Source of the DNA: Anaeromyxobacteraceae bacterium
GTDB lineage: Bacteria > Myxococcota > Myxococcia > Myxococcales > Anaeromyxobacteraceae
Direction: 5' to 3'
DNA: 64,000 bases
Assembly: GCA_047602405.1 (NCBI GenBank)
Contig: JASGHJ010000002.1
Location: forward strand, 3,296,001 to 3,360,000
The notes under the pieces are model-generated. The model was not told the DNA's origin. It did no database searches and saw nothing but the letters and a program-made list of their open reading frames with translations. This document shows positions 1 through 64,000 of the stretch, one piece after another. Made by a program: the position numbers and the translations under genes. Numbering within the stretch: position 1 is the first letter of the stretch; every line of letters begins with the position of its first letter.

Positions 1-222
1 CGGCTCTCGCCCCTCGAGGCCGCGCCGCCGCCGGTGGGGCCCGCCGCGCGGGCCGCCGTGCTGCAGGCGCTCCGCGCCGAGATCGCCGGGCGAGAGCTCG
101 CCCGCGCCCGGGAGACGCTCGCGCTGCCGACCTACGTCCTGCCCCTCCTCGGCCTGTCGACCTGGGGGCCCGAGGCGGTGGACCGCGTCGCCGGGGAGCT
201 CGGGAAGGGGGCCGCGCCGTGA
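1..222 (+). CDS. 3' end of an upstream gene, probably the first of an ArsA-like ATPase pair (partial)
   Basis: Open frame from the window edge to a TGA overlapping the next start (GTGA). ArsA-like genes often occur as tandem pairs. Confidence 0.55.
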   Translation, partial: RLSPLEAAPPPVGPAARAAVLQALRAEIAGRELARARETLALPTYVLPLLGLSTWGPEAVDRVAGELGKGAAP

Positions 223-1358
223 GCCGGCGCCCTGAGCTCCGCGCCGCGCTCGACCGGCGGCGCATCGTCGTCTGCGTCGGCGCGGGCGGGGTGGGCAAGA
301 CCACCGTCGCGGCCTCGGTCGCGGTGGAGCGCGCGCTCGAGGGCGGCAAGGCCCTCGTCTGCACCATCGACCCGGCCCGCCGGCTCGCGAACGCGCTCGG
401 CCTGGGTGCGCTCGGCAACGCCGAGACCCGGGTGCCCGCCGAGGCATTCCGGGCGGCGGGCCTCGAGCCGAAGGGCCAGCTCTTCGCGATGATGCTCGAC
501 GTGAAGCGGACGTGGGACGAGCTCGTCGCGCGCCACGCGCCCGATCCGGCCCGCCGCGACCGGATCCTCCAGAACCGGCTGTACCAGCAGATGTCGTCGG
601 CCCTCGCCGGCTCGCAGGAGTACATGGCGATGGAGAAGCTCTACGAGCTCGCCACCGACCGCGACTACGACCTCATCGTCCTCGACACGCCGCCCACCGC
701 GCACGCACTCGACTTCCTCGACGCGCCGGACCGGATCCTCGACTTCGTCGGCAACGACGCCGCCCGGCGCGTGCTCGGGCCCGCGCTCGGCGCGGGGCGC
801 CTGGGCCTGAGGCTCGCGCAGCTCGGCGGCGGCTACATGGCGAAGGTGCTCGCGCGCTTCACCGGCGCGCACGTGCTCGAGGACCTCGGCGAGTTCCTGC
901 AGAACTTCCAGGGCATGTACGAGGGCTTCAAGGGCCGGGCCGCCGCGGTGCGGGCGCTGCTCTCCCGGCCCGAGGTGGGCTTCCTGCTCGTCGCCTCGCC
1001 GAGCCACGCCTCCATCGACGAGGCGATCGCCTTCCACGAACGGCTCAGCGAGGAGGCGATGCCCGTGGCGGGGCTCGTGGCGAACCGCGTGACGCCGGAC
1101 CTGTGGGAGGGGCGGGCCCCCCTGCCCTCCGCGGCCGACCTCGAGGGGTCGCTCCGGGCCGCGGGCGCCGGCGACGGGGCGCTCGCCCGCCGGCTCGCGG
1201 AGACCCTCGCCGACCACCAAGCCCTGGCGGTCGCCGAGCGGGCGGCCCTCGAGCGGCTCTTCGCGTCGATGCCGGAGTCCCCGCGGGTGGTCCTCCCGCG
1301 CCTGGAGACCGACGTTCACGACCTGGCGGGGCTCGCCAGGCTGGCGGAGCGGCTCTGA
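219..1358 (+). CDS. ArsA/Get3-family ATPase
   Basis: GAGGVGKTT P-loop, IDPARRLANALG and IVLDTPP motifs. Confidence 0.9.
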   Translation: MSRRPELRAALDRRRIVVCVGAGGVGKTTVAASVAVERALEGGKALVCTIDPARRLANALGLGALGNAETRVPAEAFRAAGLEPKGQLFAMMLDVKRTWDELVARHAPDPARRDRILQNRLYQQMSSALAGSQEYMAMEKLYELATDRDYDLIVLDTPPTAHALDFLDAPDRILDFVGNDAARRVLGPALGAGRLGLRLAQLGGGYMAKVLARFTGAHVLEDLGEFLQNFQGMYEGFKGRAAAVRALLSRPEVGFLLVASPSHASIDEAIAFHERLSEEAMPVAGLVANRVTPDLWEGRAPLPSAADLEGSLRAAGAGDGALARRLAETLADHQALAVAERAALERLFASMPESPRVVLPRLETDVHDLAGLARLAERL

Positions 1359-1371
1359 TACTATCGACACG

Positions 1372-1782
1372 GTGAAGCTCCCCCCGTTCGAGGTCAGGAC
1401 CCCCGCCCCCACCGCGCTCGTCGAGATCACCGACGAGGTGCGCGCGGCCGTGCGGGCCTCGGGTGTGCGCGCGGGGCTCGCGGTGGTGTTCGTGCCGCAC
1501 ACGACCGCCGGCGTCACGATCCAGGAGAACGCCGACCCGGACGTGAAGCACGACCTCCTCCTCGCGCTCGAGAACGCCGTCCCCCGTGCGGCGGCCCGCG
1601 GCCGCTACCGGCACGGCGAGGGGAACAGCGACGCCCACGTGAAGGCCTCGCTGGTCGGCAGCTCGGTCAGCCTGCTCGTCCGCGACGGCGACCTCGCCCT
1701 CGGCACCTGGCAGGGCATCCAGCTCTGCGAGTTCGACGGCCCCCGCACCCGCTCCGTCTGGCTGGAGGTCATCCCCGGATGA
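1372..1782 (+). CDS. yjbQ: YjbQ/UPF0047 family protein
   Basis: PHTTAG..ENADPDV, H.EGNSDAHVKASL and LGTWQGI..CEFDGPR.R motifs. Confidence 0.92.
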   Translation: MKLPPFEVRTPAPTALVEITDEVRAAVRASGVRAGLAVVFVPHTTAGVTIQENADPDVKHDLLLALENAVPRAAARGRYRHGEGNSDAHVKASLVGSSVSLLVRDGDLALGTWQGIQLCEFDGPRTRSVWLEVIPG

Positions 1783-2894
1783 ACCGCGTCCCCCTCACGT
1801 TCCTCGCCGCGGCCGGGATCACCGCGACCGTGCTCGCCGCGGGCTGCGCCACCGCCCGCCCCGCCACCGCGCCCGGCGCGCCGCCGCCCGAGCGGGTCAC
1901 CTTCGCGCCCGAGGAGGTCGTCGCGACGCCGCTCGACGTCGAGCTCGCCGGGAAGAACGACGAGGAGCTCTTCGCGATCGGCACGGCCGCCTACGCCGCG
2001 AAGGACTACCCGCGCGCGGCCGCGGCGTTCTCGCGGGTGGTCGACCTCCACCCTGCCTCGAAGCACGTGCCCGCGGCGCTGTACGACGCGGGGCTCGCGT
2101 ACCAGCGCACCGAGCAGTGGTCGCTCGCGCTCGAGCGCTTCCAGGCGCTCGAGAAGGGCTGGACCGGGCCGGACGCCGTCGAGGCCTCGTTCCGGACCGC
2201 CGAGTGCCTCTACCACCTCGATCGGCTCGAGGACGCCCGCGCGAAGCTCGACCGGCTGGCCGCGCGCACCGAGCTCCCCGCGAACGAGATGGTCCGGGCG
2301 CTCGTGCAGCGCGGGGTGGTCGAGCTCGAGCTCCAGCGCGGCCCCGAGGCGGAGTCGTCGCTCAAGCGGGCGCTCGGCGTCTTCGAGACCGCGCACGACC
2401 GCGCCCGGGTCGACGAGTACTTCGCGGCCCAGGCCGAGTACTACCTCGGCGAGGTCTACCGGACCTGGTTCCTCGCGCTGCCGCTCGATCCCTCGAAGGC
2501 GGAGGGCGACGCGCTCGAGGGGCAGCTCCGCGCCAAGGCCGAGATGCTCGTCGCCGCGCGCACGCACTACCTGAAGGCGGTCCGCTACCACGACGAGGCC
2601 TGGGCGGTGTCGTCCGGCATCCGGGTGGGCGAGCTCTACGACGCGCTCCGCTCGCAGCTCCTCGACGCGCCGGTGCCGGCGGGCCTGACCGAGGAGCAGG
2701 TCTCCGCGTACCGCGCCGAGCTCCGGAAGGATCCCCGCCTGCGCGTGCTCCTCACGAAGGCGGTGACCGAGTACCGCGACAGCCTCTCCTACGCCGCCGC
2801 GAGCGGCGTCGAGGTCCGGTACCTCGAGCAGGCCCGGGAGGCGCTGCAGCGCCTCGAGACCGCGCTCGCCGAGGGGGCGCGGGAGGGGACGTAG
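1779..2894 (+). CDS. TPR-repeat lipoprotein
   Basis: Lipobox LAAGC and helical TPR-like repeats; ATGA overlap with yjbQ. Confidence 0.8.
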   Translation: MNRVPLTFLAAAGITATVLAAGCATARPATAPGAPPPERVTFAPEEVVATPLDVELAGKNDEELFAIGTAAYAAKDYPRAAAAFSRVVDLHPASKHVPAALYDAGLAYQRTEQWSLALERFQALEKGWTGPDAVEASFRTAECLYHLDRLEDARAKLDRLAARTELPANEMVRALVQRGVVELELQRGPEAESSLKRALGVFETAHDRARVDEYFAAQAEYYLGEVYRTWFLALPLDPSKAEGDALEGQLRAKAEMLVAARTHYLKAVRYHDEAWAVSSGIRVGELYDALRSQLLDAPVPAGLTEEQVSAYRAELRKDPRLRVLLTKAVTEYRDSLSYAAASGVEVRYLEQAREALQRLETALAEGAREGT

Positions 2895-3018
2895 GCGGGC
2901 CGCACCGCGACGCGCCAGGCCACCGCCGGCCCAGGGCCCGGCCAGGCAGGCGCGAGTCCACGCGCGCGCCCATCTTCGGATCCTCGAACCCGTTCCGGGA
3001 ACCCCCGGGGAGGAACCC

Positions 3019-3537
3019 ATGCAACTTCGACGCATGCTCTGGATGTCCGGCGCGGTGGTGGCACTCCTGGCCGGCCCCGCCTGTCAGCGGAGCGATCAGG
3101 ACCGCGCGCGCGCCGAGCGCAAGGACGTGGCCGACGCGCAGAAGGACGTGAACGAGAAGCGCAAGGACCTCGCGGAGGAGCGCCGCGATCACCAGGCGGA
3201 CACCGCCAAGGCGACGCGTGACGAGCGCGAGGACCTCGCGAAGGCGCAGGCGAAGGAGCGCAAGGAGGAGACCGAGGCCGAGCACGCGGACCGCGCCGCG
3301 ACGGCGGGGTCGACCTCCGTGACGGGGCGGATCGTGCGCTCGAGCGGCGACGAGCTCGTGCTGCGCCCGGCGGGCGAGACCCGCGACGTCCACCTCAAGG
3401 TCGACTCCGGCACCTCCGTGACCGTGGACGGCAAGCGGTCCTCGACCCGCGACCTCCGCGAGGGCACCGAGGTGCGCGCCGCCTTCAGCGAGAAGGACGG
3501 CGACCGGCACGCGACGCGGATCGAGGTCACGAAGTAG
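3019..3537 (+). CDS. Hypothetical lipoprotein (charged coiled region plus small beta domain)
   Basis: GGAGG RBS, signal peptide ending in Cys, typical codon usage. Confidence 0.75.
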   Translation: MQLRRMLWMSGAVVALLAGPACQRSDQDRARAERKDVADAQKDVNEKRKDLAEERRDHQADTAKATRDEREDLAKAQAKERKEETEAEHADRAATAGSTSVTGRIVRSSGDELVLRPAGETRDVHLKVDSGTSVTVDGKRSSTRDLREGTEVRAAFSEKDGDRHATRIEVTK

Positions 3538-3636
3538 CCGGGCGCCCTCCGCGCGACGACCGGGCCACCGGCCCGGGGGGAGCCCCGGCCTCGCGGCCGG
3601 GGCTTCCGCGGCGCGGAGCGGCGCAGGCGCCGCGGG

Positions 3637-4896
3637 TCAGGCGCCCGGTGCGGCCTCGTCCCGCTCGGCGGGCGCGCGCTCCCGGCGTGCGAGCAGGAGG
3701 AACGGCACGGCGAGGAGCTCGAGCGCGGCCGTCGCGGCGTAGGCGGCCGGGTAGCCCCAGGCGTCCGCGGCGCGGCCGAGCGCGGGCTGGGACACCGCGG
3801 CGCCGCCGGAGGCCAGCAGGTTGTCGAGGGAGAGCACCGTCGCGCGCTGGGCCGAGGGGATGAGCGCGTTGAGGTAGGCCTGGCGGACCGGGTACGCGGC
3901 CGCCCAGGTGACGGCCCACGCGCCGAGGAGCACCAGGACCGCGACGAAGCTCGTGGCGAGCCACATCCCCGCGAGGAGCGCCGCGCTCGCGACGGTCGAG
4001 GCGAGGAGCACGTCGGTCCGCCGCGGGAACACCCGGAGCAGCGCCGGCGCGAGCGCGGGGCCGGCGATCTGGCCGACCGCGACGAGCCCCGCGGCGAGCC
4101 CCGCGACCGCGAACGAGCGCGGCTCGCCCCGGAGGGCGAGCAGGTAGGGCTGGGCGGCGTAGAAGCCGAAGATGGGTACGCCGCCCGCGACCATGCCGGC
4201 GAGCATCACCCACCGGATCGGAGGCCGCCGGAGCCCCTGCGCGGCGGACGCACGGAGGACGACCCCGATCGCACCGCGCACCGTGCCGGGCGCGGGCGTG
4301 AAGCCGAGGTCGCGCATGGACCGGTGGGCGACGGCGAAGGTGACCACCAGCAGGGCGGCGCGCAGCGCGTACGGCACGCCGACGCTGGTGGCCTGCGCGA
4401 TCACGCCGCCGAGGACCGACCCCGCGAGCATGCCCGCCCCCTGGGCCACCTGGCCGCGGGCGAACGCCGCGTCGAGGCGGCCCGGGTAGCCGGTCGCGCG
4501 CAGCGCGTCCACGAGCCAGGCCTCGGTCGCCCCCGAGAAGAACGTGAACCCGAGCCCGAGCAGGATCGACGACGCCGCCCACGCCCAGAGCGGCGCGCGC
4601 ACCCACCAGGCCATGAGGTAGAGGAGCGTCGAGACGAGGAGCGTGGCCGCGCCGAGCAGGTAGGACCGCCGCCGCCCCGAGGTGTCCGCCACCACGCCGG
4701 TGGGGACCTCGAAGAGCATCTGCCCCAGGGTGAAGAAGGCGTTCGCCGCGAACGCCTCCCCGACGGAGAGGCCGGCGTCGAGCAGGAAGAGCGTGTTGAT
4801 GCCCCAGATCAGCGACGAGGCCACCGTGGAGAGCGCCGTCAGGATCACGTAGGTCCTGAGGACCTCCCGGTGCGAGGGGACGGTCGGGCTCGGCAC
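3637..4896 (-). CDS. MFS transporter
   Basis: About 12 hydrophobic segments; FEVPTGVVADTSGRR MFS motif. Confidence 0.9.
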   Translation of the reverse strand: MPSPTVPSHREVLRTYVILTALSTVASSLIWGINTLFLLDAGLSVGEAFAANAFFTLGQMLFEVPTGVVADTSGRRRSYLLGAATLLVSTLLYLMAWWVRAPLWAWAASSILLGLGFTFFSGATEAWLVDALRATGYPGRLDAAFARGQVAQGAGMLAGSVLGGVIAQATSVGVPYALRAALLVVTFAVAHRSMRDLGFTPAPGTVRGAIGVVLRASAAQGLRRPPIRWVMLAGMVAGGVPIFGFYAAQPYLLALRGEPRSFAVAGLAAGLVAVGQIAGPALAPALLRVFPRRTDVLLASTVASAALLAGMWLATSFVAVLVLLGAWAVTWAAAYPVRQAYLNALIPSAQRATVLSLDNLLASGGAAVSQPALGRAADAWGYPAAYAATAALELLAVPFLLLARRERAPAERDEAAPGA

Positions 4897-4902
4897 GGCC
4901 GC

Positions 4903-5274
4903 TCAGCGCGGAGGGATCGGCCGCACCCGCGCGCGCCCGTAGGCGACGAAGGTCGCGAGCGCGAGGAGCACGGCCGTGGTCGCCGCGGAGCTCCACTCGT
5001 GGCGCGACAGGTGGAAGACCGACGCGCTCGCCGTGACGATCATCACCCCGGCGGCGGCCGCAGGGACGAGCCGGGGCTGGATGCGGATCAGGCCGGGCAG
5101 GACGAGCCCCGCGGCCGCCGCGAGCTCCGCGACGCCCATGAAGACCTGGAACCAGCGCGGCAGGTTCGCGTCCATCTGGACCGCGACGTCCGGCGGCGGC
5201 GCCAGGAAGAGCCACCCGTGGGCCAGGAACGCCAGCGCCAGCAGGACCTGCAGGATCCACAGCGACACGTTCAC
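4903..5274 (-). CDS. DoxX family membrane protein
   Basis: GTG start after GAGAGGAAG; LWILQVLLALAF...GVAELAAAAGLVLP. Confidence 0.85.
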   Translation of the reverse strand: MNVSLWILQVLLALAFLAHGWLFLAPPPDVAVQMDANLPRWFQVFMGVAELAAAAGLVLPGLIRIQPRLVPAAAAGVMIVTASASVFHLSRHEWSSAATTAVLLALATFVAYGRARVRPIPPR

Positions 5275-5439
5275 GCGGACCTTCCTCTCGGGTTCGAGCC
5301 CGACCGCATTGTGTCGGGCGGGCCCGCGTCGCGCACCGGTCTGGCGGGGCTCGGGGACCGGCGCACCGGGCGCGCCCGCGCCCCTTGAGCGCCCGGCGCC
5401 GCCCGCGTACAAACCTCGGGGACCCTCACCGGAGGTCGC

Positions 5440-5997
5440 ATGACGTTCCTCGCCGCGTCCTGGCTCGCCATCCTCGTGTCCACGGTGCTCGTGTTCGTGA
5501 CCTCCGCGGTCTCGAACATGCTGCTGCCCCACCACAAGAACCCGTGGTCGCGGGCGCCGGACGAGCGCGCGCTGCAGGCGGCCCTGCGCGACGCCCCGGC
5601 GGGCCTCTACGCGTTCCCGGAGCCCACCGACCCGGCCCAGCGGCGCTCGCCCGAGTTCCTCGCCCGCTGGGCGGCGGGGCCGTCGGGCTTCATCACCGTG
5701 GTGCCGCGCGGACCCTTCTCGTTCGGCCGCAACCTCGGCCTCTCGTTCCTGCTCGAGCTCGTGATCTCGTTCTTCACGGCCTACGTGGTCTTCCGGGCCT
5801 TCGGCGCGGCCGCGCCGGGCTACCACGCCGTGTTCCGGCTGACCTTCACCATCGGCTTCATGACCTACGCCCTCGCCCCGGCGTTCGACAGCATCTGGTA
5901 CGGCAAGCCCTGGCGGTCGTGGGTGAACGTCGCGATCGACGGCGTGCTGTACGCCCTCGTCATGGCGGGCACGTTCGGCTGGCTCTGGCCGCGCTGA
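5440..5997 (+). CDS. Hypothetical membrane protein
   Basis: GGAGG RBS and about four TM segments. Confidence 0.8.
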   Translation: MTFLAASWLAILVSTVLVFVTSAVSNMLLPHHKNPWSRAPDERALQAALRDAPAGLYAFPEPTDPAQRRSPEFLARWAAGPSGFITVVPRGPFSFGRNLGLSFLLELVISFFTAYVVFRAFGAAAPGYHAVFRLTFTIGFMTYALAPAFDSIWYGKPWRSWVNVAIDGVLYALVMAGTFGWLWPR

Positions 5998-6095
5998 GCT
6001 CGCGCGGCGCCATGTAACCGGGGGCCGTCCCGGACACTCCAATCCAGCAGCGATCGCCGGGCTCCGCCGGCGACGCGCCCGGATCGGAGTGTTCG

Positions 6096-7286
6096 ATGAC
6101 CACGAAGCCCACGCTTGCCCTCCTGGCCCTCGCGGTGGCCGGGGCGGCCGCATGCGGGAACGACCGCAAGGACGACCGCGCCCAGCTCGAGCAGGGCAAG
6201 CAGACCTTCCGCTTCGACACCTTCGGGGACGAGTCGAAGTGGACCGACGCCCTGCACCTCGAGCAGCCGCTCGCCACCGTGGCCCCGGCGACGGCGCTCT
6301 CGGTGGGGCTCAAGGTCGACGCGGACGCCCTCCCGCCCGCGGTGGTCCAGGGCATCCAGGACGGGTCCATCAGCCTGACCGACCCCGCGACCACCCTCTC
6401 CCTCCTGGAGCTCGACGCGGTGGTGGGCGTGAAGGGCAAGGTCGAGACCGTCGGCGGCGCGAAGCAGCTGACCCGCGTCGGCGTCACCTGCGCGCTGTGC
6501 CACTCGACCGTGGACGACTCGTTCGCGCCCGGCGTCGGCAAGCGCCTCGACGGCTGGCCCAACCGCGACCTCGACGTGGGCGCGATCGTCTCGCTCTCTC
6601 CCGCCCTCGACGGGCCCACGAAGGCGGTGTTCGGGTCCTGGGGCCCGGGGAGGTACGACCCGCGCTTCAACCTGGACGGCAAGAACGGCCCGCAGGTCAT
6701 CCCGCCCGCGTACGGCCTCGACGGCGTCTCGCGCATCACCTCCACCGGCGACGGCGACGAGATCGCGTACTGGAACCGCTACGTCGCCGTGACGCAGATG
6801 GGCGGGCACGGCTCCTTCTCCGACGCGCGCACCGGCGTGAGCGTCACGAACGGCGGCGACGACCTCGTGAGCGCGAAGCTGCCCGCGCTGCAGGCGTACC
6901 AGCTCTCGCTCCCGGCGCCGCCGCCGCCCCCCGGCTCGTTCGACGCCGCCGCCGCGACGCGCGGCCGGGCCGTGTTCGAGGGCAAGGGCACCTGCGCGAC
7001 GTGCCACTCGGGCCCGCAGCTCACCGACGCGAACGTCCGCCTGCACCCGGTCTCCGACGCGATGGGCGAGCCCGAGCCGGCCGGCGTGCCGAGCTACGCC
7101 TCGCGCAGCGCGACGAAGCAGTACCGGACCCCGCCGCTGCGCGGCGTCTGGCAGCACCCGCCGTACTTCCACAACGGCACGGCCGCGACGCTCGAGGACG
7201 TGGTGGACGTCTACGACGCCCGGCGCGCGCTGGGGCTCACCGCGGCGGAGAAGGCGGACCTCGTGCAGTACCTGAGGTCGCTGTGA
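6096..7286 (+). CDS. Di-heme c-type cytochrome lipoprotein (CcP/MauG-like C-terminus)
   Basis: Lipobox, two CxxCH motifs (CALCH, CATCH) and TPPLRGVW..PPYFHNG. Confidence 0.85.
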   Translation: MTTKPTLALLALAVAGAAACGNDRKDDRAQLEQGKQTFRFDTFGDESKWTDALHLEQPLATVAPATALSVGLKVDADALPPAVVQGIQDGSISLTDPATTLSLLELDAVVGVKGKVETVGGAKQLTRVGVTCALCHSTVDDSFAPGVGKRLDGWPNRDLDVGAIVSLSPALDGPTKAVFGSWGPGRYDPRFNLDGKNGPQVIPPAYGLDGVSRITSTGDGDEIAYWNRYVAVTQMGGHGSFSDARTGVSVTNGGDDLVSAKLPALQAYQLSLPAPPPPPGSFDAAAATRGRAVFEGKGTCATCHSGPQLTDANVRLHPVSDAMGEPEPAGVPSYASRSATKQYRTPPLRGVWQHPPYFHNGTAATLEDVVDVYDARRALGLTAAEKADLVQYLRSL

Positions 7287-7289
7287 GGA

Positions 7290-7326
7290 GCGGGGGCGCG
7301 CGGGCCGAGGAGGGCCCCGCGCCCCG

Positions 7327-7327
<1 letters not shown>
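7290..7327. terminator. GC hairpin between convergent genes
   Basis: gcggggg-cgcg-cgggcc / ggccc-cgcg-ccccgc imperfect inverted repeat, without a U-tract. Confidence 0.4.
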
Positions 7328-10684
<3,357 letters not shown>

Positions 10685-10772
10685 GGCCCCCGCCGGGCCG
10701 TGCGCGCCGACCCGGGCCTGGACAGGTAGGAGCGGTCAGCCCGCCGCTCCCACCTGCTCCCCGGAGGTCTCC

Positions 10773-11405
10773 GTGCTCCGCAAGATCCTGCTCGCCGCCG
10801 TGGCGGTCGTCGTCCTGTTCCTCGGCTTCGTCGCGACCCGGCCCTCGACCTACGCCGTCGAGCGCCAGATCACCGTCGCGGCCCCGCCCGCGGTCGTCTA
10901 CGCCGAACTCGCCGACTTCCACCGCTGGGAGTCCTGGTCGCCGTGGGCGAAGCTCGACCCGAACGTGAAGAACGTCTACGCGGGCGAGCCCGGCGCGGTC
11001 GGCTCGAAGCAGGAGTGGTCGGGCAACAAGGACGTCGGCAAGGGGCGCATGACGGTGAAGGACGCCCGCCCCGGCGAGCGGCTCGGCCTCGACCTCGAGT
11101 TCATCGAGCCGTTCGCGTCCCGCGCCGACACCGACTTCGTGCTCTCGCCGGAGGGCGGCGGCACGCGCGTCTCCTGGAAGATGGCCGGCAACCTCGGCTT
11201 CATGGAGAAGGCCTTCGGCGTCTTCATGAACATGGACGCCATGATCGGGAAGGACTTCGAGAAGGGGCTCGCCCAGCTCAAGGCGGTGGCGGAGCAGGAG
11301 GCGGCGCGTCCGGCTCCGGCTGCCTCTCCGGAGACGGCTGCATCTCCTGGGACGGCGGCATCTCCTGGGACGACGGCGGGGACGCCTCCGGCGGCCCCGC
11401 GATAG
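10773..11405 (+). CDS. SRPBCC/polyketide-cyclase family protein
   Basis: N-terminal TM anchor; W..WSPW and MDAMIGKDFEKGL..LK motifs. Confidence 0.88.
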   Translation: MLRKILLAAVAVVVLFLGFVATRPSTYAVERQITVAAPPAVVYAELADFHRWESWSPWAKLDPNVKNVYAGEPGAVGSKQEWSGNKDVGKGRMTVKDARPGERLGLDLEFIEPFASRADTDFVLSPEGGGTRVSWKMAGNLGFMEKAFGVFMNMDAMIGKDFEKGLAQLKAVAEQEAARPAPAASPETAASPGTAASPGTTAGTPPAAPR

Positions 11406-12351
11406 CGGCCTCGTCGAGGCGCACGAGGCCCGTCGCGCCGACGATCGCGACCGAGCGGAAGAAGAGCCCGAGCACCGGGATTGCGCAGAGCGCGCCGACG
11501 GCGAGGCCGAAGCCGAGGGTCTCCACCCGGCGCCGCTCGGTCTCGTGGACCTCCTCGTGCCAGGGGACGGTGAGGCGCGCGAGGAACCGCCCCATCCAGC
11601 CGATTGGCCGGAGCAGCCGGTGCTTCGCGCCGCCCCAGGCGAGGAGCCGCGCGTACCACGGCACCGGCCCGCCCTGGCGCGGCCCGGGGATGACCTCGAT
11701 CGGCAGCTCGAACGCGTCGATGACGACCCAGTAGAACGCCCAGGCGGCCGCGAGCGCCGCCGCCTCGTGCTTGCCGAAGGGCAGCGCGCGGACGACGCCG
11801 AGGAGCGGGGCGAGGCCGATCGAGACGACCACCGCCTGCCGCACCGCCTTCACGAGCTCGTGCGCGACCACCCGCACGTGGCCGACGCCCGCGAACGCCT
11901 CCTCGCCCGGGCTCATCCCGAGCACGCGCCGCGCCTCGAGCGCGACCTTGACCCACATCCGCTGCAGCAGGGTCGGCGGCATCGAGGAGAGCGCGACGAA
12001 CGTCGTGAGGTAGGCCTGGAAGGTCGGCAGCGGGTTCCGGTCGCCGTCGGTGGCCTCGCCCGTCGCGAACGCGGCGAGGACGCCGCAGCCCACGATGGTG
12101 AGGAGCGAGGGCACGAGCGCGGCGCGCCGGAGCGCCGGGTCGGTCGCGACGAGCCGCGCGCCGCGCAGGACCTGGGCCACGCCGAACAGCGCGCGCCCGA
12201 GGACGTCCGGGCGGGGCACGGCGTCGCCGTTCGCGGCGTACCACCCCACCGCGGGCGCGAGGTCGCGCCAGCTCGCGACCGCCGGGCCGACGGGCGCGGT
12301 CGCGAGGACGGCCGGAGCCCCCTCGCCGGCGCCGGGCGCGAGCGCGCTCAC
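11278..12351 (-). CDS. EI24/CysZ-like membrane protein
   Basis: Several TM segments with IPVLGLFF..VAIVGAT; GTGA coupling to the deoB stop. Confidence 0.7.
   Translation of the reverse strand: MSALAPGAGEGAPAVLATAPVGPAVASWRDLAPAVGWYAANGDAVPRPDVLGRALFGVAQVLRGARLVATDPALRRAALVPSLLTIVGCGVLAAFATGEATDGDRNPLPTFQAYLTTFVALSSMPPTLLQRMWVKVALEARRVLGMSPGEEAFAGVGHVRVVAHELVKAVRQAVVVSIGLAPLLGVVRALPFGKHEAAALAAAWAFYWVVIDAFELPIEVIPGPRQGGPVPWYARLLAWGGAKHRLLRPIGWMGRFLARLTVPWHEEVHETERRRVETLGFGLAVGALCAIPVLGLFFRSVAIVGATGLVRLDEAAIAGPPEASPPSSQEMPPSQEMQPSPERQPEPDAPPPAPPPP
11319..11378. repeat. 18-bp tandem repeat, about 3 copies
   Basis: gcctctccggagacggct / gcatctcctgggacggcg / gcatctcctgggacgacg. Confidence 0.8.
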
Positions 12352-13514
12352 CGGAGCGCCCCCAGGAAGCTCTCGCCGACGCCCGGGCGCAGCCCGAAGA
12401 ACTCGGCCACCGTCGCGCCGAGATCGGCGAACGAGCCCCGCGTGCCGAGCGCGCCGCCGCCGCGGCCCGGCGCGTGGACGACGAGCGGCACGTACTCCCG
12501 GGAGTGATCGGTGGAGGGTGTGGTGGGATCGCACCCGTGGTCGGCGGTGAGCGCGGCGACCTCGCCCGGCCGGAGCTTCGCGAGCAGGCCCGGCAGCGCC
12601 CGGTCGAGCTCCTCGAGCGCGCGCGCGTAGCCGGCGGGGTCGTTCCGGTGGCCGTAGAGCATGTCGAAGTCGACGAGGTTCACGAAGACGAGCCCGTGGT
12701 CCACCCGGTCGAGGAGCACCGCGGTCTTCGCGAGCCCGTCGGCGTTGCCCTCGGTGTGCACCTCGTCGGTGATGCCCTTGCGGTCGAAGACGTCCGGGAT
12801 CTTGCCCACGCCCACGACCGGCACGCCCGCGGCGACGAGCGCCTCGAGCACCGTGGGCGCCGGCGTCGCGAGGGAGAAGTCCTTGCGGTGGTAGGTGCGG
12901 ACGTACCTGCCCGGCGTGCCGACGAACGGCCGGGCGATGACCCGCGCGACGCGGTGGCGGTCGAGCTGGGCCCGGGCGACCTTGCACCAGCGGTAGAGCT
13001 CCTCGAGCGGCACCGTCTCCTCGTGCGCCGCGATCTGGAAGACCGAGTCGGCGGAGGTGTAGACGATGGGCTTCCCGGTGCGCTGGTGCTCCTCGCCGAG
13101 CTCCTGGATGATCGCGGTGCCGCTCGCCGCCCGGTTCGCGAGCACGCCCGGCACGCCGGTCGCGGCCACGAAGGGCTCGATGATCTCCGGCGGGAACCCG
13201 TCCGGGAACGTGGCGAGCCCCTCGCGCAGCACGACGCCCATCATCTCCCAGTGTCCGGTGATGGTGTCCTTGCCCTCCGAGCGCTCTGCCATCCTGCCGT
13301 GGAAGCCGGCGGGCGCGGGGTCGGCGGGCACGCCGAGGATCGAGGTCGTGTGCCCGAGCCCGAGCCGCCCGAGGTTGGGGAGCGCGAGCCCGCCCACCGC
13401 GCGGCTCGTGTTGCCGAGCGTGTCCGAGCCGGTGTCGCCGTACGCCGCCGCGTCCGGCAGCGCGCCGCAGCCGACCGAGTCCGCCACCAGGATGACGAAG
13501 CGCTTCCTCTCCAC
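12348..13514 (-). CDS. deoB: Phosphopentomutase
   Basis: DSVGCG.LPDA..YGD, GKDT.TGHWE, YTSADSVFQIAAHE and TADHGCDP motifs. Confidence 0.95.
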   Translation of the reverse strand: MERKRFVILVADSVGCGALPDAAAYGDTGSDTLGNTSRAVGGLALPNLGRLGLGHTTSILGVPADPAPAGFHGRMAERSEGKDTITGHWEMMGVVLREGLATFPDGFPPEIIEPFVAATGVPGVLANRAASGTAIIQELGEEHQRTGKPIVYTSADSVFQIAAHEETVPLEELYRWCKVARAQLDRHRVARVIARPFVGTPGRYVRTYHRKDFSLATPAPTVLEALVAAGVPVVGVGKIPDVFDRKGITDEVHTEGNADGLAKTAVLLDRVDHGLVFVNLVDFDMLYGHRNDPAGYARALEELDRALPGLLAKLRPGEVAALTADHGCDPTTPSTDHSREYVPLVVHAPGRGGGALGTRGSFADLGATVAEFFGLRPGVGESFLGALR

Positions 13515-13586
13515 GCCCGCATTCTAGCCGCGCCCCCTCGGGGAGGCACGGTTGACGATGGGGCGGACGACCGGTACGAGACCGGA

Positions 13587-13970
13587 ATGACCGTCCTCCT
13601 CTGGGTGTCCTCGATCGTCGCGGCGGCGGCGCACGTCCTCTTCTTCCTCGAGGAGAGCGTCTGGTGGATGAAGCCCACCATCCACCAGAAGACGTTCGGG
13701 ATGTCGCTCGAGAAGGCCGAGATCGTCCGGCAGTTCGCGTTCAACCAGGGCTTCTACAACCTGTTCCTGGCGTTCGAGCTCGCCGTGGGCCTCTGGCTGC
13801 TGTCGGCGGACCAGGTGATCGCGGGGACCGCCCTCGTCGGCTTCGGCTGCGCCTCCATGCTCGGCGCCGCCCTCGTGCTCCTCGCCTCGAACCGCCACTT
13901 CTGGTTCGGGGCCGTGGTCCAGGGCGTCCCGCCGGCCCTGGCGCTCCTCGCCCTCGCGCTCCGAACCTAG
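13587..13970 (+). CDS. DUF1304 family membrane protein
   Basis: AFNQGFYNLFLA motif. Confidence 0.85.
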   Translation: MTVLLWVSSIVAAAAHVLFFLEESVWWMKPTIHQKTFGMSLEKAEIVRQFAFNQGFYNLFLAFELAVGLWLLSADQVIAGTALVGFGCASMLGAALVLLASNRHFWFGAVVQGVPPALALLALALRT

Positions 13971-14006
13971 GACCCTCTGCGCCGATGCCGATGCGGCGCT
14001 GATGCA

Positions 14007-14056
14007 GTTCCTGTTCCTGTTCCTGTTCCTGATCCGGCTCCTGATCCTGCTCCTGC
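14007..14056. repeat. 6-bp microsatellite (NTCCTG)n
   Basis: gttcct x4 followed by degenerate gatcc/gctcct units. Confidence 0.8.
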
Positions 14057-14141
14057 CCGGAGTCCATGGCCCGCCCGCCCCACGGAGAGGACGGACGGGC
14101 CATGGTGGGAACGCCCGGAGGGGCGGGCGTCGGCCGGGAGG

Positions 14142-15158
14142 CTACGCGGCGGCGGTGTAGCCCTCGTCGGCCTTCGCCTTCCCGCGGAAGACTCGGTACG
14201 CGAAGATCGTGTAGCCGATCACGACCGGCACGCCGAGGAGCGCGATGACGAGCATCGTCGTGAGCGTCCGCGGCGACGAGGAGGCGTTGTAGACGGTCAG
14301 GCTCTTCTCGAGGCCCAGGCTCGACGGGACGAGCACCGGGAAGGCGTTCGCCGCCACCGTGAGCAGCCCGGCCACGATCACCACCGACGAGGAGAGGAAC
14401 GCGCGCCCGGTCTTGCCGGCGCGGGTGAAGACCGGCACGCCGACGAGCCCCGCCGCGAGGACCGCGAGCAGGACCAGCGTGAGCGGGCTCGCGAGGCGCC
14501 CGAAGAGGAAGGGCGAGCCCACGTAGCTCCAGGCGGTCGCGGCGAGGAAGAGCGCAACGAACCCGGCCCAGGCGCCGACCGCGACCTTCGCCATGCGCTC
14601 CTCGAGGGCCCCCTCCGACTTCATCCGCAGGTAGACCGCGCCGTGCATCACGAACATGGCGAGCGAGACCAGGCCCACCAGGATCGCGTACGGGTTGAGG
14701 AGGCCGAGGAAGCTGCCCTTCCAGACCGCGCCGGTGTCGACCGGCACCCCGTGGAGCACGTTGCCGACCGCCACGCCGAAGAGGATGGCGGGGAGGAGGG
14801 AGCCCACGCCGAAGGCCAGGTCCCAGGCGCGCTTGTGCTCGGGCATCGCCGCGCGGAACTCCATCGAGACCGCGCGGGCGATGAGCGCCACGAGCACCAG
14901 CACGAGCGCGAGGTAGAAGCCGCTGAAGACGGTGGCGTAGACGACGGGGAAGGCGGCGAAGAGCGCGCCGCCGCCGGTGAGCAGCCACACCTCGTTGCCG
15001 TCCCAGACCGGGCCGACCGCCGCGACGTGGACGTCGCGCTCGGCCTCGGACCTCGCGAAGAGCGACAGGGCGCCGATGCCGAGGTCGAAGCCGTCGAGCA
15101 CCGCGTAGCCGGCGATGAGCACGCCGACGAGCACGAACCAGATCAGGTTGAGGTCCAT
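14142..15158 (-). CDS. cydB: Cytochrome bd oxidase subunit II
   Basis: YAVLDGFDLGIG and GPVWDGNEVWL motifs. Confidence 0.95.
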   Translation of the reverse strand: MDLNLIWFVLVGVLIAGYAVLDGFDLGIGALSLFARSEAERDVHVAAVGPVWDGNEVWLLTGGGALFAAFPVVYATVFSGFYLALVLVLVALIARAVSMEFRAAMPEHKRAWDLAFGVGSLLPAILFGVAVGNVLHGVPVDTGAVWKGSFLGLLNPYAILVGLVSLAMFVMHGAVYLRMKSEGALEERMAKVAVGAWAGFVALFLAATAWSYVGSPFLFGRLASPLTLVLLAVLAAGLVGVPVFTRAGKTGRAFLSSSVVIVAGLLTVAANAFPVLVPSSLGLEKSLTVYNASSSPRTLTTMLVIALLGVPVVIGYTIFAYRVFRGKAKADEGYTAAA

Positions 15159-15172
15159 GGCAGGTCTCCCGG

Positions 15173-16552
15173 TCAGACGGCCGCCGCGGCGGCGTGCCTG
15201 GTCTTCTTGATCATGAGGGTGAGCCAGAGCGCGCCCAGGCCCAGGTAGATCGCGGTGAAGAGGAGGAAGGACGTGAGGAGCTCCGGGACGCCGACCGTCG
15301 CCGAGTGCGCGACCGCCGTGCGCAGGCCGGCGAAGGACGTGCCGTCGGCCTGGACGCCGGGGTGGACGATCCAGGGCTGGCGCCCCACCTCCGCGGCCAC
15401 CCACCCGAGCTGGCACGCCAGCACCGGCAGCGGGATGGACCACACGAGCGCCTTCAGGACCCTCGGGCTCTCCTCCAGCTTCCCCTGCGTGAGGCGGACG
15501 GCCGCGAGCGCCATGAGCGCGATGAACCACAGGCCGAGCGCGACCATGTTGTGGAACGAGACGAACGTGAGCCAGAGCGGCGGCCGCTCGTCCTCGGGGA
15601 AGGCGTCGAGCCCCTTCACCGGCGCGTTGAAGTCGCCGAACGCCAGCCAGGACAGCAGGCCCGGGATCTCGATGGCCGCCGCGAGGTCCGGCTTCGGCGG
15701 CGGGCCGCCCGAACTGAAGGGCACGCCGAAGACCACCATCGGGGCCTTCGCGTCCTGCGTCACGTAGAGCCCCTCGATGGCGGCGAACTTCGCGGGCTGG
15801 GTGTGCGCGACCTGCTGCGCGTGCATGTGGCCGAAGGGCATCGCCTCGAGGACCGCGAAGACGAGGCCGTAGGCGACGCCGATGCGGACGCCCTTCCTCG
15901 CGAAGCCCGCGCCGCGGTTCCTGAGGAGGTGCCACGCCGAGACGCCGGCGACGATGAAGGCGCCGGTGACGAGCGCGGCCGTCACGGTGTGGAGGTAGCG
16001 CGGCATCGTGGAGGGGTTGAAGACCGCGTCCATGAAGCTCGTGAGCTCGGCGCGCTGCCCGCCGCCGGGCAGGTCCACCACGTGGAAGCCGGCCGGGGTC
16101 TGCTGCCAGGAGTTCGCGACGATGATCCAGAACGCCGAGAGCGTCGAGCCGACCGCCACCATCAGCGCCGAGAACCAGTGCATCCGCTTCGAGAGGCGGC
16201 TCCGGCCGAAGAGGTACAGCCCCATGAACGTGGACTCGAGGAAGAAGGCGAAGACGCCCTCCGCCGCGAGCGGCGCGCCGAAGATGTCGCCGACGAAGGT
16301 GGAGTAGCGCGCCCAGTTCGTGCCGAACTGGAACTCCATCACGATGCCCGTCGCGACGCCCACCGCGAAGGTGATGGCGAGGAGCTTGCCGACGAGCTGC
16401 GCGAGCCTGCGGTACTCGGCGTCGTCCTTCTTCCAGCCGAGCCACTCGATGACGACGACCATCCACGCCAGCCCGATCGAGATGGGCGGGAAGATGAAGT
16501 GGAACCCGACGGTCACGGCGAACTGCAGCCGGGCGAGGAACAAGGCATCCAT
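15173..16552 (-). CDS. cydA: Cytochrome bd oxidase subunit I
   Basis: LARLQFA...FHFIFP, EFQFGTNW, QPAKFAAIE and EVGRQPW motifs. Confidence 0.95.
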   Translation of the reverse strand: MDALFLARLQFAVTVGFHFIFPPISIGLAWMVVVIEWLGWKKDDAEYRRLAQLVGKLLAITFAVGVATGIVMEFQFGTNWARYSTFVGDIFGAPLAAEGVFAFFLESTFMGLYLFGRSRLSKRMHWFSALMVAVGSTLSAFWIIVANSWQQTPAGFHVVDLPGGGQRAELTSFMDAVFNPSTMPRYLHTVTAALVTGAFIVAGVSAWHLLRNRGAGFARKGVRIGVAYGLVFAVLEAMPFGHMHAQQVAHTQPAKFAAIEGLYVTQDAKAPMVVFGVPFSSGGPPPKPDLAAAIEIPGLLSWLAFGDFNAPVKGLDAFPEDERPPLWLTFVSFHNMVALGLWFIALMALAAVRLTQGKLEESPRVLKALVWSIPLPVLACQLGWVAAEVGRQPWIVHPGVQADGTSFAGLRTAVAHSATVGVPELLTSFLLFTAIYLGLGALWLTLMIKKTRHAAAAAV

Positions 16553-16641
16553 GGTGGATCTCCGTGTCTGTGATCCGGATGGGCCTGCCGCGGCGCCTCG
16601 CCGCAGCCCCCTGCGTGCCCGCTCCGGATGGCCCCCGGGAG

Positions 16642-16657
16642 AGCAAGCGCGGTGCCG
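16642..16657 (-). promoter_or_regulatory. sigma-54 (-24/-12) promoter of cydAB
   Basis: Minus strand cGGCACcgcgcTTGCt (GG-N10-GC). Confidence 0.7.
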
Positions 16658-16717
16658 CGGGGCGCACCGCGTCGGATCGCGGGGTTGCGCGCGCGGCGTC
16701 CGCTCCGGGGAGGTGAC

Positions 16718-16736
16718 CTGGGGTGAATGACCCCAG
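16718..16736. promoter_or_regulatory. Candidate upstream activator site
   Basis: CTGGGGT-GAATG-ACCCCAG palindrome 60-80 bp upstream of the sigma-54 box. Confidence 0.45.
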
Positions 16737-16818
16737 GGGCGAGCTGGGATCGGCGTGTACGTTTGCCGACGGTGCGCGGCGAGACGCCGCGCCCCTCTCC
16801 GGGACGCGCGGGGCGCGC

Positions 16819-18237
16819 CTACGCGGGCGGCTCCTCCGCGTCCTCCTCGGCCTCGGGCCCCGGACGCAGGGGACCCACGAGCCCGTAGGTGCGGATCTTG
16901 GAGAACAGGGTGCGCCGGTCGATGCCGAGCACCCGCGCCGCCGCGGAGCGGTTCCAGCGGCACAGCCCCAGCACCCGCTCCACGTGCTCGCGCTCGACCT
17001 CGGCGAGGGTGAGGGCGGCGTGCGGGGCGGGGGCGCCCGGCTCGTCGGACGGCGCGGGCGCCCGCAGCGCCGCGGGCAGATCGGTCACGTCGATGCTCCG
17101 GCCGCGCGCCGAGACGAGCGCCCGCTCGAGCACGTTGCGGAGCTCGCGGACGTTGCCCGGCCAGCGCTGGCGCGCGAGCGCCTCGAGCGCCGCCCCGGTC
17201 AGGCCACCCGCGGCGAGCCCGCGCTCGCGCGCGATCTCGAGGAGGAGGCCGTCGGCGAGCGCCGGGACGTCCTCGGGGCGCTGCGCGAGCGCCGGCATCT
17301 GGATGCGCAGGACGTCGAGCCGGTAGAAGAGGTCCTCCCGGAAGGCGCCGCGCTTCACCTGATCGTCGAGGTCGCGGTTCGTCGCCGCGATGATCCGGAG
17401 GTCCACCCGCACGGGCCGGGGGGCGCCCACCGGCGTCACCTCGCCCTCCTGGAGCGCCCGCAGGAGCTTCGCCTGCGAGGGGAGCGGGAGCTCGCCGACC
17501 TCGTCGAGGAAGAGCGTGCCGCCGCTCGCCTGCTCCATCAGGCCGACCTGGTTCGTCACGGCGCCGGTGAAGGCGCCCTTCCGGTGGCCGAAGAGCGTGC
17601 TCTCGAGGAGCGCCTCCGGCACCGCCGCGCAGTTCACCGGCACGAAGGGCCCGGCCGCCCGCGGGCCCTCGAAGTGGATCGCCCGCGCCGCGAGCTCCTT
17701 GCCGGTGCCGCTCGGCCCGGTGACGAGCACGGTCGCCGAGACCGCCGCCGCCTCCCGGATCGCCTCGCGCACCGCCTTGATGCCCGGCGACCGCCCGAGG
17801 AGCCGGTCGGCCGAGCCGCGCGCCTTCACCGCCCGGCGCAGGCCGTCCACCTCGCCGACGAGCGCCACCTCGCGGGCGGCGTTGCGGAGCACCGCCGCGA
17901 TCTCCTCCACCCGGAACGGCTTCGTGACGTAGGTGTACGCGCCGGCGCGCATCGCCTCGACGGCGTCGTCCACCGAGCCGAAGGCGGTCATGAGGACCAC
18001 CTTCACGACCGGCCAGCGCTCGCGGACCTGGGCGAGCAGCGTGCGCCCGTCCATGCCCGGCATGCGGACATCGGAGAGGACCACGTCCGCGGGCAGCTCC
18101 TCGAGCGCACCGAGCGCCGCCGCCGCGCCGCGCACCCCGCGCACCGCGTAGCCCATGCGCTCGAGGTGGCTCGTGAGGATCTCGAGGAGGCGCGCGTCGT
18201 CCTCGACGACGAGCACCGACAGCACGCGCCCGACCAT
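16819..18237 (-). CDS. NtrC-family sigma-54-dependent response regulator
   Basis: Receiver domain (VVEDD, D.RMPGMDG), GPSGTGKE, GAFTGA, WPGNVREL and a Fis-type HTH. Confidence 0.95.
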   Translation of the reverse strand: MVGRVLSVLVVEDDARLLEILTSHLERMGYAVRGVRGAAAALGALEELPADVVLSDVRMPGMDGRTLLAQVRERWPVVKVVLMTAFGSVDDAVEAMRAGAYTYVTKPFRVEEIAAVLRNAAREVALVGEVDGLRRAVKARGSADRLLGRSPGIKAVREAIREAAAVSATVLVTGPSGTGKELAARAIHFEGPRAAGPFVPVNCAAVPEALLESTLFGHRKGAFTGAVTNQVGLMEQASGGTLFLDEVGELPLPSQAKLLRALQEGEVTPVGAPRPVRVDLRIIAATNRDLDDQVKRGAFREDLFYRLDVLRIQMPALAQRPEDVPALADGLLLEIARERGLAAGGLTGAALEALARQRWPGNVRELRNVLERALVSARGRSIDVTDLPAALRAPAPSDEPGAPAPHAALTLAEVEREHVERVLGLCRWNRSAAARVLGIDRRTLFSKIRTYGLVGPLRPGPEAEEDAEEPPA

Positions 18238-18238
18238 C

Positions 18239-20102
18239 TCAGGCGACCTCCCGGGACGCCTGCCCCGCCGGGTGCGCGTCGCCGGGCGGGACCGCCGGCA
18301 GCTGCACCGCGAAGCTCGCCCCCCCGAGCGCGCCCCTGCCCACGACCACGTCGCCGCCGTGGCTCGCGACCACCCGGGCGCAGACGGCGAGGCCCAGGCC
18401 GGTGCCGTCGGGGCGCGTCGTGAAGAAGGGATCGAAGATGCGTTCGCGGAGCGCCTCGGGCACGCCCGGCCCGTCGTCCTCGACCTCGATCCGCACGCCC
18501 GGGCCGCCCGCCGACACGGCGTGGGCGCGGACGACGACCCGGCCGCCCTCGTCCACGGCCTGGGAGGCGTTGAGGACGAGGTTGAGGAGCACCTGCTGGA
18601 GCTCGTCGGGGTCGGCGACCACCTCGGGGAGCCCCACCTCGAGGTCGCGCTCGACCTGCACGCGCTTGCGCCCGAGGGGCACCGAGAGGAACGAGAGGAC
18701 CCGCTCGACCGCCTCCGGCACCGCCACCGCGGAGCGGCCGCCGCCCTTCGCGCGCGCGAGCGAGAGGAGCTCGCGGACGAGCCGGCTGATGCGATCGGTC
18801 TCGGCGACGATTCTGCTTCAACCGCTCCCCGTGCGCCGGCGGCACGCCGTCGAGGAGCAGGTACTCGGCCGTGGCGCTGATGACGTTGAGGGGCGTGCCG
18901 ATCTCGTGGGCGAGGCCCGCGGCGAGGCTGCCGACGGTGGCGAGCTTCTCCGAGCGCATGATCTGGCGCTCGAGCCGCTGGGTCGCCGAGACGTCGCGCG
19001 CCACCACCGCGATGCCCGAGGGGTCGCCCGCCGAGGTGCCGAGGAGCTGCGCCGAGAGCTCGACCGCGACCTGCTCGCCGCCGGCGTCGAGCCACTCCAT
19101 CCGGCGCGCGTGGACCGGGCTCCCGCCCGCGACGGTGGCGAGCACCTCCGCCACGGCCGGCGCGCCCACGACCTCGGCGAGCGGGCGCCCGTGGACCCCG
19201 GCGGCGGGGCGCCCGAGGAGCTGCTCCGCCGCGCGGTTCCAGCTCGTGACGGTGCCCGCGAGGTCCGTGCCCACGATGGCGTCGGCGGCCTCGCGGTTGA
19301 TGTGGGCGAGGAGCTGCTCCTGGGTCGCGACCCGGACGCGGAGCTCCTGCAGGGCCGAGACGTCGCGCACCAGCACCGACCGGCCGATGCGGGTGCCGCG
19401 CTCGTCCCGGAGCGCCACGGCGGACAGCGCCACCGGAACGCGCCGGCCGTCCTTCGCGAGCCGGACCGTGTCGAAGCGCTTGACGCTCCCCTCGCGCGCC
19501 ACCTGGGCGGCCGTCACCCGCTCCTCCCCGCGCCGGTCCTCCGGGACGACGAGGTCGATGCGCTTCCCGAGCGCCTCCTCCCGGGTCCAGCCGAAGATCG
19601 CCTCCGCCTCGTCGCCCCAGGAGACGATGCGCTCCTCGAGGTCGACCACGATCATCGCGCCGCCCATGGCGGCCGCGGACTCGGCGGCGAGGCGACTGCG
19701 GCCGCCGGCGAGGCCCGGCGCCACGGTCGACAGCGGGATGAAGCTCTCGGCGACCCAGTGGAGCTGGCCGTCGCGGTCGTGCACCGGGATCGCCCGGACG
19801 CGGAACGCCTCCGGCGGGCCGCCGTGCAGGCCGCGCTCGCGCACGCCCTCGTGCGGCTTCCCGGTGCGGAACACCACGAGCGGCAGGCAATCCGGACAGC
19901 GCTGCCCGGCGCGCCAGAGCGACTGGAAGCAGTGGTGACCGCCGCAGGAGAGCTCCTCGGCGACGTCCTTCACGAGATCGTTCGCCCAGCGGACCTTCAT
20001 CTCCCGGTCGACGAGCGTGCACGCCACGCCCAGGCTCGAGAGCGCCGCGCCGAGCGGGTCGAGGTCGGAGGGCTCCGCGATGCGGAGGGGCGGCCGGTCC
20101 AT
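18239..20102 (-). CDS. Multi-PAS sensor histidine kinase (apparent +1 frameshift at 18811)
   Basis: Three PAS-like domains, AHEIGTPL H-box, and after removing one A: NLVLNA, DDGPGV, FDPFFTT and GTGLGL. Confidence 0.9.
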
Positions 20103-20186
20103 GGGGCGCGACCGTACCGCGCCGGCGGTGCGGGCGGAAGGTGAGGCGCCCTGCCGCGCGGCGGAGGCCGGGTTAAGCTCCGGTCC

Positions 20187-20822
20187 ATGCGCATCGACGT
20201 CTGGAGCGACCTCGTCTGCCCGTGGTGCTACCTCGGCAAGCGCCGCCTCGAGAAGGCGCTCGAGGCCTTCGAGCACCGGGCCGAGGTCGAGGTGAAGTTC
20301 CACGCCTTCCAGCTCGACCCGACGCTCCCCCGCGGCGAGACCTTCCCCCAGCTCGACGTCCTCGTGGAGAAGTACGGGAGCCCCGCCGCCGAGCTCGAGG
20401 CGATGCAGCGCAAGCTCGAGGGGCTCGCCGCGGAGGACGGCCTCGAGGTCCACCTCGTGGGCGGCCGGACCGGCAACACCCTCGACGCGCACCGGGTGGT
20501 GAAGCTCGCGACGATCCGCGGGGTCGAGGGGGTGGTCGTGAACCGGCTCTTCCGCGCGCACTTCGCCGAGAAGCGGTCGATCTTCGACGCGGAGAGCCTC
20601 GCCGCGCTCGGCGCCGAGGCCGGCCTCGACGCCGGGGAGGTCAGGGCGTGCGTCGAGCAGCAGGCGCTCGGGCCCGAGGTCGAGGAGGACTTCCGGATGG
20701 CCCGCGAGATGGGCGTCCGCGGCGTGCCGTTCTTCCTCATCGACCGGACCTACGCCGTGAACGGCGCGCAGCCCGTCGACCTGTGGTCGAGGGCGCTCGC
20801 GCACGCGCGCAAGGGCGCCTAG
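20187..20822 (+). CDS. DsbA/FrnE family oxidoreductase
   Basis: WSDLVCPWCYLG and GVRGVPFF motifs. Confidence 0.92.
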   Translation: MRIDVWSDLVCPWCYLGKRRLEKALEAFEHRAEVEVKFHAFQLDPTLPRGETFPQLDVLVEKYGSPAAELEAMQRKLEGLAAEDGLEVHLVGGRTGNTLDAHRVVKLATIRGVEGVVVNRLFRAHFAEKRSIFDAESLAALGAEAGLDAGEVRACVEQQALGPEVEEDFRMAREMGVRGVPFFLIDRTYAVNGAQPVDLWSRALAHARKGA

Positions 20823-20825
20823 GCC

Positions 20826-22268
20826 CAATGCCGCTCACTTAAGCCCTCGGCGTTTCCGGGGGTAGTTGCTCATCTTGATCTTCACGGCCCTCGGGTAGGA
20901 CCGCAGCCGTCGCTTCGGCAGGATGAAGTGCACGACGTCTTCCCGGAGGCGGCGGAGGTGCTCCGGGATGCGTCCCGCGCTCTCTAGGGAGAGCGTTAGG
21001 AGGGCGTGCTCGATGTACATGAGCGCGTTCTTGAAGCTGACGCGGTCGGGCGTGACGCCGGCGTCCTCGGCCATGCGCTCCATCTCGAGCCGGACGAGGT
21101 TGTACGCGAGGGCGAGGCCCCAGAGCTCCTGGGAGACGCCGCGAGGAGTCCTGCTGCGCGTCGTCTCCTCGCGGTCGAGCATGACAGTCTTGACCTCGTC
21201 GTAGCCGAGCTCGATCTCCCAGCGCTCGTGGTAGAGCGCGACGATCTCGGCCGCCGGGTAAACCTCCGGGTCCGTCATCGACGTCAGCAGGGTCTGAGGC
21301 TTGAAGCCCTTCCGCTGATAGCGGATCGCCCGCATCTCCCAGCGCTCGGGGAGGTCAGGGTTCTCTCGGCGGGCGTCCCGGTGGACGGTCTTCTCGACGA
21401 GCCAGTCGCCGCGCCCGAGCGAGCGGACTACCTTCCAGGCCGTGTCGCTCTTCGCGCGGATGAGCCAGTGCCTTCGATGCCCGTGGCTCGCAATGCCGAT
21501 GAGCAGCGCCGACGAGAGGAAGTTGCGATCCACGATGCACAGCGACTCGTCCGGCACGAGCGGCCACAACTCCCTGGCGAGAGCGATCTCGCTGCCCGAC
21601 TGTGGACCGAAGCGGGCCGCCGCCAGCAGGTGCGAGCGGAGGGCCATCAGCGTGACGAGGCGTGCCATCGGATACGCGCTCTCGCCTCGGGAGCTCACGG
21701 CGTAGCCGAAATGATCGCGGTTCGCTTCGGAGTCCGGGAGACGGACGGTCGTGCCGTCCACGCCGTAGACGGCGAGCCCGCGCCACGCGTGCCGGCGCGC
21801 ACTCTCGTGCGCCCACTTTTCGGCGCTGCGTTCGAACAGCCAGCGGATGGGCTCGCTGCCCAGCCGCTCGCGCGCCTGGGTCACCGAACTCGAGGCCGCG
21901 CGCGGGCGCCGCCCCGGTAGCGCGAGATCGAGCTCCGCGACGATCTCGGCGATGGGCTTGTTACGGTAGATGCCCATCCCGAGCACGAGCCAGACGACCT
22001 GCTCGGCTGGAAGGCGGCGCCGGCGGATGGTGGCCGTCCCGGTGGCCTGAAGGGCTTCCTCGATCCATTCGGGATCGAGGCTCGCCTGGAACCTATCCAG
22101 CAACTCGCCCGAGCTGTCCTCTTGGGCGGAAACGGGGCGACGCGGCATGGGATCGCCCTCCGGGCGATCGCCGCATCATGATCTCCTGGATCGCCGCGGC
22201 AACTCTGCTGCCCCGGCCTCCAAAATCCCCATCGGTCTCGATCGGTTGGCGCTAACCGATCGGCATTG
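20826..22268 (-). mobile_element. Complete IS4-family insertion sequence (1443 bp)
   Basis: Terminal IRs CAATGCCGCTCACTTA / CAATGCCGATCGGTTA (13/16); 10-bp target duplication CGCCTAGGCC at 20816-20825 and 22269-22278. Confidence 0.95.
20835..22148 (-). CDS. IS4-family DDE transposase
   Basis: RRRRLPAEQVVWLV, VDGTT, DRNF and LYHERWEIE (YREK-like) motifs. Confidence 0.95.
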   Translation of the reverse strand: MPRRPVSAQEDSSGELLDRFQASLDPEWIEEALQATGTATIRRRRLPAEQVVWLVLGMGIYRNKPIAEIVAELDLALPGRRPRAASSSVTQARERLGSEPIRWLFERSAEKWAHESARRHAWRGLAVYGVDGTTVRLPDSEANRDHFGYAVSSRGESAYPMARLVTLMALRSHLLAAARFGPQSGSEIALARELWPLVPDESLCIVDRNFLSSALLIGIASHGHRRHWLIRAKSDTAWKVVRSLGRGDWLVEKTVHRDARRENPDLPERWEMRAIRYQRKGFKPQTLLTSMTDPEVYPAAEIVALYHERWEIELGYDEVKTVMLDREETTRSRTPRGVSQELWGLALAYNLVRLEMERMAEDAGVTPDRVSFKNALMYIEHALLTLSLESAGRIPEHLRRLREDVVHFILPKRRLRSYPRAVKIKMSNYPRKRRGLK

Positions 22269-22294
22269 CGCCTAGGCCCCGGCGCGCTGCCGGG

Positions 22295-22978
22295 TCAGAA
22301 CGCCCCGCCCACGATCGCCACCGACGCCGAGCAGCCGAGCCGGCTCGCCCCGGCGGCGATCATCGCCCGCGCGTCCTGCGCCGTGCGGATGCCGCCAGAT
22401 GCCTTGACGCCGAGGCGCTCGCCGACGACCCGGCGCATGAGCGCCACGGCCTCGGCGGTCGCACCGCCCGGGCCGAAGCCGGTGGAGGTCTTCACGTAGG
22501 CCGCCCCCGCGGCGGCGGCGACCGCGGCCGCGGCGACCACCTGGTCCCGCGAGAGCCCGCCCGTCTCGAGGATCACCTTGAGCGGCAGGGGCGAGGCGGC
22601 CACGAGCGCACGCAGGTCCTCGAGCACGGCGTCCCACCGCCCGGCGTGCACGAGCGGCAGCGGCGCCACGGCGTCCACCTCCTGCGCGCCGGCGCGGGCG
22701 AGCGCCTCGACCTCGGCCACGCGCGCCGCGGTCGCGCCCTCGCCGCGCGGGAAGTCCACGACCGACGCCACGAGCACGAGCGAGCCCTCGAGCCGGCGGC
22801 GTGCCTCGGCGACGTGCGCGGGCAGCACGCAGACGGCGCCGAAGCCGTGCGCACGGGCCTCGTCGCACAGGCGCGCCAGCGCGGCGAGGTCGGCGGACGG
22901 CGCGAGCAGGGTGTGGTCGATGAACGGCGCGAGGTCGCGCGGCGTGCGGATCGAGGCGAGGTCGGGGGCGGAGGTCAT
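22295..22978 (-). CDS. deoC: Deoxyribose-phosphate aldolase
   Basis: IDHTLL, LKVILET, VKTSTGF and GVKASGGIR motifs. Confidence 0.95.
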   Translation of the reverse strand: MTSAPDLASIRTPRDLAPFIDHTLLAPSADLAALARLCDEARAHGFGAVCVLPAHVAEARRRLEGSLVLVASVVDFPRGEGATAARVAEVEALARAGAQEVDAVAPLPLVHAGRWDAVLEDLRALVAASPLPLKVILETGGLSRDQVVAAAAVAAAAGAAYVKTSTGFGPGGATAEAVALMRRVVGERLGVKASGGIRTAQDARAMIAAGASRLGCSASVAIVGGAF

Positions 22979-22995
22979 CGGAGGCGGTGCGGCGG

Positions 22996-24306
22996 TCAGC
23001 GGATGGCGCCCAGCACGAGCGGGGCGGAGACGTCGAGCGCGCTCCCCTGGAACGCGGGGAAGACGACGCGGCGGGCGGCGCTCGAGAGGCAGCGGCCGAG
23101 CGGCGTGCCCTCGAGGTCGGCCTCGCCCACCCAGGCGCGCTGGACGGTGCCGTTCGGCCGGACCGTCAGGAAGAGCGTCGCCTTGCGATCGTCGACCCGG
23201 AGCGAGGGGTCGGCCTTCAGCGCGCGGCTGACGCACGCGGCGAAGGCGGGCCGGTTCTCGCGCAGGGCGCGCTCGACCGCCGGCTGGTCGAGCTCGGCGA
23301 GGCCGGTGTCGAGCGTGGAGCGCTCCACGGGCGCCGCGGGCGCCGCGTCGCCCTTCTTCTCGAGGAGGTCGAGGAGCCGCCAATCGTTCCGGGCGATGCG
23401 GAGGTTGCGCTGGGCGCGGTCGTCGGCCGGGGCCGCGGTGCGCTTCGGCTTCGCGGGGGCCGTGCCCGGGGCAGGGACCGGCGCGGGCGACGGGTCGGCG
23501 ACGGGGGACGCGGGCGGAGCGGACGGTGCGGCCGCCGCCCCCTCGGGCGCGGGGGCGGCACCGGCCGGCCCGGCGACGGGGGCCGGCCCGGGCGCGGGGG
23601 CAGGCTGCGCGGGCGAGGGCGAGGCGGGAGGTGTGGCCGTGACCGGCGCGGGCGCGGCGGCAGCCGGGACCGGCGGCGGCGCGGCTCGAGGGGCGGGCCG
23701 GGCGGCGGGTCGCGGGAAGAGCCAGCCGAGCTGCCAGGCCGCCACCGCCGCGGCGGCGAGCACGAGCAGCGCCGCGACCGCGATGCGGGCCGCACCGGGC
23801 CCTCGCGGCTCCGCCGCCGGAGGCGGCGCCATGGGCGACCCCGGGGAGCCAGACCCCGGGTCCTCGCGGGGCTCGACCGGGCCGGTGAGCGCCTCGACCG
23901 CGCGCGCCCCGGCCTCGGCGTCGGTGGTCGAGCCGAACACGCCCGCGCCCGGCGCGGTGGCCTCCGGCGCGGGGCGCGACCTCGGCACCTCACCGCCGCC
24001 GAGCCAGGCCATCTCCTCGTCGGTCATGCCCGGCACGTTCGCCCGCGGCACCGGGCCCGCACCGACCGCGTGGGTGGTGGGCGGCGTGACGTGCGGGACG
24101 GGGCGCGGCGGCAGGGGCGGCGGCGGACGCGGGACGGGGCGGCCCGCCGGCTGGCCCGGGCGGGCTGCAGCCGGGGCGGACGGCTGGCTGGCCGGCACGC
24201 GGATCATCGCGCCGCACTGGCGGCACGTGACGCGGAAGGCGCGGCCCTGGACCTTCTCGTCGGGGACCGAGTAGGCCCGCCCGCAGGCGTCGCACGAGAA
24301 GTTCAC
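22996..24306 (-). CDS. Zinc-ribbon / Pro-rich / TM / AgmX-PglI C-terminal-like protein
   Basis: N-terminal CxxC...CxxC, one TM segment, and a TonB-C-like tail (TVRPNGTV...LGRCL...FPAF). Confidence 0.75.
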   Translation of the reverse strand: MNFSCDACGRAYSVPDEKVQGRAFRVTCRQCGAMIRVPASQPSAPAAARPGQPAGRPVPRPPPPLPPRPVPHVTPPTTHAVGAGPVPRANVPGMTDEEMAWLGGGEVPRSRPAPEATAPGAGVFGSTTDAEAGARAVEALTGPVEPREDPGSGSPGSPMAPPPAAEPRGPGAARIAVAALLVLAAAAVAAWQLGWLFPRPAARPAPRAAPPPVPAAAAPAPVTATPPASPSPAQPAPAPGPAPVAGPAGAAPAPEGAAAAPSAPPASPVADPSPAPVPAPGTAPAKPKRTAAPADDRAQRNLRIARNDWRLLDLLEKKGDAAPAAPVERSTLDTGLAELDQPAVERALRENRPAFAACVSRALKADPSLRVDDRKATLFLTVRPNGTVQRAWVGEADLEGTPLGRCLSSAARRVVFPAFQGSALDVSAPLVLGAIR

Positions 24307-24354
24307 GTTGGGCTCGATCCTACAGCACGCCGCGCGGCCGCTGGCAAGCCGCCG

Positions 24355-25245
24355 TCACTCCGCCTCCGGCGCGGGCACGGCGCGCGCCGGGGCGAGCCCC
24401 ACCAGCCGCTCGCCCGGCTCACCACACGCCTCGTCCTCGTCGGCCGCGTCAATCCAGGGGTCGCTCCCCTGCCCCTCCGAGGAGGCGACCCTTCGCATGA
24501 GCTCCCGGTCGAGCAGGTGCGACGGGACGACGTGCCCGAGGGCGTGGAGGAGGTTGCTCTTCACGGAGGGGTGCTCGCGCGACAGCTCCGCGAGGAGCGC
24601 CTTCACGCGCTTGCGGCGCAGGTTGGGCTGCGAGCCGCAGAGGTCGCAGGGCACGATCGGGAAGCGCATCGCCTCCGAGAACGCGGCGATGTCCTCCTCC
24701 GCGGCGTAGCACAGCGGCCGGATGACGACGTTCCGCCCGTCGTTCGAGCGGAGCTTCGGCGGCATGGTCTTGAGCGCGCCCGAGTAGAGCGCCGAGAGGA
24801 GCAGCGTCTCGACGAGGTCGTCCCGGTGGTGGCCGAGCGCGATCTTGTTGCAGCCGAGCTCGACCGCCGTGTTGTAGAGGATCCCGCGCCTGAGGCGCGA
24901 GCAGACCGGGCAGGTGGTCTTCCCCTCGGGCACGAGCCGCCGGACGATGGAGAGGGTGTCCTCCTTGAGCATCCGGTAAGGGACCCCGGTGGAGGCGAGG
25001 TGGGCCTCGACCACGTGGGCCGGGTAGCCCGGGTGACCCTGGTCGAGGTTCACCGCGACGAGGTCGAACGCCACGGGGGCGCGCTCCCGCAGCCGCTGGA
25101 GCACGTGCAGGAGGGTGTAGGAGTCCTTGCCCCCGGACACGCCGACCAGGATGCGATCGCCGGCCTCGACGAGGTCGAAGTCGTGGATCGCCTCGGAGGT
25201 GGCGCGCAGGAGGCGGCGGAGGAGCTTCTGGGCGTCGGCGGGCAT
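24355..25245 (-). CDS. ttcA: tRNA 2-thiocytidine(32) synthetase
   Basis: SGGKDS, CPVCSRLRRG, ALGHHRDD and CDLCGSQ motifs. Confidence 0.95.
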   Translation of the reverse strand: MPADAQKLLRRLLRATSEAIHDFDLVEAGDRILVGVSGGKDSYTLLHVLQRLRERAPVAFDLVAVNLDQGHPGYPAHVVEAHLASTGVPYRMLKEDTLSIVRRLVPEGKTTCPVCSRLRRGILYNTAVELGCNKIALGHHRDDLVETLLLSALYSGALKTMPPKLRSNDGRNVVIRPLCYAAEEDIAAFSEAMRFPIVPCDLCGSQPNLRRKRVKALLAELSREHPSVKSNLLHALGHVVPSHLLDRELMRRVASSEGQGSDPWIDAADEDEACGEPGERLVGLAPARAVPAPEAE

Positions 25246-25335
25246 CGACCGTCCTTCTACCATTTTCGTTTGACGGCCTCGGCGCCCCTGCGATAAAGCC
25301 GCCCCCTCTAGCGGAACCACCTGCGGGGGCGTTCG

Positions 25336-25605
25336 ATGCCGGCCAAGGATCTGGGCACCAAGCACACCTGCTACAAGTGCGGGACGAAGTTCTACGACCT
25401 CCGCAAGCCGGAGCCGCTGTGCCCGAAGTGCGGCGCCGACCAGCGGCAGAGCCCGGCCCTGCGGCCCGCGGAGCGTCGCAAGCCGGCGCCCAAGCCCGCG
25501 CCCGTCCCCGTCGAGGCGCCCGAGGTGGACGCCGAGCTCGACGACGACGCCCCGCTCGACGACGAAGAAGACGACGCGGGCGCCGACGACGACGACGAGG
25601 GGTAG
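25336..25605 (+). CDS. FYDLN acid-domain protein (TIGR02300-like)
   Basis: [15 protein letters not shown]...CPKCG followed by an acidic tail. Confidence 0.9.
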
Positions 25606-25701
25606 CCCTCACCCCCTCCGCGGCGTGGGGTCGCACGAGGCCCTGACGCGGGAGGCCGTTGTCCGTTGATCCGGGCGGCACGCCCGGATAAACGCTTGCT
25701 C

Positions 25702-26604
25702 GTGACCGAAGCCGCCCCCGCCTCCACCGTCCAGGCCCGGCCCCAGAGCTCCCCGCTCCAGGTCGCGCGCGACCTCCTCGCGCTCGCGAAGCCGCGGCTC
25801 TCCGGCCTCGTGATGATCACGAGCGCGGGGGGCCTCGCCCTCGCGCCGGGGAAGATCTCGACCGCGCGCGCGCTCGTGACCATCCTCGGCACCGCCGCCG
25901 TGGTCGGCGCCGCGAACGCGCTCAACTGCTTCATCGAGCGGGACATCGACGCCCGCATGCGCCGCACCCGCGACCGCCCGCTGCCCGCGGGCCGGGTGGA
26001 CCCCTTCACCGCGCTCGCGCTCGGGCTCATGGTGCCGGCCTTCGCGCTCCCGGTGCTCGCGTTCTCGGCGAACGCGCTCACCGCGTTCCTCGCGTTCTTC
26101 GCCCTCGTCCTCTACGTCGCCGTCTACACGCCCATGAAGCAGCGCTCGACCGCCGCGCTCCTCGTCGGCGCGGTCCCGGGCGCCATCCCGCCGCTCCTCG
26201 GCTGGACGGCGGTCACCGGCGCGATGGACCCGGGCGGCCTCGCGCTCTTCGCGCTCCTCTTCGCGTGGCAGGTGCCGCACTTCCTCGCGGTCTCGCTCTA
26301 CCTGCGCGAGGACTACGCCCGCGGCGGCCTCCGCGTCTTCTCCATCGTGCACGGCGAGCGGATGACCCGCATCGCCATCGCCGCCTCCGCGCTCGTGCTC
26401 GTGCCCATCTCGCTCGGGCCGGTCGCGCTCGGCTTCGCGGGCGGCGCCTACGCGGCCGTCGCGGTCGTCGCCGGCACGGCGCTCGTGGGCCTCGCGGTGG
26501 CGGGCCTCGGCAAGGAGGGCGGCCGCTGGGCACGCACCTTCTTCTTCGGCACGCTCATCCACCTCACCGTGCTGTTCGCGGTCCTCGTCTTCACGCGCCC
26601 GTGA
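25702..26604 (+). CDS. cyoE: Protoheme IX farnesyltransferase (heme o synthase)
   Basis: ERDIDARMRRTRDRPLP, YTPMK, GAVPGAIPP and WQVPHF motifs. Confidence 0.93.
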   Translation: MTEAAPASTVQARPQSSPLQVARDLLALAKPRLSGLVMITSAGGLALAPGKISTARALVTILGTAAVVGAANALNCFIERDIDARMRRTRDRPLPAGRVDPFTALALGLMVPAFALPVLAFSANALTAFLAFFALVLYVAVYTPMKQRSTAALLVGAVPGAIPPLLGWTAVTGAMDPGGLALFALLFAWQVPHFLAVSLYLREDYARGGLRVFSIVHGERMTRIAIAASALVLVPISLGPVALGFAGGAYAAVAVVAGTALVGLAVAGLGKEGGRWARTFFFGTLIHLTVLFAVLVFTRP

Positions 26605-27041
26605 CCGCCCTCGGCGAGACCCTCCCCTCCGTCAACGCGGCCCTCAACCTCGCCGCGTTCGTGCTCCTCGTCCTCGCCTGGCGGGCCATCCGGGCAGGCG
26701 ACCGCGCGCGGCACCGCGCGCTCGTGCTCTCCGCGCTCGGGTGCTCGGCGCTCTTCCTCGTCGGCTACCTGACCCGCGTCGCGCTCACCGGCACGCACCG
26801 GTTCCCGGTCGAGGGGGGCCTGAAGACCCTCTACCTCGCGATCCTCGCGAGCCACACGGTGCTCGCCGTCGTGTGCCTGCCCCTCGTGCTCCGCGCGCTC
26901 TTCCTCGGCTGGCACGAGCGCTTCGCCGAGCACCGCCGCATCGCCCGCTGGACCGCGCCGATCTGGGCGTATGTGTCCGTGACCGGCGTCGCGGTGTACG
27001 TGCTGCTGTACCGGGTCGCACCGGCGGTCGCGGGGCAGTAG
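26601..27041 (+). CDS. DUF420 membrane protein
   Basis: LP.VNA.LN, YL.ILASH and HRRIARWT.PIW.YVSVTGV motifs; coupled to cyoE. Confidence 0.9.
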   Translation: MTALGETLPSVNAALNLAAFVLLVLAWRAIRAGDRARHRALVLSALGCSALFLVGYLTRVALTGTHRFPVEGGLKTLYLAILASHTVLAVVCLPLVLRALFLGWHERFAEHRRIARWTAPIWAYVSVTGVAVYVLLYRVAPAVAGQ

Positions 27042-27060
27042 TACCTCCCCGCCCCTCCTG

Positions 27061-27317
27061 GTGACGTTGCCGCGGGCCGCCTCGCGGGGTCTCTCCGTCC
27101 TCGGGCGCCAAGGCAACGTCCCGCCGCGGAGGGGATCCTGGAGACGGTACGGAGCTGGTGGAGACCCGCGGCGCGTCCACGCGTGCCAGCCGAGTGAGAC
27201 GTCGCGATCGGCGTGAAGTGCCCGGCTCGGCTGTCACGCTCCGCGCAGATCGCGGCTCCGATCTTGGGCGGGCCAGCCGGGCGCCCTGCGGGGCGGAGAG
27301 ACCCCGCGAGGCGGCTC
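27061..27317 (+). ncRNA. Structured ~255-nt element, copy A (candidate ncRNA or MITE/REPIN-like unit)
   Basis: Perfect 22-bp arms at 27076-27097 / 27294-27315; folds as a long imperfect hairpin; homologous to copy B. Confidence 0.55.
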
Positions 27318-27469
27318 GAGGAGTGGCAGACGTGGCGAGCACGGTGATGCTCGCGCCTTGAGTCCTGCGCGGATGGCATCATCCGGAGCGCACCACAGCG
27401 GTGCAGGCTCACCTCCGCGACCCCGCTGGTCGTCCGCGGACGCGGGCGTCTCCATCTCTGCACCGACCC

Positions 27470-27727
27470 GCGGCCGGATCGCGGGGGCCCTCCGCCCGGA
27501 GGGCCCTCGGCTGGCCCGCCCAACGACGGAGCCGCGATCTGCGCGGAGCGTGACAGGCGAAACGACGTGCCCTCACCTCCACGCCGACGCCCCGCTCGCC
27601 TGGCACGCGTGGACGCGCCGCGGGTCTCCACTCGCGGAGACGACTCCAGCTTCCCTGACGCGGCGGGCCTTTGCCCTAGGGCCCGAGGACGGAGGGCCCC
27701 CGCGAGGCGGCCCCACGGCACCATCAC
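27470..27727 (-). ncRNA. Structured ~255-nt element, copy B (inverted relative to A)
   Basis: Perfect 16-bp arms at 27479-27494 / 27690-27705; 32-nt and 30-nt blocks identical to copy A; compensatory stem changes. Confidence 0.55.
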
Positions 27728-27751
27728 GGCCACCGAGCGCGCGGACCCCAC

Positions 27752-27791
27752 AAAAACAAACCGCCGGGACGCCCCATGCGTCCCGGCGGTT
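27752..27791 (-). terminator. Rho-independent terminator of the small minus-strand gene
   Basis: 14-bp stem aaccgccgggacgc / gcgtcccggcggtt followed by TTTGTTTTT on the minus strand. Confidence 0.8.
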
Positions 27792-27842
27792 GCCACGTCC
27801 GGCCCCTGGATTCCGGGCGAGGCGAACTCGTCGAAGCTCCGG

Positions 27843-27980
27843 CTAGTGCAGGCGGCTCACGTGCGAGACGGCGAGGGTCACGAGGCCGACGAGCCAGGCC
27901 AGCGCCATCAGCCCGCGCGCGGGCAGCACGTCGACCAGCACCAGCATCCCGTCCCCGACCTTCGAACCCTGCTTCGCCAT
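27843..27980 (-). CDS. Small 45-aa single-TM protein
   Basis: GGAGG RBS; MAKQGSKVGDGMLVLVDVLPARGLMALAWLVGLVTLAVSHVSRLH; has its own promoter and terminator. Confidence 0.7.
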   Translation of the reverse strand: MAKQGSKVGDGMLVLVDVLPARGLMALAWLVGLVTLAVSHVSRLH

Positions 27981-28013
27981 GACCGCGTGACCTCCGTGCT
28001 TCGTGATGGTCGG

Positions 28014-28177
28014 AGTATGCCCGGGCTCGCGTCGACTCTCCGTGACGACCCTCACACACAGTCGGAATCCGTTGGGCTCCCTCCCCCGTGGTGTGGGAGT
28101 GACCGCGCGCACAGCTGCGGTGCGCCGGCGTGACGCCGCTCACGCGAAACGGTGCCGTCCCTGTGACGCGGCTCACG
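28014..28177. promoter_or_regulatory. Cluster of CRP/FNR-family GTGA-N6-TCAC boxes plus a minus-strand -10 (CATACT, 28014-28019)
   Basis: Boxes at 28041-28056, 28098-28113 (degenerate), 28129-28144 and 28162-28177. Confidence 0.65.
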
Positions 28178-28197
28178 CGGCGCGGTACCATCCGGGC

Positions 28198-28881
28198 ATG
28201 CGCTCCGGAAAGGCCGCTTCGGCGCTCCTCCTCACCGGCCTCGCGGCCTGCGGGGGCGGTGTCGCCCGCGTCGAGCTCGACCCCCCGTCGCTCCGCCTCG
28301 GCGTGCGCGGGCAGGTCGCGAAGGTCCACGCCTCGCCCCGCGACAAGAACGGCAAGTCGCTGCCCGCCTCCATCTGCGCGTGGCGCTCGTCCGACGAGAA
28401 GGTCGCGACGGTGCGCGGGGCGAACGACGCGGAGATCACGGCGGCCGGACCGGGGGAGGCCACCGTCACCTGCGCGATCGGCGACGCGAAGGGCGAGGTG
28501 ACGGTGCTCGTGCGGGTGGTGTCGAAGGTGACGGCGAGCCCGGCGCGGGTGGAGCTGCAGGTGCTCGACGAGCCGAAGGCGTTCCCGGTCGTGGTGGAGG
28601 CGTTCGACGACGCCGGGGCGCGGGTGGTCGGCCGGCACGCCACCTCGCACTGCGCGAGCGAGGACGTGTGCCGCGGCGACAGCGTGCCCCAGCTCTGGCC
28701 GGTGGGCGCGGGCGACACGACCGCGTTCATCCAGGTCGAGGGCGCCCGCTCCGAGCCGATCGCGGTGCACGTCGTGGACGCGCGCTCCGCCGCGGCGAAG
28801 CCGAAGCGCGTGACCGGCAACCCGATGGAGGCTTACGAGAAGGAGTACCAGCGCCGCCTGAAGGAGCAGCAGAAGCGCTGA
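28198..28881 (+). CDS. Ig-like (Big_2) domain lipoprotein
   Basis: Lipobox LAAC; WRSSDEKVATV...ITAAGPGEATVT. Confidence 0.85.
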   Translation: MRSGKAASALLLTGLAACGGGVARVELDPPSLRLGVRGQVAKVHASPRDKNGKSLPASICAWRSSDEKVATVRGANDAEITAAGPGEATVTCAIGDAKGEVTVLVRVVSKVTASPARVELQVLDEPKAFPVVVEAFDDAGARVVGRHATSHCASEDVCRGDSVPQLWPVGAGDTTAFIQVEGARSEPIAVHVVDARSAAAKPKRVTGNPMEAYEKEYQRRLKEQQKR

Positions 28882-28898
28882 AGGACGCGGGGCCGCGT

Positions 28899-31131
28899 CT
28901 ACTTCGCCGCGAGCAGCCGCCCGGCCTCCTCGGCGTGGGCGGCCTTCCCGCAGAGCTTCACGTAGGCCTCGAGGCGCTGCTTCGCGACGTCGGAGAGCTT
29001 CTTCGCGTCGTACTCGAGCTTGCCGGCGCCCCACAGGGCCTCGCAGCTCGCCGGGTCCTTGCCGAGCGCCTTCTCGTAGAGGTCCGAGAGCACGTTCGGC
29101 TTCGCGCCGCGGGCCCGCTCGGCCTCGGCCATCTCGACGTACGCGGCGGCCGCGCCGCCGGTGCCGCCCTGGCCGTACTCGTCGATGGCCGCGGTGAGCT
29201 CCACGAGCGCGCCGGGCACGTTGTTCCGCGCCCGGTACAGGCGCGCGAGCGCCACCCGGGCGTCGGGGAACTTGCCGCCGAGCTGGATGGCCTTCTGGTA
29301 CTGGCCCTGCGCGAGGTCGGCGTCGCCGGCGGCGCGGTAGGCCTCGCCCATGAGCAGCGCGAGGCGGGGGTTCTCGCCGATCTGCCCCTGGGCGCGCTTC
29401 ACGCTCTCGAGCGCGAGCTTCGGCCCGCCCTCGAGCGCGAGCTGCGCGCCCACGAGGTCGGCGACGAGCCCGACGCGCTTCGGCTCCATCGACATCGCCC
29501 GCTTGAACGCCTCGGCGGCGCCCTTCGGGTCGCCCTCGCGCAGCTTGCGGATGCCCACGAGCCGCGGGAGCTCGGCGTTGGTCGGGTCGAGCTTCGCGGC
29601 CTCCGCCTCCGCCGCGGCCGCCTCGGCCGCCTTGCCCTGCGCGGCGAGCACGCCGGCCTTGAGCGCGTGGGCGAGGGCGAGCTCGGGCTTCGAGGCCCTG
29701 AGCGCCGGCGAGAGCACGGCCTCGGCGGCCCTGGAGGCCTCGTCGAGCTGGCCCCGGCCGAGGAGCACGAGCCCCTTCCCGAGGATCGCGCCCGCGTGCT
29801 CCTTCTCGATGCGCAGCGTGTAGTCGTAGAACGCGCTCGCCTGGAGCTCGTAGCCCTCGCCGCGGCGCCGGAACTGCTCGGCGAGCAGGAACGAGAGCCG
29901 GGCGTCGCCGGGTGCGGCCTTCTGGGCCTGGGTGAGCTCGTCGCGCGCGGCGTCGAGGTCGCCGCCGCGGAGCTGGACCGCGCCGAGCGTGCCCTGCAGG
30001 AGCGGGCTCGAGGCGCCGCCCTCCATCACCGACTTCACCGTCTCCTGCGCCCTCGCGGAATCGCCGCCGGCCGCGAGGAGGTAGGCCTCCGCCGCGATGA
30101 GGTGGGAGTGCCGCTGCTTCGCCCTGGCGGCCGCCTCGACCTGCTCCTTCGCGGGCTTCGCGGCGTCGGCCTCGCCGTGCTCGAGCGCGCGGAGCGCGTC
30201 GGCGTAGGCGAGGAAGGCGCGGCCGGCGACCGAGTCGCCGTCCTTCTCGAGGATCTCGGCCGCCTTCCGGGCGGCCTCGTCGTAGGCGGAGGCCGTGTCC
30301 TTCTCGAGGAGCGGGGCGATCTCCTTGATGAGCCGGTCGATGGCCTCGAAGCGCTCCTTGCGCGCCTTCGACCAGAAGAACCAGCCGCCGAGGGCGACCA
30401 TGAGCACCACCGCGAGCGCGGCGGTGGTCGCGAACGTGCCGCGCCGGTTGCGGGGCTTCTTGACCCCGGCGACGATCGTGAACTCCTTCGTCTTGTACTG
30501 CTCGGCGAGGGCGTCGGCGATCGCGACGTTGCGTGCGCGGGAGGTCGGGGGCGGCGTGGGCGCCGGGGTCTCGGCGCCGGTGGCGGTCGCGCCGGCGTGG
30601 GCGGCGGGCGGCGCGGCGGCGGGGATCCGGGGGCCCGAGGCGCGGGGCTGCACGGTCGGCGGGCCGGAGACCGGGGTGCGGCTGGGCGCCGGCGGCGGCG
30701 GCGGGGCCGCCGAGACGCCGAACTGCTCGAGCGCGGCGCGGGTCTCCGGGTCGTCCGGGGAGACCTCGTGGGCCTTGCGCAGCGCGGCCTCGCCGGCGGT
30801 CTTCTCGCCGAGCCTGAGGTGCATGACGCCGGCGAGCCGGAGCGCGGCGGCGAAGGTCGGCCAGGTCGTCAGGACGGCCTGGATCTTCCTCGAGGCCGCG
30901 GCGGTCCTTCCCCTGGTCCGCGTAGACGCGCGCGAGGAGCACGCGCGCGGACGGGTCGTCCGGGTGCGCCTTCACGCCCTTCTTGCAGACGACCATCGCC
31001 TCCATGAAGCGCCCGGACGCGAGGTACGCCTCGGTGAGGGGGCGGTACGCGTCGGACGCCGGATCCGAGGCGAACGCGTGCTCGAGGGCGGAGAGCTCGG
31101 CGGGGCTCGGGGCTTTGGCGGGAGGGGGCAT
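28899..31131 (-). CDS. TPR protein with a central TM helix (apparent +1 frameshift near 30886)
   Basis: N-terminal TPRs (AYRPLTEAYL...ARVLLARVY) continue in the shifted frame as IQAVLTTWPTFAAALRLAGVMHL; many C-terminal TPRs. Confidence 0.8.
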
Positions 31132-31216
31132 GTGGGCGCAGGTCCGCGCCTTTTCCATGAATCGCGCGGGGTCGAATCGGTCTAACAAGCGGCCGAACGT
31201 GAGTCAAACACGCCGC

Positions 31217-31246
31217 TTGACACTGGGGTGCCCTAGCCGATAAGCA
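31217..31246 (+). promoter_or_regulatory. Probable tRNA promoter
   Basis: TTGACA at 31217 and TAAGCA 18 nt downstream. Confidence 0.55.
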
Positions 31247-31279
31247 AGGCGTCCCTTCGAGACCGGAAGGGAACGTTGT

Positions 31280-31355
31280 GGGGGTGTAGCTCAGCTGGGA
31301 GAGCGCTAGAATCGCACTCTAGAGGTCATCGGTTCGATCCCGTTCACCTCCACCA
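31280..31355 (+). tRNA. tRNA-Ala (anticodon CGC)
   Basis: Cloverleaf with GGGGGTG/CACCTCC acceptor (G3:U70), anticodon arm CTAGA-ATCGCAC-TCTAG, TTCGA T-loop and encoded CCA. Confidence 0.96.
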
Positions 31356-31360
31356 CATCA

Positions 31361-31397
31361 GACGGGCCCGGCGGAAACGCCGGGCCCGTCGCCTTTT
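31361..31397 (+). terminator. Rho-independent terminator after the tRNA
   Basis: gacgggcccggcg-GAAA-cgccgggcccgtc followed by ctttt. Confidence 0.85.
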
Positions 31398-31408
31398 CCG
31401 GTTCTGCT

Positions 31409-32533
31409 TCAGGTTGCGCGCCCGGGTCCCGCCTCCGGGCGTACCGGACCGGACGCCTCGCCCTCGAGCACGACGGTCCGCGTCGGGAACGCGAACGCCG
31501 ACCCCGACCGCTCCACGATCTCCATGAACCGGAGCAGGAGCTCCTGCCGGATGCCGGTGAACTCTCCCCAGTCGGTCGTCCCGAACCAGGCGACGACCTC
31601 CACGTTGAGGGCCGAGTCGCCGAGCGCGGTGAACCGGACCGAGATCCCGTCCGGCCAGATCTTCGGGTGGCTCCTGAGCGCGTGCTCCACCTCGGCGAGG
31701 ATGCGCCGCAGCTGCTCCGAGCGCGTCGAGTAGACGAGCGCCAGGTTGACGAGCAGCCGGATCCGGTCGCGGGCGGCGAACGTCTCGGCCTTCTGGTCGG
31801 CGAGCTTGCCGTTCGGGAGGGTGACGAGCGTGCGGTCGAGCGTCCGGATGCGCGTCGAGCGCAGCCCGATGCTCTCCACCGTGCCCTGCACGTCGTCGAC
31901 CTTCACGAAGTCCCCGATCCGGAACGGCTGGTCGATGCCGATGGCCACCGATCCGATCAGGTGCTCGACCGTCTTCTGCGCGGCGAGCGCGAGCGCGATG
32001 CCGCCGATGCCGAGGCCGGCGAGGAGGCTCGCCACCTGGAAGCCGAGCTCGGAGAGCACCGCCACGACGCCGAGCGCGAGGAGGACGATCTTCGCGAACT
32101 TGCGACCGCTCGGGAGGAAGCCGGCGAGCGAGGGGTTGCTCCGCGTCCAGGGCGCCACGCTCATGAGCCCGAACGCGACGTTCACCGAGCGGAAGCCCGC
32201 CCAGAAGAGCGTGAAGAACATGCCCGAGCGGACGACGCGCTGGAGCACGCCGGCCGCACCCGGGCCGAGGTCCAGGATCGGCTCCGCGAGCGTCGCGAGG
32301 GCGAAGGTCCACAGCAGCGTGATGGGCGCCGAGAGCCGCTCGAGGAGCTCGTCGTCCCAGGTGGTCTCGGTCCGGGCCGCGACGTGCCCGAGGATGCGGC
32401 GGGTGGCCCAGCCGAGGAGCGATCCGAGGAGGAGCGCGAGGACGACCAGCAGGGGGATCGCGATCCACTGCCACCAGGCGAGGCCGCCCGGGCCGAGGGC
32501 CCGGAGCGCGTGCGGGAGGTGCTGCTCGATCAT
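31409..32533 (-). CDS. mscS: Small-conductance mechanosensitive channel family protein
   Basis: LLAGLGIGGIALALAAQ, DQPFRIGD, GTVESIGLRSTRIRT and FAFPTRTV motifs. Confidence 0.9.
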   Translation of the reverse strand: MIEQHLPHALRALGPGGLAWWQWIAIPLLVVLALLLGSLLGWATRRILGHVAARTETTWDDELLERLSAPITLLWTFALATLAEPILDLGPGAAGVLQRVVRSGMFFTLFWAGFRSVNVAFGLMSVAPWTRSNPSLAGFLPSGRKFAKIVLLALGVVAVLSELGFQVASLLAGLGIGGIALALAAQKTVEHLIGSVAIGIDQPFRIGDFVKVDDVQGTVESIGLRSTRIRTLDRTLVTLPNGKLADQKAETFAARDRIRLLVNLALVYSTRSEQLRRILAEVEHALRSHPKIWPDGISVRFTALGDSALNVEVVAWFGTTDWGEFTGIRQELLLRFMEIVERSGSAFAFPTRTVVLEGEASGPVRPEAGPGRAT

Positions 32534-32582
32534 GGGCGGGAGGCTATCGCACGACGGCCCGGGGTTGGGTAGAACCCTGCGC

Positions 32583-32855
32583 ATGCGGATCGAGATGGAG
32601 GCGTTCGAGGAGGGGACCGAGATCATCCGGGTCTACCTCGCGCTCAAGGTCGACGAGGCGACCGCGGTCGAGCGGGCGCTCGACGCGGCCGGCGTGGAGT
32701 ACGGCGTCGAGGTCGAGGACATCGTGCAGCCGAACAACCTCGGCCTGCGCACGACCCGGAGTGCGGCCGGCTTCTGGATCCGCGAGCCCGCGCTCGACGC
32801 CGCGGAGGCCGCGCTCGTCGCGGCGAAGCTCGAGAAGGGGCTCGTGCTACGGTAG
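32583..32855 (+). CDS. Hypothetical protein (90 aa)
   Basis: Typical codon usage; fills the gap divergent from mscS. Confidence 0.7.
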   Translation: MRIEMEAFEEGTEIIRVYLALKVDEATAVERALDAAGVEYGVEVEDIVQPNNLGLRTTRSAAGFWIREPALDAAEAALVAAKLEKGLVLR

Positions 32856-32864
32856 GCGCCCGTC

Positions 32865-34370
32865 GTGAGCACGATCCCCGATCGCCGCGCCCTCGTGGTG
32901 GACGACAGCCTGGCCGCCAGGACCGCCGCCGCACACCTCATCGAGCCGCTCGGCTTCGACGTGGACCTCGCAGAGGACGGAGGGGCTGCGCTGCGCCTGC
33001 TGGAGCACGACGGCACCTACGACCTCGCGCTCGTCGACATCCAGATGCCCTCGCTCGACGGCCACGAGCTCGTCCGGATGATGCGTGCGCGCGGCAACTT
33101 CACCCCGGTCGTGGTCACGACCGGCGCCGTCGGTACCCGGCAGGTCGCCGCGGTGCTGAAGGTCGGCGCGAACGACTTCCTGACGAAGCCGATCGATCCC
33201 GTCCAGCTCCATCAGGCCGTCGCGCGGGCGCTCAACCTCGCGCCCGACACGCTCCGGCCCGAGACCCCGCGCGTCCTCGTCGCGGGCGACGCTGCCCTCC
33301 TCGCGACGGTGAGGGAACACCTGCCCCCCTACGTCGAGCTCGACCGCGTCGAGCCGGGTGAGGTCGACCCCGCCCTCCTCCGCGCCGCCTACCGCGCTGC
33401 GGTGGTCCGCCTCGGGGAGCCCAGGAGCTCCAGCCGCCGCGAGGAGGCCGAAGCGATCGCCTCGCGGACCGCGGAGGCGCTCCGCGCCACGCAGCCCGAG
33501 GCCGGGCGCTTCCTCGTCACACCGGACGCGGCCCCCGACCTCGGTTACGACCAGGCGCTGCCGGAGTCGACGCTGGCGGAGGCGCTCCGGACCTGCGTGT
33601 TCCCCGGCGCGGTCCGCCCGCTGGTGCTGAGCGATGACGCGCTGATCCGGGTGGCGTCGTTCCGGGGCGCACCCTCGTCGGAGCGAGCGTACTTCGAGGT
33701 CGTACTCCGCCGCCTGCGGAGCACGATCGCCCAGCTCGGCCCGACGCCGTCCCTCGTCGTGGATCTCTCGCGAGTGCCGGCCAGGACGGCCGAGGTGGAG
33801 CGTCTCGCGACCGAGGTGGTGGGCTCCTTCGAAGGGAACGACGACGGCCCGGTGATCTGGGTACCCATCGCGCTCGTGCCCTCGATCCAGCGGCTCGCGC
33901 TCCGCGCACGCATCCGCCCTCCCGGGCTGGTGCGCGCGCCGCGCGCGCTCTTCCGGTGGACCCCCGATCTCGCGACCGGAATCCAGGCCATCGACGAGGA
34001 ACACCAGGAGCTCTTCCGGAGGGTGGAGGGGCTGCTGGTCGCGTCGCGAAGCGGACGGGGCCACCAGGAGCTCACGGCGGCCTTCGAGTTCCTCGAGCAG
34101 TACACCGCGCACCATCTCGCGGAGGAGGAGGCCCTCATGAAGCAGAGCGGCTACCCCGAGCTGGGGGCACACGTCGGCGAGCACTGGGAGTTCTCGGCGC
34201 AGCTCCGGGCCTTCGCGGCGGAGCACGCGAGGGAACACTACTCGGATGACCTCGCGGCGCGCGTCGGGCGGTCCCTGAGCGAGTGGATCTACCGCCATGT
34301 CCGCCGGACCGACCGCGCGCTGGGACGGTTCCTCGCGCGGGGCGGGAAGCCGCCGGAGACGGAACGGTAG
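32865..34370 (+). CDS. Response-regulator receiver / bacteriohemerythrin fusion
   Basis: N-terminal VVDDS..D.QMP..FLTKP; C-terminal TGIQAIDEEHQELF, HLAEEEALM, H..EH and W..RHV..TD. Confidence 0.88.
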   Translation: MSTIPDRRALVVDDSLAARTAAAHLIEPLGFDVDLAEDGGAALRLLEHDGTYDLALVDIQMPSLDGHELVRMMRARGNFTPVVVTTGAVGTRQVAAVLKVGANDFLTKPIDPVQLHQAVARALNLAPDTLRPETPRVLVAGDAALLATVREHLPPYVELDRVEPGEVDPALLRAAYRAAVVRLGEPRSSSRREEAEAIASRTAEALRATQPEAGRFLVTPDAAPDLGYDQALPESTLAEALRTCVFPGAVRPLVLSDDALIRVASFRGAPSSERAYFEVVLRRLRSTIAQLGPTPSLVVDLSRVPARTAEVERLATEVVGSFEGNDDGPVIWVPIALVPSIQRLALRARIRPPGLVRAPRALFRWTPDLATGIQAIDEEHQELFRRVEGLLVASRSGRGHQELTAAFEFLEQYTAHHLAEEEALMKQSGYPELGAHVGEHWEFSAQLRAFAAEHAREHYSDDLAARVGRSLSEWIYRHVRRTDRALGRFLARGGKPPETER

Positions 34371-34387
34371 GCGGCGTCGCGCTTCGC

Positions 34388-36333
34388 CTCACAGTCAGAC
34401 CCGCTCGCTGCGCCTCCTCCCGAACTGGCCGTCCTTCCAGACGACGCCGTTCACGCGGAACTCGACGGCGTCGGGGAAGATGCCGGTGATGGTGGCGAAG
34501 CCCTCGTGGACCACGACGAGGTGGTGGTAGGCGCAGAGCGGCATGCGGTTCCAGTCGTCCTCGGAGCCGCCCCGGCTGCGAAACTCGATGTGGTGGCCCT
34601 GGCAGCTCCGGCGGCTGCACCCCGGGAACTGACAGCGCCGGTACTTCGCGCGCTGCTTCTGGGAGACGGTCTTCGGCTTCGTGCGCTCGTTGCACCAGGC
34701 CTGGATGAAGTGGCGGGCGAGCTCGCCGAGGAAGGCGCCGTCGAGGCGGGGCTCGGCGGGCGGCTTCGGCGTTGCCTCGTCTTTCCCGTGCTTTCCGTCG
34801 TGCTCGCATCCATCCACGCAGGGGGCTGACTCCTCCGCGGGGCGCTCCTCCGGCACCCGCCTCATCAGCGACACCTGGAACGCCTGCTCGAGCAGCACCG
34901 CGACGCTCCGCGGCACCCGGGCCTCGAAGAACTTCAGCGCAGACATCTGCGCGTCGGCCTTCGCCTGCACGACCTCCCTCAGCTCCACCACGGTCAGCTT
35001 CTCGGCCCGCTGCGCCATCTGGAGGAGGTCGACCTGGGGCACCTCCTTCAGGAGGAGGAGCTTCGAGTAGGTGAGCCCCATCTCCTTCGCGATCCGGAGC
35101 TCCGGCTTCTCCCAGAGGTGCTTCTCGAGCGCGGCGCGGGTCTCGATGGTGCGGGCCGGGACCCCGAGGCGCTCGGTCGCGTAGTGCCGGAAGTCCACGA
35201 ACCCCGCCTCGCGGTGGGTGTGCGTGCCCTTCACGACGGCCGAGCACCACCCCATGAAGTCGTCCCAGGCCTTGAGCTCGGAGGCGATGCCGAGGCCCGT
35301 CGCCATGAGCTCGTCGTCCGTGGCGAGGGCGTTCGGATCCACGTCGAGGGCCGCGACGGCGTGGACCGGGTCGAGGACCTCCCAGTGGGAGGTCTCGTCC
35401 TCGAGCTTCGCCTCCGCGGCGTCGCGCTTCGTCTGGACGTCGAGCGGGTGGAGCCGCCGCTCCACGGCGCGCTCCGCCTCGGCGGCGACCGACTCGTCTC
35501 CCGGGTGCTCCGACAGGTACTCCTGCGCGAGCGCCTCGAGCTGCACGTGCCGGTGCGAGCTCTCGACGAGCTCGCCCGCGAGGGCCATGGCGCTGCGGAG
35601 ATCCGCGTGGTCCTCGTCGGAGATCGGCACGCGCAGCCGGACCCACGGCTCCTCGTCCGCCTCCGCCTCCTCTGCGGCCGCATCCGGCCCCGGGAGCGCC
35701 TTCCGCTCCTTCAGGGCCTCCTTCACGAGCTGCTTCAGCTTCCGCACCGGCTGGACCTTCGCCTCCTCCACCCAGCGCTCCTCGTCGTCGCCGGCCGCGA
35801 CCGGCAGGACCGCGAGCGCCGCCGACGGGGTCACGAGCCCCTCGTACGCAGCGGCCCTCAGCAAGGGCCGCTCCCGGAGCGCCTTCGCGAGCTGCGCCGC
35901 CACCTGCGCCGCGCGCCGGCGGACGCCGAAGAGGTTCTCGGTGAGGTCGCCGAGGTTCGAGAACCCCTGCCGGGCGAGGCGGTCACCCTCCGTGAATGTG
36001 GCGAAGATCGCGCCGAGGCTGAGCTCGAGCGCGCTGCGCATGCAGGCGGCCTGCGCGAGCGCGCGCTCGAACTTCTCCGGGCCGCCCTCGCCGCGGAGGA
36101 CCAGCTCTCGAAGCTCGAGCATCGTGAAAGACGGGTACTCCCAGCGCGGCGCGTGCAGGTCCCAGCGCTCGCGGAGCGGATCCCTGCGGGCGGCGTCGTT
36201 CGCGGCGGCTACGGTCGCGGCCGCGCCCGTCGGCTCGGCACCCGGAGTGAATTCCGGGAGCGCCGCCGCGACGAGCTCGCTGGCCGTGCACGCGTCCATG
36301 CCCGCGATCCTGCCACCCCGGTCTGACGGTGAG
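34388..36333 (-). mobile_element. Candidate HNH/DUF222-like mobile element bounded by 14-bp inverted repeats
   Basis: CTCACAGTCAGACC (34388-34401) versus GGTCTGACGGTGAG (36320-36333), 13/14; deleted copy at 38216-38301; no target duplication seen. Confidence 0.5.
34395..36299 (-). CDS. HNH endonuclease with two DUF222-like helical modules
   Basis: C-terminal CQFPGC..HHI.FRSRGG....N...LCAYHH..VH; repeated GF......E.LGV..R......L...L...P.LR.A...G module. Confidence 0.88.
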   Translation of the reverse strand: MDACTASELVAAALPEFTPGAEPTGAAATVAAANDAARRDPLRERWDLHAPRWEYPSFTMLELRELVLRGEGGPEKFERALAQAACMRSALELSLGAIFATFTEGDRLARQGFSNLGDLTENLFGVRRRAAQVAAQLAKALRERPLLRAAAYEGLVTPSAALAVLPVAAGDDEERWVEEAKVQPVRKLKQLVKEALKERKALPGPDAAAEEAEADEEPWVRLRVPISDEDHADLRSAMALAGELVESSHRHVQLEALAQEYLSEHPGDESVAAEAERAVERRLHPLDVQTKRDAAEAKLEDETSHWEVLDPVHAVAALDVDPNALATDDELMATGLGIASELKAWDDFMGWCSAVVKGTHTHREAGFVDFRHYATERLGVPARTIETRAALEKHLWEKPELRIAKEMGLTYSKLLLLKEVPQVDLLQMAQRAEKLTVVELREVVQAKADAQMSALKFFEARVPRSVAVLLEQAFQVSLMRRVPEERPAEESAPCVDGCEHDGKHGKDEATPKPPAEPRLDGAFLGELARHFIQAWCNERTKPKTVSQKQRAKYRRCQFPGCSRRSCQGHHIEFRSRGGSEDDWNRMPLCAYHHLVVVHEGFATITGIFPDAVEFRVNGVVWKDGQFGRRRSERV

Positions 36334-36383
36334 AACGCATGATCCGGCTGGGGCTCAGGGAGGATTCGAGCCCCCGGGCCCCT

Positions 36384-36433
36384 GTCCCTCGTCTCCGCCC
36401 CCGCTGCGCGGGGGCTACGCTCGGGACGGACGG
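36384..36433 (+). repeat. REP-like palindrome, intergenic copy
   Basis: GTCCCTCGTCTCCGCCCC-hairpin-GGGGCTACGCTCGGGACGGACGG. Confidence 0.75.
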
Positions 36434-36450
36434 GGGCGCCTCCCGCGCCG

Positions 36451-36517
36451 CCTGGCTCGGCCCCTGGCTCGGCCCCTGGCCCGCAGCCTGGCCCGCCGCC
36501 CGGCCCGCCCGGCCCGC
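36451..36517. repeat. Degenerate 12-bp tandem repeat, about 5 copies
   Basis: cctggctcggcc x2, cctggcccgcag, cctggcccgccg, cccggcccgc. Confidence 0.75.
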
Positions 36518-36551
36518 GCGCTCGCGCAGGCCGGGCGGATCTCGGGTCAGC

Positions 36552-37454
36552 TCATCGGCCGAAGCCGACCGGCTCGAGCTCGACCTGCTCGACCAGCCAG
36601 CCGCCGTTCTTCATGAACCGCTCCCACATCGGACCCGGTGGGACGTGCGCCGGGTCCTCGGCCAGGCGTTCGCGCAGCCGGAACAGCCCGACCTGGTTCA
36701 CCCAAAGCGCCATCGGCTCACCGGCCGTGCCGAGGCCCACGGCGCCTGCGTCCGGCCGCAGCTCCCCGACGCCCCACGCGACGATCGACGTCGACAGCCG
36801 CTTCAGGTCGCCGGGCGCGTCCATGTAGACGGGGTCGAACGAGAACTGCAGCAGGTCCGGCATCGGCGCGCCCATCCGCGGGCTCACGAAGACCACCGTG
36901 TACTCGAGGTCCACGAGCGCGGCCTCCGCGCCGGTGGCGAGGTCGGCGGCCCGGGGGCCCCAGACCCAGGCGCTCGGCGCGGTCACCTCGTTCGAGGTGC
37001 CGAGGCCGTCCCCGTTGGCGTCGTTCCAGGGGTTGTAGCGGAGCCAGGCCGGCGCGTTCCGCGTGTGCAGCACGACCGTGACCTCGGCCCGCCCGTCCTT
37101 CAGCGGGCGCTCCGTGATGCTGCCCTTGAACCGCGTGCCCCACACCGGCAGCCCGTTCGCCGCGAGGTACCGGTCGACCAGCCCGGCGAAGTCCACCCGC
37201 ACGAACCTGCGGTACCCGTCCTCGAACTCGGCCCACCCGATCACGTTGCCGACGGGCGGCTCGGCGAGGAAGCAGGCCGCGTCGGGCGCGGTCCGGTAGC
37301 AGTACGTGCCCTGCGCCTGCACGAACTCCTCGATCGGGCGGTGTCCGACCTTGCCCGACCGCCCACCGTGCGGCCCCGCGAACGCGATCGCCGGGACCGC
37401 GAGCAACGACAGCAACACGAGCATCCACCTCGACCGCTGCCTCACGTTCCTCAT
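36552..37454 (-). CDS. Secreted hypothetical protein
   Basis: GAGG RBS, signal peptide (..AVPAIAFA) and typical codon usage. Confidence 0.75.
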   Translation of the reverse strand: MRNVRQRSRWMLVLLSLLAVPAIAFAGPHGGRSGKVGHRPIEEFVQAQGTYCYRTAPDAACFLAEPPVGNVIGWAEFEDGYRRFVRVDFAGLVDRYLAANGLPVWGTRFKGSITERPLKDGRAEVTVVLHTRNAPAWLRYNPWNDANGDGLGTSNEVTAPSAWVWGPRAADLATGAEAALVDLEYTVVFVSPRMGAPMPDLLQFSFDPVYMDAPGDLKRLSTSIVAWGVGELRPDAGAVGLGTAGEPMALWVNQVGLFRLRERLAEDPAHVPPGPMWERFMKNGGWLVEQVELEPVGFGR

Positions 37455-37673
37455 GGGAACCTCGCTGGTCTGGGGTTCGCTGCGTTGCCTCGGCCCGCGG
37501 CCGGGGCACGCGGGCGGCGGGTTCGAGCACCATCGGGTGCACGTACGATCCGTCCGCGCGACGCATGGTACGAGCCCTGCTGCCCACGGCAAGCCGATCC
37601 CTCGGGCTCCACCGTTGGACTGCGCCAGCGCCGCACGGAGGCGTCGGGTCACACCCGTTTCGTGCGTCCCGCT

Positions 37674-38120
37674 TCACCGCCGTTCGACGAAGCGCTTCAG
37701 GTCGTCCAGGTCCTCGAGGATCGCCTTCCTCAGCACGCCCCGGAAGAAGATCATCGGAAGCGACTTCACCTTCGCCAGGAGGCCTTGCGGCCGGGTCTCG
37801 TGCGAGCTCGTCACCACGACGTCTCCGTCGATCCCCGAGAGTCCCAGGTTCGTGATGAAGACGAAGCCGTCCAGCTCGGCCCGGGTCTCGTAGAGCTCAC
37901 CTTCGACCGCCGCCGTGATCCACTTCTCCACGGCTGCGGATTCGCCGAAGAACAGCCGGGTCTCGCGCCACCTCAGCCCGACGAGCCCGGTCGCGGGCTT
38001 CTCGAGGATCTCGATCTTCTGCACGCCGCTGAGGATGTCCGCGGCGCCCCGGATGTCGCTGACGGCGGACCAGACCGCCGCCCGGGTTCCGTTCATCGTG
38101 ACCTGGGCTTCCACGATCAT
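37674..38120 (-). CDS. SRPBCC family protein
   Basis: VW....DI......LSGV..IEIL...GLRWRETR..FG. Confidence 0.85.
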   Translation of the reverse strand: MIVEAQVTMNGTRAAVWSAVSDIRGAADILSGVQKIEILEKPATGLVGLRWRETRLFFGESAAVEKWITAAVEGELYETRAELDGFVFITNLGLSGIDGDVVVTSSHETRPQGLLAKVKSLPMIFFRGVLRKAILEDLDDLKRFVERR

Positions 38121-38215
38121 GGTGCCCTCCGGGTCCGGCGGTCGAAGGTGCCAGGCTGCCGGGGCAGCACGGCATGAACAAGCCCCGCGCGCGGTGACCC
38201 GCGTGGGCCGATGAC

Positions 38216-38301
38216 GCCTCGCCTCAGACCCGCTCGCTTCGTTCCCTCCCGAACTACGAGCTCACTGGCCGCACACGCGTCCACGCCCACGATCCTGCCA
38301 C
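38216..38301 (-). pseudogene. Internally deleted miniature of the HNH gene
   Basis: 38224-38255 matches 34395-34426 (28/32); 38256-38301 matches 36271-36316 (41/46). Confidence 0.85.
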
Positions 38302-38305
38302 GGAC

Positions 38306-40660
38306 CTACCGGACGAACGGCGGACCGTCGACTGCCGCCTCCGGCGCGCAGGCGAGCTCGCCCGCGTCCACGACCAGCGCGTCGGTCCGCGGCACCTCGA
38401 AGGTGACCCAGCAGGCCCGCGCGCCGGAGCTGAGCCGCGCCCGCCGCGGGCCCGGCGGGACGTCCTCCGCGAAGAGCCGCCCGTCCCGGCCGACCACGGC
38501 CTCGATGGAGGCGCCTTCCGTCTCGATGGTCAGCCGGGCCAACTCTGCGGGGACACGACCCTCCGCCCCCACGAACAGCGCCCGTCCGCGCAGCCCCTGG
38601 CGGCGCCGCGGCTCGAAGCGGACGACCACGCCGCCCCGGTGCGGCGGCGAGATCCGACGGGTGGTGGTGACCTCGACGCCCGGCGGGAAGGCATCGGGGT
38701 CGACCGAGAGGCGGTTCGGGTGGTGAGAGAGGAGATCGGTGACGATCACCCCCTCGCCCGACGCCGTGCCCACCGCGGTCCCGTTGCGCCGCACCGGCAC
38801 GCCCTCGGCGCCCGGGACCTCGACGAGCGCGAAGGCGTCCTGGATCGACCGCGTCGCAAGGAACGAGCCGCCGACCCACGCGAGGCCGCCCGCGACGCCC
38901 AGGTCGTAGGAGCGCCCCTCCGGTCCGCGGCTCGCGCGGGCCGTCACCTCGCCGCGTGAACCGAGCGCACGCACCTCCGCCGCGCCCGAGAGCTCGGCCT
39001 CGCCACCCGGGAGCTCGGTCCGTTCGCCGGAAACCCGCACGCCCACGCCCGCTCCGGGCGGCGGCGCGCGCTGCAGCTGGAACGCGGCCCTCCCGCGGTC
39101 GTCGCGCCAGCGCTGGTCGAAGCCTCCCCACCACCGCTCGGCGAGCGCGCCGGTGAGTGTGACGAACACCTCCGTGCGCCCGGCCGAGGTCCAGGTCCGC
39201 CGGATCGTGGCGGCGAGCTGGAGACCCCGGCCGAGCGGGCGTTGCCAGGAGCCGGCCGCGGCGAGGACGTCCGGGCCGCTCCGCGCGGAGGTGAAGGCGA
39301 TCGAGGCGCCGATCGTGCCCACCCAGGCGGCGCCGACCCCGGCGCCCAGCGAAGCCTCGAGCCGGTCGCCGGCGGCGGACGGCTGCAGCCCCGGCCGCGC
39401 CCAGCCTCCGGTGACGGCCGAGACCGCGGCGTGGATCCCCGCCGCCCGGGTCGCGCGGGCGTGCCGGAGCTCGGCGGCATACCCGGTGCCCGCGCCGGAG
39501 CGGCTCGCCCCGAGCGAGAGCTCGAGCTCGCCCAGCGGCCCGACGATCGCGGTCGCCGAACCGCCGGCGGCGACCGCCGTGGGATCGGCCTCGACGGAGG
39601 CGCCGACCGTGAGCGCCCGCGAGAGCCCGTGGCGTCCCGCCGCCACCGCCACCGGGGCGCCGTAGCGGAAGCTCTCCGCACCGAACCCCTCGCGGCCGAA
39701 GCCCGCGGCGAGGGTGAGGTCGGTGAGGCCGGGCAGGAGCAGCCGGGAGGAGAGGTAGTGGCGGGAGTCGAGGCGCGTCTCGCGACCGTAGGCGTCTCGC
39801 ACCACGAGCTCGACGGCCCGGCCGCCCTGGCCGGCGACGAGGTTCCGGAGCTCGAACTCGCCGGCCGGCATCCGCCGGCGCTGCACGAGCTGGCCATCGA
39901 CCCAGACCTCCACCTCCGAGGGCGTCTGCAGCACGCCCGCGAGGTCGAGCGCGGGCGTCGTCGTGAGCAGGGGCGCGACGGCGGGCGTGGTCTGGAACGC
40001 GATCCCTCCGAGCGCGACCCCCGAGAAGCCTGGGAGCCCGGACCCGACCAGGGCGTCCCCGACGGTGAGCCGCCCCCGCGCGTCCGGGAAGTCGCGGGTC
40101 GCGGCGGAGAGGAGGCGCACCGGAGCCCGGCGCTCCGGGAGGCGCTGGGTGAGCGTGGAGGCGAAGAGCCAGCCGTCGATGGGGCGGACCGCCGCGTCGG
40201 CGGTGAGGTCGAGGTGCTCCTCGCCCCGCGGCCCCGAGCGCGAGAGGTGGGCGCCGTAGTTGAGGAGCGCCGAGCGCGCCTCGAGCACCTCGACCCCGGC
40301 GGCGTCGGGGCGCGCGAGGTCCACGAGCGTCCGGCGCAGGAGCCGGGGTTCGGCGGTGAGCTCGAGCGTGGCGGAGGCCTCGTCGACCGCGAAGCCGACG
40401 CCCGGCGCCAGCGCGCGCAGGGAGACCCGCCCCGCGTCGTCAGCGGGGAGCCGCGCGACCTCGCGGAAGCCCGCCTCTCCGAGGTCGCTGGCGGCTACGA
40501 GCACGTCCCCGTCCGCGGCGAGGACCACGAGCCGGACGCCCTCGTCCTCGGTGTTCACGAGGAGGCGGAGCACGGCCCGGCGCGCCGCAGGACCGTCCGC
40601 CAGAGCGGGCAGGGCCGCAGCCGCGACGAGGGCGGCGAGGGCTCCGAGGGCGGCACGCAC
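38306..40660 (-). CDS. Fimbrial outer-membrane usher (archaic/Csu type)
   Basis: PSEVEVWVDG, VVRDAYGRE, LL.PGLTD and I.DAFALV.VPG..GVPV motifs. Confidence 0.88.
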   Translation of the reverse strand: MRAALGALAALVAAAALPALADGPAARRAVLRLLVNTEDEGVRLVVLAADGDVLVAASDLGEAGFREVARLPADDAGRVSLRALAPGVGFAVDEASATLELTAEPRLLRRTLVDLARPDAAGVEVLEARSALLNYGAHLSRSGPRGEEHLDLTADAAVRPIDGWLFASTLTQRLPERRAPVRLLSAATRDFPDARGRLTVGDALVGSGLPGFSGVALGGIAFQTTPAVAPLLTTTPALDLAGVLQTPSEVEVWVDGQLVQRRRMPAGEFELRNLVAGQGGRAVELVVRDAYGRETRLDSRHYLSSRLLLPGLTDLTLAAGFGREGFGAESFRYGAPVAVAAGRHGLSRALTVGASVEADPTAVAAGGSATAIVGPLGELELSLGASRSGAGTGYAAELRHARATRAAGIHAAVSAVTGGWARPGLQPSAAGDRLEASLGAGVGAAWVGTIGASIAFTSARSGPDVLAAAGSWQRPLGRGLQLAATIRRTWTSAGRTEVFVTLTGALAERWWGGFDQRWRDDRGRAAFQLQRAPPPGAGVGVRVSGERTELPGGEAELSGAAEVRALGSRGEVTARASRGPEGRSYDLGVAGGLAWVGGSFLATRSIQDAFALVEVPGAEGVPVRRNGTAVGTASGEGVIVTDLLSHHPNRLSVDPDAFPPGVEVTTTRRISPPHRGGVVVRFEPRRRQGLRGRALFVGAEGRVPAELARLTIETEGASIEAVVGRDGRLFAEDVPPGPRRARLSSGARACWVTFEVPRTDALVVDAGELACAPEAAVDGPPFVR

Positions 40661-40666
40661 GTGCGG

Positions 40667-41428
40667 TCAGGGCGCGGGAGCGGCCGGCGCGGCCGCGCAG
40701 CCCGTCGGCGGCAGCTCGAGCGTCGCGGGCGGCAAGCTCGTCCCGTCCGAGAGATCGGCGGCGACGGAGAGCACCCGCGCCTCGCGGCAGTCTGCCTCAT
40801 CGAGCCTGAGCGAGTAGACGGCCGCGGCGCCGGCGAGCACGTACCACCCTCGGGCGTCCCGCTCGAAGCGGGTCCGGCCCGCCGCGTCCTTGCCGTCGAT
40901 GCGCAGCCGCCGGACCCTGGCGTGGACGTTGCCCGGGTTCTCGAGCCTCACGTGCACGAGCCCGCCGTCGAGCCAGATCCGCGCGAGGTGCCGGCGCGGC
41001 GCCTCGCGGTCGGGCTTCACGAACAGCGGCACGCCGAGCCGGAAGGTCATCTTCACCCGGGGTTGCCCCGGCTCGTCCACCGGCAGTTCCTGCAGGTAGA
41101 CCCGGTAGGCGCGCTCGCCGTCCGCGCCGTGCGGGGCGGCGTCGAGGCCGACCCGGACCACCCGCTCCTCGCCGGCGGCGAGCCGCAGCAGCTCCGGGAA
41201 GATCACGAGCTCCGGCGCGGGGTCGTAGCGCTCCGCTCCGTCCTCGCCCTGCGTCCAGCGGGCGGCCTCCACCTGGAGCGACGCCGGAGCGGCGCCGGTG
41301 TTCCGCACCACGAGCGCCGCCGAGCGGCGGGTCGCGTCGAGGACGAGCGGGATGGGCTGCACGTCGAACGGACCCGCGGCGGCGAGCGCCGGGGCCAGGG
41401 CGAGGAGGAGCGGAAGCGCTCGGATCAT
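40667..41428 (-). CDS. Fimbrial chaperone (PapD-like)
   Basis: ERAYRVYLQELP, LGVPLFV.P and N.GNVHAR motifs. Confidence 0.88.
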   Translation of the reverse strand: MIRALPLLLALAPALAAAGPFDVQPIPLVLDATRRSAALVVRNTGAAPASLQVEAARWTQGEDGAERYDPAPELVIFPELLRLAAGEERVVRVGLDAAPHGADGERAYRVYLQELPVDEPGQPRVKMTFRLGVPLFVKPDREAPRRHLARIWLDGGLVHVRLENPGNVHARVRRLRIDGKDAAGRTRFERDARGWYVLAGAAAVYSLRLDEADCREARVLSVAADLSDGTSLPPATLELPPTGCAAAPAAPAP

Positions 41429-41435
41429 GGCCGCC

Positions 41436-41993
41436 TCACCAGTCCACGGCCACGTTCACGACGTCGGCGTAGCTGCCGTTGGGCGGCGTCGGGTTGAAGA
41501 GCCCCGAGTCGAAGATCCGCCCGTACACGGTGAAGGACTGCGTCGCGCCGGAGGCGACGCCCACCTGGCCGCGGGCGCCCACCGAGACGAGGCAGCCGAC
41601 GCGGCCGGGGACGCAGGCGCTGCCCCAGATCGTGGAGTGCGCGGGGTCCTGGTAGAGCTGGTAGGCGAGGAGCTGGAAGGGATTCCCGCCCGCGAGCCGC
41701 ATGTTGCGGGTGCCGAGGATGCCGCCGGGCCCGACGATGGGGACGTGGTTCTGGCCTTCCGAGATCTTCAGGAGGTAGTCGGTGCCCTCGGAGCACCGCA
41801 CCTCGATGGTGCCCTCCGCGGTGACGGCCGTTCCGGAGAACGCGCCGAACCCGACATCGGAGGCCTTCACGTCGGTGCACGCGCCGACGACGGTGGCGGT
41901 GACGTTCATGGAGGTGTTGATGGAGCCTGCGGACGCCTGGCTCGCGAGCAGCACGAGGCCTGCGAGGGCGGCGAGCGACAGCTTCGACTTCAT
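41436..41993 (-). CDS. Spore coat protein U (SCPU/Csu) pilin
   Basis: Signal peptide; V.ATVV..C, C..GT.Y, LAYQLY.D, VYGRI and G.Y.D.V.V motifs. Confidence 0.9.
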   Translation of the reverse strand: MKSKLSLAALAGLVLLASQASAGSINTSMNVTATVVGACTDVKASDVGFGAFSGTAVTAEGTIEVRCSEGTDYLLKISEGQNHVPIVGPGGILGTRNMRLAGGNPFQLLAYQLYQDPAHSTIWGSACVPGRVGCLVSVGARGQVGVASGATQSFTVYGRIFDSGLFNPTPPNGSYADVVNVAVDW

Positions 41994-42272
41994 GTGGGTG
42001 GGTCCTGTCTCGACCTGCGCAGGGGGACGCGGTCGCACGTAGCGTCACCCTGACCCCTGGTGAAAGACCACGCGCTCGCTTGGGGCGCGCCCTCCCGGTG
42101 GGGTGGCCCACCCGAGATTTGACGAGTGCACCCGGAGAGCGGTGGCGCGGATGTGCTAGCGAGCCGCGCTCGCAGGCGCGGAGCTCGGGCCGGCCGACCC
42201 GCACCACGGCCCGTGACAGGCCCCCCAGGGGCCCCTTCCTCTCTCCACGCACGATTCGATACCGTTCTCGCC

Positions 42273-43238
42273 ATGGCCCACTCCCGCGCCCTCGCGATCC
42301 TCGCGCTCGTCGCCCTCCCCGGACTGGCCCTCGGGGCCGACGGGTGGCGCGAGCTACGCACCGACCACTTCGTGCTCCTGACCGACGCCCCCGCGGGCGA
42401 GGCCCGCGAGACGCTCGACCGGCTCGAGGTGGTCCATGGCGCCGTCGAGGGCGCGCTCTTCTCCGGACCGCGCGCGAGCGCCCCGCTGCGCGTCGTCGCC
42501 TTCTCGAGCCGGCTCGACTTCGCCGAGCACGCCGGGGACGCGACGAGCGCCAGCGTGAGCGTCGGCGGCGAGCCGGCGATCCTCGTCCCCACCGGCGGCG
42601 ACGCGGCGGGGCTCCCGGCGCTCGTCGCGCGGCAGCTGCTGCGCGAGGCCTACCCGCGAGCGCCCATCTGGCTCGTCGACGGCCTCTCGGCCTGGGTGAA
42701 CACGCTGAACCCGACGGCCGCCTACCCGGGGGCGGGCCCCCGGGCCTCCGTCGATCCGGGCGGCCGGACCATGGCCGTCGGCGGGGTCCCGGCGTACGCG
42801 CTCGACCGCGTCCGGCCCTGGTTCGGCGGCCTCGCCCGCGTGCTCACGCGCCAGGAGCCGTTCCCGCGGACCTACGAGGAGCGCGGGCCCGACCTCGCCT
42901 GGGCGCTCGTGCACTACCTCCAGCAGCGCCACGCCAGCGCCTTCGTGGACTACCGGGCGCGGCTCGCCGCGGGGCGGGAGCCCGAGGCGGCCTGGCTCGA
43001 GGCCTTCCCGGCCTGGGATCCGAAGGACCGCGCCGCCATGAAGGCGCTCGACCGGGAGGTCGGCACCTACGTCACGCGCGGTGAGTTCGCCTACCGCAAG
43101 GTGCCGCTCGTCACGCCCTCCCTGGAGGTCCGCGAGCGCCCGCTCTCCGAGCACGAGGTGAAGGCGCTCCTGCGCGGGTTGCCGCTCGCCTGGAAGCCGC
43201 CCCGCTTCGGCACGCCCGAGCCCGGCGAGGGCTGCTGA
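42273..43238 (+). CDS. Secreted protein, DUF1570-like
   Basis: Signal peptide; W.EL.T.HF.L.TD, PIWL.DGL and AWALVHYL; no HExxH present. Confidence 0.65.
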   Translation: MAHSRALAILALVALPGLALGADGWRELRTDHFVLLTDAPAGEARETLDRLEVVHGAVEGALFSGPRASAPLRVVAFSSRLDFAEHAGDATSASVSVGGEPAILVPTGGDAAGLPALVARQLLREAYPRAPIWLVDGLSAWVNTLNPTAAYPGAGPRASVDPGGRTMAVGGVPAYALDRVRPWFGGLARVLTRQEPFPRTYEERGPDLAWALVHYLQQRHASAFVDYRARLAAGREPEAAWLEAFPAWDPKDRAAMKALDREVGTYVTRGEFAYRKVPLVTPSLEVRERPLSEHEVKALLRGLPLAWKPPRFGTPEPGEGC

Positions 43239-43388
43239 CGGTTCGCCGGCAGGCGCGCGGCGACCGGAACGCACGCCGAACTGGTCAGCGCGGCTCGACG
43301 GTCTGACCCCGGAACGACACCGCGGCCGGATCGTCCCGCACATGCCAGCCGCCAGCAGCTGCCCGTCGGGGCGGCGCCCCGATCCCCC

Positions 43389-43847
43389 TCACAGCCGCAG
43401 CGTCGCCACGAGCCGCCGCGGGTCCAGCAACAGATCCAGCCCGTCGTCGATCGAGAGCACGAGCACGTCCGCGGCGGTGGCGAGCGCGCCCGCCATGCCC
43501 TCCGCCCCCACCACCGCGATCCCGAGGTCGGCCGCGGCGAGCATCCCGGCGTCGTTCGCGCCGTTCCCCACCGCGACCACGCCCGCGCGCGTGGAGACGA
43601 AGCGGGCCTTGTCCCGCCCGGTCTTCACCTGGACGAGCTCGACCGGGAGCCCGGCGAGCGCGCGCGCCGCGAGCCCGTAGGTGTCGGCGGTGAGCACGGT
43701 CACCTCGAGCAGGCGGGAGAGCGACACGAGGCGCTTCTTCACCCCGGGGAGGACCCGGCCGCGCGCGGCGATGGTGCCGTTGAGATCGAGGGCGAGGTGC
43801 TCGAGCCTGAGCGACGTGCGGCCGGGCACCTTCACGGTGAGCGCCAT
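43389..43847 (-). CDS. HAD-superfamily hydrolase (soluble P-type ATPase-like)
   Basis: DLNGT, LTADTYG and GNGAND motifs. Confidence 0.88.
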   Translation of the reverse strand: MALTVKVPGRTSLRLEHLALDLNGTIAARGRVLPGVKKRLVSLSRLLEVTVLTADTYGLAARALAGLPVELVQVKTGRDKARFVSTRAGVVAVGNGANDAGMLAAADLGIAVVGAEGMAGALATAADVLVLSIDDGLDLLLDPRRLVATLRL

Positions 43848-43856
43848 CCGGCGAGG

Positions 43857-46429
43857 TTAGCGTTTCGCGAGCCGCCTGTGCAGGCGATCGAGCGCCGAGA
43901 CGAGGTCCGGCCGCTCCTCGAGCACCGGCCGCAGCGGGTCGTCGCCGAGCCGCTCCGCCCGCGCGAGCGCGTTCCGGATGGTGAACCTCGCGGGATCGAG
44001 CTTCCCGTTCACCTCGCTCCACTTCAGGGGGGTCGAGACCGGCGCACCCGGCCGGGGCCGCACCGTGTACGGCGCGGCGATGGTCTTGCCGTGCCCGTTC
44101 TGGAGGAAGTCCAGGTAGACCTTCCCGCCCCGCGCGCCGACCGCGCGGGCGGTCGTCGAGATGTCGCCGTGCTCCGCCTCGAGCGCGCGGGCGAGGAGCT
44201 CCGCGAGCGTGCGCGACTGCTCGTGGGTGAGCTGGCCTCCGAGCGGCACGAGCACGTGCAGGCCCTTCTGCCCGGTGGTCTTGCAGTAGGAGGGCAGGCC
44301 GAGCTCGTCACAGAGGGCGTGCGTCGCCTTCGCGAGCTTCACCACGTGCGCGAAGGGCGCCTCCTTCGGATCGAGGTCGACGATGCACCAGTCCGGGCGC
44401 TCGAGCGACCCCGTGCCGCCCGGGCGCGGGGCCCGGCTCGACCAGACGTGGATGGGGATGGTGCCGGTGTTCGCGATCCGAGGCGAGCCCATCCTCGTCG
44501 TCGACGAGGAAGTACTGGATGTCGCGGTCGGTGTCGCTCGCGTGGATGGTGACGGTCCGGATCCAGTCCGGCGCCCACTCCGGCGCGTCCTTCTGGAAGA
44601 AGCTCTTCCCCTCGATGCCGTCGGGGTAGCGGGTGAGGACGAGCGGCCGGTCCTTCAGGAACGGCAGCATGAACGGCGCGATGGCGCGGTGGTAGGCGAA
44701 GAGGTCCGCCTTCGTGATCCCCTCGCCGGGGAAGAAGACCTTGTCGCCGTTCGTGACCTGGACCCGGGGCTTCGAACCGACGACAGCCGACGGCTTCCCT
44801 TCACCGTTCGTACCGAGCGTAGCCCCGGGACGCGGAGCGTCCCCGGGGCGGAGACGAGGTACGTCCCGCACCGCCTCCTCCACCTTCTTGTCGTCCCGCA
44901 CGCGCACGAAGACGGGATGCCGGAGCAGCCCCTCGTCGGTCCACTCGCGGTAGCTCACCTCGACGACGAGCCCGGGGCTCGACCCAGGTGTTCCCCTTCC
45001 CCCTCGGCACCGGACCTCCGCACGGAGGCGTGGCCCGCGCGCGCGGCGCGAGCCGCGCGTGGATCGCGTCGAGGAGCTTCCCGTCGAAGCCGGTCCCGAC
45101 CGAGCCCGCGTACACGAGCCCGCTCCCGTCGAAGACCGCGAGGTGCAGGGCACCGAACCGCGCCCGCGCGCCCTTCGGCGCGGTGAAGCCGACCACCGCG
45201 AAGTCCCCCGCCTTCGTGGTCCGGACCTTGAGCCACGCGCCGGAGCGGCCGGCGCGGTAGGGCGCGTCGGCCTTCTTCGCCATGACGCCCTCGAGGCCCA
45301 TCGCCTGGACCCTCTCGAAGAGCGCGACGCCCGCCCCCGGCACGTGGTCGGCGTAGCGGAGCGCGCCGAGCTTCGGGAGGAGCTTCGCGAGCACCTCCTT
45401 CCGCGCGAGGAGCGGCAGGTGCCGGAGGTCGAGGTCGCCGACCGAGAGGAGGTCGAACGCGAAGAGCGTCGCCGGCCGCTCGAGCGCGGCGCGCGCGACG
45501 TCGTCGGCGCGGCCGGCCTGCGCGCGCCCCTGCAGCTTCTGGAAGCTCGGGCGGCCGTCCGGCTCGAGCACCACCACCTCGCCGTCGAGCCGCGCGTCCA
45601 CCGGCAGCGCCGCCACCGCGCGGGCGAGCTCCGGGTAGAGCGCGGTCGCGTCCTGGCCGCTGCGGTACGAGAGCGTCACCCGCGCGCCGCGCCGCTCCGC
45701 GGCCAGGCGGTAGCCGTCGTACTTGAGCTCGAAGAGCCAGCCCGGATCGTCGAAGGGCGCGTCGCGCGACTGCGCCAGCATGGGCTCGAGCGGGATCTGC
45801 CCCGCGAGCGGCCGCGCCCCGAGCCGGCGCGCCTCCCCGAGCACCTCGCCCGCGCGCGAGGCGCCCTGCGCGAGCTCCTCCACCGTGAGCCCGGAGAGCA
45901 CCGAGGCCTCCTGGAACGGGCGGTCCTTCCCGGCCCAGCCGTCGCCCCGGTGCTTCATGAGGAGCCACTGCTGCTTCCCGCCCTCCTGCTTCTTCGTGCG
46001 GACGAGCGTCCACTCCCCGCGCAGCTTGTAGCCCTCGAGCGTGAAGACGAGCTTCCCAACGCGCAGCCCCTCCTCCGGATCGGCGTCCACCGGGCGCCAG
46101 GTCCCCCGGTCCCAGAGGATGACCGCGCCGGCGCCGTAGTTGCCCGCCGGGATGAGCCCCTCGAAGCCCGCGTACTCGACCGGATGGTCCTCGACCTCGA
46201 CCGCCATGCGCTTCTCGGCGGGATCGGCCGACGGGCCCTTCGGCACCGCCCAGCTGCGCAGCGTCCCGCCGAGCTCGAGGCGGAAGTCCCAGTGCAGCCG
46301 CCGCGCGGCGTGCTTCTGGACGACGAACAGGCGCGCGCCGTCCTGGCCCGGCGCCGCGGCCGGGCCGAACGGCTCCGGCGTGCGGCCGGGGTCGCGCTTC
46401 TTGCGGTAGCGGTCGAGGCGGTCGGGCAT
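43857..46429 (-). CDS. ligD: NHEJ DNA ligase D, PE-LIG-POL order (apparent +1 frameshifts near 44974 and 44480)
   Basis: QKHAARRLHWDFRLE (PE); ELKYDGYR and EGVMAK (ligase); RYPDG..FFQK, DLDP and KTTG.KGLH (polymerase). Confidence 0.93.
44804..44862 (-). repeat. REP-like palindrome inside the ligD coding sequence
   Basis: GTACCTCGTCTCCGCCCC-hairpin-GGGGCTACGCTCGGTACGAACGG, read as VPRLRPGDAPRPGATLGTNG. Confidence 0.75.
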
Positions 46430-46453
46430 GCGCCTGCCTGTGAACCGAATCTA

Positions 46454-47647
46454 AACGACCGTTCGTGATTCGCGATCAGCGGCAAGGCCGCGGACCGCAG
46501 GGAGAAAGTTGAAAGGGAAGGTCAACCCATCGATCGTTGCGGTTGCGAGACCAGCAGCGAACTCGGAGGAGACCTTCCCGTGCACAACATACCGCGGCTC
46601 GATCGTGCCGTGCGACGCAGACTGATCCGCCGCGCCAAGAAGGCCAAGGACCCGCACACCGCCCTCCGCTTCCTCATGATCGCCAAGCTCGGACAGGGAC
46701 TCTCTCGACAGCAGGTCGCCCGCGACCTCGCCTGCGTCCCGTCCACCGTGGTGAAGGCGGCGCAGCGGTTCGCCGACGCTGGGGAGGAGGGCCTGCTCGA
46801 TCAGCGCGCCTTCAACGGCGTCCGCAAGGTGGACCTCCGGTTCAAGGAGGAGCTCGAGCGGGTTCTGCACTCGGTCCCGACCGAGTTCGGCTGGCAGCGC
46901 ACGACCTGGACCCGCGAGCTGCTCGGCTGCGAGCTGGAGCGGCGCCAGCTCCCGCGAGTGGCTCCGTGCACGATGGGCCGGGCGCTCTCCGCGATTGGGG
47001 CGCGGCTCAGGATGCCGAAGCCGACGGTCGCCTGCCCCTGGGAAACAGGTCGCAGGAAGCGCGTGCTGGCGAGGTTGCGTCGCGTCGCCAGGAACGCCAC
47101 GCCGGAGGAGCCGGTCTTCTACGAGGACGAGATGGACGTCCATCTCAACCCGAAGATCGGTCGCGACTGGATGCCGAGAGGGCTCCGGCGCTACGTGCTC
47201 ACGCCCGGCCAGAACAGGAAGCGGTTCGTCGCCGGTGCGCTCAACGCCACGACCCGCAGGATGACCTGGGTGGAGGCGCCGACCAAGGCGAGCGAGCTCT
47301 TCCACAAGCTCGTGTGGAAGCTCCTGGGCGAGTACCGCGCTGCGCGGCGCATCCACCTCATCCTCGACAACTACATCATCCACTCGAGCAAGAAGACAAA
47401 GCGCTTCCTCGCCCAGTTCGGCGACCGCGTCGTGCTGCACTTCCTGCCCCCGTACTGCCCCGACGACAACCGCATCGAGCGCGTGTGGCTCGACCTGCAC
47501 GCCAACGTGACGCGCAATCACCGCTGCAAGACGATCGAGGAACTGATGGTCCAAGTCATCGCCTTCCTGCGCGCCTACAACCAGCGGAAGAAGCTCAACC
47601 CTTCACTCAAGCTCGCGGCCGGTGTTTCCGGATCGCGATCGGTCGTT
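46454..47647 (+). mobile_element. Complete IS630-family insertion sequence
   Basis: IRs aacgaccgttcgtgattcg / aacgaccgatcgcgatccg; TA duplicated at 46452-46453 and 47648-47649 within a CTAG target. Confidence 0.92.
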
Positions 47648-47650
47648 TAG
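46580..47650 (+). CDS. IS630-family transposase
   Basis: HTH N-terminus; YEDE, LILDNY.IH and FLPPYCPDDNRIERVW motifs. Confidence 0.95.
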   Translation: MHNIPRLDRAVRRRLIRRAKKAKDPHTALRFLMIAKLGQGLSRQQVARDLACVPSTVVKAAQRFADAGEEGLLDQRAFNGVRKVDLRFKEELERVLHSVPTEFGWQRTTWTRELLGCELERRQLPRVAPCTMGRALSAIGARLRMPKPTVACPWETGRRKRVLARLRRVARNATPEEPVFYEDEMDVHLNPKIGRDWMPRGLRRYVLTPGQNRKRFVAGALNATTRRMTWVEAPTKASELFHKLVWKLLGEYRAARRIHLILDNYIIHSSKKTKRFLAQFGDRVVLHFLPPYCPDDNRIERVWLDLHANVTRNHRCKTIEELMVQVIAFLRAYNQRKKLNPSLKLAAGVSGSRSVV

Positions 47651-47750
47651 GCCGGCGCCGGGCCCCGCGCAGGGCGTGTCGCTCCGAACCCGATATCGGA
47701 CGCCAGCGGAAAGGGCGCGCGCTTGCGCGCACCTCTATTATACTTCTCGC

Positions 47751-48705
47751 GTGGCCCCTCGCTCCGTCGCCACCGGCACCATCTCCTTCGGGCTCGTCTC
47801 GATCCCCGTGCGCCTCTACGCGGCGACGCAGCCCTCGGCGTCCATCTCCTTCAACCTGCTCCACGCGAAGGACGGCTCGCGCCTGAAGCAGCACTACACG
47901 TGCGCGAAGGACGGCGAGAAGGTCGAACGCGACGAGATGGTGAAGGGCTACGAGTTCGCGAAGGACCGCTACGTCACCTTCACGGGCGAGGAGCTGAAGG
48001 CGCTCGACGAGATCGCGTCCCAGACGATCGACATCGCCGAGTTCGTGCCCGCCTCCGAGGTCGACCCGGTCTACTTCGAGAAGGCCTACCACCTCGGCCC
48101 GGACAAGGGCGGCGGCAAGGCCTACAAGCTCCTCGCGCTCGCGCTCGAGAAGAGCGGCAAGGCCGCGATCGCGCGCTACGCCGCCCGCGGCAAGCAGTAC
48201 CTCACCCTCATCCGCGCCCGGGCCGGCCGGCTGCTCCTGCAGCAGCTCTACTACGCCGACGAGGTCCGCCCGCTCGACGAGGTCGAGGTCGACGACGCGC
48301 AGGTGAAGGACCAGGAGGTCCAGCTCGCGCTGCAGCTCATCGAGCAGACCGCGAACGCGCGCTTCGAGCCCGAGAAGTACGAGGACTCGGTGAAGCAGCG
48401 CGTCCTCGAGGCCATCGAGCGGAAGGTCCAGGGCCAGGAGATCCAGAATCTCGGCGCCGGTCGAGCCGCAGGCCCAGGTCATCGACCTCATGGAGGCCCT
48501 CAAGGCGAGCCTCGCCGCGCCCGGGGCCTCGACCGCGCCGGCCGCCGCCCACGCGGAGGCCGCGCCGCCCAGGTCGGGGCACGCCGCCCCCGCCGAGCCC
48601 GCCAACGAGGCCGCACCCCAGGCGGACACCGGCCGCCGGGCCGCGCGCCGCGCCCAGGCCGCGAGCCACGCGCCCGCGAAGAAGAAGACCACTTCCCGCA
48701 AGTAG
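47751..48705 (+). CDS. ku: NHEJ Ku protein (apparent +1 frameshift at 48447)
   Basis: GTISFGLVSIPV.LY.A and VKGYE; continues after one-base removal as QVIDLMEALKASL with a basic tail. Confidence 0.93.
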
Positions 48706-48711
48706 GCGAGC

Positions 48712-49554
48712 GTGCCATCTTCCGGCGGCGTGTGGGGCTACGGCACCGAAGACGTCGCGCGCATGCTCGAGCTCTCGCCGGGCCAGGTGCGCAAGCTCGC
48801 CTCGGCGGGGTTCGTGACCCCCGCGCGCGGGCCCAAGAACACCCTGCGCTTCTCCTTCCAGGACCTCGTGCTGCTCCGCGCCGCGGCCGGGCTCGTGCAC
48901 GCCCGGGTGCCGGTGCCACGCATCCGCCGCGCGATGTCGGCGCTGCGCGCACAGCTCCCCGAGGGACGCCCGCTCGCGGCCGTGCGCGTCGCCGCCGACG
49001 GCCGGAACGTCGTCGTGCAGGACGGCGGGTCCCGCTGGCAGCCCGCGACCGGCCAGGTGCTGCTCGACTTCGAGGTGAAGGACCTCGCGCGCAAGGTCGC
49101 GCCGATCGTGCGCGCCGCCGCGAAGGCGCGCGGCCCGGCGCCGCTCGACGCCGAGAGCTGGTACCGGTGGGGCTGCGATCTCGAGGACGGCGCCCCCAAG
49201 GAAGCCCGCGCCGCCTACCGCCGCGCGCTCGCCGCCGATCCCGACCACGCCGGAGCGCACCTCAACCTCGGGCGGCTCCTCCACGAGGACGGCGACCCCC
49301 GCGGCGCCGAGCTGCACTACCGCCTCGCCCTCGCCTCCCCCGAGCACGGCGCGCTCGCGCAGTTCAACCTCGGCGTCGCGCTCGAGGACCAGGGGCTGCA
49401 CGACGAGGCCCTGCTCGCCTACGCGCGCGCGCTCGAGGTGGACGCCGCGCTCGCCGACGCGCACTTCAACGCGAGCCGGCTCCTCGAGCGCATGGGCAAG
49501 CAGGCCGACGCGCTCCGCCACCTCGCGGCGTACCGGCGGCTGACGGTGCGGTAA
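48712..49554 (+). CDS. MerR-like HTH plus TPR protein
   Basis: Y..EDVARML.LS...FSFQDLVLLR.A, TGQ.LLDF, then TPRs (AHLNLGRL, FNLGVALED). Confidence 0.85.
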   Translation: MPSSGGVWGYGTEDVARMLELSPGQVRKLASAGFVTPARGPKNTLRFSFQDLVLLRAAAGLVHARVPVPRIRRAMSALRAQLPEGRPLAAVRVAADGRNVVVQDGGSRWQPATGQVLLDFEVKDLARKVAPIVRAAAKARGPAPLDAESWYRWGCDLEDGAPKEARAAYRRALAADPDHAGAHLNLGRLLHEDGDPRGAELHYRLALASPEHGALAQFNLGVALEDQGLHDEALLAYARALEVDAALADAHFNASRLLERMGKQADALRHLAAYRRLTVR

Positions 49555-49654
49555 CGGCTGCGGGGAGGCCGGCGGTCGACACCGTGCCGGCAGGTCACGA
49601 GGCCACGCCCTCCGGCGGGCCTGCAACCTGCCCACTTCACTCGGGGAGCGCGCC

Positions 49655-49670
49655 GGGCACGGGATTTGCT
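49655..49670 (+). promoter_or_regulatory. sigma-54-type promoter
   Basis: gGGCACgggatTTGCT (GG-N10-GC) just upstream of the ATG at 49683. Confidence 0.55.
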
Positions 49671-49682
49671 GATCGTGCGCGC

Positions 49683-50168
49683 ATGACCGGCTCGCGCTCC
49701 CGGGTCGCTCTCGTGCTCCTCCTGACGACGCAGGCCGGCTGCTTGCATCGGCTGTCGCGCCAGGTGAACGGCAAGGACACCGCCGAGCGGGCCGGGGAGC
49801 CCGACTCGTACTCGCTCGTCGGCGAGGTCAGGGACTTCGCCACGATGGCGGTCGTCCCCGGTGCGGTGGTGGAGGCCACCTCGGACGTGCCCGGCTACGT
49901 GCCCAAGGTCACGATGGACGGCCACGGCGGTTTCGTCGTCACGGTGGCCATGGTCCCCAGGCACAACACCGGCCAGGAGCAGCTCGTGAAGGGCCTGATC
50001 GTCGGTGACCCCTACCTCGGAGAGCGCCTCGTGCGCGAGGTCGGCCTGCGCGCACGGGCCGGGACCCGCTGCTCCCCGGTGCTCCGGCAGGCGCCCCGCG
50101 AGTTCCCCCGGAAGCCGTTCTTCCTCTGGCTCGAGGACTGCGCCGGCCAGGAATCGACACACCGTTGA
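49683..50168 (+). CDS. Hypothetical lipoprotein
   Basis: Signal peptide ending in QAGC. Confidence 0.6.
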   Translation: MTGSRSRVALVLLLTTQAGCLHRLSRQVNGKDTAERAGEPDSYSLVGEVRDFATMAVVPGAVVEATSDVPGYVPKVTMDGHGGFVVTVAMVPRHNTGQEQLVKGLIVGDPYLGERLVREVGLRARAGTRCSPVLRQAPREFPRKPFFLWLEDCAGQESTHR

Positions 50169-50194
50169 CCGTCCTCGCGGTATGACCTCGCGCC

Positions 50195-50449
50195 ATGCCG
50201 CCGAAGGCCCCGCCCCTCTTCATCCGCATCCCGCCCGAGGAGCGCGTCCGCCTCGAGGAGCTGACCCGCGGCATCGAGACGCTCGACGGCGCCGTCGCGC
50301 GCCTCGGCGAGCCGGACACCCGCGCCCGCCTCGGCGGCCACGCGGAGCTCTGCTACGGGCGGCTCTCGGAGGTCGCCGAGATCCGCGTGAGCGGCTTCGG
50401 CGGCCAGGGCGTGCTGGTGTCGATCGTGCCGAGGGCCGCGAGGCGGTGA
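50195..50449 (+). CDS. Hypothetical protein
   Basis: Typical codon usage. Confidence 0.6.
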   Translation: MPPKAPPLFIRIPPEERVRLEELTRGIETLDGAVARLGEPDTRARLGGHAELCYGRLSEVAEIRVSGFGGQGVLVSIVPRAARR

Positions 50450-50547
50450 CTGAGCGGCCGCCGGGGCCCTGAGGCCCCGGGGCGCCGGCGAAACGTCCGC
50501 CGAATCAAGTTACTGTCCGTGAATGTTCACCGGCCCCATAAGCGCGA

Positions 50548-50579
50548 CGGGCAGGGCCGCGCGGACACGGCCCTGCCCG
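50548..50579. terminator. Hairpin between convergent units
   Basis: cgggcagggccg-N8-cggccctgcccg. Confidence 0.6.
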
Positions 50580-50599
50580 AAGACACGTGAAGAACCGCC

Positions 50600-51589
50600 C
50601 TAGTACCCCTGCGGCGGCGGCCGGGGCGCGGTGCGCGGCGGCACGACCGAGGTGTTCCGCACGGCCTCGGCCGGCGTCGCGGTCTTCAGGACGTTCATGG
50701 CCGCGGCGATCATGCCGCCGACGTCGGAGAGGGTGGCGGGCAGGATCACCGTGTTGTTGGTCTTCGCGAGGTTGCCGAACTCCTTCACGTACTGCTCGGC
50801 GACGCGCAGCTGGACGGCCTCGATGCCGCCCTGCGAGGAGATCGACTCGGCCACCTTGCGCAGGCCCTCGGCGGTCGCGGTGGCGATCGCCATGATGGCC
50901 TGCGCCTGGCCGTCGGCCTCGTTGATCTGGCGCTGGCGGTGGGCCTCGGACTCCTTGATGACCTGCTGCTTCTTGCCCTCGGCGTTGTTGATGGCGGCGT
51001 CGCGCTCGCCCTCGGAGGTGAGGATGACGGCGCGCTTCTCCCGCTCGGCCCGCATCTGCTTCTCCATCGCGGCGAGCACGTCCTGGGGCGGGGTGATGTT
51101 CTTGATCTCGTAGCGCAGCACCTTCACGCCCCAGGGGTTCGTCGCCTTGTCGAGCTCGGCGACGACCTGGCTGTTGATGTGGGCGCGCTCCTCGAAGGTG
51201 CGGTCGAGCTCGATCTTGCCGATCTCGCTGCGCAGCGTGGTCTGCGCCAGCTGGGTGATGGCGTAGTAGTAGTCGCCGATGCCGTAGGACGCGCGCTGCG
51301 CGTCGAGCACCTTGAGGTAGAGCACCCCGTCGACCGCCACGGTCACGTTGTCGCGGGTGATGCAGGTCTGCTCGGGAATGTCGAGCGCCTGCTCCTTCAG
51401 CGTGTGCTTGTAGCGGATGGCGTCGATGAACGGCAGGAGGATGTGGAAGCCGGCGTCGAGGACGGCGTTGAACTTGCCGAGCCGCTCGACGACGTAGGCG
51501 TTCTGCTGCGGCACCACCACCGCCGTGCGGATGATGACGATGACCGCGAAGATCGCGAGAAGGATGACGACCGCGAGGCCGAATTCCAT
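50600..51589 (-). CDS. SPFH/stomatin-like protein
   Basis: VVERLGKF, CITRDNV and MEKQMRAEREKRA motifs. Confidence 0.93.
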   Translation of the reverse strand: MEFGLAVVILLAIFAVIVIIRTAVVVPQQNAYVVERLGKFNAVLDAGFHILLPFIDAIRYKHTLKEQALDIPEQTCITRDNVTVAVDGVLYLKVLDAQRASYGIGDYYYAITQLAQTTLRSEIGKIELDRTFEERAHINSQVVAELDKATNPWGVKVLRYEIKNITPPQDVLAAMEKQMRAEREKRAVILTSEGERDAAINNAEGKKQQVIKESEAHRQRQINEADGQAQAIMAIATATAEGLRKVAESISSQGGIEAVQLRVAEQYVKEFGNLAKTNNTVILPATLSDVGGMIAAAMNVLKTATPAEAVRNTSVVPPRTAPRPPPQGY

Positions 51590-51616
51590 GGGGTCACCTC
51601 GAACCGACGCTGAAGT

Positions 51617-52039
51617 TCACTCCGCGCGGAGCCAGAGGGTGAGCCCCTCGACCCGCTCCACCTTGCACCGCTGCCCCGCCCTGAGCGGGATGCCCGACGA
51701 GACGCGGGCCGTCCAGGGCGTCCCGCGCAGCTCGGCGCGCCCGTCCTGGCCCTCTCTGACGTCCTCGAGGAGCGTCGCGACCTCGCCCACGAGCTCCTGC
51801 ACGGGCGGCCCGGCGCGCCGGGCCAGCCACTCCTGGATGGGCTTGCGGACGGTGAGGACGAGGCCGATCGAGAGGACCGTGAAGGCGATCCACTGGACGA
51901 TCGCCGGCGCACCCAGGGCCGCGAGCAGCGAGGTCGCGATCGCGCCCGCCCCGAAGAACAGGGCGAACAGCCCCCCGGGCGTGAGCATCTCGAACACGAG
52001 CAGCGCGAGACCGACCAGGATCCAGAGCCACCAGGCCAT
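51617..52039 (-). CDS. NfeD family protein
   Basis: Three TM segments plus an OB-fold (GRAELRGTPWTA); upstream of the SPFH gene. Confidence 0.88.
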   Translation of the reverse strand: MAWWLWILVGLALLVFEMLTPGGLFALFFGAGAIATSLLAALGAPAIVQWIAFTVLSIGLVLTVRKPIQEWLARRAGPPVQELVGEVATLLEDVREGQDGRAELRGTPWTARVSSGIPLRAGQRCKVERVEGLTLWLRAE

Positions 52040-52166
52040 TCGAGCGTTCCCTCCCCGGGCGGGCTGCAACATACCACGCTGGACCCGCGCGCAGGCGGCC
52101 GGGCTCCCGCACGCACCGCGCCATGCGCACCTTGGGGCCCGGCTGCACACGCGGGAGGGAAGGCGA

Positions 52167-52670
52167 ATGGCGAGGAACACCAGCAGGACCACCACGGACC
52201 ACGAGGAGATCCGGCGGTGGGTCGAGGAGCGGGGCGGCACGCCGTCGGAGGTCGCCGCCACGGCGACGGAGGGCGACCCCGGGATCATCCGGATCGACTT
52301 CCCGGGCTACTCGGGCGAGGGGAAGCTCCAGCCCATCGGCTGGGACGACTGGTTCAGGAAGTTCGACGACTCCGGGCTCGCGTTCGTCTTCCAGGAGACC
52401 ACCGCCGAGGGCGAGCGGAGCAACTTCAACAAGCTCGTCTCGCGGGACACGGCGGCCGCGAAGTCGCGCAAGCGGGGCGGGGCGAGCACGGGCGCCCGCG
52501 GCGGCGCCGCGCGGCGGGGCGCGCGCACGAGCGGCCAGCGCGAGGCCGCCCGGACCACGGGCAAGCGGAAGGCCCCCCGGAAGCCGCCGGCCTCGCGGTC
52601 GGGCGGGAAGCGGGCGAAGCGCGGCGCGGGCGGCGCGAAGAAGCGCGGCCGCTCCCGCGGTCAGGCGTAG
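52167..52670 (+). CDS. Conserved hypothetical protein with a basic histone-like tail
   Basis: TTTDHEEIRRW.EERGG.P...FNKLVSR followed by a K/R/G/A-rich tail; GGAGG RBS. Confidence 0.85.
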   Translation: MARNTSRTTTDHEEIRRWVEERGGTPSEVAATATEGDPGIIRIDFPGYSGEGKLQPIGWDDWFRKFDDSGLAFVFQETTAEGERSNFNKLVSRDTAAAKSRKRGGASTGARGGAARRGARTSGQREAARTTGKRKAPRKPPASRSGGKRAKRGAGGAKKRGRSRGQA

Positions 52671-53545
52671 CGCCGGACGATCTCCGCGCAGAACGCGGCG
52701 AACGCCTCGGGCTCCCTCGGCGGACTCGTGTGGTCCGGCCGCACCCCGAGGTGCTCGGGCGTGAAGCAGCAGGTGGCGGTCACCTCGAACGGCTCGAGCG
52801 CCCGGGCGAGCCGGTCGAACCAGCGCTCGGAGTCGGGGCGGAACGCATCCGCCCAGCTCCAGCCGGTGCGCACCTGCCGCACGCCGAGCTCGCGCAGCCA
52901 GCGCACCCCCGCGTCGAGCCGCGGGTCCTCGAAGTGGAACCACTGGCAGACGCCGAGCGCAGGCGTGTGCTCGGCGAAGCGCCGGAGCGCGGGCTTCGGC
53001 GTCCCGTCCTCGCGCACGAGCCCCATGTAGAAGTGGCGGTAGTAGGAGGAGCCCTCGGCCTCGCGGTGGCGGGTGGTCGCCGGCCAGGCCCGCGGGAGGT
53101 CGAACAGGCTGTACCAGTGCACGCGCGGCGCGAGCCCGGCGAGGAGCTCGGCGGTGCGCACGAGGCCGAGCTCCTGGACCTCCTCCGCGCCGAACGAGGA
53201 CGCGCCCACCTCGGAGATCCAGACCGGCTTCTCGGTCGCGGCGGTGATCTCGGCGTAGCGCGACGGCCACTCGCGGAGCTGCCAGTGGTTCCAGTCGAGC
53301 GGGAAGCCGTGCACCGCCACGGCGTCCACCTCGTCGAGCCCGCCCTGCCGCTCGAGGAGCCCGAGGAAGCTCGCGTCGATGGGCGACATGCCCCCGAGGA
53401 CGCGGGTGAGGCCGGGCCGCTCGGCCCGCACGGCCGCGCCCGCGAGCCGGGCCATGCGGCTGAAGGTGGTCCACTCCGGATCGAGCTGGAAATCCCAGTG
53501 GGAGAGGTTGTTCGGTTCGTTCCAAATCATCACCGAGTCGATCAC
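52661..53545 (-). CDS. Glycoside hydrolase-like protein (beta-xylosidase-like, clan GH-A)
   Basis: WNEPNN acid/base and PVWISEVG nucleophile motifs. Confidence 0.82.
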   Translation of the reverse strand: MIDSVMIWNEPNNLSHWDFQLDPEWTTFSRMARLAGAAVRAERPGLTRVLGGMSPIDASFLGLLERQGGLDEVDAVAVHGFPLDWNHWQLREWPSRYAEITAATEKPVWISEVGASSFGAEEVQELGLVRTAELLAGLAPRVHWYSLFDLPRAWPATTRHREAEGSSYYRHFYMGLVREDGTPKPALRRFAEHTPALGVCQWFHFEDPRLDAGVRWLRELGVRQVRTGWSWADAFRPDSERWFDRLARALEPFEVTATCCFTPEHLGVRPDHTSPPREPEAFAAFCAEIVRRYA

Positions 53546-54264
53546 CCGAGACCCCCGTCGGCCACCGTGCAGACGTAGAGCTCGGTCCCCGGGATGGCGC
53601 GGGGCGCGAAGCCGGCGGATCGCAGCATGGCCTCCGCGCAGGCGCGGTTCGGGATCCACCAGTTGGTCTCGTCGGACGCGTAGCGGTGCTCGACGAAGTG
53701 GAGCTTCGGCCACGCCGGGTGGTCGAAGACGTCGCGCTCGGCGAACGGGTAGTCGGGCGCGGCGCCGAAGTGCCCCTCGCTGCCGCGCAGCATGCTCTGG
53801 AAGACGAGCAGGTCCCGGCAGGCGTGCGCGCGGAGGAGGTCGAGCGCGAGCAGCGGGTGGCGCAGGTGGTAGAGCACGCCCATGAACAGCACCACGTCGA
53901 AGCGCTCCTCGAGCCGGGCGACGTCGTAGACCGACAGCTCGTGGAGCTCGAGCGTGACCCCGCTCACCTCCGCGGCGAGCCGCGCCTGGGCGAGGTAGCG
54001 CGGGTCGTGATCGACGGAGACCACCCGCGCCGCGCCGCGGCGGGCGAGCTCGATCGAGAAGAAGCCGGCGTTGCAGCCCACGTCGAGCACCGTCTTCCCG
54101 GAGAGGTCGGCCGGCAGCGCCGGCGCGAGGAGCCGCCAGACGATGCGCGGGTAGTCGCCGAGGAAGTGCCCCGGCGCGGTCTCGACGCCGCCGAGGTCGA
54201 GGTTGTGGAACCACGGATCGAGCGCGCGCACCCGCGCCTCGAGCCCCTGCCGATCTCCCGTCAC
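53542..54264 (-). CDS. SAM-dependent methyltransferase (TIGR04290-like)
   Basis: WFHNLDL..V.TAP.HFLGDYP, VLDVGCNAG and GVLYHLRHPL motifs. Confidence 0.88.
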   Translation of the reverse strand: MTGDRQGLEARVRALDPWFHNLDLGGVETAPGHFLGDYPRIVWRLLAPALPADLSGKTVLDVGCNAGFFSIELARRGAARVVSVDHDPRYLAQARLAAEVSGVTLELHELSVYDVARLEERFDVVLFMGVLYHLRHPLLALDLLRAHACRDLLVFQSMLRGSEGHFGAAPDYPFAERDVFDHPAWPKLHFVEHRYASDETNWWIPNRACAEAMLRSAGFAPRAIPGTELYVCTVADGGLG

Positions 54265-55022
54265 GTGCCCGCCCCCCGCCCCTCGCCAGCCGCCTCGGGC
54301 TCCGCGTGCGCGCGCAGCGTGACGAGGGCCTCGTGCCAGCCGTGCAGGGTCCCCACGTCGACGTACGCCCGGCCCGCCCGCACGCCCCGCGCCTCGCCGC
54401 CCGCGTCGAGCCACGCGTTCACGAGCGTGCCCACGTACGCGTCCTCCTCGCCGCGGGCCCGCCAGAGCGCGTGCCACTCGGCGAGCACCGCGCCGGTGAG
54501 CTTGAAGCCGCCCCACACCCAGCACGTGGAGGGCCGCTCGGCCTTCACCTCGATCCGGTCGACGCGATCGCCCGGGCCGGTCACCACGGCGTCGAAGAGC
54601 TCGGGGTGCGCGACCGGGAAGAGGAGGAACGAGACCCCGGCGCCGAGCGCGGAGAAGCCGTCCTCGGGGAACCAGACCGTGTCGGGCAGGCCCACGAGCA
54701 GCTCGTCCGTGGGCGCCACGAACGGCAGCGCCCGGAAGAGCGCGTCGCACAGGCCCGCCGGGCGCGGCTGCACCGCGTAGCAGATGCGGGCGGACCCCGC
54801 GCTGCCGCCCCAGTACTCGACGATGTCCGACTTCCCCGGCGAGATGACGAAGCACAGCCGGTCCGCCCCGGCGCGCAGCATCCGCTCGACGAGGTACTCC
54901 GACACCGCGCGCGGCCGCTCCACGCCGTCCACCCAGCGGCTGCCCACGGGCAGGAGCTCCTTCGAGAACGCGAGCGGCTGGATCCGGCTCCCCGCCCCCG
55001 CCGCCGGCACGATCCCCCACAC
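54261..55022 (-). CDS. Sugar-phosphate nucleotidyltransferase family protein
   Basis: GIVPAAGAGSRIQPLAFSKELLPV. Confidence 0.88.
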   Translation of the reverse strand: MWGIVPAAGAGSRIQPLAFSKELLPVGSRWVDGVERPRAVSEYLVERMLRAGADRLCFVISPGKSDIVEYWGGSAGSARICYAVQPRPAGLCDALFRALPFVAPTDELLVGLPDTVWFPEDGFSALGAGVSFLLFPVAHPELFDAVVTGPGDRVDRIEVKAERPSTCWVWGGFKLTGAVLAEWHALWRARGEEDAYVGTLVNAWLDAGGEARGVRAGRAYVDVGTLHGWHEALVTLRAHAEPEAAGEGRGAGT

Positions 55023-55024
55023 GG

Positions 55025-56125
55025 CTAGACCACCTCCCCGCGGACGGCCTGCCGCGGCGCCGCCTCGCAGCTCGCGACGAGCGCGCGGGCCCGGGCGTCC
55101 GCGGTGTGCTCGGCGAGGAACCGCTCCCGCGCGCGCCGCCCCACGCGCGCGAGGGCCTCGCGCGGCATGGCCACCGCGGCGGCGGCCTCCTCCGGCCCGC
55201 GCGCGACGAGGATCTCCTCGCCCGGGGCGAAGAACGCCTCCACGCCCGGGAACGCGTCGGTGAGCACCGGCACGCCGCACCCCGCCGCCTCGAAGAGGCG
55301 CGGGCTCGGGCCGTGGCCCGCCGCGGCCATCTCGGGCCGGGTGACGTTCACGGTCAGCGGCGACGAGCAGAAGAACGCCGGGTGGAGCGCCGGCTCGAGG
55401 TGGCGGACCCAGCGCACGTTCGGCCGCCACGGGAACCCGTCCCCGTACATCGCGCCCGCGAGCACGAAGGTCCGCGCCGGCAGGCGATCCGCCGGGGCGA
55501 GGAACAGGGCCTCGAGTCCGGGCTGTCGCTCCGGCGCGTACGTGCCGAGGTAGGAGCAGTCCCCGCGGAACGCCCCCTCCGCCGGCGCGGGCCGGTGCAC
55601 CGCGGGGTCGGCGAACCCGCAGAGCGCGGCCGTGCGCCGGGCGCCGAGCCGATCCTTCAGCACCTCGAGCGCGCGCCCCGCCGTGAACGAGAGGACGAGG
55701 TCGAACCCGCCCAGGCCACCCGGCGGCAGCCACGGGACCGGCTCGCCGGCCTCGAGCCGCGCGAGCGTCACGCCCGTGTCGAGGTCGTAGAAGCAGCGCA
55801 CCGGCCGGGGCGCCTCGAGGACGAGCGCGGAGGCGAGCGCGGCGTCGGGGCAGTACGACGTCACGATCGCGACGTCGGCCTCGGCGACGACCCTCGCGGC
55901 CTCGGCGTGGATCCCCTCGAGCCCGGCGTGCAGGCGCAGCGTGCCGCCCGGGAGCTCCGTGAGGTCGCGGTGGCTCGCGTACCAGGGCACGTCGCGCTCG
56001 AAGAAGGTGAGGTGGTGGCCGAGCCGCGCGAGGGCAGCCGCGAGCCCCCGCCAGAGCGTGGCGTGGCCGTTTCCCCAGGTCGAGCTCGCGGTGAGCCCGA
56101 AGGCGACGAGGTGGAGGCCGCGCAC
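55025..56125 (-). CDS. CgeB-family glycosyltransferase
   Basis: SS.WGNGHAT.WRGL, FYDLDT, YLGTY and PS.RLFEAA.CG motifs. Confidence 0.88.
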   Translation of the reverse strand: MRGLHLVAFGLTASSTWGNGHATLWRGLAAALARLGHHLTFFERDVPWYASHRDLTELPGGTLRLHAGLEGIHAEAARVVAEADVAIVTSYCPDAALASALVLEAPRPVRCFYDLDTGVTLARLEAGEPVPWLPPGGLGGFDLVLSFTAGRALEVLKDRLGARRTAALCGFADPAVHRPAPAEGAFRGDCSYLGTYAPERQPGLEALFLAPADRLPARTFVLAGAMYGDGFPWRPNVRWVRHLEPALHPAFFCSSPLTVNVTRPEMAAAGHGPSPRLFEAAGCGVPVLTDAFPGVEAFFAPGEEILVARGPEEAAAAVAMPREALARVGRRARERFLAEHTADARARALVASCEAAPRQAVRGEVV

Positions 56126-56337
56126 GCACGAAGGTAGGCCTCGCCCGCGCCCACGGCAGGGGGCCGGGCGTCGGCGGACGGGCCCGTCCCGGACGGGCAT
56201 CCCGCGATCCGGCGACGTACGGGACGGGCGCGCCGCCGCTTGCTCGGGGCCCGGACCGCCGCTAGGGTCAACAGACGCTCCCCCTGCGGCCTCATCCCTT
56301 CAACCGTCGTGTGCGACGGACGCTTCGAGGTCTCCCC

Positions 56338-59300
56338 ATGCATCGTCGTCTCGCGGTCGCCTCCCTCTCGCTCGCCCTCGCCGTGGCCTGCGGCAGCCCG
56401 CCGGCGCCTTCGGCCCCGTCGCCCCGGCTCCCCAGCGTGAGCGATGGGGCCGCCCCCGCCCGGCCCGGGAACTTCGTCGTGCGGGCCACCGAGCGCCGCG
56501 AGCGCCAGGCCTCCTCGTTCCGGTGGGCGTCCGGCGAGGCCCCCGTCGCCGCCGCCTCCGCGCGCGCCGCCCTCGTCGCACGCGGCCCGGCCGCGCTGGC
56601 CCGCGCCCACCTCGGCGCGCTCGCCGGGGCGCAGGGGCTCTCCGCGGAGGACCTCGCGACGGCGGAGACCGCCGCGGTCCACGACACCGGCGCGGGCGCG
56701 ATCATCGTGCGGTTCAGGCAGCGCATCGGCGGCGTCGAGGTGCTGGGCGGCGGCGCCGCGGTGGCGATGGACCGCGCGGGCGCGCTCGTCGCCACCACCG
56801 GCGAGCTCGCCCCGGTCCGCGAGGTCCCGGAGGGCGCCGCGTTCACGCTCGGCGCCGCCGAGGCCGTGGGCCTCGCGCTGACCGACGTCTCCGGCCAGGC
56901 CTACGCGGCCGGCGACCTCGTCGCGGGCCCGGCCCGCGGCGGCTACGACACGTTCGGCCTGCGCGCCGAGACCGCGGGCGCCCGCGCGGTGAGCTTCAGC
57001 CGCGACGCGCGCGCGAAGCAGGTCTGGTTCCGCCTGGCCGGCGGGCTCGAGCCGGCCTGGTACGTCGAGATCGGGCTGCGCCCCGCCGGCGCGCGGGTCC
57101 CGCTCGAGTACGGCTACGTCCTCTCGGCGCGCAGCGGCCGCCTGCTCCTGCGCAAGGACCAGGTCGTCCACGCCGCGTTCACGTACCGGGTCTTCGCGTC
57201 GCCCACGTCGCCGTACACCCCGTACGACGGCCCGCAGGGCTTCGCGGGCTCGCCGCACCCGTCCGGCGTGCCGGACGGCTTCACGCCCCCGTACGTCTCC
57301 CCCGAGGACATCAGCATCCAGAACGCGCCGTTCTCGAGGAACGACCCCTGGCTCGCCGCCGGCGCCACCGAGACGACCGGCAACAACGTCGACGCCTACG
57401 CCGACCTCGTGGCCGACCAGAACAACGGGTTCACGACGGGCGACGTGCGCGGCGCCGTCTCCTCGGCCGGGAAGTTCCAGTACACCTACGACCTCGCCGG
57501 CGAGCCGAGCGTCGCGGCGAGCCGGCAGGCGGCGATCGTCCAGCTGTTCTACGTGAACAACTGGCTGCACGACTGGTACTACGACGCGGGCTTCGCCGAG
57601 GTGGACGGCAACGCCCAGGCCGTGAACTACGGGCGCGGCGGCGCCGACGGCGACGCGCTCGTGGCCCAGGCGCAGGACGTCGGCGGCACCGACAACGCCA
57701 ACATGGCGACCCCCTCGGACGGCGCCTCGCCGCGCATGCAGATGTACCTGTGGATCACCCCCACGCCGCAGTTCGTGAAGGTGAACTCGCCCGCCTCGGC
57801 GCAGCTCCAGGCGGCCGCCGGGGTCGCGAACGAGTTCGGCCCCCAGTCGTTCGACCTCACCGGGGACCTCGTGGCGGCCGTCAACGGCACGAAGGCCGAC
57901 GGCTGCACGGCGCTCACGAACGCCGCGGCGGTGAAGGGGAAGATCGCGCTCGTCGACCGCGGCAACTGCACCTTCGTCGTGAAGGCCAAGACCGCCCAGG
58001 ACGCGGGCGCCGTCGGCGTGATCATCCGCAACGTGAACGACTCGCAGGCGCTCAACAACATGGCGAGCGACAACACGCCCGCGGCGGCGTTGATCACGAT
58101 CCCCCCGATGCTCATCGGCCAGGCCGCGGGCAAGACCATCGGCGACGCCGTCGCCGCGGGGACGGTCAACGTCACGATGACGCGCACGAAGGCGCCGCTC
58201 CGGGACGGCGACCTCGACACCTCGATCGTCGCCCACGAGTGGGGCCACTACATCGCGCACCGGCTGGTGCACGACTCGACCGGCCTCAACAGCGACCAGG
58301 CGAACGGCATGGGCGAGGGCTGGTCCGACTTCCACGCGCTCCTCCTGATGGTGCGTGACGAGGACCGCAACGTCCCCGCGAACCAGAACTTCTCCGGCGT
58401 CTACGGGGTGGGCGCCTACGCGACCGGCGGGTTCGCCGCCGCGGGCGGCCCGAACGACTCGTACTACTTCGCCATCCGCCGGGTGCCCTACTCGACCGAC
58501 ATGACGAAGAACCCGCTCTCCTTCCGGCACATCCAGGACGGCGTCGAGCTCGTCCCGGCGGGCTCCACCATCCCCATCGCCTTCGGCCGCGACGGCTCCC
58601 TCAACTCGGAGGTCCACGACGCCGGCGAGGTGTGGGCGACGATGCTCTGGGAGTGCTACGCGTCGCTCCTGCGCGACGGCCGGCTGACCTTCGCGCAGGC
58701 CCAGGACCGCATGAAGCGGTACCTCGTGGCCCACTACAAGCTGCTCCCCTTCGACCCGACCTTCCTCGAGGCGCGCGACGCCCTCCTCGCGGTCGCGCTC
58801 GCCGAGGACCCGGCCGACTTCACCGCGTTCCACGCCGCCTTCGCGAAGCGCGGCGCCGGCATCGGCGCCGTGGGGCCGGACCGCTACGCGGCGGGCAACC
58901 AGGGGGTGGTGGAGAGCACGCTCACCGGCCCGCTCCTCACCGCCGCCGGCGAGGCGTCGGTCGGCGTCATCGATCCCGGCGCGTGCAACGACGGCGACGG
59001 GATCCTCGACAACGGCGAGACCGGCACGGTCTCGGTGACCCTCGACAACGTGGGCACCACCGATCTCGCGGCGGTCACCGCGACGCTCTCGACCACGGCG
59101 CCCGACAAGGTCTCGTTCCCGGCGGGCACGTCGGTCGCGGTCGGCGGCACGGTGCCGCTCGTCGCGCACGGCGGAGGCCAGCCGAGCACGGTCGTCACCT
59201 TCAAGCTCGCCATCGCGCACGCGGCCCGCGCCGAGGTGGTGCCGCTCACCCTCACCTTCCCGGCGGGCTACCTCACCGAGAACCGCACGGTGGCCGTGAA

Positions 59301-60628
59301 CCTGCGCGTCAACTACGACCAGGCCGCCGCGGTCAGCGCCACCGACGACTTCGAGTCGTCGCTCCAGGCCTGGACGACCGCGGCGCCGAACGGCGCCTCG
59401 CCGTGGACGCGGGTCGCGCTCGACGCCGGGCGGCACGTGATGCACGGCCCCGACGCGGGCCTGCCCCAGGAGACGAGCCTCGTCTCGCCCTCCATCGCGC
59501 TCGGGAACACGGCGGCGACCGTCACCCTGCACCAGCGCTACGCCTTCGAGGGGGACGCGGCGACGGCCTGGTTCGACGGCGCGGTCGTGGAGCTGTCGCA
59601 GGACGGCGGCGCCACCTGGGCCGACCTCGGCGCCGCGGTGAAGTACGGGACCTCGCCCGCGTACGGCGGCGCCCTCTCCAACAACCAGAGCCAGAACCCG
59701 CTCGCGGGCAAGCAGGCCCTCGTGGGCACGAGCCCCGGGTACCCCGCGTTCAGCGCGCTCACGCTCGACCTCGGCACCGCCTACGCGGGCAAGACGGTGA
59801 AGCTGCGCCTGCGCGTCGGCTCCGACGAGCTCGTCGGCGCCGCCGGCTGGGACATCGACGACGTGGTCGTCACCGGCGCCACCAACACGCCGTTCCCGGC
59901 GATCCAGCCCGACGCGCTCGTCTGCGCCGCCGCCGGCGGCGTCGCCGCCAGCGCGGGCGGCGCCCAGATCGCCGCCGAGAACACGCTCGTCACGCTCGAC
60001 GCCTCGGGCTCCGCCTCGGAGGACCCGTCGAAGGCGCTGACCTACGCCTGGACCCAGCTCGGCTCGCCCACCGTCTCGCTCTCGAGCACCACGGCGGCGA
60101 AGCCGACCTTCACGGCCCCGGAGGTCGCGGCCGACACCACCCTCACCTTCCAGGTGACGGTCTCGGACGGCGCGAGCGCCCCGAGCTCCGCCCAGACGAC
60201 GGTGAAGGTGCTCAACGTCAACAAGCCGCCCGTCGCGAGCGCCGGCGCCAACCAGTCGGTGAAGGGCGGCGACCTCGTGCACCTCGACGCCACCGCCTCG
60301 ACCGACGCCGACCCCGGCACCACCCTCACCTACGAGTGGACCCAGAATCTCCGGGGTGGCCGTCTCGCTCCTCGACGCCAACACCGCCACCGCCTCGTTC
60401 AACGCGCCCACCCTGCAGAACGCGGTCACCACGCAGTTCCGGGTGACGGTCTCCGACGGCGCGGCCACCTCGATCGCCAACACGATCGTCACCATCTCGC
60501 CGGCCGGCGGCGGCTCGGGCTCCACCACGAAGAAGGGCGGGTGCGGCACGGCCGGGGCGGCCGGTCCGCTCGCGCTCCTCGCGATCGCGTTCCTCCGGCG
60601 CCGGCGGTCCGCCGCCGGCGCGCGGTAG
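56338..60628 (+). CDS. M36 (fungalysin) metallopeptidase with PA domain, PKD-like repeats and MYXO-CTERM-type tail (apparent +1 frameshift at 60346)
   Basis: AHEWGH...MGEGWSD zinc motif, KIALVDRGNCTF..K PA domain, and KKGGCG..hydrophobic..RRRR C-terminus. Confidence 0.9.
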
Positions 60629-60967
60629 TCACTCGCGCTTCCGGGCCGAGGACTCGGGCTGCGACCAGCCCGCGTCCTCGCGCCGGTCCGCCTCGCCGCC
60701 GGGCGAGAGCTCGTCCTCCCCGCCCGCCTGCCGGGCGGGCGCCGTGGGGTCGGCGCCACCGCCGGACGCCTCCCGGGCCCGGCGCGCGCCCAGGCTCTCG
60801 TCCTCGCCTGCCCCCTCGGCGCCGCCCCGGGGCGGCTCGACCGGGATGTCGCCCTCCATCATCCCGGCCTCGGCGTCGGTCGTCCCCTGGCGATCGGGCT
60901 CCGCGCCCTCGCTCGAATCCGCCGTGTGCTTCCTGGCCTCGTCCCCGGGCTCCCTCGGCTCGCTCAT
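60629..60967 (-). CDS. Acidic low-complexity hypothetical protein
   Basis: Fills the gap; C-terminal WSQPESSARKRE. Confidence 0.6.
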   Translation of the reverse strand: MSEPREPGDEARKHTADSSEGAEPDRQGTTDAEAGMMEGDIPVEPPRGGAEGAGEDESLGARRAREASGGGADPTAPARQAGGEDELSPGGEADRREDAGWSQPESSARKRE

Positions 60968-60983
60968 GCCAGAAGGATGCGCA

Positions 60984-62291
60984 TCACCCGAGGGCGAGCG
61001 CGAGGGCCCCCGCGGCCAGCGCGGCCCCCTGCGCGGCCGCCACGCGGCGGCCGAACGGCCACCCGCCCGCGACCGCGGCCATCACCGCCTTGACGAGGGT
61101 GTTCGAGGCCACGCCGAGCAGGATGGTCACCGCGGCGACGCGCTCCCCCACGGAGGTGCGGGCGAGGTCGGCCATCGAGAGGGTGATCGCGTCCACGTCG
61201 GTGGCGCCGGCGAGGAGGCCGGCGGCGTAGGTCCCGCCCGCGCCGAGGTAGGTCGCCGCGCCCTTCGAGACGAGGAGCACGAGGCCGAACAGGAGCGCGA
61301 AGCGGAGCGCCGAGCCGAGCTCGAAGGGGTTCGCGACGGCGAGCGCGCCGCCGTGCGCGGCGCCGTCGCGGGGTCCGCCCGGCACCTGCCCACCGCGCGC
61401 GCGCAGCCACAGGAGGAGCGCCGCCAGGGCCGCGGCGCAGGCCGCCGCGGCGAGCGGGGGCGCGACCGCGCCGAGGAGCGCCGGGTTCGCGATCGCGACG
61501 AGCACGATGACGCGCGCGAACATCACCGTCGAGGCGAGCACCACCGCCACCGAGGCAGGCCCGGCGAGCGCCGGCGTCTCCCTGGCCCGGCCCGCCATCG
61601 AGAGCGTCACCGCCGTCGAGGACACGAGCCCGCCCACGAAGCCGGTGAGGCCGAGCCCCCGCTCGGGCCCGAGCAGGCGCACCGCGGCGTAGCCCGCGAA
61701 GGAGAGCGCGGAGATGAGGACCAGGAGCGCGCCGATCTTGAAGGGGTTGAGGACGTCGAGCGGCCCGAAGGTGCGGTCGGGGAGGAGCGGCAGGAGCACC
61801 ACCGCCACGATGAGGAAGCGCATCGCGGCCGCGAGATCCGCGGACGAGATCCGGCCGACGAGCGGGTGCAGCGCCGGCTTCGCCGACAGGATCGCGGCGG
61901 CGACCACCGCCGCCCCGGCCACCACGAAGACCCGGGCCGAGAGCGGCTGGAGGACGTCCTCCGCCGCGGCGACGACGCCGAGCGAGAAGGTGACCAGGAA
62001 CGCCACCTCGGAGGTGATGCCGCGGTGCCGGTCGCGCCAGACGTCCCCCGCGTAGTTCGTGCCGAGCCAGAGCACGAGCGCGAGGAACGGGATGGCGACC
62101 ATCACCGGCCCGTGCTGCCGGGCGCCGAGGCTCGCGAGCGCCCCGGCGAGCGCGAGCAGGGGGTGGGTGCGGGCGCCGCCCACGAAGGACGTCGCGTCGG
62201 ACGGGTCGCGGGAGCGCTCCCGCTCGAGGCCGATGAGGAAGCCGGCGGCGAGGGCGAGGCCGAGCGCGGCGAAGGGCTCGAGGGGCAGCAT
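60984..62291 (-). CDS. MgtC/SapB family membrane protein (DUF4010)
   Basis: GFLIGLERE, GITSEVA, GGLVSSTAVT, NPFEL and DVDAIT motifs. Confidence 0.9.
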   Translation of the reverse strand: MLPLEPFAALGLALAAGFLIGLERERSRDPSDATSFVGGARTHPLLALAGALASLGARQHGPVMVAIPFLALVLWLGTNYAGDVWRDRHRGITSEVAFLVTFSLGVVAAAEDVLQPLSARVFVVAGAAVVAAAILSAKPALHPLVGRISSADLAAAMRFLIVAVVLLPLLPDRTFGPLDVLNPFKIGALLVLISALSFAGYAAVRLLGPERGLGLTGFVGGLVSSTAVTLSMAGRARETPALAGPASVAVVLASTVMFARVIVLVAIANPALLGAVAPPLAAAACAAALAALLLWLRARGGQVPGGPRDGAAHGGALAVANPFELGSALRFALLFGLVLLVSKGAATYLGAGGTYAAGLLAGATDVDAITLSMADLARTSVGERVAAVTILLGVASNTLVKAVMAAVAGGWPFGRRVAAAQGAALAAGALALALG

Positions 62292-62380
62292 GCCCTGCGA
62301 TGCTACGCCCGCCCGTCCCCCACCGCAGCGTCGAAGTTCCACCCGGGGGCCGCGCGCCGCGGCGTGCACATCGTGGGCGG

Positions 62381-64000
62381 GTGACCCTGCGCCAGCTCCG
62401 GGAGGCCGTGCTCGGTTCGGACCGGGACGCCGGGGACCCCAGGGTCCTCGAGAGCATCACGGTGGGCGTCGTCATGGCGTGGATCGCCATGGGCGGCGAC
62501 CTCCTCGGCTCGTGCGTGTACGGCCCCGACGTCCTCACCCGCACGAGCGGCGGCAACCGCTCGGTGCTCGTGGTGGCCGGCCTCGCGACGGTGGTCACCC
62601 TCGGCGTGCTCGCGTACGCGTACACGCGGATGGTGGCCCACTTCCCGCATGGCGGGGGCGGCTACACCGCGGCGAAGCACGTGGTGAGCGAGAAGCTGGC
62701 GCTCGTCTCGGGCGTCGCGCTCGTGTTCGACGCGGGCTTCAACGTGGCGGTCTCGGTCGTCGCCTGCGTGGAGGCGGCCGCGGCGATGCTGCCGCCCGCG
62801 TGGAGCGCCGCGCGGCTCCCCCTCGCGCTCGGGCTCGTGGCGGTGCTCGCGTTCCTCAACCTCCGCGGGGTGAAGGAGTCGGTCGCGGTGCTCGTCCCCA
62901 TCGTGATCGCGTTCGTCGGCTCTCACGCGCTCGTGCTGGGACTCGCCATCGCCGAGCGGGCGGGCGCGCTGCCGGAGGTGATCGGCCGCGTCCCCGCCGA
63001 CCTCGGGGCGCTCGCGGGCGAGCAGGGCTCCTGGGGCGCGCTCGGCACGGTGCTCCGCGCCTACGCGCTCGGCGGCGCGATCTACACCGGGCTCGAGTCG
63101 GTCTCGAACGGCGTGCCGCTGCTCCGCGAGCCCAAGGTCCGCTCCGCGCGCCGGACCATGGCGCTCGTCGCGGGGATCCCGGCGCTCATCATCACGGTCA
63201 TCCTGGCCGCGTTCGTCCTGTACGGCGTCGCCCCCGAGGGTGACCGGCCGATGAACGCCATCCTCCTCCAGCACGTGTCGGCGATCCTCCCCGAGGGCCC
63301 CTGGCGGACGCTCGCGGTCTCGGTCCCGCTCGCCGCCGAGGCGGCGCTCCTCCTCATGGCCGCGCAGACGGGCTTCGTGGACGGCCCCCGCATCCTGGGC
63401 GCGCTCGCGACCGACCGGTTCCTCCCGAAGCGGCTCACGCGCCTCAACGGCCGGCTCGCGCCGGCGCCCGGCATCCTGGTGGTCGCGGCCATCGCCCTCG
63501 CCGCCGTCGGCGTGACCGGCGGCCGGCTCGAGCCGCTCATCGCGGTCTTCGTGGTGAGCGTCTTCGTGACCTTCTCCTTCAGCCAGTGGACGATGCTGAA
63601 GCACGCGCTGCGCCGGCGGCACCTCGGCACGCCCTGGCGGCCCGACGCGACGACCCACGCCGTGGGGCTCGCGCTCTGCCTGCGTGATCCTCGGCGGGAG
63701 CGTCGCGACCTGGCGCGCCGGCTCGGCGGTCGCGCTCAGCCTCGTGGCCGCGACGACCGCGCTCGCGCTCGCGATCCGGCGCCGCTACCGGGACCTCGCC
63801 CGGGCGGAGCAGCGGGTCGGCGCCGAGGCCACCCCGCCGGTCCTCCCGCCGGAGCGGCAGGGCCCGGAGGTGGCGCCGGGCCGGCTCATCGCGCGGGACG
63901 CCCCGGTGGCGATCCTCGTCCTCGGCGATCGCGCCGCCTACGCTCGCTTCGCGCTCGCGTGGCTCGCCCGGCGCGTGAACGGCCTGGGGGGCATCGTGCT
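62381..64000 (+). CDS. APC-family amino acid permease (3' partial; apparent +1 frameshift near 63682)
   Basis: Not in the ORF track because it has no stop. Reads G.D.LGS..YGP, FP.GGGGY, YTGLESVSNGVP.LREP and AAQTGF.DGPR. Confidence 0.85.
   Translation, partial: MTLRQLREAVLGSDRDAGDPRVLESITVGVVMAWIAMGGDLLGSCVYGPDVLTRTSGGNRSVLVVAGLATVVTLGVLAYAYTRMVAHFPHGGGGYTAAKHVVSEKLALVSGVALVFDAGFNVAVSVVACVEAAAAMLPPAWSAARLPLALGLVAVLAFLNLRGVKESVAVLVPIVIAFVGSHALVLGLAIAERAGALPEVIGRVPADLGALAGEQGSWGALGTVLRAYALGGAIYTGLESVSNGVPLLREPKVRSARRTMALVAGIPALIITVILAAFVLYGVAPEGDRPMNAILLQHVSAILPEGPWRTLAVSVPLAAEAALLLMAAQTGFVDGPRILGALATDRFLPKRLTRLNGRLAPAPGILVVAAIALAAVGVTGGRLEPLIAVFVVSVFVTFSFSQWTMLKHALRRRHLGTPWRPDATTHAVGLALCLRDPRRERRDLARRLGGRAQPRGRDDRARARDPAPLPGPRPGGAAGRRRGHPAGPPAGAAGPGGGAGPAHRAGRPGGDPRPRRSRRLRSLRARVARPARERPGGHRA

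What the first reader, a model, noticed from the sequence alone, without database searches (positions are those of the whole stretch)
27061..27727. Two inverted ~255-nt copies of a covarying long-hairpin element with a variable apical segment
Seen: copy A (+) and copy B (-) share perfect blocks of 32 nt (27158-27189 / 27600-27631), 30 nt (27231-27260 / 27527-27556) and 16 nt (27264-27279 / 27508-27523), while other parts diverge. Each copy folds on itself, and stem differences are compensatory: GGGGTCTCTCCG/CGGAGAGACCCC vs GGGGGCCCTCCG/CGGAGGGCCCCC; GGGCGCC/GGCGCCC vs GGGCCCT/AGGGCCC; CCGAG/CTCGG vs GCGAG/TTCGC. G-T wobbles favour A on + and B on -. A 41-43-nt apical segment and a ~33-nt 5' bulge are variable. 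There is no credible ORF. Inference: selection acts on single-stranded structure. It could be a structured ncRNA family I do not recognise (constant scaffold with variable loops, possibly guide-like), a REPIN/MITE-type unit, or a retron msr-msd-like repeat whose protein partner lies elsewhere.
Basis: partly seen in the sequence, partly recalled or inferred. Interest (0 to 1): 0.82.

Follow-up and report, generated by a model that had tools for sequence, protein, structure and literature searches.

The report
Giant paired-hairpin mobile repeat family
The two long hairpins are one copy of an undescribed repeat, usually two facing hairpins of about 260-290 bases, that sits between converging genes in a small group of related bacteria; it behaves like an oversized selfish palindromic repeat, and the enzyme that moves it was not found.

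Summary
A and B are two of 20 full arms (15 loci) of a dispersed family in this genome; 14 of the 20 form inward-facing pairs, nearly all between convergent genes. Each arm folds into a strand-specific rod (25 of 58 pairs with compensatory change; G-T:A-C 81:11) around an invariant central stem. Outer and inner stems are shuffled between copies as nested modules. The ~700-bp pair is missing at the orthologous site of the sister genome G010, which has arms at two sites that lack them here, so the family has moved or been lost site by site. It was found only in G000, G010 and sludge contigs of a related strain. No Rfam match; the loops are homologous and match nothing, so they are not guides; no retron RT. 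No arm flanks a Y1, GIY-YIG, RT or integrase gene. A second, unrelated family of the same design (29 arms, parasitised by IS110) shares the genome and range. Best reading: a giant REPIN/BIME-like non-autonomous doublet read as single-stranded DNA by an unidentified protein. Earlier notes of this scan describe look-alike designs on other DNA, not this sequence.

The parts
27042..27745 (.). Whole doublet (two facing arms plus spacer, about 704 bp): the probable mobile unit
   Evidence: G010 aligns to 27041 and resumes at 27746 with 4 bp between
27058..27318 (+). Arm A, short (S) subtype rod
   Evidence: nhmmer family model; fold z -5.3; covariance model 159.5 bits, built partly from this arm
27042..27057 (+). 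Pyrimidine-rich leader of arm A, directly after the DUF420 stop codon; predicted to pair with the tail
   Evidence: leaders 68% C+T across 20 arms
27112..27126 (+). 5' strand of the invariant central stem with its AA bulge (arm A); candidate protein-recognition site (inferred)
   Evidence: invariant columns 62-76; the pattern built on it finds all 20 arms
27127..27165 (+). Asymmetric 5' internal loop, 37-40 nt in all arms, 49% G
27190..27230 (+). Top of the inner stem and variable apical segment (about 25-30 nt longer in the L subtype)
27266..27279 (+). 3' strand of the invariant central stem (arm A)
27319..27469 (.). Two purine-rich tails and variable spacer; at other loci this inner side holds microsatellites, small REPs, IS remnants or a foreign gene
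27470..27730 (-). Arm B, short (S) subtype rod
27731..27745 (-). Leader of arm B
27759..27791 (-). Intrinsic-terminator-like hairpin upstream of arm B; host feature, also present at the empty site in G010
26601..27041 (+). Left flanking host gene, DUF420 (not part of the element)
   Evidence: PF04238
27843..27980 (-). Right flanking small ORF (45 aa, GC3 0.98), convergent with DUF420 (not part of the element)

Best explanation
A clade-restricted, non-autonomous mobile repeat: a giant REPIN/BIME-like doublet. The unit is two non-identical 260-290-nt arms with 5' ends outward, each of which folds into its own rod when its strand is single-stranded. Shown: copy number, pairing, location, strand-specific conserved fold, nested module exchange, site-by-site presence or absence, decay by hairpin deletion. 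Inferred: a protein encoded elsewhere (an HUH/Y1-type or GIY-YIG/Ssn-type single-strand nuclease is my guess, by analogy) recognises the invariant bulged stem of each arm on exposed single-stranded DNA, cuts near the outer ends and lets the pair be copied to new gene-end gaps without target duplication. Only copies that still fold are propagated, which gives the covariation; gene conversion survives when it swaps both strands of a stem; insertions persist only where they break no gene or promoter.
For: 20 full arms and several partial or collapsed ones at 15 loci; 14 of 20 in 7 facing pairs, and 2 more loci keep a collapsed partner. 13 of 15 loci lie between convergent genes by crude gene calls, against 776 of 4015 gaps genome-wide; the 2 exceptions are calling artefacts. 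At 8 of 15 loci searched in G010 no full arm is present; 2 G010 arms sit where G000 has none. Covariation: 95.8% of cells paired, 25 of 58 pairs with two-sided change, 0 of 500 shuffles, slid controls 38-46% paired. G-T:A-C 81:11; the given strand folds better in 20 of 20 arms as RNA and 14 of 20 as DNA. Outer and inner stems have different nearest neighbours and trees, e.g. L034_D outer stem 100% identical to L036_S while D and S inner stems are about 60% alike. The longest shared word across the window junctions is 5 nt, away from the junction. A second family of the same design has cGNAg triloops on the opposite strand (25 such loops in 29 arms), which I recall as a DNA-hairpin signature. 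REPIN definition and compensatory changes: PMC3116915 (passages). HH heterodimers and singletons as dimer remnants: PMC3733652 (passages).
Against: No mobiliser found: no arm beside the 6 Y1 genes or the small GIY-YIG gene of G000 or in 28 further Y1 loci; Y1 genes occur in 27 of 37 congeners, most of which lack the repeat. No common GTRG or CGTC tag at a fixed place (15 and 10 of 20 arms have one somewhere in a 55-nt window, no chance control run). No recent burst: closest copies 92% identical, median 72%. Some 'empty' G010 sites hold remnants (tsf site; a 19-nt piece at the L034 site), and contigs of a related strain carry an arm at the window site, so loss explains part of the pattern. This family shows no DNA-type loop signature (0 cGNAg). 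The covariation controls do not remove relatedness, and the structure was derived from the same alignment.
Confidence: 0.6

Rival explanations
1. Host-selected structured RNA at gene 3' ends (ERIC/YPAL-like): each arm is co-transcribed with its upstream gene and acts as a stability, processing or anti-collision element between convergent transcripts; copies spread by occasional duplication and conversion.
For: Arms are co-oriented with the gene at their 5' side and often start within tens of bases of its stop codon; the given strand wins in 20 of 20 arms with RNA energies but 14 of 20 with DNA energies; copies are old and still fold.
Against: Terminator-like hairpins lie between gene and arm for arm B and for up to 4 of 20 arms by a crude scan; neighbours share no function; G010 does without the element at 8 sites examined; few RNA-type tetraloops (5 GNRA, 0 cUNCGg of 76 loops).
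Confidence: 0.2
2. Decaying palindromes whose covariation comes from template switching and gene conversion, not from selection; spread was a single old burst.
For: Hairpin collapse at short direct repeats is common; template switching perfects quasi-palindromes (recalled); no near-identical copies.
Against: Bulges, the asymmetric loop length (37-40 nt in 20 of 20) and one-strand G-T pairs are kept instead of being perfected; the central stem is invariant while loops drift.
Confidence: 0.09
3. Retron-derived or otherwise reverse-transcribed element: the outer stem, 5' loop and inner hairpin correspond to a1/a2, msr and msd, dispersed by retroposition.
For: The anatomy resembles a retron RNA as I recall it, with an invariant G right after the central stem; tandem duplications of 5' ends at several loci; msDNA-like repeats were reported in the myxobacterium Nannocystis (two titles seen only in the reference list of PMC6868368).
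Against: No retron RT in G000 (8 RT hits, group II intron-type by my reading); the paired, inverted arrangement is not expected from cDNA insertion; no Rfam hit.
Confidence: 0.07
4. Trans-acting guide or bridge RNAs with a constant scaffold and programmable loops.
For: Constant scaffold with variable internal and apical loops; two IS110 families are in the genome.
Against: Loops are homologous and diverge by point change; longest exact matches to the genome 15.9 and 16.4 nt against 15.0 and 15.4 for shuffles (one shuffle per loop); own flanks 7.0 and 7.5 nt against 7.0 and 7.2 for other loci; no excess match to 5 mobile elements; no match among phages or plasmids. IS110 inserts into the sister family as a parasite.
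Confidence: 0.04

Closest known systems
REPINs / REP HH dimers and BIMEs (RAYT-associated; PMC3116915, PMC3733652, PMC6006769, passages read)
   Same: Intergenic, inverted doublet as unit, 5' ends outward, heterodimers, singletons as remnants, compensatory changes, targeted by IS110-family elements (the sister family).
   Different: REPs are 20-40 bp and the doublet folds into one ~100-nt hairpin; here each arm is its own 260-290-nt rod. No fixed GTRG tag, no RAYT gene flanked by the repeat, only about 20 copies.
Ssn (GIY-YIG) single-strand nucleases with SRM/CGTC repeats (PMC11893778, passages read)
   Same: Strand-specific ssDNA hairpin repeats; the genome has such a gene with its own small repeats, which abut 4 loci of this family in G000 and 1 in G010.
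   Different: SRMs are 20-50 nt and flank the ssn gene; these arms do not flank it and share no detected sequence with those repeats.
ERIC/IRU, YPAL, Bcr1 long stem-loop repeat families (PMC2267715, passages read)
   Same: Dispersed 100-200-nt imperfect palindromes with a conserved fold and no linked transposase.
   Different: Longer arms, obligate-looking inverted heterodimer, nested module exchange; no target duplication seen.
Integron attC sites (recalled, not read)
   Same: Strand-specific imperfect hairpin with conserved unpaired bases, purine-rich loops, a foreign gene between an arm and a downstream half arm at one locus (L029).
   Different: No integron integrase over the cut-off in G000 or G010, no cassette arrays, inverted rather than direct orientation.

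Membership tests
REPIN/BIME (RAYT) | Inverted doublet in extragenic space as the unit | tested here: met
   14 of 20 arms in facing pairs; whole pair absent in G010
REPIN/BIME (RAYT) | Short (20-40 bp) REP palindromes with a GTRG tag at the stem foot | tested here: not met
   Arms 261-290 nt; no invariant tag in the alignment
REPIN/BIME (RAYT) | Cognate RAYT gene flanked by the repeat | tested here: not met
   0 of 6 Y1 loci in G000 and 0 of 28 other Y1 loci carry an arm
REPIN/BIME (RAYT) | Cleavage or excision by the transposase | not testable with these tools
   Needs biochemistry or deep reads of the strain
Ssn/SRM (CGTC repeats) | Repeat flanks a small GIY-YIG gene | tested here: not met
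   The gene at C1:1892872 is flanked by a different, small repeat
MITE (DDE-type) | Short terminal inverted repeats like an IS end and target duplication | tested here: not met
   No duplication at the window junctions; no 14-mer cluster shared with any multi-copy element
Retron msr-msd | Adjacent retron RT gene | tested here: not met
Retron msr-msd | Branched msDNA product | not testable with these tools
   Needs nucleic-acid extraction
Bridge/guide RNA | Loops complementary to target or donor DNA | tested here: not met
Integron attC | Integron integrase and direct-repeat cassette arrays | tested here: not met
   No TIGR02249 match over the cut-off in 5 of 5 genomes; control genomes also had none over the cut-off
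Any Rfam family | Covariance-model match | tested here: not met
   Window at gathering score: only a tRNA; 5 loci at E up to 0.5: one unrelated weak hit outside the arms
Structured ncRNA / 3' UTR element | Discrete or read-through transcript | not testable with these tools
   No RNA holder listed

The most novel reading that the evidence does not exclude
A class of gene-less mobile elements built from two long single-strand rods and moved by an enzyme outside the known RAYT, Ssn and IntI sets, which also exchanges the inner domain of folded rods at the invariant bulged stem. Two sequence-unrelated families of this design in one genome, and similar designs noted in other phyla by this scan, would then be members of one undescribed system.
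Probability: 0.25. Interest if true: 0.72.

Novelty: new variant of a known kind. Interest (0 to 1): 0.42.

Why it matters
If the best reading holds, REP-like selfish repeats can be ten times longer than described and can persist with no linked transposase gene, and two independent families in one closed-quality genome give a compact test case for finding the unknown single-strand DNA processing protein. It also warns that strong covariation in dispersed paralogues does not by itself show a non-coding RNA.

Tried and rejected
Rfam: no hit. Wider range: pattern in 2 of 37 genus genomes counting G000; blastn with arm A gave clear hits only in G010 among 40 relatives, 5 others had short hits at E 1e-5 to 3e-4 that the covariance model did not support; D-type arm in 92 family genomes: G000, G010 and one 46-nt hit not followed up; all-GTDB pattern scan 8 hits, 1 real, adding no new arm sequence; viral 0; metagenome 21 hits, 0 real; phages and plasmids none. 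These exact-pattern and blastn searches would miss diverged relatives, and the covariance-model search of whole genomes gave no answer, so the range is a lower bound. Partner genes: Pfam on 41 of 122 ORFs picked around the loci showed only unrelated host genes; DUF559 0; Y2 transposase 0 of 5 but the control was silent too; the cargo gene at L029 has one weak relative in 300 class genomes and no NCBIfam or Pfam family. Coding role rejected: arm lengths vary without frame. No sigma-70-like promoter in 26900-28200. No RNA holder listed. Literature searches for this repeat in the genus found nothing relevant; other searches were for comparison. No supplements were read; lists of repeat families in the supplements of PMC3733652, PMC2267715 or PMC11893778 could bear on the claim that the family is undescribed. 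I considered hammerhead-like words in the sister family and dropped the idea, as they are paired in the rod and Rfam gave no hit.

Full report
Observation. The three perfect blocks and all stem words are exactly as stated. A (27058-27318, +) and B (27470-27730, -) are 79% identical, and each folds better than all 200 shuffles (z -5.3 and -4.85). ORFs over the element lack the GC3 bias of real genes. Rfam has nothing here.

A dispersed family. The genome (G000, 6.16 Mb, 74% G+C) holds 20 full arms and 2 half arms by nhmmer, and collapsed arms at three places: 15 loci in all. Fourteen arms form 7 facing pairs with 5' ends outward; six pairs have 88-151 nt between the arms and one holds a low-GC3 276-aa ORF followed by a diverged half arm. 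Two more loci keep a collapsed partner; five full arms are single, and three of them have foreign-looking DNA on the inner side. There are three subtypes (8 short, 9 long, 3 divergent); pairs are usually mixed, the window pair is short plus short. Crude gene calls put 13 of 15 loci between convergent genes (background 776 of 4015), and the two exceptions are calling artefacts. Neighbouring genes share no function (41 ORFs scanned). The only genus label I have is the title of the named record L077, which carries an arm and reads Anaeromyxobacter.

Structure. On 22 arms (20 from G000, 2 from G010) RNAalifold gives one rod of 58 pairs: 95.8% of cells paired, 25 pairs with two-sided change, 0 of 500 shuffles as high, slid controls 38-46% paired. 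The structure came from the same alignment and the copies are related, so this is strong but not a probability. G-T pairs outnumber A-C 81 to 11; the given strand folds better in 20 of 20 arms with RNA and 14 of 20 with DNA energies. The central stem with an AA bulge is nearly invariant (94-97% identity within subtypes on the 5' side) while the 5' loop and apex drift (65-76% and 56-70%). Leaders are pyrimidine-rich and tails 52% G and are predicted to extend the rod to about 310-330 nt. Outer and inner stems have different histories: distances correlate 0.58 between the two outer strands, 0.93 between the two inner strands, but about 0.2 between outer and inner (complementarity alone gives the first two), and L034_D has the outer stem of L036_S with a divergent inner stem. 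No two arms exceed 92% identity (median 72%).

Mobility. G010 is about 92-95% identical in genes. At the window site it has 4 bp in place of 27042-27745. Of 15 loci I searched 8 in G010; none holds a full arm (at L038 only the left flank was matched). G010 has arms at two sites where G000 has none. Against a simple 'recent insertion' story: both genomes have remnants at the tsf site, the L034 site of G010 keeps a 19-nt piece, and sludge contigs of a related strain (runs X2, X3) show arms with a different apex at the window site. So gain in the clade is shown by absence in outgroups (35 of 36 other congeners lack the pattern), but many copies are old and loss is frequent. No target duplication was seen.

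Range. See Tried and rejected: only G000, G010 and the sludge contigs; a lower bound, since the covariance-model search of whole genomes gave no answer.

Partner. No arm lies beside any of 6 Y1 (RAYT-like) genes, the small GIY-YIG gene or the multi-copy elements of G000, or in 28 further Y1 loci of the genus. The GIY-YIG gene has its own small CGTC-type repeat, as described for Ssn nucleases (PMC11893778, passages). All 8 RT hits are group II intron-type by my reading. No integron integrase passes the cut-off. The loops match neither genome, flanks nor mobile elements beyond controls.

A second family. A scan for long palindromes showed an unrelated family, F2: 29 full arms of about 320 nt in 14 pairs and 1 single, plus a fused pair; no cross-match with the first family. 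It has the same design: inward-facing mixed rods, purine-rich tails, 11 of 16 loci convergent by crude calls, G-T:A-C 178:19, and clear hits only in G000 and G010 among 92 family genomes (two 35-nt hits elsewhere; the one inspected is in a coding region). Four pairs carry one IS110-family element with subterminal inverted repeats inside a tail, in either orientation to the pair, so it is a parasite of the repeat, as known for IS110 elements and REPs (title in the reference list of PMC11208160; passages). F2 tips read cGNAg on the opposite strand (25 loops in 29 arms), a DNA-hairpin signature as I recall; the family under study has no such loops.

Mechanism. Best reading (0.6): a non-autonomous doublet recognised as folded single-stranded DNA by a protein in trans; the enzyme and the cut sites are inferred, not shown. 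Rivals: host-selected 3' RNA element (0.2; but a terminator-like hairpin precedes arm B), neutral palindrome decay (0.09), retron-derived (0.07), guide RNA (0.04).

Comparison. It works like a REPIN or BIME (PMC3116915, PMC3733652, PMC6006769; passages only) but fails membership on size, tag and linked RAYT. It resembles ERIC/YPAL-type long stem-loop families (PMC2267715, passages) in lacking a linked enzyme. Two searches for such repeats in this genus returned nothing relevant. Earlier notes of this scan hold no look-alike sequence but describe similar designs in other phyla; I did not test them.

Verdict. Real, undescribed as far as searched, a new variant of a known kind; interest 0.42. The bold reading, an undescribed class of giant rod doublets with its own enzyme, I put at 0.25.

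Noticed in passing
G000 C2:2411529-2412228 (L150) and 15 other loci; one at C2:3293135-3293936, just upstream of the window: Second, sequence-unrelated family (F2) of paired ~320-nt rods with the same design and range; cGNAg tips on the opposite strand.
   Followed up: partly
G000 C2:480287-482470, 980330-982513, 1993572-1995773, 2508094-2510277: All four full copies seen of one IS1111-type IS110 element sit in the purine-rich tail of F2 arms; its bridge RNA should be programmed for that tail (inferred).
   Followed up: partly
window 34395-36299 (-): 634-aa ORF with an HNH-like end and no Pfam or NCBIfam family; about 11 copies of a ~2-kb unit in the genome, next to small CGTC-type repeats.
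   Followed up: partly
L066 (G000 C1:1892872): Small GIY-YIG (Ssn-like) gene flanked by several copies of a ~50-nt repeat present at about 50 places, with a 157-bp-period array at C2:3676054-3677027.
   Followed up: partly
G000 C2:3644851-3645871, C2:7578-8634, C1:316531-317545, C1:2167018-2168089: Four units with two ~135-nt palindromes in inverted orientation; the one examined holds four-helix-bundle (TIGR02436) coding sequence and microsatellite flanks.
   Followed up: no
L029:4455-5282 (-): Low-GC3 orphan ORF between a full arm and a diverged half arm, like a captured cassette; one weak relative in 300 genomes.
   Followed up: partly
window 20835-22148 (-): IS4-family transposase, 5 copies in the genome.
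   Followed up: no
L068-L075: Seven identical group II intron-type elements and one internally deleted copy.
   Followed up: no
L003-L005: A RAYT-like Y1 gene that occurs as a 4-copy ~1.24-kb unit with its own palindromic ends, i.e. apparently still mobile.
   Followed up: no

Follow-up and report, generated by a model that had tools for sequence, protein, structure and literature searches.

The 634-aa HNH gene of the window (the whole 64,000-nucleotide stretch of DNA analysed here) belonged to a multicopy family without a transposase, whose copies had been replaced as whole genes at slots shared with a sister species. A 13/14 inverted repeat brackets the gene; it is real, but it is not an element end. 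The model that best accommodates the sequence data, to which we give a probability of about 45%, is a damage-induced, self-addressed nickase that would drive gene conversion among its own copies. The 6.16-Mb genome holding the window is referred to as G000 and that of the sister species as G010. The features of the window are collected in Table 1.

Table 1. Features in and around the HNH gene, in positions of the window.
Feature	Position	Strand	Remarks
Variable slot holding the gene	32856..43386	.	cargo differs in the sister species; four more distant genomes lack the slot
Response regulator-hemerythrin gene	32865..34370	+	abuts the stop codon; absent from the slot in the sister species
Downstream arm of the inverted repeat	34388..34401	+	7 coding bases and 7 bases private to this copy
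634-aa HNH gene	34395..36299	-	two tandem DUF222/ParB-DBD-like HTH modules, then Zn-HNH
Zn-HNH nuclease motif, residues 556-598	34506..34634	-	catalytic residues present
Module 2, about residues 327-536	34692..35321	-	matched by the DUF222 N-terminal third in homologues
16-bp palindrome GCGCAGA-YR-TCTGCGC	34937..34952	.	A-Q-M-S-A codons; predicted site of the protein
Module 1, about residues 73-266	35502..36083	-	hhalign; ParB DBD structural match
Likely PafBC-type promoter	36307..36328	-	-26 box 36323-36328, 10-nt spacer, -10 hexamer 36307-36312
Upstream arm of the inverted repeat	36320..36333	+	overlaps the -26 box; not an element end
Short hairpin in the conserved non-coding leader	36350..36374	-	common to close copies
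GTAG-type REP-like repeat	36384..36436	-	found 175 times in the genome by blastn; precedes 8/10 close copies
103-bp miniature	38224..38326	-	two deletions inside; joined to the 3' end of an usher gene

A sequence-only reading of this DNA had proposed a self-contained selfish element with its ends set by GTCAGACC. Its description of the locus was accurate: the ORF lies where it was placed, the arms CTCACAGTCAGACC and GGTCTGACGGTGAG match at 13 of 14 positions, the stop codon falls within one arm, and the other arm lies 21-34 nt upstream of the ATG. The same reading had counted paralogues lacking a conserved repeat at both ends against mobility, and such paralogues were found, with the downstream arm missing. 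The 13/14 match occurred in one of ten close G000 copies, the remaining nine scoring 6-10/14, and a score of at least 11/14 was seen in none of the 39 homologues with a promoter box in other genomes, a subset of the 41 non-redundant full-length homologues outside G000. Seven bases of the repeat are coding (GGTCTGA, the last codons plus stop), and this string terminates five of the ten close copies as well as the miniature. The extra 6/7 match past the stop codon had a probability of about 0.003 for a single copy, rising to about 0.04 across 15 of them. When paralogue flanks were aligned, there were no shared ends at the repeat: homology crossed the upstream arm and continued for 50-115 nt, through the hairpin and, in 8/10 copies, the REP-like repeat. 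At the other side, homology among the close copies inspected ended with the stop codon, and no downstream flank was common to them. Moreover, the promoter box that makes up the upstream arm also stands before unrelated genes. We therefore consider it extremely unlikely that the 14-bp GTCAGACC repeat is a pair of element ends, in spite of the match in the window's copy and its low chance probability there. At most, and speculatively, it could record a one-off microhomology join on entry of the response-regulator gene. What survived of the proposed selfish element was its multicopy, transposase-free and polymorphic nature, together with the miniature; the ends assigned to it did not.

The upstream arm overlaps the -26 box of the likely promoter. 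The -10 hexamer lies 7 nt before the ATG, and the transcript of the window's gene is likely to be leaderless. Its -10 (CAGGAT) and -26 (CGTCAG) are each one base off consensus. A YGTCAG box was present 28-31 nt before the start at all 17 G000 loci, and a box of this type at 27-32 nt in 39 of the 41 non-redundant homologues from other genomes. The strict form TGTCRG-N10-TAnnnT had 17 matches in G000, versus 0-3 at each of twelve other spacers. These preceded ssb (two copies), uvrD, a gene that we take from its domains to be radA-like, six TnpB-type genes and two HNH genes, and five of them preceded no nameable gene; recA1 bears an imperfect box and recA2 none that was convincing. The reported PafBC consensus is tGTCgg(N10)tA(N3)T, read by PafB R46 and R50 (PMC8635444). 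Two tandem PafB/PafC-like WYL pairs are encoded in G000 (C1:2007305-2008581 and C1:232989-234193), one of which combines a PafC HTH above cut-off with a PafB-like partner carrying both GTC-reading arginines; the PafB-like protein of G000 matched 6SJ9/7P5X. Because the consensus and spacing of the box are common to repair genes and a PafBC pair is present in G000, the upstream arm is likely a PafBC-type DNA-damage promoter, and we infer that DNA damage would induce the window's gene through PafBC.

The two modules of the protein were homologous to each other (hhalign 99.8%, E 4e-28, both halves being taken from a single 86-row alignment). The Zn-HNH residues C556, C561, H569, H570, N584, C589, H593 and H598 were intact, each being conserved in at least 94% of the aligned rows bearing a residue (79-85 rows), and the C-terminal Zn-HNH was found in 55 of 86 homologues. 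The two-module architecture with a C-terminal Zn-HNH, as originally described, was thereby confirmed. Each HTH module is followed by a beta-alpha-alpha element, a strand plus two helices, which by pattern alone would be RHH-like. Pfam returned weak HNH-type matches alone for the 634-aa protein, and Pfam and NCBIfam gave no match to transposase or recombinase families (DDE, HUH, Tyr/Ser), in line with the motif inspection that preceded this work. PF02720 (DUF222) had no match in the protein at E<=0.1. It matched 7/86 homologues, and its cut-off was passed by two of 43 homologues scanned singly, which aligned to its N-terminal third; the best score in G000 was 18 bits versus a cut-off of 24.4. 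The label "DUF222-like" thus stands for a kinship that appears remote but real, and not for a PF02720 match in this protein. HTH_ParB matched 10/86 homologues.

The AlphaFold model of the protein (pLDDT 88, pTM 0.84) was compared with known structures. Its HNH aligned with that of IscB (Z 7.6, rmsd 2.3, 64 aligned), McrA-type domains matching too, and module 1 (model 87-205) aligned with the ParB DBD 6s6h (Z 6.2, rmsd 3.5, 104 aligned). Spo0J (Z 5.5) and KorB (Z 5.0) also matched the module, at Z values similar to those of other helical rows. A Noc match was returned by Foldseek at a probability of 0.91 and E 0.76, and the PDB and viral libraries contained no match at E<=0.001. Since the chain has two DNA-binding modules and one HNH, nicking rather than double-strand cutting would be expected, and the model suggests a single-chain pseudo-dimer that nicks. 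An OMEGA IscB or other RNA-guided HNH was rejected: the IscB model scored 14 bits versus a cut-off of 175, over the HNH portion alone, and the leader, considered as a guide RNA, had no Rfam match and folded no better than shuffles (z 0.22).

A genome-wide search, as the sequence-only reading had advised, showed that the gene is not single-copy. Tblastn identified 16 loci in G000, to which a 17th, internally deleted, was added. By amino acid identity, four of the 17 copies were at 94-100%, six at 65-70% and one at 45%, with the remainder near 25-30%. Frames were unbroken in eleven loci; the remaining loci are broken, perhaps through errors of assembly. G000 also has about eleven HNH relatives with a single module. 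The nearest proteins by source name came from Anaeromyxobacter sp., and homologues were present in all 24 other same-genus genomes searched. At E<=1e-40 the family was found in 8/10 other genomes of the same taxonomic family and in 0/140 other genomes of the phylum, with at most nine candidates scored per genome. A metagenome scan gave two loci and a genome collection scan one; plasmids and phages gave no match to the family, and four sequencing runs yielded contigs of relatives alone, with no usable joints. Five pairs of copies from within one genome had dN/dS ratios of 0.04-0.17, and six wider pairs had ratios of 0.24-0.54.

Slots were then compared between G000 and G010, whose flanks are 92-94% identical, leaving out the divergent G000 loci E10, E15 and E16. 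Nine of the ten G010 copies occupied slots also filled in G000. In the close subfamily, with five shared slots, orthologous copies were only 75-84% identical. Two subtypes were distinguished in G000, 97-98% and 96-100% identical internally, and the subtype had been swapped at three of these five slots, the window's among them. One divergent copy showed plain inheritance, being 89% identical to its orthologue, and some slots persisted across distant species. Six slots were polymorphic, five copies of G000 having no counterpart in G010 and one of G010 having none in G000; all six were filled by other accessory genes in the alternative allele, and cargo often switched straight after the stop codon. 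Including a seventh slot from another pair of genomes, neither a clean empty site nor a target duplication was observed. The sequence-only reading had already noted that no target duplication is visible, and the empty-site alleles that were to support mobility did not appear in clean form. In the seventh slot the empty allele consisted of 46 bases of unrelated sequence, and the copy found there in a more distant species is 68% identical. Old insertion scars may be lost, because the relatives are about 7% diverged. The direction of gain or loss was sought at one slot with outgroups among 37 genus genomes, and synteny was too decayed.

The same slots bear on whether the family is a true transposable unit, bounded by the upstream palindrome or REP leader on one side and by the stop codon on the other, and copied to new places by its own HNH or by a RAYT/TnpA Y1 protein in trans. 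The sharp boundary at the stop codon, which held in all close copies inspected, is what such a unit predicts. In three G000-only slots the extra segment started at or within ~30 nt of the palindrome, the miniature retains both ends, and of six weak Y1_Tnp matches one was above cut-off. Of 17 palindromes of G010, 7 also lay no more than 120 nt from a break in synteny, versus 1.6 expected, a figure inflated by the intergenic location of both palindromes and breaks. A moving unit is nevertheless hard to reconcile with alternative alleles that hold other genes or unrelated bases at all seven polymorphic slots, with sister-species copies at slots mostly shared with G000, and with the lack of a plasmid or phage match. 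On balance we judge it unlikely. A conventional insertion sequence or TIR transposon was rejected, there being no conserved TIRs, target duplication, clean empty site or DDE/HUH/Tyr/Ser domain.

The family carries in its Gln-Met codons a word of 13-16 bp that is conserved at the DNA level. The Ser codon at the palindrome was TCT in 10/10 intact close copies, a codon that accounts for 1.2% of Ser codons across the genome. In other lineages the codon following Gln-Met/Leu was T-ending in 31 of 37 genes, these rows being related, and the background for a T-ending third codon was 3.8% (CGT) and 10% (TGT). Exact sites of the 14-bp core numbered 32 in G000 versus at most 6 for shuffled palindromes. 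The palindrome was present in two of 37 genus genomes, those two with this subfamily. Word sites were found within 1 kb upstream of 12/17 close genes, often doubled, and the doublets lay 165-430 nt upstream of most close copies; the window's gene has no upstream word site. All ten upstream sites with an asymmetric centre were inverted with respect to the in-gene copy.

An inverted partner of the word was detected in 22/56 genes versus 33/1680 control words, eight genes without a located Gln-Met motif having been dropped beforehand; 34 genes had no partner. In 15 genes from six other genomes the partner is in-gene, 668-671 nt upstream, inverted, and set in RTQLP/RTHLP codons, and it matched the QL/QM variant of the word in 15/15 genes. 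In another genome, where the partner is 1.3 kb upstream, it follows a third variant. This covariation amounts to 3-4 independent lineage-level changes, not 15. Because the partner can lie upstream of the likely leaderless promoter, the pairing would operate at the DNA level. In the genome G013 the word was amplified to 3-5 in-frame copies in seven genes, four of which were read. Neither the symmetrised word predicted for other lineages, which showed no enrichment, nor the upstream palindromes of homologues outside G000 and G010, which shared none, extended the pattern, and dispersal of the word was limited to these two genomes. The literature search returned no description, in the portions of text available, of this HNH family or of an in-gene word with an inverted partner.

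From these patterns, the 634-aa protein is predicted to bind the in-gene word. A single-module HNH gene at C2:2602921 carries the same perfect palindrome, and its product could be the real owner of the site. Of nine single-module HNH genes that were checked, five (C2:2602921, 3583011, 34369 and 2801128; C1:1595065) contain a palindrome, situated 470-670 nt into the gene, four of these palindromes being private and one the dispersed word.

The word might instead be an operator, acting in a repression loop that limits the damage-induced expression of a host or anti-phage nuclease, in which case ordinary RecA conversion and slot turnover by host recombination would account for the rest. The position of the word doublets upstream of most close copies, the ParB/KorB-like fold, purifying selection, the long-lived slots and a promoter common to host repair genes all agree with this reading. 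Conversion among 13E12 paralogues is likewise described without demonstrated nuclease action in the part of the source available (PMC13061034). An operator does not readily explain the 15 genes that have both sites in coding sequence, far from the promoter. Nor does it easily explain whole-gene swaps between subtypes 22% apart, since swaps between such diverged subtypes are difficult for passive conversion. The broken copies, the miniature and the in-frame amplification of the word are a better fit to a selfish, break-prone locus. We regard the operator reading as possible but doubtful.

In the nickase model, which we favour, DNA damage would switch on the promoter of the HNH gene through PafBC. 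The single-chain, two-module protein would bind the word in its own gene and nick there, and repair of the nick from another copy would allow one copy to overwrite another by break-induced gene conversion. Conversion could thus sweep one subtype across existing slots. Occasionally, nicks would leave deletions, in-frame amplifications and swapped cargo. New slots would be rare, arising when recombination from the dispersed word or the REP leader replaces resident accessory genes. It is the assignment of conversions, deletions and in-frame amplifications to nicks that we infer here. Several points count against the model. Passive conversion can homogenise any paralogue set, and conversion has been reported for PE/PPE and ESX genes as well (PMC13061034). 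The stable divergent copy and the slots persisting across distant species also speak against it, as do the 34 genes with no inverted partner, the missing upstream site of the window's copy, the small number of lineage-level changes behind the covariation, the symmetrised word without enrichment, the dispersal confined to G000 and G010, and the perfect palindrome in C2:2602921; self-cutting is costly unless tightly gated. The further proposal of a transposase-free selfish class, defined by a damage-gated pseudo-dimeric HNH nickase with an inverted word pair in its own locus, is put forward tentatively. If true, such a nickase would sweep through existing copies, exchange adjacent cargo and scatter its own site over the chromosome, and would supply the missing mechanism of the 13E12/DUF222 repeats.

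The surroundings of the window's copy were also inspected. The miniature consists of the leader end, the -10, the first ~10 codons, the last ~10 codons and the stop, in blocks of 46 nt at 89% and 32 nt at 88%. It lies 1.9 kb from the window's gene and replaces the end of the usher gene, and may be a full copy collapsed in place. The chaperone-usher operon (SCPU, PapD, usher; 38306-42038) is 78% identical to a G010 operon that occupies a different slot. A LigD gene is apparently split over separate frames at 43857-46429, and a TPR gene near 28899-31188 looks frameshifted; both are possibly assembly errors. A nested foldback of ~640 bp at 27074-27713, with arms of 47-73 nt that are 82-91% complementary, resembles a MITE or REPIN with a near-clean empty site in G010, where ~700 bp are missing across a 4-bp gap and related pieces occur elsewhere.

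Further observations were made on other loci. A divergent G010 copy (L065) joins the downstream flank of one of two G000 copies (C2:818367 and C1:1360122) to the upstream flank of the other, through rearrangement between paralogues or an assembly swap. At L087:3543-4475, a gene that we take from its sequence to be RAYT-like lies in part of a slot that holds an HNH gene in G000. Six copies of a 645-aa TnpB/Cas12f-like gene are present in G000 (C1:600318, 1538075 and 645844; C2:800038, 2144439 and 2703433), two of them identical and each with a PafBC-type box, and one adjoins a truncated copy of the HNH family. Eight near-identical genes in G000, e.g. C2:769492, are presumably of the group II intron reverse-transcriptase type, as read from their sequence.

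The 13E12/DUF222-HNH repeats are common, damage-induced and recombination-prone, and a 2026 preprint states that they have no defined function (PMC13061034). The present family offers a named candidate site, natural variants in which site and partner change together, and whole-gene replacements recorded in two genomes; with these, binding, nicking and conversion become open to direct experiment in a soil bacterium that is harmless. A damage regulon of the PafBC type in Myxococcota, used by selfish nucleases and TnpB genes, is suggested as well. Such promoters share consensus and spacing with those of the PafBC regulon, and G000 has a PafB-like HTH beside a PafC HTH; the papers cited, as far as available, demonstrate the regulon in actinobacteria alone, whereas the host here belongs to Myxococcota. 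The accessible part of the source on Myxococcus xanthus lists one tandem WYL pair and gives no regulon for it (PMC12288472).

Among known systems, the closest is REP13E12 of Mycobacterium tuberculosis (DUF222 PF02720 plus HNH), which likewise consists of multicopy HNH genes without a transposase. REP13E12 is also a target of integrating elements, and one family copy here (L130, G015:C1:3317272) breaks ~500 bp from its 3' end into an integrase-like frame, which we take to be a tyrosine integrase and which echoes phage attachment in the 13E12 repeats. The mycobacterial genes have a RecA-NDp/PafBC-type promoter and are induced by damage (PMC3381160), and the same promoter motif is found on the Anaeromyxobacter family. 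The 13E12 repeats are conversion hotspots, with 87 events (PMC13061034), and recombination and inversion occur between their copies (PMC13157036); multiple copies with conversion among them and a C-terminal Zn-HNH are features here too. The present family differs in that the module is doubled in one chain, DUF222 falls below cut-off, and the host is Anaeromyxobacter (Myxococcota). The module also resembles the DBD of ParB, as in ParB-parS, Noc-NBS and KorB-OB, a likeness that at Z below 8 on helices is merely suggestive. ParB-family proteins place two DBDs on one palindrome (PMC7383237). Unlike them, the 634-aa model has no CTPase domain and is fused to a nuclease, and it carries two differing DBDs in one chain, so an asymmetric word would be permitted.

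Homing endonucleases spread by cutting and by repair from the nuclease gene, without terminal repeats. Free-standing HNH enzymes and single-chain pseudo-dimers of this kind are comparable to the present family in the mode of spread proposed for it and in having no terminal repeats. A homing endonuclease gene was nonetheless rejected as an identity for this one, on the grounds that the predicted site is intact in the gene and the alternative alleles share no junction motif. Homing genes interrupt their own site, whereas this gene, with no intron or intein around it, contains its predicted site intact.
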